A DNA stretch of 49,588 nucleotides, from the NCBI GenBank assembly GCA_944349515.1, contig CALVNE010000005.1, forward strand, positions 1-49,588, written 5' to 3'. Made by a program: the position numbers and the translations under genes. This document shows positions 1 through 49,588 of this stretch, in pieces. The notes beneath the pieces are model-generated. The model worked only from the letters and a program-made list of their open reading frames with translations. It was not told where the DNA came from and searched no databases. The DNA comes from an uncultured Clostridia bacterium. Its GTDB lineage: Bacteria > Bacillota > Clostridia > Christensenellales > UBA1242. Positions within the stretch are counted from its first letter, which is position 1; each line of letters opens with the position of its first letter.

Positions 1-254
1 TTAAATTTTGCTAACGCAAAAACACAATAAATTGTGTTCATCACATTGTATGTATGACCATCAGTCTCACTCAAATGTGACTTCGTCACGCTTGGTTCGA
101 CTTCCGATAATATAAAAAACTGAGCGATGTTAAAATTTAAGAAAGTTAAAGATGCATTGTAAAAAATGTGTTGCCACGGTTTGTTTTAACATTTACCTTA
201 CATAACTTTCGGGCGCCCATGCTCGGCTTCAGATAAAATATTTTTGAAAATTTA

Positions 255-304
255 GCACAAGATATAGTGTAGTATGCAAGCATAATACCTACCATATCTT
301 GTTT
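255..304. repeat. ~48-bp dispersed element with two NrdR-box-like palindromes, copy 1 of 3
   Basis: Cores CAAGATATAG (258-267) and CCATATCTTG (292-301). The spacer GTGTAGTATGCAAGCATAATAC recurs at 26491-26536 (inverted) and, with small changes, at 38958-39005. Confidence 0.75.
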
Positions 305-390
305 TTTAATCTATCTTTCTTATATGTAAAGTAGTCTTATTTTTATACATTAATTATATCTTAAATAATCCTATTTTTAATGTTAATATT

Positions 391-984
391 TCACAATAAT
401 TCGGTTATCTTATTCCTATTTTTGTAGGCGTAGGTGATGTTTTTTTGGTGAGTTTTGTCCTTTAAAAAACTGCCGTGGGTTTTTGAGTTTTTAAAATGCA
501 GACAAACATGCCCGCCTAAGCCATTTTCGCCTTTACTTTCGCCATGTGGAAAACCGGTGAGGCTGGCGCAAAAATAGACGTTTTCGCGATATTCAAGGTA
601 CACAGGGCGCCTATCCCAAGACGGCGTGCCGTTATATATCTCATATAATAGAAGGGTGTTGTTCTCGTCGATGGTTTCAATGTCGGCGTGATTTTTTCCG
701 CCCGTGCGCTCAATCATAATGCTGATTCCGCTTTCAATATCAATAAGCCGATAAGGCGTAAAGCATTCAATTATGGCGTTGGCAACTTCCCAATCGACCG
801 CCAGAACCTTGACTTCGTCATCGCTTTCCACCTCAAGTTCGCTCTCTTTGACGTTGGCAATTTCCACCATGTTTTTGTCTGTCACATTGGTGTAGGAGGA
901 AAACATGGGATAAGGAAAAAGTCCGGCAGTCAAACTTGCCGACAGAGCGAAGATGATGAGGTATATAAGTAGTCGCTTGTGCAT
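391..984 (-). CDS. Secreted/membrane-anchored protein with a conserved clostridial cell-wall-associated C-terminal domain (His/Cys motif, L,D-transpeptidase-like)
   Basis: N-terminal hydrophobic signal. Motifs GGKNHAD, SWDRRPV, PHG-x8-GHVCLHF, SKTHG. Start moved from 999 to ATG 984 (MHKRLL) because a promoter-like motif overlaps 990-1018. Confidence 0.6.
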   Translation of the reverse strand: MHKRLLIYLIIFALSASLTAGLFPYPMFSSYTNVTDKNMVEIANVKESELEVESDDEVKVLAVDWEVANAIIECFTPYRLIDIESGISIMIERTGGKNHADIETIDENNTLLLYEIYNGTPSWDRRPVYLEYRENVYFCASLTGFPHGESKGENGLGGHVCLHFKNSKTHGSFLKDKTHQKNITYAYKNRNKITELL

Positions 985-989
985 AAAAT

Positions 990-1018
990 TAGTTTGCATA
1001 AAATTTCTATTTTGATAC
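990..1018 (-). promoter_or_regulatory. SigG-like (forespore) promoter
   Basis: Minus strand GTATC-17 nt-CAAACTA, nearly the same as the motif at 22582-22610. Resembles the SigG consensus GNATA-17/18-CAtnnTA. Confidence 0.4.
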
Positions 1019-1061
1019 CAATATAAAGTCTAATTTCAGCGTGTTTCGCATATCTTTTCTT

Positions 1062-2078
1062 ATGAAACAAGTTTGGACAACTGTTTTTTTGTTGTTTGGC
1101 ACAATTGTTGGGTCGGGATTTTCAAGTGGCAAGGAAATTCTAGTGTTTTTCAGCCGTTTTGGCGAACTTTCTTATCTTTACATCGTCATTGCGTGCCTGT
1201 TATTCTTCCTCCTCTTTTACCTCTTCCTTTCTAAGGGAAAATTTGTGATAGAAAAACTTGAAAAACTTAAAATTGTCAATGTTATTTTAACCTTCATTTC
1301 GCTTGTTTTCACGGCGTCGATGTTTGCCGGGCTTAAAAGTTTATTTATGTTTTCAAATTCGTTCTTGTATATTCTTCTTTGCGCACTTCTTTTAATTTTC
1401 ACCGTATATTTAACCCTTAAAGGTATGCGGGCGCTAGAGAAGGTGACACTCATTCTTATGCCAGTTTGCGTATTTATCTTTCTTGCCGTACTTATATATA
1501 TTTCCTTCCAAAATCCCGAGTTCACCGCTTCGGCGACGAGTCCGTTTGGCTACTTTTACTGTCCACTCTATGTGGCGCTCAATTTTTCCACCAGCACCTT
1601 TATTGTCAGCAAGGCGGGGCGGGAGTTAAATAAAAAACAGACCTTTTTAGTAAGTCTGTTTTGTGCCATACTTCTTTTTATCTTCCTTCTTTTTGCCAAC
1701 TTTGTGCTTAGAACTCATGTGGATAGCCACTACGCCGATATGCCGTTTTTGTACCTTTGCAAAGATAACCCTTTCTTTTTTGTGCTTTGTTATGCGGTCA
1801 TTTTAATTGGCTGTTTGACCACACTTTTTTCGCTCTGCCTTACCATAAAATCGTCAGTTTTCCCAAAAAGTGATGCGCTGGGTATTTGCACTGCCGTTTT
1901 TTTGCCCTTCCTTATAAGCGAACTTGGGTTTTCAGAGATTGTTGCAAACGTCTATCCGCTTGCTTCTGTGCTTGGAATTTGCGTGCTACTATTTTTTATA
2001 TATTCGTTCAAGCAGACTGACAAGATAGTACATCACGAACGCCAAAATGCAAAGCACAAACGTCGCACTCATCACTAG
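1062..2078 (+). CDS. YkvI-like multi-pass membrane protein
   Basis: N-terminal GTIVGSGFSSGKEILVFF motif typical of the YkvI family; about 10 hydrophobic segments. Likely start ATG 1062. Confidence 0.75.
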   Translation: MKQVWTTVFLLFGTIVGSGFSSGKEILVFFSRFGELSYLYIVIACLLFFLLFYLFLSKGKFVIEKLEKLKIVNVILTFISLVFTASMFAGLKSLFMFSNSFLYILLCALLLIFTVYLTLKGMRALEKVTLILMPVCVFIFLAVLIYISFQNPEFTASATSPFGYFYCPLYVALNFSTSTFIVSKAGRELNKKQTFLVSLFCAILLFIFLLFANFVLRTHVDSHYADMPFLYLCKDNPFFFVLCYAVILIGCLTTLFSLCLTIKSSVFPKSDALGICTAVFLPFLISELGFSEIVANVYPLASVLGICVLLFFIYSFKQTDKIVHHERQNAKHKRRTHH

Positions 2079-2798
2079 GTCGATTTTGAAAATTTGCCCG
2101 CCGTAGACGATAAGATAACCAAGCCCTGCCTTGCTTGTGAGGTATTCGCCCATGATGCTACCAACGAAACTCATGCCGACATTTATTTTTAACACCGAGA
2201 TAAAATCGCGCATAGACGACGGCAATATAAGTTTCCAAAGTATTTGAAATTTGTTGGCGTTCATGCTCTTTAAAAGCAGAATTTTTCCTTCGTCACACGC
2301 GACAAATGAGGAGAGCATGGTCATGGTGGTGATAACTATTGAGATAAGCACGCACATTAAAATTATCGCGTTGGTGCCGGCGCCTACCCATAGAATTATA
2401 ATAGGTCCAAGGGCGATTTTCGGCAAGGAGTTTAAAACGACAATGTATGGCTCGAAAATTTTTCGTACCTTTTCGTTCCACCAAAGTAACACGGCAATGA
2501 GATAGCCAAGCACGGTGGCAATGAAAAAGCCGATAAGCGTTTCATACAGCGTCACCCATGTGTGATGAAAAAGGGTGCCGGAGGCTATCATATCGCCAAG
2601 TTGCGCGATTATCCTCGACGGGCTGGAAAAGAAAAACGGGTCCAGCACATTTAAATAGGTAAGTAATTCCCAGAGTCCTAAAAATGCCACTAAAATAAAA
2701 ATGCGAAAAAAGATGACGATAAATTTATCTTGCTTTAACTTTTTCACATATTTTTTGTGTGAGAGGGAAAAATTAACCATTTTCGCTTTTTTCTTCAT
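1989..2798 (-). CDS. NitT/TauT-family ABC transporter permease
   Basis: SSPS, LNSLPKIALGP and GEYL..KAGLGYLI motifs. ATG 2798 follows a GGAGAG RBS and overlaps the end of the ATPase gene. Confidence 0.85.
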   Translation of the reverse strand: MKKKAKMVNFSLSHKKYVKKLKQDKFIVIFFRIFILVAFLGLWELLTYLNVLDPFFFSSPSRIIAQLGDMIASGTLFHHTWVTLYETLIGFFIATVLGYLIAVLLWWNEKVRKIFEPYIVVLNSLPKIALGPIIILWVGAGTNAIILMCVLISIVITTMTMLSSFVACDEGKILLLKSMNANKFQILWKLILPSSMRDFISVLKINVGMSFVGSIMGEYLTSKAGLGYLIVYGGQIFKIDLVMSATFVLCILAFVMYYLVSLLERIYKK

Positions 2799-3549
2799 TG
2801 GTAAGTTCTCTCCATATCTTTTCAAAATAGCCACTAAACGATGAATCCTCTCTCTTTTTTAGTGGGGTTTCGCCAATAAGGTCAAGGTTTATCTCGTCTT
2901 TAATACGCGCAGGGCGCGACGATAGCACAATTATTTTATCGCTCATTGATATCGCTTCGGAAATGTCGTGCGTCACAAGTATGGCGGTCTTTTTTTCGCT
3001 CTTAATTATCTCATAGACATCATCGCATAACGATAGGCGCGTTTGATAGTCTAGGGCAGAGAAAGGTTCATCGAGTAGCAGAAGTTTTGGCTCCATAACA
3101 AGTGTGCGTATGAGCGCAACGCGTTGCCTCATGCCTCCACTTAGCGAGCGTGGCTTTTTGTTTTTAAAATTGTAGAGACTGTATTTTTTCAAAAGTTCCT
3201 CGGCAAATTGTAGTTTTTCGTCGAGATTTTTCGGCTTTTGTAGTTCTAACCCTAGTGTGATATTTTTCCAAACCGAACGCCAATCGAAAAGCATATCGCG
3301 TTGGAACATATATCCTATCTTTTTTGTATCAATCTTATTTGAGCCGTCTAGATATACATTGCCAGAACTCGGTTTCAATAGCCCGGCGATTAGGGAAAGT
3401 ATTGTGGTTTTGCCACAACCGCTGGGTCCAACAATCGAAACAAACTCCTCCTCAAAAACATTGAAGTTGATGTTATCGAGTGCAAATATTTCGTCGTCTT
3501 TGGTTTGATAGAAATATGTTACATTATCAAATTTTAAAATTTCGTTCAT
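2773..3549 (-). CDS. NitT/TauT-family ABC transporter ATP-binding protein
   Basis: Walker A GPSGCGKT, signature LSGGMRQR, Walker B LLLLDEPFSALD, VTHD. Confidence 0.93.
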   Translation of the reverse strand: MNEILKFDNVTYFYQTKDDEIFALDNINFNVFEEEFVSIVGPSGCGKTTILSLIAGLLKPSSGNVYLDGSNKIDTKKIGYMFQRDMLFDWRSVWKNITLGLELQKPKNLDEKLQFAEELLKKYSLYNFKNKKPRSLSGGMRQRVALIRTLVMEPKLLLLDEPFSALDYQTRLSLCDDVYEIIKSEKKTAILVTHDISEAISMSDKIIVLSSRPARIKDEINLDLIGETPLKKREDSSFSGYFEKIWRELTNEEKSENG

Positions 3550-3675
3550 CTTTTGCCTCTACAAATACATTTTATTTTGCTCGCTCTTTTTTGTGAATAT
3601 TGGTGGCATAAAAACTTGAATAACCACTTTTCCCCGCTTAAAATTTATGCGAAAGTTGCTTAAAAAGGAGGTTTA

Positions 3676-3954
3676 GTGGAAGATATAAAGAAAGCTCTTT
3701 TAAAAAAGGCGCTCGGGTTTTGTAGCGACGAGATTGTGGAGGAGTATTCGCTTGACGAACAGGGCAACTCTGTTCTAAACAAGCGCAAGGTCACCAAAAA
3801 ATACAATCCGCCGGATATAAGTGCCATGAAGATATTGCTTGAAAAAGAGAATGCGCTAGACGATAGACTTTCACACATGACCATGTCGGAACTTAAAAAA
3901 GAAAAAAAGCGACTTTTGAAACAATTAAAGGAGGAAGAGAAGAGTGAAAGTTGA
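3676..3954 (+). CDS. Phage terminase small subunit-like protein, apparently without the N-terminal HTH
   Basis: ALLKKALG...E...RKVTKKYNPPDISA resembles the C-terminal part of Firmicutes phage TerS-like proteins. Strong AGGAGG RBS; first gene upstream of the portal. Confidence 0.55.
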   Translation: MEDIKKALLKKALGFCSDEIVEEYSLDEQGNSVLNKRKVTKKYNPPDISAMKILLEKENALDDRLSHMTMSELKKEKKRLLKQLKEEEKSES

Positions 3955-4177
3955 AGAATGTCGTCACACGGTTAAATGCGACACGAGCGGGTGCAAAAAT
4001 TTTGCCAAGTATTACATCTCAACGCGCGGATTTTTAAAGAATGAATTTGCGTTTTGTGAAGAGTGTTTGAAAAGTTTATACAGCGAACTTGCCAAACTTT
4101 TTGTGCCAAGAGCGATAGAGTCGCACTTTAAGCCAGATAGAATAACAAGAAGGAGGAAGAATGAAAAAGCAGAATAA
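3944..4177 (+). CDS. Small putative zinc-finger protein of the phage-like operon
   Basis: C-x4-C...C-x2-C pattern; GGAGGA RBS; overlaps both neighbours. Confidence 0.6.
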   Translation: MKVEECRHTVKCDTSGCKNFAKYYISTRGFLKNEFAFCEECLKSLYSELAKLFVPRAIESHFKPDRITRRRKNEKAE

Positions 4178-6002
4178 TTTAGTTGAAGAGGTTTTAAAGG
4201 ACTTTCAAAATCGAATTTTGGAGCGCAAAAGTTATGAAACTCAGTGGAAGTTAAACATGAATTTCTATATGGGCAATCAATTTTGCACCATCGGTTTTGG
4301 CGGGCTTGTGGAGGATAGTGATAGGCAATATTTTTGGCAAGAAAGAGAGGTGTTTAACCACATTGCGCCGAAAATTGATATCCGCCTTGCCAAACTTTCG
4401 GCAATAAGACCAAAGTTGTATGTTGTGCCGGCGTCCAGCGACGAAAAGGACACCTACACCGCCAAAATGTCGAAGAAGATTTTAGATTCGGTTTCGTCAA
4501 AGTACAACCTTTCGCAAAAGATAAATCAGGCGACTAAGTGGAGCGAAATTTGTGGCACAAGTTTCTATAAGGTGTTCTGGAACTCTAACCTCGGGCAGGT
4601 TGTTGCCATTGAAGAGAGCGGGCGAAAGATAAAGGCGGGCGATGTGGATATTGCCGTTTGCTCGCCATTTGAAATTTATCCGGACTCCACCACTTGCGAG
4701 AATTTGGAAGATTGCCAAAGTATAATTCACGCCAAGGTCTATTCTGCGGAAGAGATTAAGAGAATGTACGGCGTGGAGATTGAGGGGAAGGAGATAAACG
4801 TCTTTTCGCTTGACAGCACCTTCTCAATCGGCGGACTTGGTTACAGCGGAATTGGCACCAAAGTGATTGAAAGCACCAAAAAGGACGCGGGGCTTGTTAT
4901 TGAAAAGTATGTAAGACCGAACGAGGACTATCCAAACGGTAGGCTGATTATCATTGCCGGCGAAACGCTGGTGTTTGACGGCGAGTTGCCTTACATAAAC
5001 GGCGTGGACGGCAAGCGCGATTTTCCGTTCATTAAGCAAGTTAGTTGCGACGAGGTTGGCTCGTTCTGGGGCAAAAGTTTGGTGGAAAGATTGATACCAA
5101 TTCAGCGTGCATACAATGCCGTTAAAAACAGAAAGCACGAGTTTTTAAATAGGCTCACGCTCGGCGTTTTGGCGGTTGAGGACGGGAGCGTGGATATCGA
5201 CAACCTTGAAGAAGAAGGTTTGGCACCGGGTAAAATTTTGGTATATAGACAGGGCGCGAATGTGCCGGAATACCTTGACAGTGAAAGGTTGCCAACCGAT
5301 TTTGAAAAGGAAGAGGAAAAACTGCTTGAAGAGTTCACCACGCTAAGCGGAACTTCGGAGATGGGCGACATGACCACCATTTCCGCGTCCATGAGCGGTG
5401 TGGCGCTGGAACTACTTTTAGACGAAAATCAAACGCGTTTATCTTTCACAACCGACAGCATAAAAAATGCCATAAAAACAATTGGCAAACATCTTTTGAG
5501 GCTGTATAAACAATTCGCAAATATGCCGAGGCTTATGAAGATTGTGGGCGAAAATGGTATGCCGGAACTTTTCTACTTTAAAAGTAGCGACATCTCGAGC
5601 GACGACGTGCAGTTTGAAACGGAGTCGGAGGGCGCTGACACTCTCACGCAGAGGCGCAATACCATTTACACCTTGCTTGATAAGGGGCTATTGCAAGACG
5701 AGGACGGCAAACTTAGTCAAACTGCGAAAAACAAAATTTTGGAGATGATTGGCTTTGGCAATTGGAACTCCACGCAAAATTTAGGCGAACTTCACATACG
5801 CCGTGCGGATAACGAAAACATTGCCATGCTGGACGGGGATAGCGTTCGCGTAAAACAAATTGATGACCACGCGCTTCACATCAACGAGCATATTGCATAT
5901 ATGCTCTCTGGCGAATACGAGAAGAATGCCGACGAAAAAGTGGAAGAGGTATTTTTGAAACACATTGAAGAACACAAAAATCTTTTAAAGGAAGGAGAAT
6001 GA
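4161..6002 (+). CDS. Phage portal protein (podovirus/P22-like)
   Basis: 613 aa. Motifs FNHIAP, SPFEIYPD, SFWGKSLVERLIPIQRAYN, PGKILVY, SGVALELL and a C-terminal DDHALHINEH. Lies upstream of scaffold and capsid genes. Confidence 0.8.
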   Translation: MKKQNNLVEEVLKDFQNRILERKSYETQWKLNMNFYMGNQFCTIGFGGLVEDSDRQYFWQEREVFNHIAPKIDIRLAKLSAIRPKLYVVPASSDEKDTYTAKMSKKILDSVSSKYNLSQKINQATKWSEICGTSFYKVFWNSNLGQVVAIEESGRKIKAGDVDIAVCSPFEIYPDSTTCENLEDCQSIIHAKVYSAEEIKRMYGVEIEGKEINVFSLDSTFSIGGLGYSGIGTKVIESTKKDAGLVIEKYVRPNEDYPNGRLIIIAGETLVFDGELPYINGVDGKRDFPFIKQVSCDEVGSFWGKSLVERLIPIQRAYNAVKNRKHEFLNRLTLGVLAVEDGSVDIDNLEEEGLAPGKILVYRQGANVPEYLDSERLPTDFEKEEEKLLEEFTTLSGTSEMGDMTTISASMSGVALELLLDENQTRLSFTTDSIKNAIKTIGKHLLRLYKQFANMPRLMKIVGENGMPELFYFKSSDISSDDVQFETESEGADTLTQRRNTIYTLLDKGLLQDEDGKLSQTAKNKILEMIGFGNWNSTQNLGELHIRRADNENIAMLDGDSVRVKQIDDHALHINEHIAYMLSGEYEKNADEKVEEVFLKHIEEHKNLLKEGE

Positions 6003-6003
6003 T

Positions 6004-6648
6004 ATGGACGAAGAAAAGTATTGGGAACAACCGGAAGATTTAACCCTTGATGACGCTCAGCAAAGTGAGGTTGAGGAAAATGCGGAAGGCTCCCAAATTG
6101 AGGTTACAACAGGCGACAAAAGCGAAGCGGAAAACGGCGAAACGGTTGGAAAATTTAAAGATGTAAATGCGCTACTTGAAGCCTATAACAACCTTGAAAA
6201 GGAATTCACAAAAAAATGCCAAAGACTATCCGCCTTAGAGAAAGACAAGGTAAAGGAGGACGAGACGCTTAAAAAACAAGTGGACGAAAAACTTTCTTTA
6301 TTCCTTTCTTCGAACGGCGAGGCATCGGCTTACAAGGAAGAACTTTTAGCCAAAGTGAATGAAAATGATAGTCTAAAAAGAATGGACGACCCCTTCGGCT
6401 ATGTTTGGGCAGAAATGGTGTTTGATAAGATTAAAAACCAAAAACTAACCGATGAGTCTGTCAAAAACTACATTTTGAGTAATGAAAATATCAAAAATGC
6501 AGTTATCGAAAATTATATAAATCAACTAGCGGAAAATAAGTCACCGGTCATCATATCATCGAAGGGAAATAGGGTGGCAACGGTTGCCACTCAAAACCCT
6601 TCCAACTTAAATGATGCGAAAAAATATTTAATCGACTTACTTTCCTAA
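6004..6648 (+). CDS. Capsid assembly scaffolding protein
   Basis: Acidic N-terminus, then GKFKDVNALLEAYNNLEKEF (podoviral scaffold-type motif) and a coiled coil; located between portal and capsid genes. Confidence 0.7.
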   Translation: MDEEKYWEQPEDLTLDDAQQSEVEENAEGSQIEVTTGDKSEAENGETVGKFKDVNALLEAYNNLEKEFTKKCQRLSALEKDKVKEDETLKKQVDEKLSLFLSSNGEASAYKEELLAKVNENDSLKRMDDPFGYVWAEMVFDKIKNQKLTDESVKNYILSNENIKNAVIENYINQLAENKSPVIISSKGNRVATVATQNPSNLNDAKKYLIDLLS

Positions 6649-6665
6649 GAAAAAAGGAGAAAAAA

Positions 6666-7901
6666 ATGGTAACTTTACAAAGTGCAGAAAACGCGCTTAA
6701 AAGTGTCTACTTGGGCGTTGTTGCTAACCAACTCAATGTGGCAGCCAGCCCTCTTCTTGCCATGATTAAGCGCTCTACCAGCAACATCTACGGCAAAGAA
6801 ATTCGAAAAGCGGCGCCAATCGGCATAAACGGCGGTATCACTGCTGGCGACGAGGACGGCAAACTTCCAAAGGCACATTCCACTGAATATGTGCAGTTTG
6901 TGGACGAACTTAGAAATCTCTATGGAAAATTGGAGATATCCGACAAGGCGCTTCGTGCAACTTCAAACAATATCACAAGTTTTGTCAATCTTTTAAACGA
7001 CGAAATGGAAAGGCTTATTGAGTCTAGCAATTTTAACCTTGGCAGAATGCTTTATGGCAACGGCACCGGCACTCTTTCCTCTGTTATCTCTTTTAATGAG
7101 TCAAACAAATACCTTGAACTACATGATGTTAGCAAAATTATAGAAGGTATGGTGGTGAGAGGAACCGATGTTGGCGCTCAAAACAGAGACCAAAACGAGG
7201 AGAACTATTTTATCGTTCAATATGTTGACAGAGCGAACAACAGAATTTATCTCGACAAAGGCGGTTATCAATCCATCGGCATAAATACCGGGTCGGACAT
7301 ATATGTTCAATACTCATATAACAAAGAGATGATAGGAATTGAGGGAGTTTTAACTAACGCCAAAATTTATGGGCTTACAAGAGCGGACTATCAGTGGCTT
7401 AAACCTTACCTTTCCACAACAACTTCCTATATCTCGGACAACCTCATTCAAACCGCTATCGACTCACTTGAGGATAACGCAAACTCTAAGATTAACCTCA
7501 TTTCAACCACGAAAGCGGTGAAGAGATTGTATCAAGAATACCTTTCGGCATATAGAAGAAACATCGACATAACCGAACTTGCTGGCGGTTATAAAACAAT
7601 GACTTACAACGGCATTCCGGTGATTGGCGAAAGATTTGTTCCCGCTAACACGATGTATCTTCTTAACACCAACGACTTTACATTGTACGAAATGTGCGAT
7701 TGGAAATGGCTGGAAGATGAGAACGGCAGAATTCTCAAGCAAAATCCAGATTACGCAACATATTCGGCAACGCTGGTTAAATATGCAGAACTATTATGCG
7801 ATAAGCCGGGCGGACAGGGCAAGATAAGCAACATTGCCACCACTCTTACGCCACCTGAAACCTCTGGCACGTCTGACACTGACTCTGGCTCACAAAGTTA
7901 A
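6666..7901 (+). CDS. Phage major capsid protein (HK97-fold, podovirus type)
   Basis: E-loop GDEDGKLP, LYGKLEISD, backbone helix ending GRMLYGNGTG, GGYKTMTYNGIPV, MYLLNT, YAELLCDKP; position after the scaffold gene. Confidence 0.85.
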   Translation: MVTLQSAENALKSVYLGVVANQLNVAASPLLAMIKRSTSNIYGKEIRKAAPIGINGGITAGDEDGKLPKAHSTEYVQFVDELRNLYGKLEISDKALRATSNNITSFVNLLNDEMERLIESSNFNLGRMLYGNGTGTLSSVISFNESNKYLELHDVSKIIEGMVVRGTDVGAQNRDQNEENYFIVQYVDRANNRIYLDKGGYQSIGINTGSDIYVQYSYNKEMIGIEGVLTNAKIYGLTRADYQWLKPYLSTTTSYISDNLIQTAIDSLEDNANSKINLISTTKAVKRLYQEYLSAYRRNIDITELAGGYKTMTYNGIPVIGERFVPANTMYLLNTNDFTLYEMCDWKWLEDENGRILKQNPDYATYSATLVKYAELLCDKPGGQGKISNIATTLTPPETSGTSDTDSGSQS

Positions 7902-7917
7902 TTAAAAGGAAAATAAT

Positions 7918-8238
7918 ATGAAAAAATCATTCGAAATTTATAGCGACTGTTTGGATATTGTTAAAAGACTTAAAGAGATAGACAAGGACTATTTTGTTAT
8001 GTACAACCTTGAAAGAAAGACTTTTGAACTACATAACCATGCGCAAGAAAGAGATACCTTCTGTTTGACCTTGCCTTTTGACTCTCTCGATGAGCGCGCC
8101 ATAACTTTAACAAAGAAAACGCTTTCTGTTAAGCGTGACGAACTTTTTAAGGAAATGGAAGCGGAAAATGAGAGGAACTTAAAATCTAAATACCGCCAAA
8201 TTTTGAATGAAGCGGAGGCAAGATTATATGAAAGTTAA
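7918..8238 (+). CDS. Hypothetical protein of the phage-like operon
   Basis: Intact ORF with AAGGA RBS, co-oriented, overlapping the next gene. Confidence 0.65.
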   Translation: MKKSFEIYSDCLDIVKRLKEIDKDYFVMYNLERKTFELHNHAQERDTFCLTLPFDSLDERAITLTKKTLSVKRDELFKEMEAENERNLKSKYRQILNEAEARLYES

Positions 8239-8785
8239 AGATGTTGTAATTTTAACTTGCCTATTTATTGGCGAAAAGGAACTCGCTACAAAGTTGGAGG
8301 ATAATACCACTTTGAATGATAGGGAGCAGGAGCGAGTGGATACTTTGGTCAGATGTTACAATCTTGTCAATCAAGAGATAGCATCTGACTATCTCCCTTT
8401 TTTATATACTGAAAAGATAGATGTTAATAATTCCATTTTAAACTTCTCGGGGTTAGAAAAGACCCTTGTAAAAGTGTACGAACTTAAAGGGTCTATAAAC
8501 CAAAATGTGCGTTACAAGGCGTATCCAGATTATTTAGAGGTTGTTGGGCACGCCAAAAAGATAACATATTCATACATGCCGGAGGACTTAACTCTTACCG
8601 ATGGCGTTGAGTTTTATAACGGTCTGTCCGCTAGGATTTATGCTTATGGCATGGCGAGCGAGTTTCTTCTCTCTGACGGGCTGAGTGAGGACGCGGAAAT
8701 TTGGGAAGAGCGCTTTAAGGAAAGTTTGTTTGTGTTATCAAGGAGACGGACTGAGGTTGCTCTTCCAAAGAGGAGATGGCTTTGA
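8228..8785 (+). CDS. Putative head-tail adaptor (T7 gp11/P22 gp4-like position)
   Basis: ~185 aa helix/beta/helix layout ending in a basic tail; GGAGG RBS before ATG 8228; synteny before the nozzle-like gene. Confidence 0.55.
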   Translation: MKVKDVVILTCLFIGEKELATKLEDNTTLNDREQERVDTLVRCYNLVNQEIASDYLPFLYTEKIDVNNSILNFSGLEKTLVKVYELKGSINQNVRYKAYPDYLEVVGHAKKITYSYMPEDLTLTDGVEFYNGLSARIYAYGMASEFLLSDGLSEDAEIWEERFKESLFVLSRRRTEVALPKRRWL

Positions 8786-10287
8786 TTTTCTATAAAAATC
8801 TCAAAAAACACAAAAAAACAGAAGAAAAAAACATCACCTTTTCAGTTTTTGGCGAGGGTGTCATTTCTAACGAGGACGATTTGATATCCAAACCCAATGA
8901 ATGCAAATCATTTTTTAATTTTACCTTGCTCGACGGCGCGCTTAAAACCGGGCTTGGCTTTAAGGAACTTGAGGTGCCGGCAAGCACGGACAACTTAACA
9001 TACGTGCATAACTTCGATTTCGCATCTAAAAATATCACCGAAATAAAGGATTTGAACCTTTTTAGATATTTGGATATCGAGGACGATTGTTATTATTATC
9101 ATCTTATAATAATGGACCAAAACGACCAACTTTGGACCCTTCTTTTAATTGATAACGCGGGAGGCTTGCCGATAAGTAAGTCGGCGCTATACTACACCGA
9201 CCTTGTTTCCACTTGCCCATACCGAATCGACCAATTCGATTGCCTTCTTTATTTCACCAAAACCGGCATGATTTACTCTAGCGCGTACAACACCGAAAAA
9301 TTTAACGATGTTCCAGCGCTATTGTCGTGCGTGGTGCATTATAACAAGGTTTTTGGCATTACTAACACAAATAGGAATGAACTTGTCTATCAGTCCAATT
9401 TGGATTTAAGGGAGTGGTCGAGCGAGGCGACAAGCGTCATTGAATTTTTGGACTCCATGGGCGCGTTCACAAAACTTGTTGTGTTTAACGATTACATCTA
9501 CTTGTTTCGCGAAAATGGCATAACAAAAATTTCTTCTTATTCTTCGCGTGATGAATTTTCTTTTACGCACCTATATGCTTCCACCTCTAAAATTTACGAA
9601 AATTCCGTTTGCGCGTGTGGCGAAGTGATATTTTTCGTAACGCGTGAGGGGTTATTCTCTTTCAACGGCACATCGGTAAGCAAAATTTGTGAGGAATACG
9701 ATAACTTCTTTAAAAATTTGGATAACTCAAACTGCTCCTCATGCTGTATGGACGGCAAATATTATCTTGCCACAAAATGTAATTTTGGCGACGGCGAGGT
9801 GATTGGCTGTGAGTCTAATAGCACCATGAAAAACAATGTGCTTTTTGAGGTGGATATTGAGAGTAAAAAGGTGGACCTACTGCGCGGGGTGGATATTAAA
9901 AAAATCGTTTCTGTTGACATTCCATATTACAGCAAAGTGGTGGCGTGCTTCAATGATGCTTCGAACAAAGGCAAGCTTGGTGAACTTGTGCACAGCGGAA
10001 AAAACTTTAATTCGGTGACAAGCAAAAAATGGCAATCTTTCAGCACGGACCTTGGCTATAAAGGCAAAAATAAGAAGATAAAAGAAATTATCTTAAACTC
10101 GTCTTATCCTTGTGAGGTGCAAATAATTTCCGACGTCGAAACTAAAACCTACTCTTTTGTTGGAAGCGACAAAGAACAGCGCGTTCTTGCTTCCGTCAAT
10201 GGAAGAAACTTCCAATTCGTTTTTATTACAAATGAAGCAGAAAGCCATATATCAAAACCGATGATTGTGTTTGATGTTATATCGTGA
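8776..10287 (+). CDS. Putative tail nozzle/head-closure protein (P22 gp10/T7 gp12-like beta-propeller)
   Basis: N-terminal NFTLLDGALKTGLG; propeller-like strands LVVFNDYIYLFRENGITKI and IFFVTREGLFSFNG; C-terminal DLGYKGKNKKIKEI. Confidence 0.65.
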   Translation: MALIFYKNLKKHKKTEEKNITFSVFGEGVISNEDDLISKPNECKSFFNFTLLDGALKTGLGFKELEVPASTDNLTYVHNFDFASKNITEIKDLNLFRYLDIEDDCYYYHLIIMDQNDQLWTLLLIDNAGGLPISKSALYYTDLVSTCPYRIDQFDCLLYFTKTGMIYSSAYNTEKFNDVPALLSCVVHYNKVFGITNTNRNELVYQSNLDLREWSSEATSVIEFLDSMGAFTKLVVFNDYIYLFRENGITKISSYSSRDEFSFTHLYASTSKIYENSVCACGEVIFFVTREGLFSFNGTSVSKICEEYDNFFKNLDNSNCSSCCMDGKYYLATKCNFGDGEVIGCESNSTMKNNVLFEVDIESKKVDLLRGVDIKKIVSVDIPYYSKVVACFNDASNKGKLGELVHSGKNFNSVTSKKWQSFSTDLGYKGKNKKIKEIILNSSYPCEVQIISDVETKTYSFVGSDKEQRVLASVNGRNFQFVFITNEAESHISKPMIVFDVIS

Positions 10288-10395
10288 AGTTGATTTATAG
10301 AAAATACCTTAAATTTTATAATTACAAACTTTTTTATTTGAATAAAGAAAATCTTTTAATAGACAAAGTTTTAAACATAAAAGGTGGGGTGAAAC

Positions 10396-10632
10396 ATGGA
10401 GCTTTGGAAAGAGATAATAAGCATTGTGGTGAGTAATGGTGTTTTTGCTGTTTTGTTTGTTTGGCTGTTTCTCTATCAACTCAAAGACTCGGCAAAGCGT
10501 GAGAAGAATTATCAAGAGACGATAGACAAACTGACAACAAGTTTAAATGTTTTAGACGAAGTGAAAGAGGAGGTAAGCGATATAAAAGAATTTTTGCGAT
10601 GTGAGGAGGAAGAAGATGAAGAGGCTGTTTGA
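10396..10632 (+). CDS. BhlA/UviB-family holin-like peptide
   Basis: SNGVFAVLFVWLFLYQLKDSAKREKNYQETIDKL matches the BhlA/UviB pattern (one TM helix plus coiled coil). Confidence 0.85.
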   Translation: MELWKEIISIVVSNGVFAVLFVWLFLYQLKDSAKREKNYQETIDKLTTSLNVLDEVKEEVSDIKEFLRCEEEEDEEAV

Positions 10633-11167
10633 AAAAATGAAATCATATAGTTTTTGGATATCATTTTCCGGCGCACTTGTGATTTTTCTGAACTGCTTAG
10701 GGAAAATTTTTGGTTTCCAAATTGAGAATGGAGTTGTGGAAGATGTGGTGATGTCGATTGCGGGACTATTGGTTGTTTTAGGTTTTGTGAGTAAAGAAAG
10801 TGACAGCGACGAAAAGGCTGAAAGCGAAAACGAAGAGCCTATCGAAAACGAAAATAGCGAGCAAGACGAAAGTGAAAACGGCGAACAAACCGAAAGTGAA
10901 GAACCTGTCGAGAGAGAAAATGACAATCAAACTGAACACGAAAACGGTGAGCAAAATGGAAGTAATAACATTGAGCAAACCGAAAGCGGAAATGATGTGC
11001 AAAGCGGTATCGGCGAACCTGACGAGGGTGGTAACGATGTGCAAAGTGAAGAGGAAAAAGGCGATGAAACCACAAGCGATAATGCCGAAAACGAAGATGC
11101 TTTAGAAGATAAAACGGATGAAGTTAAGAAAATTTTAAATGAAAATACAATAGATGATAATATGTAA
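10616..11167 (+). CDS. Holin-like 2-TM protein (phi LC3-like) with a long acidic repetitive tail
   Basis: KSYSFWISF...LLVVLGFV two-TM N-terminus, then ~120 aa rich in E/N/D/S. GAGGAGG RBS before ATG 10616. Confidence 0.6.
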   Translation: MKRLFEKMKSYSFWISFSGALVIFLNCLGKIFGFQIENGVVEDVVMSIAGLLVVLGFVSKESDSDEKAESENEEPIENENSEQDESENGEQTESEEPVERENDNQTEHENGEQNGSNNIEQTESGNDVQSGIGEPDEGGNDVQSEEEKGDETTSDNAENEDALEDKTDEVKKILNENTIDDNM

Positions 11168-11182
11168 AATTAAAAATGAAAA

Positions 11183-11196
11183 TGCATAATTATGCA
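11183..11196. promoter_or_regulatory. ARG-box-like palindrome
   Basis: Perfect palindrome TGCATAATTATGCA; a second box TGCATAAATATACA at 11386-11399; same form as the boxes upstream of argR. Confidence 0.45.
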
Positions 11197-11212
11197 AAAT
11201 ATTTGCCACTTT

Positions 11213-11248
11213 ATATGGCCGGCCTTAAAAAGTCGGTCATATTTTATA
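11213..11248 (+). terminator. Intrinsic terminator closing the phage-like operon
   Basis: ATATGGCCGGC/GTCGGTCATAT hairpin followed by a T-rich run. Confidence 0.6.
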
Positions 11249-11559
11249 TTTTCTAAAATCTATCAACTTTTTAAAATAATAAGGTTATTTTCAAAAAAAT
11301 AAAAAAAAAGGCGTCAAAAATTTGTTTTTTAAAATTTGAAAATTTTTTAGTAAAACTTCATTATTGCAATTATTTAAAAACGTTATGCATAAATATACAT
11401 TTAAATTAATAAATTTGCGCCATAAAAATATTGGTCATATTTAAACTTATAAGAAAAATTTGTGTGAAAATTTTTAATTGCTTGTATTAAATTTTTTTTT
11501 GTGATAAACTAAAAGCGTGAAATTTTGTTATTTTTTTATGTATATAAAAATGGAGGAAT

Positions 11560-11853
11560 ATGAAAAAAATTCTTTACACGATTTTGTCTATTCTTGCGAT
11601 AATCTACATCGGCTTTTTGGCGGTGAATGTGATTATCCAAAAAACCGCGTGGGCGCCAGACATGGGCAACTTTCAAGCGGTGTTTGATTTTATTGTCAAC
11701 TTTGGTGGGGTGGCGATAATCTTCGCTTTTGCCGTTGTTAACTTTGCCGGGAATCCGCTTAAGATTGTCTTTTTCGTTTTGTTAATAATTGCCATTATCA
11801 TATATATTATAGTTATGGCTTGCCCAGATGTAATTTATAACCTATTTAGTTAA
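11560..11853 (+). CDS. Small 3-TM membrane protein
   Basis: GGAGG RBS, three hydrophobic segments, 12 bp upstream of polA. Confidence 0.75.
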   Translation: MKKILYTILSILAIIYIGFLAVNVIIQKTAWAPDMGNFQAVFDFIVNFGGVAIIFAFAVVNFAGNPLKIVFFVLLIIAIIIYIIVMACPDVIYNLFS

Positions 11854-11865
11854 GGGAGTTTTGTT

Positions 11866-14355
11866 ATGGAAAAATTTTTGATAGTTGACGGAAATAGTTT
11901 GGCGAATCGCGCGTACTATGCCATGCCGTATCTTTCCAATATTAAGGCGGAACCTTCGGGGGCAGTGTTTGGCTTTGCCAATATTCTTATTAAATTGATA
12001 ACCGTGCAAAGGCCGGACTATATTGCTGTTGCTTTCGACCACGCGCGCAAAACCTTTCGCAATGAAATTTTTGAGGCGTACAAGGGAACGCGAAAGGAAA
12101 CTCCGCCGGACCTTGTGAAGCAATTTCCTGTTATTAAAAATATGTTACAACTTATGAACATTAAAACGTTGGAATTTGAGGGAATTGAGGCAGACGACAT
12201 CATTGGAACGCTTGTCACGCACTCCGACAAGGAAAATATTTTGCTGTCTGGAGATAGAGATTTGTTGCAACTTGTGAATGGCAACACCACCGTTTGGCTG
12301 ACTAAGAAGGGTGTTACTGAACTAGAAAAAATGGACGAAAAGGCGATTAAGGCGAAATACGGCTTTGCGCCGAAGGGTATCATTGATTTAAAGGCGCTTA
12401 TGGGCGACTCTTCCGACAACATTCCGGGTGTGAGCGGTGTGGGAGAAAAGACCGCACTTTCCTTGCTCGATAAGTTCGGCACGCTTGACGGGGTGTACGA
12501 AAATGTGGAAAGCATCACCGGAAAACTTAAGGAAAAACTCATTGCGGACAAAGATAACGCCTATATGTCAAAGACGCTTGCCACCATTAAAACCGACTGC
12601 AATATTAAGGTTGATATTGAAGAGTTTAAATATGATTTTCCTTTTTCAAATGCCGTGCGAGAATTTTTCGAATATATGAATTTTAATTCCTTTTTGAAAA
12701 GAGAGGATATTTTTGCTTCGCCTGTGAAAAAAGAGGTAAAGGTTGAAGAGGTGCTGATTGACGACTTAAAGGTTGTGAATAAACTTGTTGAAGAAATTAA
12801 CGGCGAGTTTGCTTACGACTTAGAGGAGTTAAAGTTTGCTTCCAGAAAGAGGGTGTACTATCTTAAAAAAGACCTCGATTTATTCTCTGCCAATATTGAT
12901 GAGGGCGAAGTGCTGAAATTATTAAAAAATGTCTTTGAAGATGAAAATATCGTAAAAATTACAAAAAATTCAAAAAAAGATGTGAAAATTTTAAAAAAAT
13001 ACGGTATTTTTCTTAAAAATTTCTTCGATTTGGGAATTGCACGCTATGTTTGCTTCTCTTCATATGTTAAAGATAATGATATTTTGGTGTCTGAATTTTT
13101 TGAGGCAAAAGAAAGTTTCGTGGAAGAAATAAAGTCGAAAAAAGTCGATTATGTTTACTATAACATTGAACTGCCTCTTGTGGAAGTGCTGGCGGATATG
13201 GAAGAAAAGGGCTTCAAAGTTGACGAGAACATCCTTGACGAAATCGACAATAAGATCAGCGAGGAAGTGGCAGAAATTGAAGAAAAAATCTATGCCGAAA
13301 CGGGTGAAAAATTTAACATCAATTCACCTAAGCAAGTTGCGGAAATTCTTTTCGATAAACTAAAAATTGTGCCATATAACAACAAAAAACGCTCCACGAG
13401 TTTTGCCATTTTAGACGAACTTAGGTTTGAACATGAAGTGGTGAACAACATCATTCGCTATCGAAAACTCTATAAACTTAAAAGCACTTACATCAATGTG
13501 TATAAGGAACTTATCAAAACTCGCGGGAATGTTATTCACACCATTTTCAACCAAACTCAAACTAACACCGGGCGCCTTTCAAGTTCGGAGCCGAATATGC
13601 AAAACATTCCAACTCGCGACGAGGAAGGTAAGAATTTAAGAAAGATTTTTGTTTCAAAATTTGACGACGGATATATTGTCTCTGCCGATTACAACCAAAT
13701 TGAACTTAGGCTCCTTGCGAATATGGCGGACGAAAAGTTGATGATTGAGGCGTATCAGCACGGGGTGGATATTCACACGAAAACGGCAAGCGAAATTTTC
13801 AATGTTCCGGTCGACCGCGTCACAAACGCTATGCGTCGAGATGCCAAGGCGGTCAATTTTGGCATCATATATGGCATAAGCGATTTTGGACTTTCGCAGA
13901 ACATTAAAACCACGCGCGTGAAGGCGAAGGCGTATATAGATTCCTATTTTGAAAGATATCCAAAAATCAAAAAGTTTATGAACAACAACATTGAGTTTGC
14001 CAAAGAACATGGTTATGCGCGGACAGAGTTTGGAAGAATTCGAATGATACCAGAGTTAAAATCGTCTAACTATAATGTTAGGAAGTTTGGTGAGCGTGTT
14101 GCTATGAATATGCCTCTTCAAGGCACCGCTTCGGATATAATTAAACTTGCCATGATTGCCACATACCGCGAACTTAGAAAAATGGAAAGTCATATAATTT
14201 TGCAGGTGCACGACGAACTTGTTATAGATGTTAAAAAGGACGAACTTAACGATGTTTTGAAGATAGTAAAGAGTTGTATGGAAAACGTCAAGGCGTATGC
14301 TGTGCCACTTGTTGTTAGTGTTGGTGAGGGTAAGACGCTTTACGACTGTAAGTAA
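11866..14355 (+). CDS. polA: DNA polymerase I
   Basis: 5'-3' exonuclease motifs VDGNSLANRAYYA, EADD, GDSSDNIPGV; polymerase motifs TGRLSS, ADYNQIELR, KAVNFGIIYG, QVHDEL. Confidence 0.97.
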   Translation: MEKFLIVDGNSLANRAYYAMPYLSNIKAEPSGAVFGFANILIKLITVQRPDYIAVAFDHARKTFRNEIFEAYKGTRKETPPDLVKQFPVIKNMLQLMNIKTLEFEGIEADDIIGTLVTHSDKENILLSGDRDLLQLVNGNTTVWLTKKGVTELEKMDEKAIKAKYGFAPKGIIDLKALMGDSSDNIPGVSGVGEKTALSLLDKFGTLDGVYENVESITGKLKEKLIADKDNAYMSKTLATIKTDCNIKVDIEEFKYDFPFSNAVREFFEYMNFNSFLKREDIFASPVKKEVKVEEVLIDDLKVVNKLVEEINGEFAYDLEELKFASRKRVYYLKKDLDLFSANIDEGEVLKLLKNVFEDENIVKITKNSKKDVKILKKYGIFLKNFFDLGIARYVCFSSYVKDNDILVSEFFEAKESFVEEIKSKKVDYVYYNIELPLVEVLADMEEKGFKVDENILDEIDNKISEEVAEIEEKIYAETGEKFNINSPKQVAEILFDKLKIVPYNNKKRSTSFAILDELRFEHEVVNNIIRYRKLYKLKSTYINVYKELIKTRGNVIHTIFNQTQTNTGRLSSSEPNMQNIPTRDEEGKNLRKIFVSKFDDGYIVSADYNQIELRLLANMADEKLMIEAYQHGVDIHTKTASEIFNVPVDRVTNAMRRDAKAVNFGIIYGISDFGLSQNIKTTRVKAKAYIDSYFERYPKIKKFMNNNIEFAKEHGYARTEFGRIRMIPELKSSNYNVRKFGERVAMNMPLQGTASDIIKLAMIATYRELRKMESHIILQVHDELVIDVKKDELNDVLKIVKSCMENVKAYAVPLVVSVGEGKTLYDCK

Positions 14356-14363
14356 AAAACTCA

Positions 14364-14412
14364 AAAAATGTGCCTAGTTTTTCAAATTTTTTTGAAAAAA
14401 GCGCATTTTTTA
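14364..14412 (+). terminator. Probable terminator after polA
   Basis: AAAAAATGTGC...GCGCATTTTTT inverted repeat with an inner TTTTTCAAA/TTTGAAAAA stem. Confidence 0.5.
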
Positions 14413-14749
14413 TTATTTTGACCTAATTTTATTAATATTCGTTATTTTTTCAGCCTTAAATATCTCTGCGTAAAATGGGTGAATTAAGGCGATAAAATGG
14501 GCGCGTGCGAAAGTGAAATTTTACCATTTTTTTAAAAACATTATCCTTGTTTTTTAAAAATCTATCCCTATTTTCCGAAAATTTTCAACTTGTTTTTTAA
14601 AGTTTTTCTTAGGGTGTGTGGCGCGTGCGAGTCCTAATATTTCACATAAAAAGGCGCGCACAAGTTTTAATATTTAGGATAAAAATTTGTAAATGTTAAA
14701 AATTATTTGACTTAACTTTTATTTTATTTTAAAATGTTATTGGTGAAGT

Positions 14750-15169
14750 ATGCAGTACGATAGATACATGGGATTAGACTATGGCAACGCGAGAATTGGT
14801 ATCGCATTTTCCGACCTCTCTGGCACCATTGCAAGCGCGGATAGCGTTTATAAGTGCAAGGGTGAAGAGGAAGATGTTGTGTACCTCTCTGACCTCGCTT
14901 TGAAAAAAGAGGTTCGGCATATTGTCATTGGTCTGCCTCTCAACGCGGACGGCACCGAAAGTGAGATGTCGAAAAGGGTTTTGGCGTTTGGGCAAAAACT
15001 TAGCGACGTTTCAAAAATTGAGGTCTTTTATCAAGATGAACGCTACACATCGTTTGAGGCGGAGGAGTATTTGAAGGAGGCACGCCTGCCTTGGGATAAA
15101 CGCAAGGCGCTTCTCGACAAGGTCTCTGCACAAATCATTTTGCAAAATTATCTTGACGAAAGAAAATAA
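14750..15169 (+). CDS. ruvX: Holliday junction resolvase-like RuvX/YqgF
   Basis: GLDYGNARIGIAFSD, VIGLP, DERYTS, DKVSAQIILQNYL. Confidence 0.93.
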   Translation: MQYDRYMGLDYGNARIGIAFSDLSGTIASADSVYKCKGEEEDVVYLSDLALKKEVRHIVIGLPLNADGTESEMSKRVLAFGQKLSDVSKIEVFYQDERYTSFEAEEYLKEARLPWDKRKALLDKVSAQIILQNYLDERK

Positions 15170-15181
15170 AAGGGGAAAGGT

Positions 15182-15562
15182 ATGGATAAAAAGAAAATTC
15201 AAAAGGTGGAAGAAATCTCAAAAGAGGTGGAAGAGGAGTTGAGTGATTTCGACATTCTTGACATCATTCTCGACGAAAACAACACTGAGCCACTTATTTT
15301 GCAAGACGAAAAGGGCAAACAAATTCGCTTCGAGCAGGTGGCTGTTATTCCATATAACGAAAAAATCTATGTCATCTTAAAACCTATCGACAAGATTGAA
15401 GGCGTTGAGGACGACCAGGCTATCGTTTTTCTTGCCGACGAAACAAAGCGTCCAACCGTTTTGGTTCCAGAGCAGGACGAAAAGATTGCTGTTAAAATCT
15501 TCGACGAATATTATAACCTCGTTGAAGAGGCGAATAAGAAGAAAAAGGGTAAGAAAAACTAA
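15182..15562 (+). CDS. DUF1292-like acidic protein
   Basis: Acidic protein with LQDEKG...F...YVILKP pattern; usual position after ruvX in Firmicutes. Confidence 0.7.
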   Translation: MDKKKIQKVEEISKEVEEELSDFDILDIILDENNTEPLILQDEKGKQIRFEQVAVIPYNEKIYVILKPIDKIEGVEDDQAIVFLADETKRPTVLVPEQDEKIAVKIFDEYYNLVEEANKKKKGKKN

Positions 15563-15760
15563 TTTATCCGCTAGGTAAATTTTGCTACAAACGCACGGGC
15601 ACGAGGCTAAGTATAGTTTGGGCGCTACTTTTGGTGTGTATCATTTTACTTTCAACCTTTGTTGCATACTTTTTTTGTTGCGCATTTTTGGTTTGAGTGA
15701 AACTAAAAACAGAATATTTGGCGAAATTGTATATTTTAATAAAAAAGTGACAATATATTA

Positions 15761-15789
15761 TTGACACAAGTTTTTCAAAATGATACAAT
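15761..15789 (+). promoter_or_regulatory. SigA promoter with no credible downstream CDS
   Basis: TTGACA-17 nt-TACAAT with extended -10 TG. Confidence 0.75.
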
Positions 15790-15795
15790 TATTTT

Positions 15796-15962
15796 GATAA
15801 AGACTTGTGCTTTATCCAGTGTGCATTCTGTAAATGAAGTGCGTGCCTTTTCGCTTAACGGGTGAAGAGTCGGTTGAGAAAAATAACTGTAAAATTTGCG
15901 CTCCTATTAATGCACCAAAAAGAGAGAAGAGAGGTTTTTATAAGATTTTTCTTCTCTTTTTT
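15796..15962 (+). ncRNA. Putative structured small RNA of unknown family
   Basis: Own SigA promoter, 5' hairpin, nested multibranch stems and a terminator hairpin with T-tract at 15917-15962. Confidence 0.55.
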
Positions 15963-16025
15963 ATTTTTTATTTCAAAAATTATTCGAAAAGAAAAAATAA
16001 GAGTGAAAAAATAATAAACAAGCGT

Positions 16026-16070
16026 ACAAACAAAAATAATCCTCGCCTATCGGTTCGGATTATTTTTGTT
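16026..16070 (-). terminator. Terminator downstream of tRNA-Leu
   Basis: AACAAAAATAATCC/GGATTATTTTTGTT inverted repeat abutting the tRNA CCA end. Confidence 0.7.
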
Positions 16071-16152
16071 TGGTGCGGGCGGTGGGACTTGAACCCACAC
16101 TCTTTCGAACATGCCCCTTAAACATGCGCGTCTGCCATTCCGCCACGCCCGC
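16071..16152 (-). tRNA. tRNA-Leu (anticodon AAG)
   Basis: Cloverleaf GCGGGCG/CGCCCGC-ACCA; D-loop GGAATGGCAGAC; anticodon arm CATGT-TTAAGGG-GCATG; short variable arm; T-loop TTCAAGT. Confidence 0.95.
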
Positions 16153-16169
16153 TCAATGCTTGCCTTCCT

Positions 16170-16198
16170 ATTATATTAGTTTACGAGCAAAATGTCAA
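16170..16198 (-). promoter_or_regulatory. Consensus SigA promoter of tRNA-Leu
   Basis: Minus strand TTGACA-17 nt-TATAAT. Confidence 0.85.
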
Positions 16199-16263
16199 CA
16201 ATTTTTGCCAAATTTATAAAAAAACTTTAAAAATGTCACTTGAAAAAAGGGTGTTTTACTCTC

Positions 16264-16491
16264 TCACTTATTCTTTATAAACTCTATCAAATTTTTCTTT
16301 TTGTTTAGTGGCAGTGAACCTATCAAGTCTTGTAATTCTCTATCTTCGGCATATTCATAAATATTTTTGCTGAAAAATCTTTCGATAGGGAAGTTGCAAA
16401 CTTCCAAAATTTGCAGTAATTTTTCCACCGTCAAAACTATTCTTCCGCGTTCTATTTGGGCAATATAATGTCTTATTTTCAAACTTTTCAA
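16264..16491 (-). pseudogene. N-terminally truncated XRE-family HTH regulator
   Basis: YIAQIERGRIVLTVEKLLQILEVCNFPIERFF is the second half of an XRE HTH. The first helices and an RBS are not evident. Confidence 0.5.
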
Positions 16492-16532
16492 TTTGTTTGA
16501 TTTTTTTTCATATTTAATGTTATAATATTAAT

Positions 16533-19500
16533 ATGAGTAAAAATTTAAGGGTTTTTAAGGTTTTTTGTTTGGTCTTGGCGGGACTTATGGCACTCGTCGG
16601 CTTTGGCGCGCTTAGCGCGAGTTTCGCTAGTGCCGAAAAGGTGTACGACGGCGGAACGTTCGAGGACTTTTATGCGCAGGTTATGCGGTTATATGAAGAT
16701 TACGGCGACGTCAACGAGGGCGGGAGCGTGGCGATTAGTAAAAATGAGGTCTTGGAGGATAACGGCGAACTCTATCTTTCCGCCTCCTCATTAAGCGCAC
16801 TCTCTAATGGCAAAGCTAATGGCGTGCAAGTTTTAAGTGCAGATACTGAAAATTATGGCGGGGCGGACGACGAGCAAACTTTGGAAGTTGACATGAAAAA
16901 TGAAGAGTTGCTTGGAAGTCAAACTTCCGCTTTGTCTTATAATAGCGAAAGCGCTGAGGAAGTGGCTGGATATATGCCACTTTCTGACACTGAGTACTTA
17001 GTGGAAGAAATAGGCGAAAAGTATATCATCAGCGAGCCTTCTTACACCAACCGAATTGTCGTTCGATATGAGGGCGACCTTCCGGCGTATAAGACAGAGG
17101 CGTACGCTGAGGGCTTGGGCTGGCATATCTATCAATACACCTCTAAGGAAGCGACCGACGAGGCGTATGAGTATTATAATAGTCTTGATTATGTTGATTT
17201 CGTGGAGTATGACCTTGTGGTTATGGGCGCAAGTTCCGCTGAAAATGACGAGGTTTCCTCTTCGGCAACAACAAGTTATCTTTCATGGGGCGCGTCTTAC
17301 ACCGGCATTGACGAATATCTTTCCTATTTGTCCTATATCTATGACGAGAGCGAACTTGAGCGCGTGTATGTGCCAGTTTTGGATAGCGGAATTAACACCG
17401 ACCACTCTCTTTTTCAAGGGCGCTATTCTAGCGTGTATGGCAGAAATTTCACTAGCACCACAGCGGATGGCACCGTTGTTCCAGACGAAAACTTTGAGGA
17501 CGATAACAACCATGGCTCGCACACCTCGGGTATCATTGCCGACCAAACGCTAGATAATGTCATACTCATTCCGCTTAAAGTGCTCCGCGCAAACGGCAAA
17601 GGGTCGGTGACCATGATTGCAACGGCGATTGAGTATGTCATCTCAATAAAAGAATCTTATAACCTCAACATTCGCGTGATGAACATGAGTTTGGGCTTGG
17701 AAACCGAGGACGGCAGTCCAATTTACAGCAGAACTTTGGAAACAGTTGTAAAAGAGGCGTATAATGCCGATATCATGTCGGTTGTTGCGGCGGGGAATAG
17801 TCATTTTAACACTTCCGCCAGCGCACCAGCAAATATGTATGAAGAGGTGATAGTTGTCTCCGCGCTGGAAGAAAATCCTTACTATGAAAAAGGGCTGTGC
17901 GTGGCGGACTACTCTAATTATGGCTCGACGGTTGACCTTTCTGCACCGGGAACCGCTGTTGAAAGCGCATATAGCAATGTGCTATACGGCGAACTGAGTG
18001 GCACCTCAATGGCGGCGCCTCATGTGACCGCGGTGATTGCCAATCTTTTATCCAACCCTTCATTTTCTTCGCTGAGTAACTCTGAAATTGAAAATCTGCT
18101 TTTTGCTAACGCCATAGACCTCGGCGCGGAGGGCAAGGATATATATTATGGTTACGGCTGTGTGAATATTGCTAATGTTGGCGTGGAAACGGTGGGTGAG
18201 GTCGTTTTCAGTGAGGAAAATTCCTTCCAAGACGCGCCGATAAACCTCACGCTTTCCTTTAGCGACGCGGAATACATCAATGGCACATACAAAATTTTCT
18301 ATACCTTGGACGAAACAAGCCCGACCCTAGACGATCTCGAATACACTTCGCCTATCGAAATTTCCACCACCACCAAAATTACCGCTGTGGCATTCGTCTT
18401 TAACGATTCTGGCGACATTGCGGTGAAGAGTAAGGTCACCTCAATGACATATTACTACGATAATCAAGACCTTGCAAGCAGTTACACGGTGACGGGCAGT
18501 AGTATGTCTGGCACACTTGTTAGTTACAACGGCGAATTGACAACCTTGGTTGTGCCAGAAACAATTAATGGACTTGCGATAACAAGCGTGGCGGAGAATG
18601 CCTTTGCTAACTCCAAGGTAGAAAATTTGATATTTTCCTCGCCTAATTTGCTATTTAATAACTATGCCTTTTATTCCTTAGGGTCCCTCGTTTCGGTGGA
18701 CGCTTTGGGCGCTAAATATGTTGGAGATTACACTTTTGCTAATTGCAGTAATCTGACCACGGTAAATTTACCTTCTGTGTTTACGGTTGGCGACTATGCC
18801 TTCAAGGGCTGTTCGAAGTTAACAGAACTTAGTTTTCCTTTAATAACAAGTGTTGGCACGGGCGCGCTTGAAGATGTCAATTTAACCTCGCTATTTTTGG
18901 GTGGCGATTTAAGAAACTATGGCGACTCATACTTCCATGCCGACACCATTTACGCCTACTCTTCAAGCGGTTACGATACTGTTTTAAAAAATCATACTGA
19001 CGAACTAGTTTTACTCGACACAAGATTTGTCGAAAATTATCCAACGCGTGTCATTTACACCGAATCGGGCGAGGGGACGATCACCTTTGTGTATTATGTC
19101 AATGAAAATGCGTATATAAGCGAGGAACGTCCGGTGTTTATTCAGTATCGCCTCGCGCCAGAAAGTTATTTCGACCAAAATTATCCAAGTGAAACTGTGG
19201 CAAACGATTCGCCGGTCAATTTGGGCGACGGGCTTTTTGAGGTGACCTTCCACTTTGATAACCTCACTGTGGGTGCGGTTTACTCTTTTCAAATTTATAT
19301 ATATGATGCGTATACGCTTGGGTCGTCAGATTTGGCACTCACCTCAGAAACTATAAGCGTGAGAGTTTTAAGTGACGATACCGCAAGTTACAATTTGAAC
19401 TTTGACGAGGGCGATTACAAGATTTTTGTGGACGGCGTGAGCGTGGCAAGCGGATACACGCTTTATGCCGATTTAGATTACAGCATTCAAGTGGTGCCAG

Positions 19501-20231
19501 CAACAAGTTATCGTGTGGAAAATGTGCTTGTCAAAGAGGGCGCGAATAGCACCACGGCGACCTTGGACGGAGATAACACCTTCACCCTTTCAAATGTGAC
19601 AGGTGATGTTACTTTGGAAGTTGAAATGGCAGAAATTGAGGAGTTTGAAATTTCCTTCATATATGGCGACGGGGTGGTTGTGCTTGGGAGTGACAGCGAG
19701 TTTTTATCTTCAAGCGTAATAGTTCCAAGAAATTCGAGCCTCACCTTTTCGCTTTGGCTAAATGATGCGTACGAGGTGACCTATGTTGAGATTGACGGCG
19801 TAAGACAAACGCTAAAAGAGGAGTTTGTGCTAGAAAACATTTTGTCTGACCACACCGTGGAGATTGGCTCTCAACCAAAGTCCTTTGTTATCACTGTAAA
19901 CACGGGCGTGGGCGGTCACGCAATGCAAAATCTGGAAAGGGTGAACTACGGCGAGGATAAGGATATCATACTAGACTGCGAGGAGGGATATTACATTAAG
20001 GCGGTCTATGTGAATGGCGAAGAGGTGGAAATTTTTGGCAATGTTTTGACCTTGAAAAATGTTACAAGCGATATGTCAATTGTGGTGGAGTTTGAAAAGG
20101 AAGGCTCAGATGGTTTTGAAGGCGCTCCACTTGTGATTTTGATAATCTTCGCTGTGGCGCTTCTAATAACCATTCTCTGCGTGGTGTTCTTGTTCACTAA
20201 AAAACCAAATAAAAATAAAAAAATGATGTAA
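16533..20231 (+). CDS. Membrane-anchored S8 (subtilisin-like) serine protease with Ig-like and BspA-type LRR domains
   Basis: Signal peptide; catalytic triad VLDSG / HGSHTSG / GTSMAAPHV; oxyanion AAGN; IFYTLDETSPT domain; VGDYAFKGCSKL repeats; C-terminal TM plus Lys tail. Confidence 0.9.
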   Translation: MSKNLRVFKVFCLVLAGLMALVGFGALSASFASAEKVYDGGTFEDFYAQVMRLYEDYGDVNEGGSVAISKNEVLEDNGELYLSASSLSALSNGKANGVQVLSADTENYGGADDEQTLEVDMKNEELLGSQTSALSYNSESAEEVAGYMPLSDTEYLVEEIGEKYIISEPSYTNRIVVRYEGDLPAYKTEAYAEGLGWHIYQYTSKEATDEAYEYYNSLDYVDFVEYDLVVMGASSAENDEVSSSATTSYLSWGASYTGIDEYLSYLSYIYDESELERVYVPVLDSGINTDHSLFQGRYSSVYGRNFTSTTADGTVVPDENFEDDNNHGSHTSGIIADQTLDNVILIPLKVLRANGKGSVTMIATAIEYVISIKESYNLNIRVMNMSLGLETEDGSPIYSRTLETVVKEAYNADIMSVVAAGNSHFNTSASAPANMYEEVIVVSALEENPYYEKGLCVADYSNYGSTVDLSAPGTAVESAYSNVLYGELSGTSMAAPHVTAVIANLLSNPSFSSLSNSEIENLLFANAIDLGAEGKDIYYGYGCVNIANVGVETVGEVVFSEENSFQDAPINLTLSFSDAEYINGTYKIFYTLDETSPTLDDLEYTSPIEISTTTKITAVAFVFNDSGDIAVKSKVTSMTYYYDNQDLASSYTVTGSSMSGTLVSYNGELTTLVVPETINGLAITSVAENAFANSKVENLIFSSPNLLFNNYAFYSLGSLVSVDALGAKYVGDYTFANCSNLTTVNLPSVFTVGDYAFKGCSKLTELSFPLITSVGTGALEDVNLTSLFLGGDLRNYGDSYFHADTIYAYSSSGYDTVLKNHTDELVLLDTRFVENYPTRVIYTESGEGTITFVYYVNENAYISEERPVFIQYRLAPESYFDQNYPSETVANDSPVNLGDGLFEVTFHFDNLTVGAVYSFQIYIYDAYTLGSSDLALTSETISVRVLSDDTASYNLNFDEGDYKIFVDGVSVASGYTLYADLDYSIQVVPATSYRVENVLVKEGANSTTATLDGDNTFTLSNVTGDVTLEVEMAEIEEFEISFIYGDGVVVLGSDSEFLSSSVIVPRNSSLTFSLWLNDAYEVTYVEIDGVRQTLKEEFVLENILSDHTVEIGSQPKSFVITVNTGVGGHAMQNLERVNYGEDKDIILDCEEGYYIKAVYVNGEEVEIFGNVLTLKNVTSDMSIVVEFEKEGSDGFEGAPLVILIIFAVALLITILCVVFLFTKKPNKNKKMM

Positions 20232-20283
20232 AATAGTTTTATTTTACTGGGCTAGTGTGATATAATGCATTTAGGAGGGAGTT

Positions 20284-20859
20284 ATGAGCACTGGACTTAT
20301 TGTTTTGCTTGCGATTGTTGGTATTGTTGTTCTTGTGGGCATAATTCTTGCCGTTTGGATTTGGACGCAGTACAATGCCTTCGTTCGCCTTAGAAATAGT
20401 GTAGACGAGTCGTATTCCACAATGGACGTCTACATGAAAAAAAGGTACGACCTCATTCCAAATCTCGTTGAAACGGTGAAGGGATATGCTAAACATGAAA
20501 AAGAGGCACTTGAAGGTGTTATGCAAGCGCGCTACTCTTGCATGAACGCAACAACGCCTCAGGAAAGGGCAAAAAGTGAAAATATGCTTACTGACACTTT
20601 GAAATCGCTGTTTGCTGTAACGGAAAACTATCCTCAACTTCAAGCAAATCAAAACTTTATGGATCTTCAACAGTCCTTAAAGACGCTTGAAGAGGAAATC
20701 GCCACGTCAAGAAAGTATTATAACGGCTGTGTTAAAACCTACAACATTAAACGCGAAACCTTTCCAAGCAACTTAATTGCAAAATGGTTCAAGTTTACAA
20801 AACGTGACCTTTTTGAAATTGTTGAACAAGAAAAAGTGGCGCCAAAAGTGCAATTTTAA
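20284..20859 (+). CDS. lemA: LemA family protein
   Basis: N-terminal TM, YN..V.LRN, KKRYDLIPNLVETVKGYA, ENYPQL.A, FPSNLIA. Confidence 0.93.
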   Translation: MSTGLIVLLAIVGIVVLVGIILAVWIWTQYNAFVRLRNSVDESYSTMDVYMKKRYDLIPNLVETVKGYAKHEKEALEGVMQARYSCMNATTPQERAKSENMLTDTLKSLFAVTENYPQLQANQNFMDLQQSLKTLEEEIATSRKYYNGCVKTYNIKRETFPSNLIAKWFKFTKRDLFEIVEQEKVAPKVQF

Positions 20860-20860
20860 A

Positions 20861-20916
20861 AAAAGAAAATCGGTTTGAACAGAACTTTGAAAGTTGGTTT
20901 TAAGCCGATTTTTTTG
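20861..20916. terminator. Terminator between lemA and the convergent lipoprotein gene
   Basis: AAAATCGGTTT/AAGCCGATTTT stem with A/T tracts on both sides. Confidence 0.65.
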
Positions 20917-20987
20917 TTTGTAACATAATTTCTTAAAAGTGTAATTTTTGTCGATATCAAATGAATAAGGCTACAAAATGAATAGGT

Positions 20988-22559
20988 TTAGAATGCCACA
21001 ACGCGCTCGTCATTATCGTCAATCTCTTCCACTTTTTGCGCAGAAACGCTTTTAATCTTACTTGCTAACTCGTTGCTTTTAATGGCGTCGTCGTTTAGGT
21101 TGTTATGCGAGGTGCTGTCATCTTTTTTCTCGTCTGGGTTGTCAACTTTTTCATGCGAAGCATTGTTCGTTTCTCTTGGTGAAGTGCCACTTATTTCTTT
21201 TAGCGAGGTGCTGTTGTCTAACTTTGCGTGCGGGGCTGTATTTTCGACTGAGGTCTTGTCATCTACCATAGTGGTGTTTTTATTTAAATTTTCAGTTTCA
21301 ACATCTTTTTGGTCCAAATTTTCCGCTGTGGTGCCGGAATTGCTGTCGGCTAGCACAGGCTGGGCGAGGCGATTAAAATTGTTGGAGCCGTATGTTCTGC
21401 CGAACGCGCCGTATCCTCTGCCATACATACCATTGTATCCTCCGCCATACATACCGTTAAAGCCTCCGCCGTATGGCACGCCACCGTAGTATCCACCACC
21501 ATAGTTACCATAATAGCCGTTGGCGCCGTAAATGCCGGTGCCGTAAGGGCGGTAGGTGTCAATGTTTCTTCTAAATGGACCATAGGTGTCGATGTTGTTA
21601 TTTGTTAAATCGTCTGTGTTGCCGTTGACCTCGTTGAGGTTGTCGGCGCTATCGTTGTCAACATCTTTATAGGTGTCGATATTCTTTGGAAGAAAACGCT
21701 TCTTTGGCTTTTTGACCTCTGTGTTTGGTGTGTTCGTATTGTTTGTGGTGTCATCATTGTTAGAGTTATTGTTTGTATCGTTGCCGTTATCCGAGGTGTT
21801 ATCCGTGGTGCTACCATTGTTATTAGTATTGTCATATAAGGTGTTTCCGTTATCCGCAATATTGTTGTCTGAGGTGTTGTTGTCGAGTTCCTCATCAAAG
21901 ATAAATTCGCCGTTGTAGGTGCCGTCGGTGAAATTTTCGCGAAGAGAGTTGTAGTACTCGGCATCGTCAATTCCCAAAACCTCCTCAATGTTTTGAAGGG
22001 TGTTTAATATGTTGATATAGTAGGCGCAACGCATATTTGAATTGCAAGCAATCTTATTTAATTTTGCGTTGACGCGTTCCACATTGCGGGCGACACCTCG
22101 CTTCATGGTATTATAGTTGCGATAAGTGGAATTAAATTCATTGCTACTTCGCGCCACATTATCGTTATAGTTTGATAGATTGGCGGTGAGGTCTTTTAAG
22201 GCGTTAAGTTCGCCCTTGGCAAGTTTCAAATCTTCCTTTTGAAGATATTTTTTTATCACAGCGGTTTTTCCCAAAATCTCATTTTTATAGTACTCCTCGG
22301 CTTGAAGGGTGTTTTGTGTGCGCATAAGGCTATTCTTCAAACTTTGGCATTTTGCTTCGTCCGTGATAGCGCTTAACTTCTCATCGTCCACATTCACATC
22401 GCTCATCGAAACGCTTTTTACGGTGGCGATTGAGTTGCTGGTTTTATCCAATTGGCTGGATAAATTGGTCTTTGCCGAAGTTTCGCCGTTGGACGCGCAA
22501 CCGGTTAAGGCAACCGAGAGCAGAAGAGATATTGCGCCTAAAATTATTTTACTTTTCAT
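20988..22559 (-). CDS. Lipoprotein with coiled coil, Asn-rich and Gly/Tyr-rich low-complexity regions (possibly spore-associated)
   Basis: Lipobox LTGC; GGAGG RBS places the start at ATG 22559; three NIDTY repeats; YGG repeats. Confidence 0.75.
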   Translation of the reverse strand: MKSKIILGAISLLLSVALTGCASNGETSAKTNLSSQLDKTSNSIATVKSVSMSDVNVDDEKLSAITDEAKCQSLKNSLMRTQNTLQAEEYYKNEILGKTAVIKKYLQKEDLKLAKGELNALKDLTANLSNYNDNVARSSNEFNSTYRNYNTMKRGVARNVERVNAKLNKIACNSNMRCAYYINILNTLQNIEEVLGIDDAEYYNSLRENFTDGTYNGEFIFDEELDNNTSDNNIADNGNTLYDNTNNNGSTTDNTSDNGNDTNNNSNNDDTTNNTNTPNTEVKKPKKRFLPKNIDTYKDVDNDSADNLNEVNGNTDDLTNNNIDTYGPFRRNIDTYRPYGTGIYGANGYYGNYGGGYYGGVPYGGGFNGMYGGGYNGMYGRGYGAFGRTYGSNNFNRLAQPVLADSNSGTTAENLDQKDVETENLNKNTTMVDDKTSVENTAPHAKLDNSTSLKEISGTSPRETNNASHEKVDNPDEKKDDSTSHNNLNDDAIKSNELASKIKSVSAQKVEEIDDNDERVVAF

Positions 22560-22581
22560 AACATAAACCTCCATTCGCTGT

Positions 22582-22610
22582 TAGTTTGTGTAAAAGCAAA
22601 AGGTTTATAC
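22582..22610 (-). promoter_or_regulatory. SigG-like promoter of the lipoprotein gene
   Basis: Minus strand GTATA-17 nt-CAAACTA. Confidence 0.5.
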
Positions 22611-22812
22611 AGCGTAAAAAAATTGATTAATAGGAAATGTCAAAAAAATCCAAAAAGAATATATTTTTTCAAAATTTAGGTAAAAAATATCAAAAAAATA
22701 CACTTTTTTCAAAAAAAATCGAAAAAATAAGCCAAAATTCGGCGTTTTTTGAAAAAATAAAATATTTGTTTAACTTGGCGCGTTATGGAAAAAATTATTT
22801 AAAGAGGTCAAT

Positions 22813-23460
22813 ATGAAAGAAATAAAGACATCTTTAAAAGAGGGAAAGAGCGCCGAAATGGACGCCTCAAAGAAAGAAACATCTTTTAAAGAGGATAACT
22901 TAAAAGAGGTCGAGAGAGATAAAAAGAAAGGTGCCAAAAATCAAAAGGGGAAGGGTGACATAAGTCCGAAGGCGATTGTTAGCGCTAAGGAGAATGCTAA
23001 CCTCAATGAGCAACAGCGCAACAAAGCGTACAACAAATATGTAAATGCCAAAATTCCAAAGACGCGACCTTGGCCAACACTATTCAACTCCTTTTGGGTG
23101 GGCGGGCTTATCTGCGTTTTGGGGCAGGGGATAAACGACCTACTTCTTTATATCTTTCCAAATATCTCCGAGCAGTCGGCGTGGGCTTACACCCTTATCA
23201 TTCTTATATTTATCGCGTCGCTCCTTACAGGCATAGGCGTATACGACAAACTTGGCAAGTTCGCCGGCGGTGGAACAATTGTACCCATTACCGGGTTTTC
23301 AAACTCCATAACAAGTCCGTCTGTGGAATTTAAAAGCGAGGGCATTGTTTACGGCATTTGCGTTAAGATGTTCACAATCGCCGGACCCGTTATTGTTTTC
23401 GGGATTCTTTCCAGCGCTCTCGTCGGGCTTATATACTATATAGTGTATTTGTTTATATAA
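22813..23460 (+). CDS. spoVAC: SpoVAC (dipicolinate uptake) protein with charged N-terminal extension
   Basis: FWVGGLICVLGQ, LTGIGVYDKLGKFAGGGTIVPITGFSNSITSP, FKSEG, MFTIAGPVIVFG. SigF/G-like GTTTA-14 nt-GGAAAAAATT at 22768-22796. Confidence 0.9.
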   Translation: MKEIKTSLKEGKSAEMDASKKETSFKEDNLKEVERDKKKGAKNQKGKGDISPKAIVSAKENANLNEQQRNKAYNKYVNAKIPKTRPWPTLFNSFWVGGLICVLGQGINDLLLYIFPNISEQSAWAYTLIILIFIASLLTGIGVYDKLGKFAGGGTIVPITGFSNSITSPSVEFKSEGIVYGICVKMFTIAGPVIVFGILSSALVGLIYYIVYLFI

Positions 23461-23604
23461 ATATAACATTATAAAAAAATCGTTTTAAACTTAGGCGCGG
23501 CTTTTAATATTTCGCACAAAACATAAAAAGTATGTATATTTTTCGAAAAATAAAGGAAAATATAACTAACAAGGAGATATCCTTGGGAAAACGGGAGGTA
23601 AACT

Positions 23605-23754
23605 ATGTTCGGAAAGAAGAAAGCGTCAAAAAAATGCAACGCTAACACTGAAGCAAGTAACGAAAACGCTTCAAGAGCAAAGAACTGTGAAGCAGGAAAA
23701 GAAGCTAAGTCTTGCAAAAACTGCAAAGGTTCTAGTGCAAAAAACTGCAAATAG
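23605..23754 (+). CDS. 49-aa Lys/Asn/Cys-rich small protein (not in ORF track)
   Basis: GGGAGGT RBS; MFGKKKASKKCNANTEASNENASRAKNCEAGKEAKSCKNCKGSSAKNCK; terminator directly downstream. Confidence 0.75.
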   Translation: MFGKKKASKKCNANTEASNENASRAKNCEAGKEAKSCKNCKGSSAKNCK

Positions 23755-23767
23755 TTGTTTCTCGGTG

Positions 23768-23800
23768 AAAAAAGCGCTCTAACCGCGCTTTTTTCTTTTT
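23768..23800 (+). terminator. Intrinsic terminator of the small Cys-rich gene
   Basis: AAAAAAGCGC-TCTAACC-GCGCTTTTTT. Confidence 0.8.
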
Positions 23801-24163
23801 GATTTATACTTTTTTTGTTCCACTTGTCTAGGTTTATTCTTTAATTTGTTTCACTTTTGTAGTTTTTTATTTTATTTTTCTTCTTATTATTCCTCTTCGC
23901 TTAATCTTTTTTATAATTTCATTTTGTTTGGTCTTTTTTCTTATTTATATTGATAAATTTTATAACAACCACATTGCAAAACTTTTTTAAATCAACTATA
24001 TTCAAAATACATTATAAAAATTTTCAACAATTGTATCTAGAAAAATAAATTCTCTTTTATTAAAATCTCACCAATTTTACACAAAAATCTATTTTTTACT
24101 AAACCTTTTCTTTTGGGCATATTTATCTTTCAACTATAAGCAATTTTTAGATATATTAAAAAG

Positions 24164-25135
24164 TTATCTCAAACTCTTTACCACCTTTTTAAAGTCAGCA
24201 GGATAAGGAATTTCAAACACAAAGTCCTTGTTAAGTTCGTTGTTATGAAACTTCATCTTTTTAAGGTGTAGGTAACTGTGATTGTATAGGTCGCGCTTGC
24301 CGTAGATTTCATCGCCGATAAGCGGGTGGTTGGCGGACGAGGCGTGTAGGCGGATTTGGTGGGTGCGTCCTTTGAAGATTTCCGCCTTAACAAGGGTGAG
24401 GGCATAGTTTTCCTTTCTTATATAGTTGTAATTTCCTCCGCTAAGCGCAATTTTGTATAGTATCATGCGAAAATTTTTCATAACTTGGCATCTAAAATTT
24501 AAAAACTTCACATCTTTCAACCTTTTCAGCGGGGTGAAGGTGGTTTTTGCGTACTGCCCAAAAGGCGAAATGATGCGCTTTCTCTCGTTTATGCCGTAAT
24601 TTATCACAGTGCAAATGGGCGCCTCAACCACAAACTTGTTTCTTATCTCGCCGTGGCAAATGGCATAGTATTCCTTCTCGATGTTGACCGTGTTTTGATA
24701 GGTTATCGTGTCTTTGGCAATGAGGATAAGTCCGGACGCGTCTTTATCCAGCCTATTCATAATTCTAAGCGTAAACTCGCTGTCGTCAATGTACGCGCAA
24801 ACCATGCCGGCGAGGTTGTTATGATAGTGGCTTCGCGTGGGCGTGGTTGGAAGAAGGGCGGGCTTGTTGACAACAAGATAGTAATCGTCCTCATACACAA
24901 CATCAATAGGCGCGTAGATTTTCTCTATCTCGGTGCCTTTGAAGGGGTTGCGGTCGATTTTGAGCGTGTCGCCAATTTTTAGTTTGTGATTGATATTTTC
25001 TGCCTTGCCGTTGACTTTTATGGCACCAAAGTATGCGCGAAGGTTTTTGATAAAATGCTCGCTGTAGCCATGCTCTTTTAAAAAGATGTATACGCTTTCG
25101 TAATTTTTCTCTATTTTCATCTCTAAGTATTTCAT
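24164..25135 (-). CDS. RluA-family pseudouridine synthase
   Basis: VVYEDDYYLVVNKPA, NRLDKDASGL (catalytic Asp), GRTHQIRLH, HPLIGDEIYG. Likely start ATG 25135. Confidence 0.9.
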   Translation of the reverse strand: MKYLEMKIEKNYESVYIFLKEHGYSEHFIKNLRAYFGAIKVNGKAENINHKLKIGDTLKIDRNPFKGTEIEKIYAPIDVVYEDDYYLVVNKPALLPTTPTRSHYHNNLAGMVCAYIDDSEFTLRIMNRLDKDASGLILIAKDTITYQNTVNIEKEYYAICHGEIRNKFVVEAPICTVINYGINERKRIISPFGQYAKTTFTPLKRLKDVKFLNFRCQVMKNFRMILYKIALSGGNYNYIRKENYALTLVKAEIFKGRTHQIRLHASSANHPLIGDEIYGKRDLYNHSYLHLKKMKFHNNELNKDFVFEIPYPADFKKVVKSLR

Positions 25136-25190
25136 ATCTAAACATTTTAGCACTTTTTGCGTTTAAAACAAAATAAATGAGGCAAATTGC

Positions 25191-25219
25191 TTGACAATTT
25201 TATAGAAGTTATTTATACT
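25191..25219 (+). promoter_or_regulatory. SigA promoter of pheST
   Basis: TTGACA-17 nt-TATACT. Confidence 0.8.
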
Positions 25220-25229
25220 TAAATTGTAA

Positions 25230-25462
25230 AAACGATGATGAAAGACTAGTAGATACGCTAACCTTCCAACAGAGAGCCTCGGTTTGCTGGAAAGAGGCGG
25301 ACGGCGCATGTTGAATTCCCTTTCTAGTTGCACCTTGAACGAATTTCAAGTAGAGGTTGTCGCGTAGGCAGGCGTAATTGCTTCAATGAGGCGCTTTTGA
25401 GCGTGAAGTTAGGTGGTAACACGATTTTTGGTCGTCCTAATAAAAAGGGGGCGACTTTTTTT
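25230..25462 (+). promoter_or_regulatory. Phe-specific T-box riboswitch
   Basis: AGAGA and GCTGGAA stem I motifs; GAA-TTC specifier (TTC 25316-25318); T-box AGGTGGTAACACG 25411-25423; terminator 25431-25462. Confidence 0.92.
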
Positions 25463-25474
25463 AAGGAGAGAAGT

Positions 25475-26494
25475 ATGAAAGAAAAACTTGAACAAATTTT
25501 GAAGGACGCGTTAAAAGAAATTGACGAGTGCGCTGACGCCAAAAGTTTGGATGAGGTGAGAGTGCAAGTGCTAGGCAAGCAGGGGGCGCTCACGGCGATA
25601 CTTAGAAATATGCGCGAAGTGCCAATGGAGGAGCGAAAAGAAGTTGGCTCGCTTGCTAACGGCGTGCGCGAAAAAGTGGAAAACGCGCTAAAGAAAAGAG
25701 GCGAAAGTTTGGAAGAAAAGGCGCTCTCTCTTTCTATGGAAAAAGAAAAAGTGGATATAACCATGCCTAGTGTTGGCGTGAAAAAGGGCGCACTTCACCC
25801 GTTGACGCGCTTCAACAATAAGTTTATGGATATCTGCGTTGCCATGGGCTTCACTGTCATTCAAGGACCGGAGATTGACACCGATTACTACAACTTTGAG
25901 GCACTAAATGTGCCAAAAAATCACCCGGCGCGCGATATGCAAGACTCGCTCTATATCACCGACAACATACTTTTAAGGACGCAGACCTCGAACATGCAAG
26001 TGCACGCCATGGAGGAACTTAAACCACCATTTAAAATTGTCTGCCCGGGGCGCGTTTACCGAAACGACGATGACAGTTCTCACTCGCCAATATTCAACCA
26101 ATTTGAGGCGCTTGTGGTGGACGAAAATGTGGGACTAAAAGATTTGATGAAGATGATTGATGTCATTTTAAAACGCTTGTTTGGCGAGAATGTTAAAATG
26201 CGCGTGCGCCCGGCATACTTCCCATTCACTGAGCCTTCCATTGAGATTGACGCGACGTGCCAGATGTGTCAAGGCAAGGGTTGCTCGCTTTGTAAGGGTA
26301 CCGGATTTTCGGAAGTTTTCGGCGCGGGCGTGGTGAATCCAAAGGTGCTTGAAATGTCGGGAATTGACAGTAAAAAGTACAGTGGTTTTGCCTTCGGGCC
26401 GGGCATTGACAGAAGTGTTATGGTGACGAATAAAATTCCAAATATCAAATACCTATTCAGAAACGATATGCGCTTTTTAAAACAAATGCGCTAG
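25475..26494 (+). CDS. pheS: Phenylalanine-tRNA ligase alpha subunit
   Basis: NHPARDMQD, LLRTQTS, YFPFTEPS, GFAFG. True start ATG 25475 after AAGGAG. Confidence 0.96.
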   Translation: MKEKLEQILKDALKEIDECADAKSLDEVRVQVLGKQGALTAILRNMREVPMEERKEVGSLANGVREKVENALKKRGESLEEKALSLSMEKEKVDITMPSVGVKKGALHPLTRFNNKFMDICVAMGFTVIQGPEIDTDYYNFEALNVPKNHPARDMQDSLYITDNILLRTQTSNMQVHAMEELKPPFKIVCPGRVYRNDDDSSHSPIFNQFEALVVDENVGLKDLMKMIDVILKRLFGENVKMRVRPAYFPFTEPSIEIDATCQMCQGKGCSLCKGTGFSEVFGAGVVNPKVLEMSGIDSKKYSGFAFGPGIDRSVMVTNKIPNIKYLFRNDMRFLKQMR

Positions 26495-26536
26495 ATGTTG
26501 TTGTATTATGCTTGCATACTACACCATATATTGATA
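26491..26536. repeat. Paired NrdR-box-like dispersed element, copy 2 (inverted)
   Basis: Reverse complement CAATATATGG-TGTAGTATGCAAGCATAATACAA-CAACATCTAG; overlaps the pheS stop codon. Confidence 0.75.
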
Positions 26537-26573
26537 TTTAAAAGAACGACAAATTTTTGTTAAGGAGAGGAAA

Positions 26574-28970
26574 ATGAAAGTTTCGTATAATTGGCTGAAA
26601 GATTTTGTTGACATAGATGTTTCGCCGGAAGTGCTTGCGAGCAAACTTACGGTGTCGGGTTTTGAGGTGGAGGAGATAACCTATCAAAATGAACACCTTC
26701 ACGATGTTTATGTTGGGAAAATCACCAAAATGGAAAAGCATAAGGACGCCGACAAACTTCAAGTTTGCACAGTTGACGTAGGCGACAAGGTGGTGCAAAT
26801 TATCACCTCTGCGACCAACGTTTTTGAGGGCGCGGTTGTGCCTGTTTCGCTTGAGGGTGCGGACTTATGCAACGGCGTTAAAATTAAGCCGACAAATTTT
26901 AGAGGCGTGAAAAGCGACGGTATGTTTTGCTCCGGCGAGGAACTTGGTATTGACGAAAATTACATTGAGGGCGGTGGCGTTAACGGCATTTTGATTTTGC
27001 CTGAAAGCATGAAAATAGGCGAAAAAATTGAGGACGCGCTTATGCTAAACGATGTTGTTTTTGACATAAACGTGACGCCGAACCGACCGGATTGCAACAG
27101 CGTTATCGGCATTGCGCGCGAGATTTCAGCGTTATATAATCTTCCGCTCAAAGAGGTGGACTATTCCTATAAAACTTGTGGCGAAGATGTGAACAATTTT
27201 GTCTCGGTGGAGGTGCAAACAAAGAAGTGCCCGCGCTATATGGCGTCGTATATCAAGGACTTAAACTTGACGCGCTCGCCACTCTATTTTAGGGCAAGGC
27301 TTTTTGCCTCGGGCATCAAGCCGATAAACACCATTGTTGATATAACAAACTATGTTCTTCTTGAGCAAGGACAACCTATGCACGCGTTCGACTATGAACA
27401 CCTTGCTGGCAAAAAGATTGTCGTGCGCGACGCGAAAAAAGGCGAAAAAATTTCCGTTCTCAACGGCAACACTTACGAACTTGACGAAAACGATATGGTC
27501 ATCGCGGACGCTGAAAGGCCAGTGGTCATAGCGGGCGTTATTGGTGGAGTAAATTCGTGCGTCACTCCTTCAACAAAGGCGACGGTGTTTGAGTGCGCGG
27601 TATTTGACCTCAAAAGTGTGCGATTGACGAGCCGAAAGATTGGCGTAAGCACAGATTCCTCTCTTCGCTATTCAAAGGGTGTGTATGTGAACACGCCGAT
27701 AAACGCGCTTAAACGTGCCCTTCACCTTGTTGACGAACTCGGCGCCGGAAAGATTGTGGACGGCATCATCGACAAATATAGCGTGATAACAAGGCAGCGC
27801 TCTTTCACCGAGCCGATGAGCAAGGTTGATAAAATTTTGGGCATAAAAATTGAGCGAGAAAGGGTGCTTCAAATTTTAAACAGCCTTGGGCTTAACGCCA
27901 CACTTACAAATGACACGCTTCGTGTCAATCCGCCGTTCTATCGCGAGGATATCGAGTGCGCGAACGATATTGCGGAGGAGTTAATTCGCATATACGGCTA
28001 TGATGTTTACAACAATTTGGAGGGCGAGGCGTTCGAAAATTCCACTGTGACGGTGGGCGCGTATGAGCCACGCTTGGTGTTTGAAAACACTTTAAAAAAT
28101 CAACTTGTCGACTATGGCTTTTATGAAACTTTGAACTATTCCCTCTATTCCGCTACGGCTTGCGAAAAATTACTTATAAATGACGAGCGAAAGAATGTCA
28201 TTAAAATTGCTAATCCTATCAGCGAGGAACTTTCAACAGTCAGAACAGTTATGGCGCACGCGCTACTACTCGACATCAAATTCAACCTCTCGGTTGGCAA
28301 CAAAAACCTTAAGTTCTTTGAGGCGGGAAGGGTGTACCAGCCAAAGGCGCTACCTTTAACCGAACTTCCAATGGAAAATAACAGGCTTTCGATTGCGGTA
28401 TGCGAGGAGGGCTATGACTTCTTCATGCTGAAAAATGTTATGGAAAACCTTTTGATTTCTACCTCTTTAAAATATAAACTTGTGCGCTCAACTGAGCCGT
28501 ATCTTCACAGCGGGGTCAGTGCGGACATCATTGCAGGTGACGGCAAAAAGGTGGGATATTTCGGCAAAATTCACCCGAAAGTTTTGAAGAACTATGATAT
28601 TTCGCACGATGTCTACTATGCCGAACTTGACACCGACTACCTCTCTTCGTTAAAAGAGAAAACCTATGCCGTGAAAGAGGTTTCAAAGTTTGCCGAAGTC
28701 GAGCGCGATATTGCCGTTGTGGTCGACGAAGAGGTGACGAATGGCGAACTCACCTTTGCGATAAAATCCGCTTGCGGAAAGTTGTTTGCTGGCGTGGAAC
28801 TTTTCGATATTTATAGGAGCGCCTCGCTTGGCGAAAATAAGAAGAGTTTGGCGTATAAAATTCACCTTTTAAATGAAGAAAAAACGATGACGGCGGACGA
28901 GATAAACGCAGTTGTAAAAAAGGTTTTGAAAAGTTTGGAGTTTAGATATAAGGCAAAACTGCGCGCGTAA
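26574..28970 (+). CDS. pheT: Phenylalanine-tRNA ligase beta subunit
   Basis: MKVSYNWLKDFV, TPNRPDC, GQPMHAFD, AEELIRIYGYD, C-terminal RDIAVVV...KKSLAY. Confidence 0.97.
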   Translation: MKVSYNWLKDFVDIDVSPEVLASKLTVSGFEVEEITYQNEHLHDVYVGKITKMEKHKDADKLQVCTVDVGDKVVQIITSATNVFEGAVVPVSLEGADLCNGVKIKPTNFRGVKSDGMFCSGEELGIDENYIEGGGVNGILILPESMKIGEKIEDALMLNDVVFDINVTPNRPDCNSVIGIAREISALYNLPLKEVDYSYKTCGEDVNNFVSVEVQTKKCPRYMASYIKDLNLTRSPLYFRARLFASGIKPINTIVDITNYVLLEQGQPMHAFDYEHLAGKKIVVRDAKKGEKISVLNGNTYELDENDMVIADAERPVVIAGVIGGVNSCVTPSTKATVFECAVFDLKSVRLTSRKIGVSTDSSLRYSKGVYVNTPINALKRALHLVDELGAGKIVDGIIDKYSVITRQRSFTEPMSKVDKILGIKIERERVLQILNSLGLNATLTNDTLRVNPPFYREDIECANDIAEELIRIYGYDVYNNLEGEAFENSTVTVGAYEPRLVFENTLKNQLVDYGFYETLNYSLYSATACEKLLINDERKNVIKIANPISEELSTVRTVMAHALLLDIKFNLSVGNKNLKFFEAGRVYQPKALPLTELPMENNRLSIAVCEEGYDFFMLKNVMENLLISTSLKYKLVRSTEPYLHSGVSADIIAGDGKKVGYFGKIHPKVLKNYDISHDVYYAELDTDYLSSLKEKTYAVKEVSKFAEVERDIAVVVDEEVTNGELTFAIKSACGKLFAGVELFDIYRSASLGENKKSLAYKIHLLNEEKTMTADEINAVVKKVLKSLEFRYKAKLRA

Positions 28971-29305
28971 AATTTTTGGGCTAGTTTATGAAAACTTTGC
29001 TTTTAAATTTCCGTTGTTCATACAATTTGATTTTAATTAAAGTTGGTTAAAAATGCACAAAATTTGCTGATGTTTATTTTTCTGATTTTTAATGATACTT
29101 AAAATTTCTCATTTTCATTTTGATACTAATTTTCTTTATGGTATTATATAATACACATATGTACACTTATAATACCTATTTAATTACGGCTTATTTACAG
29201 CAAAAATATGATAAAATCACAAATAATTTTGGTGTGGAAAGTTTTTAGACTAAATAAAGGAAGTAGTTACATTAAATAAAGGATAACATTAAATAAAGGG
29301 GCGGT

Positions 29306-30427
29306 ATGATTTTTCTTGATAACGCGGGAACAACTAGGATGTTTGAGGAATGTGTGAAAACATATTCTCATTACGCGTGTGAGGAATTTTATAACCCTTC
29401 GGCTGTGTCGCGAAAAAGCGCACATGTCTACTCCGCGCTTGACGAGGTGAGGCGAGTTGTTTTAAGAAAGTTAGGCGCTGTTAAGGGAAACATCATCTTT
29501 ACCGGCGGGGCAACAGAAAGCAACAATCTCGCCATTAAGGGCGCGGTCAGAAATGGCGACTACGAATACATTTTCTCAAATGGCGAACATCCGTCCGTCT
29601 ATAATGTGGCAAAAAGTTTGCTCCTTGCTGGGCGAAAGGTCAAGTTTGTGGGCTTAAACGAAAAAGGCACTGTCAACTTTGACGAACTGAAAGAGGCGCT
29701 CAGCGAAAAGACGAGGCTTATTTCTTTGATGCTTGTTAGCAACGAAACGGGCGCCATTAATGACATTAAAAAGGTTGTGGCGCTTAAAAACGAGTTGGCG
29801 CCAAAGGCGCTTGTGCACGTTGACGCCGTGCAAGGCTTTATGAAAATTCCCTTTTCAGTGGAAGATTTGGGCGTGGATATGGTGTCGTTCAGCGCGCATA
29901 AATTTCACGGACCGAAGGGCGTGGGCGGGCTGTATTTAAAGTCGCTTACGCTTGTAAAGAACATTGTCGACGGCGGTGGGCAGGAGTATGGCTTGCGCTC
30001 TGGCACCGAAAATGTGCCGGCGATTATGGCGCTTAAAACGGCGCTTGAAAAGATTGATGTTAAAGAAAATCTCAAAAATGTCACAAAGTTAAAAGAGGTT
30101 TTTAACAAGGCGGTGCGCGCGGACGAAAGAATAAAGATTCTCGATTTTCACGGCTCGCCATATATTGAGGTTTTGGTGTTTCCCGGCGTGAAAGGGGAAA
30201 CCATGCTTCACGCGCTGGAAGAAAAGGGCGTTATTGTTGGGCTTGGCAGTGCTTGCTCGGCTAAAAAAGCGGGCAATAGAATTTTGGAGAATATTGGGTA
30301 TAATAAAGAGGATATCCTCTCCTCATGTCGAATTAGTTTTAATGCTTACATGACGGAAAGCGAAGTGCGCGAGGCGGGTGAGAAGATAGTGGAAACTTAC
30401 GGCAAAATGCTACAGAAACTTAAATAG
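29306..30427 (+). CDS. iscS: Cysteine desulfurase (IscS/NifS family, ThiI partner)
   Basis: FLDNAGTT, HVDAVQ, SAHKFHGPKG (PLP Lys), RSGTEN, GSACS (catalytic Cys). Confidence 0.92.
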   Translation: MIFLDNAGTTRMFEECVKTYSHYACEEFYNPSAVSRKSAHVYSALDEVRRVVLRKLGAVKGNIIFTGGATESNNLAIKGAVRNGDYEYIFSNGEHPSVYNVAKSLLLAGRKVKFVGLNEKGTVNFDELKEALSEKTRLISLMLVSNETGAINDIKKVVALKNELAPKALVHVDAVQGFMKIPFSVEDLGVDMVSFSAHKFHGPKGVGGLYLKSLTLVKNIVDGGGQEYGLRSGTENVPAIMALKTALEKIDVKENLKNVTKLKEVFNKAVRADERIKILDFHGSPYIEVLVFPGVKGETMLHALEEKGVIVGLGSACSAKKAGNRILENIGYNKEDILSSCRISFNAYMTESEVREAGEKIVETYGKMLQKLK

Positions 30428-30440
30428 GTGCGAGGCTATT

Positions 30441-31601
30441 ATGGAAGAAAAACGAGTACTACTTTTAAAATTCGGCGAACTTTTTTTGAAAGGGAAAAAT
30501 AAGCACGAATTTGAAAAACTTTTAATGGAAAATATAAGGCGCAAACTTGCGGGCTTTGATTTTTCGTTGGAGTTTACAAGTGGACGAATAATAATTGAAA
30601 ACTACGACGAGTCTATAGAAAGCGTATTAATTCAAAAACTGCAAACCGTCTTTGGGCTTATCGGTATTGCGCGGGCGGTGGAAATAGAGGGAGAGGTCGA
30701 AAGTATAAAGAGTTATGTTTCCTCGCTTAAAATTTCCGGCACTTTTAGGGTGAGCGCTAAGCGTGCCGATAAGCGTTTTCCGCTCACTTCTGTGGAACTA
30801 GAAAAAGTTTTGGGCGAAGTTGTGTTACAAAATAACGAGAGCGCCAAAGTGGACTTGCATACGCCAAAAACCACTTTGAATGTTGAGGTGCGCTTTAACG
30901 GGAAGTGCTATGTCTACTACGAAAACATTAGGTGTGCGGGCGGGCTACCACTCGGCTCGGCGGGTGAGGCGCTTCTCCTTCTCTCTGGCGGAATTGACAG
31001 CCCTGTTGCGGGCTACCTAATGGCAAAGCGCGGGCTTAAAATTCACGCGGTTCACTTCCACTCCTATCCATACACCAGCGAGCAAGCAAAGGAGAAGGTG
31101 ATAACTCTCGCGCGAGAACTTACGAACTACGTCGACGAGATAAAATTACATATCGTATCTTTCACAAAAATTCAAGAGCAAATACATATGAACTGCGACG
31201 CGGAGTATATGATAACTATCATGCGCAGAATTATGATGCGAATCGCTGAGAAGATTTGTCAGCGCGAAAACTTAGGCGCCATTATCACAGGTGAGAGTTT
31301 GGGGCAAGTTGCCAGCCAAACCATGCAAAGCATAAATGTCACAAACTCCGTTGTTTCACTACCAGTTTTTCGTCCGCTTATCGGCTTTGATAAGGAGGAT
31401 ATCATGGCAATCGCGAAGAATATCGGCACGTATGACACGTCCATTTTGCCGTACGAAGATTGTTGCACGGTGTTTTTGCCGAAATATCCTGTCATAAAGC
31501 CGACGATTAAACGCGCCGAACATCTCGAAAGATATTTGAACATTGACGCGCTTGCTAAGGAGGCGATAGAGACGGAAGAGGTGCTTATTATTAAAAATTG
31601 A
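30441..31601 (+). CDS. thiI: tRNA 4-thiouridine synthase ThiI
   Basis: GELFLKGKN, THUMP domain, SGGIDSPVA, GESLGQVASQT, PYEDCC. Confidence 0.96.
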   Translation: MEEKRVLLLKFGELFLKGKNKHEFEKLLMENIRRKLAGFDFSLEFTSGRIIIENYDESIESVLIQKLQTVFGLIGIARAVEIEGEVESIKSYVSSLKISGTFRVSAKRADKRFPLTSVELEKVLGEVVLQNNESAKVDLHTPKTTLNVEVRFNGKCYVYYENIRCAGGLPLGSAGEALLLLSGGIDSPVAGYLMAKRGLKIHAVHFHSYPYTSEQAKEKVITLARELTNYVDEIKLHIVSFTKIQEQIHMNCDAEYMITIMRRIMMRIAEKICQRENLGAIITGESLGQVASQTMQSINVTNSVVSLPVFRPLIGFDKEDIMAIAKNIGTYDTSILPYEDCCTVFLPKYPVIKPTIKRAEHLERYLNIDALAKEAIETEEVLIIKN

Positions 31602-31783
31602 CCTAAAAATTTTACATAGATTAAAAGAAAATTATTGTTTAATCCTCAAAATTTAATTTTGACCAATAAATTTTAGCCAAGAAATATGATTTTAACTATA
31701 TGCTAAAATTATTTATTTTTGTCTATAAATATAAGCCGGTGTTTTATAAATTTTCCTTTTTTCAAATTTATATAAAAAATTTA

Positions 31784-31876
31784 TGTATAAATATGCAAAC
31801 AAACGCTTGCATATTTATAAATTTTATTGTATAATAATTAAAACAAACTGCATAATCATGAATTTATATTTATGCA
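31784..31876 (+). promoter_or_regulatory. argR promoter with multiple ARG-box-like sites
   Basis: TTGCAT-17 nt-TATAAT (31807-31835). Boxes TGTATAAATATGCA, TGCATATTTATAAA, TGCATAATCATGAA, TTTATATTTATGCA. Confidence 0.7.
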
Positions 31877-31930
31877 AAAATCCCTACAATCCGCTATTTT
31901 AGGAGGGTGTAGGCGTTTAAGGAGAAGGAT

Positions 31931-32383
31931 ATGGCAAGAAGTTTAAGACAGTCTAAAATTTTGGAGTTAATCTCTATAAAAGAGATTGAAACGCAGGATG
32001 AACTGGCAAAAGAACTTAAAAATGCCAACTTTGACATCACGCAAGCCACCATTTCGCGCGATATCAAGGAACTTGGACTGACTAAAATTCAGTCATCAAG
32101 CGGAAAATATAAGTACGCCATTTTGGGGAATGACCAGCAGGGCATTTCGAATAAATATATCAACATCTTCAAAGAGTGCGTCATCTCTGTGAAAAATGCT
32201 TTGAACCTTGCCGTGATTAAAACCATTAAAGGCATGGGCGGAAGCGTGGCATCATTTATCGACAAACTCAACCTCATCGACCTTATGGGCACCACCTTTG
32301 GCGACGACACCGTGCTTCTCGTTTTCCCGTCCACCGCGCTGTCGAGCGAGGCTGTGGCGACACTCAATAACATTTTGGTATAG
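31931..32383 (+). CDS. argR: Arginine repressor
   Basis: RQSKILELI, TQDEL, TQATISRDIKEL, GTTFGDDT; argR-recN synteny. Confidence 0.95.
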   Translation: MARSLRQSKILELISIKEIETQDELAKELKNANFDITQATISRDIKELGLTKIQSSSGKYKYAILGNDQQGISNKYINIFKECVISVKNALNLAVIKTIKGMGGSVASFIDKLNLIDLMGTTFGDDTVLLVFPSTALSSEAVATLNNILV

Positions 32384-32392
32384 GAGGGAGTT

Positions 32393-34045
32393 ATGCTTTC
32401 TTCTCTTTTTATTTCTAACCTCGCTCTCATCAAAAATTGCGAAATAAATTTTGATAAGGGCTTCAACGTGATTTTAGGGCAGTCGGGCGCCGGCAAGAGC
32501 ATTCTTATCGACGCCATAAGTTTTGTGCTGGGCGCGAAGGCGGATAAGACGCTTCTTCGAACCGGCGAGAATCTTATGAAAGTTGAGGCAATTTTCGATA
32601 GTGTTAGCGAAAAAACTAAGGCGAAACTTAACGAACTTGGCATAGACTTTGACGACCAACTCGTCATTTCGCGCACGCTGAGCGCCGACGGCAAAAGTGT
32701 GATACGCGTCAATGGCTCGGTTGTTGTTCTGAAAGCGCTTAAAGAGATAACGGCGGACTTTGTCGACTTTTGCGGACAGCATGACAGCGTTGGGTTAATC
32801 AATGTTAACAACCACCTCGCTTTCCTCGATAGGTTTGTGGGTGGCGAGGCGGAAGGGTACTTAAGCGCGCTAAATGAGCAGTTTGACCGCCTTCAAGACG
32901 TGGAGAAAAAGATTAAGGCGCTAGGCGGAGATGACAGCGAACGCAATAGGCTGAAAGAGATTTTAAAATTCCAAATTGACGAAATTGAAAGCGCTAGACT
33001 AACGCTTGGCGAAGAAGAGGAACTGCGCGATAAATTCAATTACATATCATCGGCGGAAAAGATAAGTGAGAATGTCGGCGAGGCGTTAAACCTTCTCGAA
33101 CGCGAAAATAGTTCCGCGACCGGCAATGTGTATGAGGCGAAAAATCTTCTATCCTCGCTTGGTGCATTTGAGAATATCGACGAGTGTAAGGAGCGCCTTA
33201 ACAGCGTGTACTATGAACTGAAAGATGTCGCGGAAACGCTGGAGGGCATTTTGGACGGCGCCGATTTCGACCCAATAATGCTCGAAAAAATTGACAAGCG
33301 CCTCGACCTTATCAAAGATTTAAAGCGAAAATACGGCAAAAGTGTTGACGAAATTCTCGCCTTTTGCGACAATGCCAAAAAGAGGTTAGAGGAACTTGAC
33401 AACAGCGAGGAAGTGCTTGGAAAACTTGAAAAAGAAAGACAAAGCGTGCAAAATGAAATTGGCAGTACGGCAGAAAAACTTTCCACTTTAAGAAAGGAAA
33501 GGGCGCGGGTTTTGGAAAAAGATTTAGAAAGAGAACTTGAAGATTTGCAAATGAAAGGTACAACTTTTAAGGTAAATTTTGAGCCTTGCGCACCAACGAG
33601 AAAGGGCTGTGACGAGGTCCGCTTTATCTTCTCGGCAAACCTTGGGCAAGAAATGAAAGATTTGTCTAAAACTGCATCTGGCGGGGAACTTTCTAGGCTC
33701 CTTCTTGCTTTTAAAAATATCATGCTTGATAAAGAAAGCACGGTTATCTTTGATGAAATTGACTCAGGTATAAGCGGTCAGACAGCAGGAAAGGTAGCTG
33801 AGAAGCTAAAAAATATCTCAAAATATCTTCAAACAATCTGCATAACGCATACGCCAGTGGTTGCAAGCAAGGGCGACGAGTTTATTTTGGTGACAAAAGA
33901 AAGTGTTGGCAATGAAACAATATCTCATGCGAAGATAATTCATGATGAGGAAGTTGTGAAAGAAATTGCCAACCTAATTGATGGAAGCGAAAAAATTTCA
34001 GAAACAGCCATAAATCACGCCAAAGAATTGTTGTTAAAGAAGTAA
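32393..34045 (+). CDS. recN: DNA repair protein RecN
   Basis: GQSGAGKS, GQHD, long coiled coil, ASGGELSR, IFDEIDSG, ITH. Confidence 0.95.
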   Translation: MLSSLFISNLALIKNCEINFDKGFNVILGQSGAGKSILIDAISFVLGAKADKTLLRTGENLMKVEAIFDSVSEKTKAKLNELGIDFDDQLVISRTLSADGKSVIRVNGSVVVLKALKEITADFVDFCGQHDSVGLINVNNHLAFLDRFVGGEAEGYLSALNEQFDRLQDVEKKIKALGGDDSERNRLKEILKFQIDEIESARLTLGEEEELRDKFNYISSAEKISENVGEALNLLERENSSATGNVYEAKNLLSSLGAFENIDECKERLNSVYYELKDVAETLEGILDGADFDPIMLEKIDKRLDLIKDLKRKYGKSVDEILAFCDNAKKRLEELDNSEEVLGKLEKERQSVQNEIGSTAEKLSTLRKERARVLEKDLERELEDLQMKGTTFKVNFEPCAPTRKGCDEVRFIFSANLGQEMKDLSKTASGGELSRLLLAFKNIMLDKESTVIFDEIDSGISGQTAGKVAEKLKNISKYLQTICITHTPVVASKGDEFILVTKESVGNETISHAKIIHDEEVVKEIANLIDGSEKISETAINHAKELLLKK

Positions 34046-34117
34046 ACAAAAATTGGAGCATTATAAAAAATGGCAATAACATTCGGAAAGATGTGAAGTT
34101 TATTTATGACGAGATAA

Positions 34118-34282
34118 ATTAAGGTGGAATATTCTACAAATGCTAGGGGATTTTCTGGACACTACGATATGATGGAATGTCGAATGATGTCAAAAGAAAG
34201 CTCCGCTCAAAACATTGAACAGGTATTTGTGCCAGAAGATATAGTATTGACGAAATCGGTTAATTGTGTTTTTGACGCTTAG
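34118..34282 (+). pseudogene. Possible C-terminal fragment of a SIMPL/DUF541-like gene
   Basis: Start-less frame IKVEYS...MM...FVPEDIVLTKSVNCVFDA*, preceded by an in-frame stop; resemblance judged by eye only. Confidence 0.3.
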
Positions 34283-34296
34283 AAAAATTTAAAAAT

Positions 34297-34344
34297 AAAA
34301 GAGAGAAAGTTGTAAGCTATATGGTTAAAATTTCTCTCTTTTTT
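34297..34344. terminator. Bidirectional terminator
   Basis: AAAAGAGAGAAA/TTTCTCTCTTTT inverted repeat between convergent genes. Confidence 0.65.
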
Positions 34345-34356
34345 AAATTTTAGCAT

Positions 34357-35121
34357 TTAGTTGTTTATATTTCTATACATTTCTTTGTTAATTAAATATT
34401 TATTTGGAGTGTATGAAGGCAATCGTTCGTTTCCCCAGTATATATTAGGATGCTTATATAGTTTATAGCCATTTCCAAAATTTTGGTAGGACATAACATC
34501 AAAATCTGGAACGCTGTTTATTAATATACTTCCAAACTGCACACTTTTACCAAATTGTTTACTTATTCTTTCCACTTCTTTTGTTGTTTCAATTAAACCT
34601 CTAATATCACACCAACTAGCGTTTGTAGCACTGGCAAAAGGAGAATTTGGACCATACACAGGGGCTGCATTTGGATGTGTATGACCTTGAAAAAGAACAG
34701 GTTTTTTATAATTTGAATACTTTATAAATTCATTTACCCTTTTATTTATTAGTTGAAAAGAAGGAGTGTCTCTATATTCATCTTCAAATGCCATATTGAT
34801 TTTTCGGCCTTGCCTGATTGCAGTATAGTATTCATCATAGTTTGAAAGAATGTCTGTAATCATCACATCATAATTATCTAATTCATAACCAAACATAAAA
34901 AATCCTAATTCATTAACAGTGTTACGTTTGGCATTTTCACCTAATGTGTTTATTATGTTAGTTAATTCTTTGCCTAAATCTTTTGATATAATAATCTTCC
35001 CATGTAAAGTAGGAAACATATTTTGAGAAACTAAATTTATTTCTTCATCCGAAGCGACTTTACCTTTTTCGGCAACATAGCCTAAACCTTGATTTTTTAA
35101 TACTTGTTCAACAATATGCAT
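34357..35121 (-). CDS. Standalone JAB/MPN-like metalloprotein, AT-rich
   Basis: NELGFFMFG...GHTHP...ASWCD fits the E-xn-HxH-xn-SxxD JAMM pattern; AGGAG RBS. Confidence 0.55.
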   Translation of the reverse strand: MHIVEQVLKNQGLGYVAEKGKVASDEEINLVSQNMFPTLHGKIIISKDLGKELTNIINTLGENAKRNTVNELGFFMFGYELDNYDVMITDILSNYDEYYTAIRQGRKINMAFEDEYRDTPSFQLINKRVNEFIKYSNYKKPVLFQGHTHPNAAPVYGPNSPFASATNASWCDIRGLIETTKEVERISKQFGKSVQFGSILINSVPDFDVMSYQNFGNGYKLYKHPNIYWGNERLPSYTPNKYLINKEMYRNINN

Positions 35122-35277
35122 AAATAACTCCTATTAATTATAATACCATAAAAAATTATAATTAGCAAGTAGTTCGAATTATCTTTTTATAAAGATAGTA
35201 TCTCAAATTTCAATCATATATCACGCACTTGTGCCATTTCATTTGACAAAATTGTCAAAATATTTTAAACTTAGTGT

Positions 35278-35766
35278 ATGAGAGTTTTAGGAATTGACCC
35301 CGGCTATGCGATTGTGGGGTATGGCATTATTGAGACGAGTGATAATAACAGGGTGATTGACTATGGCGTGATTGAAACACCTAAAGAGGACCCGTTGCCG
35401 ATAAGGCTTCAGCATATCGATGAGGCACTTAGGGTTATCTTTGAAACTTATAGACCCGATGAGGTGGCGATTGAGGAACTTTTCTATTTCAAGAACCAAA
35501 AGACTGTCATTCAGGTGGCGCAGGCGCGCGGAGTGATTGTGCTGGCAAGTCAAAAATATTGCGGGCGCACTTTTGAATACACACCTATCCAAATCAAGCA
35601 GGCGCTGACAGGCAATGGTCATGCAGAGAAAAGGCAAATGCAGTATATGGTTAAAAATGTGCTAGGTCTTAAAGATATACCGCGTCCAGACGATGCAGCA
35701 GATGCGCTTGCGGTGGCGATATGTCATGGGCAGATAAATCCTAGACTCAATTTTAATATGATGTAA
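35278..35766 (+). CDS. ruvC: Holliday junction resolvase RuvC
   Basis: LGIDPG, AIEELF, QARGV, EYTP, PDDAADALAVA. Confidence 0.96.
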   Translation: MRVLGIDPGYAIVGYGIIETSDNNRVIDYGVIETPKEDPLPIRLQHIDEALRVIFETYRPDEVAIEELFYFKNQKTVIQVAQARGVIVLASQKYCGRTFEYTPIQIKQALTGNGHAEKRQMQYMVKNVLGLKDIPRPDDAADALAVAICHGQINPRLNFNMM

Positions 35767-35981
35767 AAAATATGAGACATTTACCAAATTATTTTAAAAC
35801 GAAAAAGGTGCGGTTTAAGTGGAAAAAGATGTGGTTTGCTTAAAAAAGTCATTTACAAAATTCGCCTAAAACAAACTTAACAAAAAATTATGATATAGCA
35901 AAAATTTTCGCAAAAAAGCAAAATTTTGATATTATTAAGTGGTTTTTGTAAAAAAAACTAACAAATTTTAGTGAGGAAGAT

Positions 35982-36587
35982 ATGATTTCATTTTTAGTGG
36001 GAACGATTGAAGAAAAATATGAAAATACGCTTGTTTTGGATGTCAACGGTGTGGGATATGAACTGCAAATTTCTAACAACTCGCTTGTTGCCTTGCCAGA
36101 AGTCAACGAAACTTGCAAAATCTACACATATTTGCATGTGAAAGAGGACGGAATTGCACTTTTTGGCTTCGCCACGCAAGAAGAAAAGAACATTTTTATG
36201 AAACTTATCACGGTTTCTGGTGTGGGACCAAAGATGGCGATTGCCATACTTTCTGGCATGAAGATAAGTGACCTAATCGTGGCAATCTCGCGCGAAGATG
36301 TTTCGCTTTTATCCAAAATCAAGGGCTTGGGTAAGAAAACCGCCGAGCGTGTGTGCCTTGAACTTAAGGATAAAATATCGGTGGCAGGCTACGGCACCGA
36401 CCTATTTAACTATAAGGAAAATCTCGACAATTTTTATGATGAGAACGCTCTTAATGATGCAGTGGAAACGCTTATCAACCTAGGCGTCAACAAGAATGAG
36501 GCGTATAGACTGGCACGCGCTAACGCTGGCGACGGCGCAACCGCGGAAGAGATTATTTTGAAAGTCCTTCGCTATTTAGGGCGTTAA
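35982..36587 (+). CDS. ruvA: Holliday junction branch migration protein RuvA
   Basis: NGVGY, VKED...LFGF, VSGVGPK, GLGKKTAER..LELKDK. Confidence 0.96.
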   Translation: MISFLVGTIEEKYENTLVLDVNGVGYELQISNNSLVALPEVNETCKIYTYLHVKEDGIALFGFATQEEKNIFMKLITVSGVGPKMAIAILSGMKISDLIVAISREDVSLLSKIKGLGKKTAERVCLELKDKISVAGYGTDLFNYKENLDNFYDENALNDAVETLINLGVNKNEAYRLARANAGDGATAEEIILKVLRYLGR

Positions 36588-36601
36588 ATTTGAGGTGAAA
36601 T

Positions 36602-37600
36602 ATGGAAGATAGATTTATAACAAGCACAAAAAATTTTACCGATGCCGAGATTGAAACCTCGCTTCGACCGACAAGTTTAGACCAATATGTTGGACAAGAG
36701 AAAATCAAGGAGAGTTTGAAGGTCTACATTCAGGCGGCAAAGTCGCGTAAGGATGCACTCGACCACGTGCTTTTATATGGTCCGCCAGGTTTAGGCAAGA
36801 CCACTTTGTCGCACATCATTGCGAAAGAACTAGGCTCGCAAATCAAAATCACATCTGGGCCTGCCATTGAGCATGCTGCCGACCTTGCGGCGATACTGAC
36901 AAACCTTAACAAAAATGATGTTTTGTTTATCGACGAAATTCATAGGCTTAATAAGACGGTTGAAGAAATTTTGTATCCTGCCATGGAAGATTTCGCGCTT
37001 GATTTCATCGTCGGCAAAGGTCCGTCGGCGAAGAATATGCGACTTAAAATCCAACCTTTCACGCTTATCGGCGCAACCACAAAGGCGGGCATGCTGACAA
37101 GTCCGCTCCGCGATAGGTTTGGTGTTATTTGTAGGCTGGAACTATACTCTGATAAAGACCTACAAATCATCATCAAGCGTTCGGCTGAGATTTTGAACAT
37201 CAAGATTGACGAAAATGCGAGCCTTGACATCGCAAAGCGTTCGCGCGGAACTCCGCGTATCGCCAACCGACTTTTGAAGCGTGTGAGAGATTACGCCGAG
37301 GTTTTGGGCAGTGGCGAAATAACGAAAGAGATAACCGACCAAGCGCTTGCCAAAATGGAGATTGACGAACTTGGGCTTGACTTTATCGATAGGAAGATAC
37401 TTGAAAGCATAATCTACAAATTTGGTGGTGGACCTGTGGGACTTGATACGCTGTCGGCGACTATCGGCGAGGATGCTGGTACGATTGAAGATGTTTATGA
37501 GCCATATTTGATGCAACTGGGCTTTATCGCACGCACTCCGCGTGGGCGTATTGCCATGGAAAATGCGTATCATCATTTGGGGATAGAATATAATAAGTAA
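36602..37600 (+). CDS. ruvB: Holliday junction helicase RuvB
   Basis: [40 protein letters not shown]. Confidence 0.98.
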
Positions 37601-37602
37601 TT

Positions 37603-37796
37603 AGGACAGACACCAACTACGCTTAACGCCGGCACGAAAAATTAAAATTTTTCTAACGGCTACTCCGTTGGTTTCTCCGCCTAGTCCTCTTCCCTGTAGG
37701 TGATTTTTGATTTGTGCTCGCCGGGCAAAGCCCTTCCCCTCACAAAATCAAAAATTAAATTTAGAATATGAAAGTGTGGCGTTGTAAGAAAAGAGG
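37603..37796. repeat. ~190-bp structured dispersed repeat, copy A
   Basis: Near-identical to 48975-49165; internal inverted repeats; starts just after the ruvB stop. Confidence 0.85.
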
Positions 37797-37833
37797 TTTT
37801 GATTATGGAATGAAATATTAGTTATATAAAATT

Positions 37834-37871
37834 TTTTCACCGTTCTTCACTCTTCACTTTTCACTCTTCAC
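37834..37871. repeat. Heptamer tandem repeat T(C/T)TTCAC
   Basis: TCTTCAC TCTTCAC TTTTCAC TCTTCAC plus one upstream unit. Confidence 0.7.
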
Positions 37872-37914
37872 TTGAACGCTAACGGCGTTCATTAACTTTT
37901 AAACGAGGATTATT

Positions 37915-38955
37915 ATGCAAAGAGAATTATTACGAACAACATATCATTATGATTTGCCAGAGGAACTTATTGCGCAAACTCCGGTGGAACCACGCGATTC
38001 GTCGCGTCTTTTATGCTATAATCGAAAGACCGAAAAGGTGCAAGACCTACATTTTTATGATATCTACAACTTTTTGAATGAGGGCGATGTTTTGGTTATC
38101 AATAACACGCGCGTTTTGCCGGCGAGATTATTTGGTTTCAAACACACTGGCGCGAAGATTGAGATTCTTCTTCAAAAGCGGGTAGATTTGACGCATTGGG
38201 AGGTGATTGCCAAGCCTTTTAAGAGGTTAGACGTAGGCACAGAGATTGTTTTTAATGAAAATATTTCCGCCGTTGTTACCAATAAGGCGACGTATGGTTC
38301 GTGCGTGATTGAATTTCGTTACAACTTAGAAAAGACCTTTGAAGAACACCTAATGGAGATAGGCACGGTGCCACTTCCACCATATATAAAGGAAAAGTTG
38401 AAAGACCGAGAACGCTATCAAACCGTATATGCCAAAGTGGAAGGTTCAAGCGCAGCGCCAACGGCGGGGCTACATTTTACCAAGGAACTATTGGAAAGAC
38501 TGAAAAATAAAGGGGTGGAAATATGCGAGGTACTTCTTCATGTTGGGCTGGGCACTTTTAGGCCAGTGAAGGAGGATAACATCTTAGAACATAAAATGCA
38601 CAGCGAGTATATTGAGGTATCCGAAGAGGTGGCAAAAAAGTTAAATGAAGCAAAGCGCGCAGACAGGCGAATAGTGGCAGTTGGAACGACCTCTGTTCGC
38701 GTGCTGGAAAGTGCCACAAACGAAAATGGCGAGGTGGAAAGCGTAAAAAAAGAGACTGACATCTTCATCTATCCGCCATACAAATTTAAGTTTGTGGATG
38801 CACTTATCACTAACTTTCATTTGCCAGAGTCGACTCTTATCATGCTGGTTTCTGCCTTTATCGGCGACATTGACAAAACGCTTGAGTTATATAAGCACGC
38901 AGTGGAGAGTCTCTATCGTTTCTTCAGTTTTGGCGACGCCATGTTTATTGAATAA
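37915..38955 (+). CDS. queA: SAM:tRNA ribosyltransferase-isomerase
   Basis: LPEELIAQ, RYQTVYA, AAPTAGLHFT, LHVGLGTF, TNFHLP, YRFFSFGDAM. Confidence 0.97.
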   Translation: MQRELLRTTYHYDLPEELIAQTPVEPRDSSRLLCYNRKTEKVQDLHFYDIYNFLNEGDVLVINNTRVLPARLFGFKHTGAKIEILLQKRVDLTHWEVIAKPFKRLDVGTEIVFNENISAVVTNKATYGSCVIEFRYNLEKTFEEHLMEIGTVPLPPYIKEKLKDRERYQTVYAKVEGSSAAPTAGLHFTKELLERLKNKGVEICEVLLHVGLGTFRPVKEDNILEHKMHSEYIEVSEEVAKKLNEAKRADRRIVAVGTTSVRVLESATNENGEVESVKKETDIFIYPPYKFKFVDALITNFHLPESTLIMLVSAFIGDIDKTLELYKHAVESLYRFFSFGDAMFIE

Positions 38956-38957
38956 TG

Positions 38958-39005
38958 CCACAAGATATGGTGTAGTATGCAATAATACCACAACAAGATA
39001 TTGTT
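38958..39005. repeat. Paired NrdR-box-like dispersed element, copy 3
   Basis: CAAGATATGG-TGTAGTATGCAATAATACCACAA-CAAGATATTG directly after the queA stop. Confidence 0.75.
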
Positions 39006-39103
39006 AGATTGTTTTATGCTATTTATCTAGATTTTGTCTTGGAAAATGCAATGTTATTTATAAAAATTTAAGAATAAAAAAGAAAAATTTAATAGGGATA
39101 ATT

Positions 39104-40216
39104 ATGGAAGAATTTAGTTTTGAAATAGAAAAAATTTGCCCTAAAACGGGAGCAAGAGCGGGCGTTTTTCACACTCCGCGTGGAGACATAAAAACGCCAG
39201 TGTTTATGCCGGTTGGCACGCAAGGAACCGTTAAGGGTTTGCGTCCAGAGGACCTAAACGAAATGGGTGCGCAGATAATACTCTCGAACACCTATCATCT
39301 TTTTTTGCGTCCCGGGCATGACATCGTTCGAAAGGCGGGCGGACTTCACAAGTTTATGAACTATGACAAACCAATTCTCACTGACAGCGGTGGTTTTCAA
39401 GTTTTTTCACTATCAGACTTACGAAAGGTTTCTGAGGTCGGCGTAGAGTTTCGCTCACATTTGAGCGGGGAAAAATTTATGATGACGCCGGAACTTTGCA
39501 TGGATATTCAAGAGGCACTTGACAGCGACATTAACATGGCGCTCGACCAGTGCACTGAGGCTGGTGCGACGCGTGCGGAGTCGGAAAAGGCGCGCGACCT
39601 CACCAAAATTTGGCTTGATAAATGCTATAAACGTCACAAAGGTGGAAAACACATCCTTTTCCCTATTGTGCAGGGCAATATGTTCAAAGATTTGCGGGCA
39701 AAGTGCATTGAAGATTGTCGTCCGTATGCGCGCTGTGGTATTGCTATTGGCGGTCTATCGGTGGGCGAAGAGAAGAGCGTGATGTATGACATTCTCGACT
39801 TTATGCACCCGCTTTTGCCACAAAATATGCCACGTTATCTTATGGGTGTGGGAAGTCCGGACTGCCTAATCGAGGGCTTCGCGCGGGGAATTGACATGAT
39901 GGACTGCGTGCTTCCAACGCGTATTGCGCGAAACGGCACCGCTTTCACAAAGTACGGCAAAATGGTGGTGAAAAATTCCACTTTCAAGGAAGATTTCGCT
40001 CCGATTGAAGAGGACTGCGACTGCTACGCTTGCCGGCACTTTTCCCGCGCATATATTCGCCATCTTATAAACGCTGACGAGATGCTCGGCGCGGAACTTC
40101 TTTCCATCCACAACCTAAGATTTTTAATTAGGCTTGCTGAAAATATCCGAAAGGCGATTTTGGGCGACTATTTTGCCGAATTTAAAGAGGAATTTTTGGC
40201 AAAGTATGTACTTTAA
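39104..40216 (+). CDS. tgt: tRNA-guanine transglycosylase
   Basis: TPVFMPVGT, TDSGGFQVFSL, GGLSVGE, DCVLPTR, Zn site CDCYAC...H. Confidence 0.97.
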   Translation: MEEFSFEIEKICPKTGARAGVFHTPRGDIKTPVFMPVGTQGTVKGLRPEDLNEMGAQIILSNTYHLFLRPGHDIVRKAGGLHKFMNYDKPILTDSGGFQVFSLSDLRKVSEVGVEFRSHLSGEKFMMTPELCMDIQEALDSDINMALDQCTEAGATRAESEKARDLTKIWLDKCYKRHKGGKHILFPIVQGNMFKDLRAKCIEDCRPYARCGIAIGGLSVGEEKSVMYDILDFMHPLLPQNMPRYLMGVGSPDCLIEGFARGIDMMDCVLPTRIARNGTAFTKYGKMVVKNSTFKEDFAPIEEDCDCYACRHFSRAYIRHLINADEMLGAELLSIHNLRFLIRLAENIRKAILGDYFAEFKEEFLAKYVL

Positions 40217-40602
40217 ATTAAGTTTAATTGCCAAAATAACCAAAACTCAAACGCGTAAAAGTCACAAAAAACTCGAAACAAAAAGGTAATTATCTTAGCG
40301 CTATCTGTTTAATCAAAAAAACTATCAACGCTCTTATTAAATTATCGTAATGTGCGTTTTGCAAATTAAACCCATTGTTTTATTGTGTTTGTTGTAAAAA
40401 ATTTACAAATTTCGATGTAAATTGCACAAATTTTGCATTTTCGTCAAATATCACAAAAAAAAGTAGAAATTAAACATTATTAACTAAAAATATTTAGACA
40501 TAATGTTTGCTTTTTTTTGCTAGGTGTGTTACAATAGCGACTGTATATTATGTTATGAGGTTTTCTTATAATGTATATAGAAAATAAAAAGGGAGAAATA
40601 TC

Positions 40603-41871
40603 ATGCAAGAATCAACAGTAAAAGAAAATATGGTTACTCTTGCCATTAAGGTTACAGAAAAAGAGTGGGAAGAAAAGGTGCAGGAGGCTTATGAAAACAC
40701 CAAATCTAAGTTTTCTATCACCGGTTTTAGAAAGGGTCACGCTCCTAGAAAGGTGATTGAAAAGACTTATGGCGATGACATCTTCTTTGAGGACGCCGTT
40801 CAACAAATCGCGTCTGATGAGATGATTGCGTTTGTCACAAAAAATCCTAAAATGGAACCGCTTACCGCACCAAATATCACCAATGTTGTCATGGATAACA
40901 AGGGGGTAAGTTTTGACTTAAGTTTTGAAATTATGCCAGAGTTTAAACTTTGCAAGTACACCGGCTTAGAGTTCAAAAAACTTACCACAAAGGTCTCTGA
41001 CCACGATGTGGAACACGAAATTGAGCACCTTTTAAACGACAACGCCACATATAGTGATGTGGAAAGAGAGGCTAAAAACGGCGACCAAGTGGTGATAGAT
41101 TTCGTTGGCTATGTTGACGGAAAGGCGTTCGACGGCGGTAGGGCAGAAAACTTTCCGCTTGAACTTGGCTCTCACACCTTCATTGGAAACTTTGAAGAGC
41201 AACTTGTGGGCAAAAAGAAGGGCGAAGATGTTAGGGTTGACATAAAATTCCCAGATAACTACGTGGAAAATTTAGCAGGCAAGAGCGGTTACTTCGATGT
41301 TAAAATTAAGGAAGTGCGTGAAAAGAGTTTGCCAACTCTCGATGACAAATTTATCTCTAATGCGACAGAATATGAAACGGTTGAAGAGTATAAAAAACAT
41401 CTCGTGGAACATATTCAATCTATGAAGGAAGATAGGTCAATGGCAAGGTTGAAGGCGGATATCTATGAATATCTTCTTAAAAACACACCTGTTAAGGCAC
41501 CACAGTTTATGGTGGAGCGCGAAGTACATGCCGAAATGCACGAGATTGAAGATAGAGCGAAGAGTTTTGGCATGACAATGCAAGAGTATTTTGACGCTGT
41601 GAAAATGCCTATAGAAGAATATAGAGATATGACAAGAGCGCGTGCTGACCGCTCGATTAGAATGCACTTTATCTTCGAGCAATTCTTTGACGAGCTTAAA
41701 GTTACCGCTTCCGAGGAAGAAATTAGCGCACAAATTGAAAAGATGAAGCTTAGTAATGATGACGAGAGCGCAAGGCTTCAAGCCATTCACATGGTTAAAG
41801 TCAACAAGGTGTTCGACTATCTTTGCAAAAACAACAAACTTGTTGAAGTGGATACTGTGGAAGAACTGTAA
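40603..41871 (+). CDS. tig: Trigger factor
   Basis: GFRKGHAP ribosome-binding loop, FKBP domain, tig-clpP-clpX synteny. Confidence 0.95.
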   Translation: MQESTVKENMVTLAIKVTEKEWEEKVQEAYENTKSKFSITGFRKGHAPRKVIEKTYGDDIFFEDAVQQIASDEMIAFVTKNPKMEPLTAPNITNVVMDNKGVSFDLSFEIMPEFKLCKYTGLEFKKLTTKVSDHDVEHEIEHLLNDNATYSDVEREAKNGDQVVIDFVGYVDGKAFDGGRAENFPLELGSHTFIGNFEEQLVGKKKGEDVRVDIKFPDNYVENLAGKSGYFDVKIKEVREKSLPTLDDKFISNATEYETVEEYKKHLVEHIQSMKEDRSMARLKADIYEYLLKNTPVKAPQFMVEREVHAEMHEIEDRAKSFGMTMQEYFDAVKMPIEEYRDMTRARADRSIRMHFIFEQFFDELKVTASEEEISAQIEKMKLSNDDESARLQAIHMVKVNKVFDYLCKNNKLVEVDTVEEL

Positions 41872-41915
41872 ATTAACGAATTTTAGGAGTTATTATAAAT
41901 TTTTAGGAGGTTTTT

Positions 41916-42503
41916 ATGCTTATACCTATGGTTGTTGACCAAACCGGCGCAAATGAAAGGTCTTACGATATCTATTCAAGACTGCTTGAGGACAGGATAA
42001 TCTTCTTGGCGGGCGAAATCACCGACGACTCGGCAAATTCCATTATCGCGCAACTCATCTACCTTGAAGGAAAGAATCCAGACAAGGACATCTTCATTTA
42101 TATCAACAGTCCGGGCGGTTCGGTGAGCGCTGGCATGGCAATTTACGACACTATGAACTACATCAAGTGCGACGTTTCTACAATCTGCGTGGGGCTTGCT
42201 GCGTCAATGGGCGCCTTTCTTCTCTCTAGTGGAGCAAAAGGAAAAAGATTCGCCCTTCCGAACAGTGAAATTATGATTCACCAACCCCTTGGCGGGGCGC
42301 AAGGACAGGCAAGCGACATTGAAATTCAAGCGCGCCACATTCAAAACATAAAGGCAAAACTCAATAAGATTTTGAGCGAGAATACCGGAAAACCGCTTGA
42401 AGTGATTGAAAAGGATACCGACCGCGATAACTACATGACGCCATCCGAAGCCAAGGAATATGGGCTTATTGATAACATCTTTGACACGCGAAAGGCAAAA
42501 TAA
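41916..42503 (+). CDS. clpP: ATP-dependent Clp protease proteolytic subunit
   Basis: [29 protein letters not shown]. Confidence 0.98.
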
Positions 42504-42683
42504 GTGTTTATGTTCTTTTGTTTTAAAAACACTATTTTTGCTTATAAAGTATATAAAATCGATGCAAAAAAACAATAAGAAGTAGACGGGGAAAAATTGC
42601 AAAAGTATTTAAAAAATTGCTACTATAAGAGTGTAAAAATTGCACTTACAATCATAATATATTAAACGCTTGAAAGGAGTTAT

Positions 42684-43964
42684 ATGAAAGACATTGAAAT
42701 GTACTGCTCTTTTTGTGGTAAGCCACAAAGTAGCGCGAAAAAATTGATTGCAAGCCCTAATGGTGACGCGTATATCTGCGACGACTGCGTTAGGATTTGC
42801 CTTGATATTGTTAAACAAGACAGTTTGAAAATCAAGGTGTATAAGGACCTTGAAATTCCTTCCCCAAAGGAAATTAAAAAACAACTCGACAACTATGTTA
42901 TCGGGCAGGACCAAGCAAAAAAGGTGCTTTCGGTTGCCGTATTCAACCACTATAAAAGGATAAACTATAACAACCACTTAAAACTAGACGGCAAAAAAAA
43001 GAAAAACGAAAGTAATGTGGAACTTGAAAAAAGCAATATTTTAATGATTGGTCCAACAGGTTCGGGAAAGACACTGCTTGTTAAGACGCTTGCTAAAATT
43101 TTGGACGTTCCTTTCGCTGTTGCAGACGCCACCACTTTAACTGAGGCTGGGTATGTTGGCGAGGACGTCGAGAATGTGCTTTTGAAACTTATTCAAAATG
43201 CCGACTATGACATCACGCGCGCCGAAAGAGGCATTATCTACATTGACGAAATTGATAAGATTTCACGAAAAAGCGAAAACCGCTCGATAACTCGCGATGT
43301 TGGCGGAGAGGGCGTGCAACAAGCGCTACTTAAAATCATTGAAAGCACAATTGCTTCCGTTCCACCTCAGGGCGGAAGAAAACACCCTCATCAAGAGATG
43401 ATTCAAATCGACACAACAAATATCCTGTTTATCTGCGGGGGCGCGTTTGTTGGGCTTGACGATATTATCTATAAAAGAATGGCGTCGTCGGCGCTTGGCT
43501 TTAATGCGGAGATTAAGAATTCCTCTGAGAGAGCGAAAATTAACTACTCGCAAGATGTTCAGCCAGATGACCTTATTAAATTTGGGCTTATCCCAGAATT
43601 TGTGGGCAGACTTCCAATAATAACCGGGCTTGATAACCTTGACGCAACCGCGCTTGAAAAGATTTTGGTGGAGCCAAAGAACAGTTTGATAAAGCAATAC
43701 ACCGAACTCTTTAAAATGGACGGCTTTGAACTTGAATTTGACAAGGATGCCATTGGTTATGTTGCAAGTAAAGCGCTGGAACTTAAAACCGGCGCGCGTG
43801 GCATTAGAACAATCATGGAAACAAGAATGACCGAACTTATGTACGACTTGCCGGACCCGAAAGTCTATGAAAAGGTGATTATCACTAAGGACTTCATGGA
43901 AAAAGGCAGTGCGCCTACTTTAATTAAGCGCGCGGAAGTGGAGCCTAAAGAAAACGCTGGGTAA
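42684..43964 (+). CDS. clpX: Clp protease ATPase ClpX
   Basis: CSFCGK...ICDDC Zn finger, [20 protein letters not shown]. Confidence 0.98.
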
Positions 43965-43968
43965 GAGG

Positions 43969-44091
43969 GGCGGGCGAAAGGCGCCCCGCGCTGGGGGCGC
44001 TGGCACGCCGTGAGGCGTGCAGAAAATTTCGTGCGAGCGGGGCATGAAAATTTGCGCTCACACTTTTTCGAAATTTTCTCTTTCGCCCGCC
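43969..44091. repeat. GC-rich multibranch palindromic element
   Basis: 12-bp terminal inverted repeat GGCGGGCGAAAG/CTTTCGCCCGCC enclosing three further stems. Confidence 0.7.
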
Positions 44092-44320
44092 GAAGCGAGA
44101 TAGCCTTTTCTTATAAAAATCACACAAAAGCGCGAAGTTACTAAATTATAAAATAACGAAAAACGCCGAGGCGACCTTCAAAGTTTATCGGTTTTAACTT
44201 AACATAAAAAATTGCGCTAAGGCGTTATGGTTGCAAATTAAACAACGCCTTGTTAAAACTTGTAAAAATTAACCAAAATCCCAAATTTTTTAAAAATAAT
44301 GAAAAAAATTTGAAAAATAG

Positions 44321-44349
44321 TTGACATATATTTTGCTATGTGCTATAAT
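44321..44349 (+). promoter_or_regulatory. SigA promoter of infC-rpmI-rplT
   Basis: TTGACA-17 nt-TATAAT with extended -10 TG. Confidence 0.85.
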
Positions 44350-44360
44350 CTTAGGCGTAT

Positions 44361-44495
44361 GAAAGTAGAAGTTCCCTTCTCACCTATCGAATTTTGTTTT
44401 GATTAGGTTTTCAAAATTTAATAGACATTTTCACATTTCAAATGGTGTGTGTTATTAATTTTGGTGGGGAGCATTCTTTCTACCAAAATTTTTTT
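44361..44495 (+). promoter_or_regulatory. L20 leader (ribosomal protein attenuator)
   Basis: AGTAGAAG...CTTCTCACCT 5' motif and terminator AATTTTGGTGGGGAG/CTTTCTACCAAAATT-T tract upstream of infC. Confidence 0.8.
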
Positions 44496-44511
44496 AAAGG
44501 AGATTACGACA

Positions 44512-45027
44512 ATTTTTAAAGAACAATTAATTAACGAACAAATCACCGCAAGAGAAGTCCGCTTGATAGGAATGGATGGTGAACAACTCGGCGTTATGCC
44601 TATTGAAAAAGCAAGGCAGATAGCCGACAATGAAGGCTTAGACCTTGTGCTTATGAGCGGAAATTCAAGCCCTGCGGTTTGCAAAATCATGGACTATGGC
44701 AAGTATCGCTTTGATAGCATTAAGCGTGAAAAAGAACTCAAGAAAAACCAAAAAATTATAGAACTTAAAGAAATTCAACTCACAATTCGTATCGACCAAT
44801 ATCACATCAACTTTAAACTTAAAAACGCGCAAAAGATACTGCAAGACGGTGACAAAGTTAAGGTTTCTTTAAGAATGAGGGGACGCGAACAAGCGTACGC
44901 CAAAAATGCCGTTGAAGTGGTGGAGAATTTTGTGAATGCGCTAAGTGAGTTCGGCTCAGTCGACAAAAAACCAGAAATTGTGGGACGAAATGTCATTGTT
45001 GTAATCAACCCGAAAAAGACAAAATAA
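44512..45027 (+). CDS. infC: Translation initiation factor IF-3 (AUU start)
   Basis: INEQITAREVRLI, VCKIMDYGKY, GDKVKV..RMRGRE. In-frame ATT 9 nt after AAGGAG. Confidence 0.93.
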   Translation: MFKEQLINEQITAREVRLIGMDGEQLGVMPIEKARQIADNEGLDLVLMSGNSSPAVCKIMDYGKYRFDSIKREKELKKNQKIIELKEIQLTIRIDQYHINFKLKNAQKILQDGDKVKVSLRMRGREQAYAKNAVEVVENFVNALSEFGSVDKKPEIVGRNVIVVINPKKTK

Positions 45028-45040
45028 AAGGAGAAAAGTT

Positions 45041-45235
45041 ATGCCTAAGCAAAAAACACACAGTGGTGCAAAAAAACGCTTTTCACTCACTGCAACAGGA
45101 AAGGTTAAGTACGCAAGACCGGGCAAAGGTCACTTCTTAACCGTAAAAAACAAAAATCGCAAGAGAAAACTCAGAGAGAGGTCTTACATTCAAGGCAAAA
45201 ATGCCAAGAACATCAAGACGCTTATCTGCGAGTAA
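45041..45235 (+). CDS. rpmI: 50S ribosomal protein L35
   Basis: MPKQKTHSGAKKRF..TATGKV. Confidence 0.97.
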   Translation: MPKQKTHSGAKKRFSLTATGKVKYARPGKGHFLTVKNKNRKRKLRERSYIQGKNAKNIKTLICE

Positions 45236-45247
45236 TGGAGGGAAAGC

Positions 45248-45595
45248 ATGAGAATTAAAAGAGGCGTTAATGCCGTTAAAAAGCGTAGAAAAATCTTAAA
45301 GTCCGCTAAAGGATACTTTGGCGCAAAGAGCAAACTTTATAGAACCGCGCGTGAACAGGTGATGAAGTCTGGTCAGTATTCCTATATTGGCAGAAAACAA
45401 AAGAAGAGAGATTTTCGCGCTCTTTGGATAACAAGAATCAACGCTGCTTGCCACCAAAACGATATCTCTTATTCGAGATTTATCGCAGGACTTAAGAAAG
45501 CAAATGTTTCGCTAAATAGGAAGGTGCTTGCAGATATCGCCGTACGCGAACCAGAAACTTTCGCTAAACTTGTTGAAACAGCGAAGAAGGCTTAA
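45248..45595 (+). CDS. rplT: 50S ribosomal protein L20
   Basis: [29 protein letters not shown]. Confidence 0.98.
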
Positions 45596-46317
45596 TGGAA
45601 AGGGCAAATAGAGAGTTAATTTCCACACTTAAAAAGCAAAAACGAGATAAGTCTTTGCTTTTTTTGGATAATGTTAAAATTATTAAGGACGCACTTAATA
45701 AAATTGAGGTGATTTTAATTTTAACATCAAGCGAGCAAGTGCCCTTTGAAGAAAACAATTTTAAAATTTACAAAACAGAACACAAGGTAATTGAAATGTT
45801 GTCGGACTCCGTCACTCCGCAATGCGTGCTGTGCGTGGCGAAATTCAAAAAACAACCGCTTTTTGTGCCGAAAGGGAATTTTTTGGTGCTAGACTCTCTT
45901 CAAGACCCCGGCAATGTGGGTACGCTTATCCGCACATCGGTTGCCTGTGGGTTCGAAGCGGTGTTTTTATTAGATTCCGTTCATATCACAAATTCCAAAC
46001 TTATCAGAAGTTCGGTGGGCGCCGTTTTTAGCCAAAATCTTTTTGAAATGACGAAGGACGAATTTGTTGAATTTGTTAAGAGCAACAACTTGAAACTTGC
46101 AAAATGCGATATGAACGGCGAAAATGTTTTCACGAAAAGTTTTAACGAAAATATCGGCATTGTGGTTGGCAATGAGGGCCAGGGCGTCAGTAAGGAGTTG
46201 GCAAAACTCTGCGAAATTACCCTTTCCATTCCTATGAAGGGGGATATTGAAAGTTTGAACGCCGGCGTCAGCGGTTCAATTATAATGTATCAAATTGCAA
46301 AAGTTAATTTAATTTAG
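45595..46317 (+). CDS. TrmH/SpoU-family RNA methyltransferase
   Basis: [31 protein letters not shown]. Confidence 0.92.
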
Positions 46318-46328
46318 GAGGTGTTTAT

Positions 46329-47045
46329 ATGTCAGGTCACTCAAAATGGCACAATATTCAAGCGCGCAAGGGCAAGTCTGATGCCGCGCGTGGCAAAATC
46401 TTCACAAAAATAGGTCGCGAAATTGCGGTTTGTGTTAAGGCTGGTGGACCTGACCCGAACACCAACAGCAAACTTCGTGATATCATCGCCAAGGCTAAAC
46501 AAAATAATATGCCAAACGACAACATCGAACGCTCGATAAAGAAGGCGTCCGGCGAACTGAGTGGAATTAACTACGAGGCGATAACCTACGAAGGCTACGG
46601 CGTGGGCGGTTCCGCGGTCATTGTGGAATGCTTGACCGATAATAAAAATAGAACCGCGGGCGATGTTCGTCATGCGTTCGATAAGCACGGCGGAAGTTTG
46701 GGGTCGTCCAACTGCGTATCCTACCTATTCAACCGCAAGGGCATTGTTATCGTTGCCGACGTAAAGGATGTGGACGCGCTGATGATGGACGCACTCGATG
46801 CGGGCGCAGTGGATTTAATAGAGGACGACGATGTTGTGCAAGTCATAACAGAACCAAATGCCCATGTTCAAATGGAGGAGGCGCTAACTAAGAAGGGCTA
46901 TAATGTGGTATCCGCGAACACCGAACTTGTGCCGGATAACTATGTTGACCTCAGCGAGGAGCAACTTGCAAAATTCAACCGCATGATTGATGCGCTTGAA
47001 GATTTGGACGATGTGCAAGAGGTCTTTCATAATGTGAATTTATAA
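46329..47045 (+). CDS. yebC: YebC/PmpR family protein
   Basis: [32 protein letters not shown]. Confidence 0.96.
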
Positions 47046-47050
47046 ACCAT

Positions 47051-47084
47051 AAAAGGCAGATTTTGTAGTCTGCTTTTTTCTTTT
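47051..47084 (+). terminator. Intrinsic terminator after yebC
   Basis: AAAAGGCAGATT/AGTCTGCTTTTTT hairpin plus T-tract. Confidence 0.75.
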
Positions 47085-47433
47085 ATGTAAAAACATTAGG
47101 TTTATTTGTATTTATTAGAAAATATCATCAAATTTTTTCATATATATCAAAAGTCCTCATTAAATTATCTTTGAATTTTAAATTCCAGACCATTATTTTA
47201 TATATTTGTCTAAAAATGTTTGGTGAGTTTTTTAAAAAATGCTATAATGATAAAGATTTTATGCTTGCCACGTGTTTTGCGTCTTGAAATTTTGAATGAC
47301 TAAATTAAGGACCAACCAAAAGTGCTAGCGAATGTGGTTATTGAAAATCTTTGATACATCTTATCAAATATATAGGCGCATTTTATGGCAAGAAATGATA
47401 TTGATTTAAATTGTTTTTTAGAGCGGAGGAAGT

Positions 47434-48975
47434 ATGTTATCTAAGTTGCAGAGTTTTGGTTTGACGGGTATAGACGGGTTTTTGGTGGAAATTGAAACGG
47501 ATATTGTGAGCGGACTTCCTCACATTGACCTTGTGGGCTTAGGCGACACAGCAGTTAAAGAGGCAAAGGAGCGCGTAAAATCGGCGATAAGGAACAGCGC
47601 GTTTGAATATCCTTTAAAGCACTACACCATTAATCTTGCGCCGGCGGATATCAAAAAAGAGGGACCAATTTATGACCTTGGCATTGCTGTTGGCATTCTG
47701 TCCGCTTCAGAGCAGGTGATATTTAAAGATTATAAAGATTACATATTTTTAGGTGAACTATCGCTGGACGGGCGGATAAAAAAGGTGAGAGGTGTCTTGC
47801 CTATGCTCATTTCGGCAAGGGCGCTTGGCTACAACAAGTTTATCATTCCTAAAGAAAACGCCAAAGAGGCTAGTTTCATTTCCAACATCACTTGCTATGC
47901 CTTTGATAACCTAAAAGAGGTTATAGCATTTTTGAATAAGGAAGTGGATAGAGAGGCGTTTAGGGTTAGCGCCATGAGTTTTGAGGAAATAAGCCTTCAA
48001 AACTCCAATAAACTTGATTTTGAAAATGTGAAAGGGCAACAAATGGCAAAGCGCGCTCTTGAAATTGCGGCAGCGGGCGGGCATAACGTGCTTATGATTG
48101 GACCGCCGGGAAGCGGAAAGAGTATGCTTGCCAAGTGCTTTTCGGGGATACTGCCAAATCTCACCTTTGAAGAGGCGTTAGAGGTGACGAAAATTCACTC
48201 CGTCGCGGGCGAACTTGACCTTAAGCAAGGAATAATCACCGAGCGTCCCTTCCGCACTCCTCACCACACTGCAACGGCGATAAGTCTGACGGGTGGTGGT
48301 GTGCATAGCAAGCCGGGCGAAATAAGTTTGGCGCATAACGGCGTGCTTTTCCTTGACGAATTTCCGGAATATTCGCGTCACCTTATTGAAACCTTGCGTC
48401 AGCCGTTAGAGGACGGATACATCACCGTGGCGCGCGCTCAGCAGACGATAACCTATCCCGCTTCTTTCACCCTCATTGCATCCATGAATCCGTGTCCGTG
48501 TGGCAATTATGGCTCTAAGGATAGGGAATGCACCTGTTCTCCGACGCAAATACACAGATATCTTGCCAAACTTTCGGGACCTATCATGGATAGAATTGAC
48601 ATTCATGTGGAGGTGGATAATATCACATACAAGGAACTTAACGACGAAAACAAGGAAGAGCCAACGGCAAAGATAAAGGAACGCGTGGATAAAGCGCGCG
48701 CCGTGCAACTTGAAAGGTTTAAGGGAAGCAAGGTGTTCAGTAACGCCAAAATGAGCGTGCCACAAACGAAGAAGTTCTGCAAACTTTCGCCGGAGTGCCA
48801 AAAACTTATGGAAAGCGCCTTTACCAATTTAAAACTAAGCGCCCGCGCGCACGATAGAATTTTGAAGGTGGCAAGAACGATAGCCGACCTTGCGGGCGAG
48901 GAGGACATTAAGCCAGAACACATCGCCGAGGCGGTTTCTTACCGGGGACTGGATAGGAAATATTTTTCACTATAA
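47434..48975 (+). CDS. comM: ComM/YifB AAA+ ATPase
   Basis: INLAPADIKKEG, GELSLDG, GPPGSGKSM, PGEISLAHNGVLFLDE, NPCPCG, RILKVARTIADL. Confidence 0.93.
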   Translation: MLSKLQSFGLTGIDGFLVEIETDIVSGLPHIDLVGLGDTAVKEAKERVKSAIRNSAFEYPLKHYTINLAPADIKKEGPIYDLGIAVGILSASEQVIFKDYKDYIFLGELSLDGRIKKVRGVLPMLISARALGYNKFIIPKENAKEASFISNITCYAFDNLKEVIAFLNKEVDREAFRVSAMSFEEISLQNSNKLDFENVKGQQMAKRALEIAAAGGHNVLMIGPPGSGKSMLAKCFSGILPNLTFEEALEVTKIHSVAGELDLKQGIITERPFRTPHHTATAISLTGGGVHSKPGEISLAHNGVLFLDEFPEYSRHLIETLRQPLEDGYITVARAQQTITYPASFTLIASMNPCPCGNYGSKDRECTCSPTQIHRYLAKLSGPIMDRIDIHVEVDNITYKELNDENKEEPTAKIKERVDKARAVQLERFKGSKVFSNAKMSVPQTKKFCKLSPECQKLMESAFTNLKLSARAHDRILKVARTIADLAGEEDIKPEHIAEAVSYRGLDRKYFSL

Positions 48976-49165
48976 GGACAGACACCAACTGCGCTTAACG
49001 CCGACACGAAAAGTAAACTTTTCTAACGGCTACTCCGTTGGTTTCTCCGCCTTGTCCTCTTCCCTGTAGGTGATTTTCGATTTCTGCGCACCGGGCAAAG
49101 CCCTTCCCCTCGCAAAATCGAAAATTGATTTAGAATGCGTAAGTTCGGCGTTGAAGAAAAGTGGG
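48975..49165. repeat. ~190-bp structured dispersed repeat, copy B
   Basis: Near-identical to 37603-37796; starts at the comM stop. Confidence 0.85.
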
Positions 49166-49588
49166 TGATTTTAGCATAAGTATATTCCCACTCTAATCAA
49201 AACCTCTTTAAGTCGCGACAAATTGCCAATGAGCGTAGCGAATGCGATTTCGTTTGGTCGCGAGGCAGAGCAAACAAGCGAATGGTAAGACTTTTGGCGA
49301 AAGACAAAAGTTGAAATGAAGCGCAGTTTGTGACGCGGCAGTGAAGGAAAGGCAAAGCCTTTCAGTGAAGGAAAACCTATCGGTTTTCGGTTGTGGTAGA
49401 TTTTAGAGAACAGAAATATAAGCCCTTCCACAAACAAAATTGAAAATTGATTTAGAGTGCGTAAGCGAGGCGTTGAAAGGAAGTGGGTGATTTTAGCATA
49501 AGTATATTCCCACTCTAATCAAAACCTCTTTAAGTCGCGACAAATCGCCAATGAGCGTAGCGAATGCGATTTCGTTTGGTCGCGAGGC
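49114..49588. repeat. Direct repeat of ~150 bp with 322-bp period, cut by the window end
   Basis: 49114-49266 recurs at 49436-49588 (GTGGGTGATTTTAGCATAAG...GGTCGCGAGGC). Confidence 0.85.

What the first reader, a model, noticed from the sequence alone, without database searches (positions are those of the whole stretch)
3676..11167. Intact podovirus-like head/neck operon with no phage life-cycle genes: candidate domesticated gene-transfer-agent-like particle in a spore-former
Seen: TerS-like, Zn-finger, portal, scaffold, major capsid, hypothetical, adaptor, nozzle and two holins. All ORFs are intact, most have clear RBSs, several overlap, and a terminator closes the block. It sits directly between a host ABC transporter/ykvI pair and the polA operon. 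No integrase, repressor, replication gene, large terminase, tail fibre, endolysin, att repeat or decayed phage debris is visible. By eye, base composition and codon choice match host genes. Known: GTAs such as RcGTA are host-maintained structural clusters without replication/integration genes, with some functions at separate loci; most characterised ones are sipho- or myovirus-like. Inference: a vertically inherited podovirus-derived particle (GTA or DNA-free capsid compartment), perhaps tied to sporulation. I do not recognise a described system matching it.
Basis: partly seen in the sequence, partly recalled or inferred. Interest (0 to 1): 0.92.

Follow-up and report, generated by a model that had tools for sequence, protein, structure and literature searches.

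The report
Host-kept podovirus head genes (GTA-like)
A chicken-gut Clostridia bacterium and its relatives have inherited, kept intact and transcribed a set of short-tailed-phage head, neck, DNA-packaging and lysis genes with no genes for a phage life cycle, so it looks like a domesticated gene-transfer-agent-like particle of the kind recently shown in Faecalibacterium.

Summary
Window 3676-11167 is one operon: TerS-like protein, Cys4 protein, P22-type portal, scaffold, SU10-like capsid, a 106-aa protein, podovirus adaptor and nozzle (both confirmed by fold), and two holins. It lies between an ABC transporter and polA.

It is not a prophage remnant:
- All ten genes are collinear in 19 of 20 same-genus genomes; the 20th is cut by a contig end.
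- The capsid gene is single-copy in 24 of 24 genus genomes.
- No shortened ORF was found in 100 species genomes.
- dN/dS is 0.01-0.26, as in the flanking host genes.
- Codon usage is host-like.
- The portal, nozzle and TerL trees match the polA tree.

The "missing" large terminase exists as an orphan gene on another contig. It is conserved in 57 of 60 genus genomes, the same rate as polA, and sits beside a sigma-like regulator and an SH3 protein. In other families TerL directly precedes the operon. Across the order TerL is all-or-none by family (142 of 301 genomes), and its tree follows the host families.

One chicken-gut metatranscriptome yields contigs that span exactly promoter to terminator.

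Particles, packaged DNA and transfer were not tested. No fibre, receptor-binding protein or endolysin was found. The closest described system is FpGTA (Nat Commun 2026); homology to it could not be tested.

The parts
3616..3644 (+). sigma-70-like promoter match (TTGAAT-17-TAAAAT) in the 126-bp gap after the ABC ATPase gene
   Evidence: Consensus scan. The RNA-library contig of run X15 begins at 3663. A TTGA...TATAAT-like pair with an upstream TGGCA box recurs in orthologous upstream regions; this was seen by eye and not tested statistically.
3676..3954 (+). p92, small basic/acidic protein, candidate small terminase subunit without a recognisable DNA-binding domain
   Evidence: phrog_309 (terminase small subunit), E 2.3e-4 only. 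Lies between TerL and portal in other families. Conserved core seen in a 30-sequence alignment. No PDB sequence match.
3944..4177 (+). p77, small Cys-rich (C..C..C...CxxC) protein, putative zinc ribbon
   Evidence: No family hit. Cys pattern read in the window and in the L075/L090 orthologues. ORF found in 94 of 100 genome loci.
4161..6002 (+). portal protein, P22/SU10 type
   Evidence: PF16510, 74.2 bits (cut-off 26.1); phrog_156, 7.6e-37. 55-68% identical across the genus.
6004..6648 (+). scaffolding protein (assigned by position between portal and capsid)
   Evidence: No significant family. Collinear in all relatives.
6666..7901 (+). major capsid protein, SU10-like HK97 fold
   Evidence: phrog_14242, 1.6e-46. 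Atlas nearest clusters carry PF17236 SU10_MCP in 21-29% of members. Single copy in 24 of 24 genus genomes.
7918..8238 (+). p106, conserved small protein of unknown role (head completion or neck?)
   Evidence: No Pfam, PHROG or PDB-sequence hit. Conserved even in distant phage relatives.
8207..8785 (+). head-to-tail adaptor
   Evidence: AF2 pLDDT 90.9. Foldseek PDB: Pa223 9nwi_A 5.4e-6; also SU10, crAss001, PhiM1, T7 gp11 adaptors.
8776..10287 (+). tail nozzle (beta-propeller hub)
   Evidence: AF2 pLDDT 88.8. Foldseek PDB: Pa223 9nwi_Y 2.2e-20 TM 0.71, VP1 8zkk_O 5e-17; also GP4, P22, SU10, T7 gp12.
10396..10632 (+). BhlA-family holin
   Evidence: PF10960, 3.4e-18.
10601..11167 (+). second holin with a long acidic C-terminal tail. 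The likely true start is ATG 10616, in frame and 6 nt after GAGGAGG.
   Evidence: phrog_297 holin, 1.5e-9, residues 4-121. Sequence read. The acidic tail is not shared by most orthologues.
11213..11242 (+). intrinsic-terminator-like hairpin followed by a T run; end of the operon
   Evidence: The RNA-library contig of run X15 ends at 11208.

Best explanation
This is the head-neck-lysis operon of an anciently domesticated podovirus. It is a gene-transfer-agent-like ('viriform') system that the host lineage inherits vertically and keeps under selection.

The full system in this genome has two loci:
- Locus 1 is window 3676-11167: TerS-like p92, Cys4 protein, portal, scaffold, capsid, p106, adaptor, nozzle and two holins.
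- Locus 2 is on contig C19 of the same assembly: a sigma-factor-like regulator (c165), a secreted SH3 protein (c253) and the large terminase.

Shown:
- The gene identities.
- Collinearity across the genus and beyond.
- Single copy and intact ORFs.
- Purifying selection.
- Co-divergence with host genes.
- An ancestral one-locus layout: c165, c253, TerL, p92, Cys4, portal ... nozzle, DUF7934, holins.
- RNA-library contigs that span the operon.

Inferred mechanism:
1. On an unknown signal the regulator switches on the operon.
2. Portal, scaffold and capsid build procapsids.
3. TerL, with the DNA-binding-domain-less p92, fills them headful with non-specific host DNA.
4. Adaptor and nozzle close the portal.
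5. The co-transcribed holins, with an unidentified wall hydrolase, lyse the producer cell and release the particles.

Whether the particles deliver DNA to other cells is open. No fibre or receptor-binding protein was found, and this genus has lost the DUF7934 gene that follows the nozzle elsewhere.

The confidence of 0.6 is for the DNA-packaging, GTA-like reading as a whole. Domestication and vertical inheritance alone I put at about 0.9.
For: Conservation within the genus:
- The capsid gene gives one match in each of 24 of 24 genus genomes, at 44-60% identity.
- All ten genes are collinear in 19 of 20 genus loci; the 20th is cut by a contig end. The ABC transporter lies upstream in all 17 loci that reach that far.

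The orphan TerL:
- It lies at C19:17285-18775 and carries Terminase_6N and Terminase_6C, both above cut-off.
- It is present in 57 of 60 genus genomes. polA is found at the same rate, 57 of 60.
- Its orthologue (56-61% identical) lies directly upstream of p92/portal in other families.
- c165 and c253 flank TerL in 17 of 17 genus loci. In other lineages they were found in 17 and 18 of 30 loci.
- Walker A is present in 69 of 69 orthologues, and 97 alignment columns are invariant.

Selection and integrity:
- No ORF falls below 80% of the median length for 9 genes across 100 species-level loci. Most missing genes lie in loci cut by contig ends; the exceptions are p92 in 2 long loci and the Cys4 protein in 4.
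- NG86 dN/dS is 0.01-0.26 for cluster genes, the same range as ABC, polA and ruvX. In the unsaturated pairs dS is similar to that of the flanks.

Tree congruence:
- The portal and polA trees share 11 of 13 splits, including all strongly supported ones. TerL and polA share 10 of 13.
- On a 48-row TerL tree, 13 host-family labels need 13 changes (12 is the minimum). The shuffled mean is 35.1, and 0 of 200 shuffles did as well.
- Across the order TerL is all-or-none by family. Examples are f1 16/16 and f8 15/16, against 0/16 in six families; the total is 142 of 301 genomes.

Other support:
- Codon usage is host-like, unlike that of the genome's ordinary prophage.
- In metatranscriptome X15, contigs cover 3663-6763 and 6795-11208 at word depths of 124 and 209. 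Contigs on the flanks have depths of 4-14.
- Precedent: FpGTA, and GTA-like whole-genome packaging reported for Christensenellaceae MAGs without a locus being identified (PMC12946183).
Against: - There is no direct evidence for particles, packaged DNA or transfer.
- No tail fibre, receptor-binding protein, needle or ejection protein was found, and no endolysin was identified as part of the system. The genome has two unlinked Amidase_3 genes whose roles are unknown. Amidase_2 and GH25 were not found in a 93.5%-complete MAG. DUF7934 is missing from this genus.
- The TerS assignment is weak.
- The RNA evidence comes from assembled contigs of runs that were chosen because they hold this stretch. 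In a second RNA run (X16) the cluster contigs (depth 8-23) lie below the flank contigs (about 48). Depth per contig cannot rank genes, and DNA carry-over cannot be fully excluded.
- The capsid tree is partly discordant: one sister clade has a very divergent capsid and scaffold.
- All genomes are MAGs.
Confidence: 0.6

Rival explanations
1. A domesticated particle whose selected role is not gene transfer. It could be a PBSX-like killer or bacteriocin-type particle, a programmed-lysis or eDNA-release device, or a function tied to sporulation (mother-cell lysis). DNA packaging would then be incidental or absent.
For: - No fibre or receptor-binding protein was found, and DUF7934 has been lost in this genus.
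- The holins are co-transcribed with the structural genes.
- BhlA-family proteins carry the PHROG label 'bacteriocin production or immunity'.
- The organism has Spo0A and SpoIVA.
- The FpGTA authors leave the same alternative open for their element.
Against: - TerL is as conserved as polA, with its ATPase and nuclease motifs intact. This is hard to explain without DNA packaging.
- No tail-like killing apparatus is encoded.
- No link to sporulation genes was seen at either locus, apart from an unrelated ytxC-thrS neighbour.
Confidence: 0.22
2. A helper-dependent satellite or capsid-forming island (cf-PICI-like). It would build its own heads and borrow missing parts, such as fibres and lysin, from a co-resident phage.
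For: - Fibre and lysin genes are absent.
- The genome also holds an ordinary siphovirus-type prophage at about 30-60 kb on contig C1.
- In one IMG/VR record a C1-like prophage sits inside the element.
Against: - No integrase, replication, excision or att features were found. Position is fixed and inheritance is vertical.
- The element encodes its own podovirus adaptor and nozzle, which would not fit a siphovirus tail.
- Relatives have 0.7-1.3 Mb genomes and each gave a single capsid match; their prophage content was not examined.
Confidence: 0.06
3. A defective prophage remnant that is simply decaying, or a temperate phage that repeatedly integrates at one hotspot.
For: - IMG/VR lists 150 relatives as 'viral' contigs.
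- The nearest cultured phages share the portal-capsid module at about 24% identity.
Against: - No truncated ORF was found in 100 genomes.
- dN/dS matches that of host genes.
- Trees are congruent with polA and with the host families.
- The element is single-copy and universal in the genus.
- Five of the six longer IMG/VR loci examined that carry the cluster-type TerL have host-gene flanks; the sixth, L161, is the element split by an inserted prophage.
- The phage-like relatives have a different TerL (23-29% identical) and capsids only 30-31% identical.
Confidence: 0.03
4. A DNA-free protein compartment (encapsulin-like shell with a portal) that encloses protein or RNA cargo.
For: - An HK97-fold capsid is kept by the host.
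- TerL is absent from the operon itself.
Against: - The cognate TerL is conserved, intact and ancestrally adjacent.
- A portal, adaptor and nozzle make sense only for DNA entry and exit.
- The holins imply release by lysis.
Confidence: 0.04

Closest known systems
FpGTA of Faecalibacterium prausnitzii (Borodovich et al., Nat Commun 2026, PMC12946183; abstract, section 9 and found passages read)
   Same: - Both are podovirus-like, host-conserved elements of gut Clostridia without replication or lysogeny genes.
- Both head operons hold a TerS without an obvious DNA-binding domain, portal, scaffold, capsid and short-tail proteins.
- In both, functions are split over two loci.
- The ancestral layout of the present element, with TerL at the front of a roughly 10-kb operon, resembles FpGTA operon I (10.5 kb, ten ORFs).
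   Different: - Here TerL sits at a separate locus with a sigma-like regulator.
- Here the holins close the head operon. In FpGTA they sit in a second operon with baseplate, fibre, RBP and endolysin, none of which was found here.
- FpGTA has EM, proteomics and a ~9-kb DNA band; this element has none.
- A portal-profile search of 399 Clostridia genomes found strong hits mainly in this order and one other family.
RcGTA-type gene transfer agents of Alphaproteobacteria (recalled; reviews seen only as search listings)
   Same: - A domesticated phage head/packaging cluster, inherited vertically across an order-scale clade.
- Under purifying selection, with genes at several loci.
- The small terminase lacks sequence specificity.
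   Different: RcGTA is siphovirus-like, lives in a different phylum, and has known host regulators (CtrA, GafA). No sequence relation is expected.
PBSX of Bacillus subtilis (recalled; mentioned in PMC12946183)
   Same: - A Gram-positive, chromosomally fixed phage-derived particle that packages host DNA and is released by lysis.
- Its late genes are driven by a sigma-like factor (Xpf, recalled), which parallels c165.
   Different: PBSX is myovirus-like with a contractile tail, kills rather than transfers, and is one contiguous ~28-kb block.
P22 / SU10 / Pa223-type podoviruses
   Same: - The portal family, capsid type, and adaptor and nozzle folds are shared.
- The gene order terminase-portal-scaffold-capsid-adaptor-nozzle-(needle) matches P22 (order recalled).
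   Different: No needle, ejection proteins, tailspike, replication or lysogeny genes. Identity to cultured phages is only about 24%.

Membership tests
Gene transfer agent / viriform | Phage-derived structural genes without replication, integration or lysogeny modules | tested here: met
   Host genes abut both ends, and no att-like repeat longer than 11 bp was found. The same holds in 20 genus loci.
Gene transfer agent / viriform | Vertical inheritance with the host under purifying selection | tested here: met
Gene transfer agent / viriform | Genes dispersed over more than one chromosomal locus | tested here: met
   TerL, c165 and c253 lie on contig C19, and the head operon on C5. On shared contigs of relatives the two loci lie about 10-150 kb apart.
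Gene transfer agent / viriform | Particles are produced | not testable with these tools
   The only evidence is RNA-library contigs that cover the operon.
Gene transfer agent / viriform | Packages random host DNA in pieces too small to carry its own genes | not testable with these tools
   Needs VLP DNA reads. Only an intact TerL is shown.
Gene transfer agent / viriform | Delivers DNA to recipient cells | not testable with these tools
   No fibre or RBP was identified, so delivery is doubtful.
FpGTA (Faecalibacterium) | Sequence homology to FpGTA I proteins (e.g. RCH50849.1, RCH50851.1) | not testable with these tools
FpGTA (Faecalibacterium) | Operon I: TerS, TerL, portal, scaffold, capsid and short-tail proteins in one ~10.5-kb block | tested here: inconclusive
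   The ancestral layout is alike. In the window TerL is elsewhere.
FpGTA (Faecalibacterium) | Operon II with baseplate, fibre, RBP, holin and endolysin | tested here: not met
   The holins lie inside the head operon. No fibre, RBP or endolysin was found next to either locus.
Prophage (intact or defective) | Integrase/att, lysogeny and replication modules; patchy distribution; decay if defective | tested here: not met
Capsid-forming satellite (cf-PICI-like) | Integrase, replication and excision functions; mobility; use of helper tails | tested here: not met
   No such genes, a fixed position and its own adaptor and nozzle.
Pfam PF16510 P22_portal | Score above the gathering cut-off | tested here: met
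   74.2 bits against a cut-off of 26.1.
Pfam PF10960 Holin_BhlA | Score above the gathering cut-off | tested here: met
   65.8 bits against a cut-off of 22.6.
Encapsulin | HK97-fold shell without portal or terminase, with cargo-loading peptides | tested here: not met
   A portal, adaptor, nozzle and cognate TerL are all present.

The most novel reading that the evidence does not exclude
This would be a second, probably independent, podovirus-derived gene transfer agent. It would have been domesticated before the families of a whole order of small-genome gut Clostridia diverged (record titles: 'Christensenella sp.', 'Candidatus Caccovivens', uncultured Clostridia). It would be the unidentified genetic basis of the GTA-like whole-genome packaging reported for Christensenellaceae in faecal VLPs. 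In this genus it has been reorganised into two loci under a sigma-like regulator and has lost its needle-position gene, yet it is still strongly induced in vivo.
Probability: 0.4. Interest if true: 0.8.

Novelty: new member of a known kind. Interest (0 to 1): 0.72.

Why it matters
GTAs with known genes are few, and almost all are alphaproteobacterial. The only described podovirus-like one, FpGTA, dates from 2026.

This element is conserved in about half of the sampled genomes of an entire order of gut Clostridia, including 0.7-1.5 Mb genomes that keep little dispensable DNA. That would make capsid-mediated exchange a lineage-wide trait.

It would give a gene set to look for in virome, proteome and transcriptome data. 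It would offer candidate genes for the Christensenellaceae packaging events that were seen without a locus.

It is also a natural series for studying how a phage is taken apart by its host: one-locus and two-locus forms, forms with and without DUF7934, and one form interrupted by a prophage.

Tried and rejected
Searches and analyses that led nowhere:
- Profile searches of PDB sequences with alignments of p503, p192, p106 and p92 gave nothing significant. Fold prediction was needed, and it settled p192 and p503 only.
- p106, the Cys4 protein, the scaffold, c253 and DUF7934 stay without a function.
- Homology to FpGTA could not be tested. The one genome-contig scan kept only the 80 best loci, all close relatives. 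The genome search gives no names, and the Atlas gives taxa only at phylum level.
- A shared promoter motif for the two loci was looked for by eye only. A TGGCA-N6-TTGA...TATAAT arrangement upstream of p92 and a TTTGTC box upstream of TerL were seen. They were not tested and are not claimed. A sigma-54 reading was rejected because the GG-GC spacing is one base too long (the consensus is recalled).
- A lysin search of the genome found two Amidase_3 genes unlinked to either locus, and no Amidase_2 or GH25. No lysin is assigned.
- TerL-like genes outside the order do not mark the same element. G410 has 57% TerL identity with an unrelated portal and capsid.
- The first TerL family tree contained two wrong-frame ORFs on branches of length 10. 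It was redone with the right ORFs, and only one search is used.
- RNA runs X17 (probably DNA) and X19 (small share, short contigs) add nothing. Parts of the stretch without cover in any run are not interpreted.
- Supplementary files of PMC12946183 (the proteomics and gene tables that may list FpGTA proteins) are closed and were not requested.

Full report
WHAT IS THERE

On the + strand of the window lie ten tightly packed ORFs:
- p92, 3676-3954
- p77, 3944-4177
- portal, 4161-6002
- a 214-aa protein, 6004-6648
- capsid, 6666-7901
- p106, 7918-8238
- p192, 8207-8785
- p503, 8776-10287
- a BhlA holin, 10396-10632
- a second holin, 10601-11167

Family searches confirm the portal (PF16510, 74.2 bits; phrog_156), the capsid (phrog_14242, 1.6e-46) and both holins (PF10960; phrog_297). 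They give only a weak small-terminase hint for p92 (phrog_309, 2.3e-4).

Alignments of 32-33 orthologues gave confident AlphaFold models. p192 (pLDDT 90.9) matches podovirus head-to-tail adaptors. p503 (pLDDT 88.8) matches podovirus nozzles, with Pa223 at E 2e-20 and TM 0.71, followed by VP1, GP4, P22, SU10 and T7.

The block is flanked by ABC ATPase and permease genes on one side and by a small membrane protein, polA, ruvX and DUF1292 on the other. A promoter-like site lies at 3616-3644 and a terminator-like hairpin at 11213-11242.

THE MISSING TERMINASE

The assembly is 1.49 Mb in 90 contigs and 93.5% complete. It has two large-terminase genes:
- One lies in an ordinary siphovirus-type prophage on contig C1.
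- The other, at C19:17285-18775, stands alone among host genes. It carries both the ATPase and the nuclease Pfam domains.

This orphan TerL is found in 57 of 60 genus genomes at 62-88% identity, almost always once. polA is detected at the same rate, 57 of 60.

In other families of the order its orthologue (56-61% identical) lies immediately upstream of p92 and the portal. It is therefore the cluster's own terminase, separated from it in this lineage.

Two further genes travel with TerL. One is a 165-aa protein resembling sigma-70 region 4, phage sigma factors and late regulators (Pfam E 1.3e-5, just under the cut-off; phrog_1740 3e-7). The other is a secreted SH3_3 protein. They flank TerL in 17 of 17 genus loci, and in 17 and 18 of 30 loci of other lineages.

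In those other lineages a 296-339-aa coiled-coil-rich DUF7934 protein follows the nozzle, where P22 has its needle gene (P22 order recalled). It is not found in the window's genome or in the 20 genus loci.

DOMESTICATED, NOT DECAYING

- The capsid gene gives one match in each of 24 of 24 genus genomes (0.7-1.3 Mb) at 44-60% identity.
- In 20 genus loci, all ten genes are collinear in 19; the last locus is cut by a contig end. The ABC transporter lies upstream wherever the contig reaches it (17 loci). polA is the downstream neighbour in only 5.
- Over 100 species-level loci, no ORF of nine genes is shorter than 80% of the median. Most of the missing genes lie in loci cut by contig ends; the exceptions are p92 in 2 long loci and the Cys4 protein in 4. 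The second holin was under-counted by my coverage rule because the window's copy has an extra acidic tail.
- NG86 dN/dS for cluster genes is 0.01-0.26, as for ABC, polA and ruvX. In the two unsaturated pairs, cluster dS (0.02-0.23) is like flank dS (0.03-0.16).
- In 16 genomes with all markers, the portal and polA trees share 11 of 13 splits, TerL and polA 10 of 13, and nozzle and polA 10 of 13. All strongly supported portal and TerL splits recur in the polA tree. Distance matrices correlate, with 0 of 2000 permutations as high.
- Codon usage matches the genome (r = 0.90, against a mean of 0.81 for random host gene sets). The C1 prophage does not (r = 0.35; GC 0.34 against 0.44).

DEPTH AND BREADTH

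- With TerL at E<=1e-60, 142 of 301 genomes of the order match, nearly always once, and the pattern is all-or-none by family. Examples are f1 16/16, f8 15/16, f11 13/16 and f4 11/16, against 0/16 in f5, f9, f21, f26, f27 and f31.
- On a TerL tree of 48 rows from 13 families, the family labels need 13 changes where 12 is the minimum. The shuffled mean is 35.1, and 0 of 200 shuffles did as well. One search had two wrong ORFs and is superseded.
- A scan of species genomes found at least 591 portal relatives. The record titles of the best 80 read uncultured Clostridia, 'Christensenella sp.' or 'Candidatus Caccovivens sp.'.
- IMG/VR holds 150 relatives, mostly 4-16 kb fragments.
  - Five of the six longer loci examined that carry the cluster-type TerL have host-gene flanks.
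  - The sixth, a 67.7-kb 'provirus' record, is the element split by a ~59-kb insertion that holds a C1-like prophage and serine recombinases.
  - Contigs that look like real phages have another TerL (23-29% identical) and capsids only 30-31% identical.
- Cultured phages reach only about 24% identity. The Jasmine-like Arthrobacter phages carry tailspike and endolysin genes next to the capsid gene.

EXPRESSION

The stretch occurs in chicken-gut runs from 10 studies. In metatranscriptome X15, two contigs cover 3663-6763 and 6795-11208. That runs from just after the promoter-like site to just before the terminator. Their word depths are 124 and 209, against 4-14 for contigs on the flanking genes. 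In X16 the cluster contigs (8-23) lie below the flank contigs (about 48).

These are assembled contigs of runs picked because they hold the stretch, so they show that the operon is covered as a unit in an RNA library. The step at its borders argues against DNA carry-over. Expression levels cannot be ranked from them.

MECHANISM

The most likely reading is a GTA-like particle system. A sigma-like regulator switches on the operon. Procapsids form and are filled by an intact terminase together with a small subunit that lacks a DNA-binding domain. The portal is closed by the adaptor and nozzle. The cell is then opened by the co-transcribed holins.

Every functional step is inferred. Only the parts, their conservation and their transcription are shown.

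Against a full GTA stands the lack of any fibre, receptor-binding protein, ejection protein or assigned lysin, together with the loss of DUF7934. A PBSX-like or lysis-linked role is therefore the main rival.

COMPARISON WITH WHAT IS KNOWN

FpGTA of Faecalibacterium (PMC12946183) is the closest described system. It is podovirus-like, with operon I holding TerS, TerL, portal, scaffold, capsid and other genes. Operon II holds baseplate, fibre, RBP, holin and endolysin. It makes ~40-nm heads carrying about 8.5-9 kb of DNA.

That paper also reports GTA-like packaging of Christensenellaceae MAGs without naming genes. Three further library searches found no other paper on FpGTA and none describing a GTA in Christensenellales.

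Homology to FpGTA could not be tested here. A portal-profile search of 399 Clostridia genomes hit mainly this order and one further family. This is a hint, no more, that the two are at best distant.

Noticed in passing
G000 contig C1, about 30-60 kb (outside the window): An ordinary siphovirus-type prophage with its own TerL, portal, protease and capsid. GC is 0.34, GC3 is 0.24, and codon usage is unlike the rest of the assembly (r = 0.35). It is either a recent arrival or a mis-binned contig.
   Followed up: partly
L243-L246 (IMG/VR record G738, 67.7 kb): The element is interrupted between the capsid region and the adaptor/nozzle by about 59 kb. The insert holds a C1-like prophage and large serine recombinases. 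This recalls the intervening elements that split sporulation genes, and excision might restore the operon.
   Followed up: partly
Capsid and scaffold genes of loci L028-L032, L048-L063 (sister clade of the window's lineage): Capsid identity (44-47%) and scaffold identity are far lower than portal identity (65-68%), and the clade sits on a very long branch. No closer donor was found among about 150 capsids. This is either an allele replacement from an unsampled source or a burst of change.
   Followed up: partly
L235, L240, L241 (genus g212, family f87, another order of the class): The TerL relative (about 55% identical) and the portal relative (37-38%) lie on different contigs in the 7 of 8 sampled genomes that carry the 53-56% TerL type. 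G651 has only a 44% TerL, next to a second, weaker portal match. tblastn found no capsid next to either gene. This may be another, more dispersed domesticated system.
   Followed up: partly
L075:7097-9373, L090:5893-8394: In one lineage a 758-833-aa secreted, C-terminally anchored surface protein is inserted between TerL and p92. It has a weak M26-N / InlB B-repeat likeness.
   Followed up: no
G000: C10:9432-9737, C2:15402-15701, C2:75451-75756, C10:14386-14688, C53:6704-6964: Five short ORFs (114-165 aa) consist of little more than a Spo0A_C domain. They exist besides the full Spo0A on C18.
   Followed up: no
window 10800-11160: The second holin has a ~120-residue acidic, repetitive (E/N/D/S-rich) tail. 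Most orthologues lack it.
   Followed up: no
window 3560-3650 and orthologous upstream regions; G000 C19 18776-18945: Conserved boxes were seen by eye: TGTGA and TGGCA just upstream of a TTGA...TATAAT promoter before p92, and a TTTGTC box before TerL. They were not tested.
   Followed up: partly
window 16071-16152 (-) and 16533-20231 (+): A tRNA-Leu(aag) gene and a 1232-aa S8 subtilase with BspA-type LRR and Fn3-associated domains lie downstream of the polA group.
   Followed up: no
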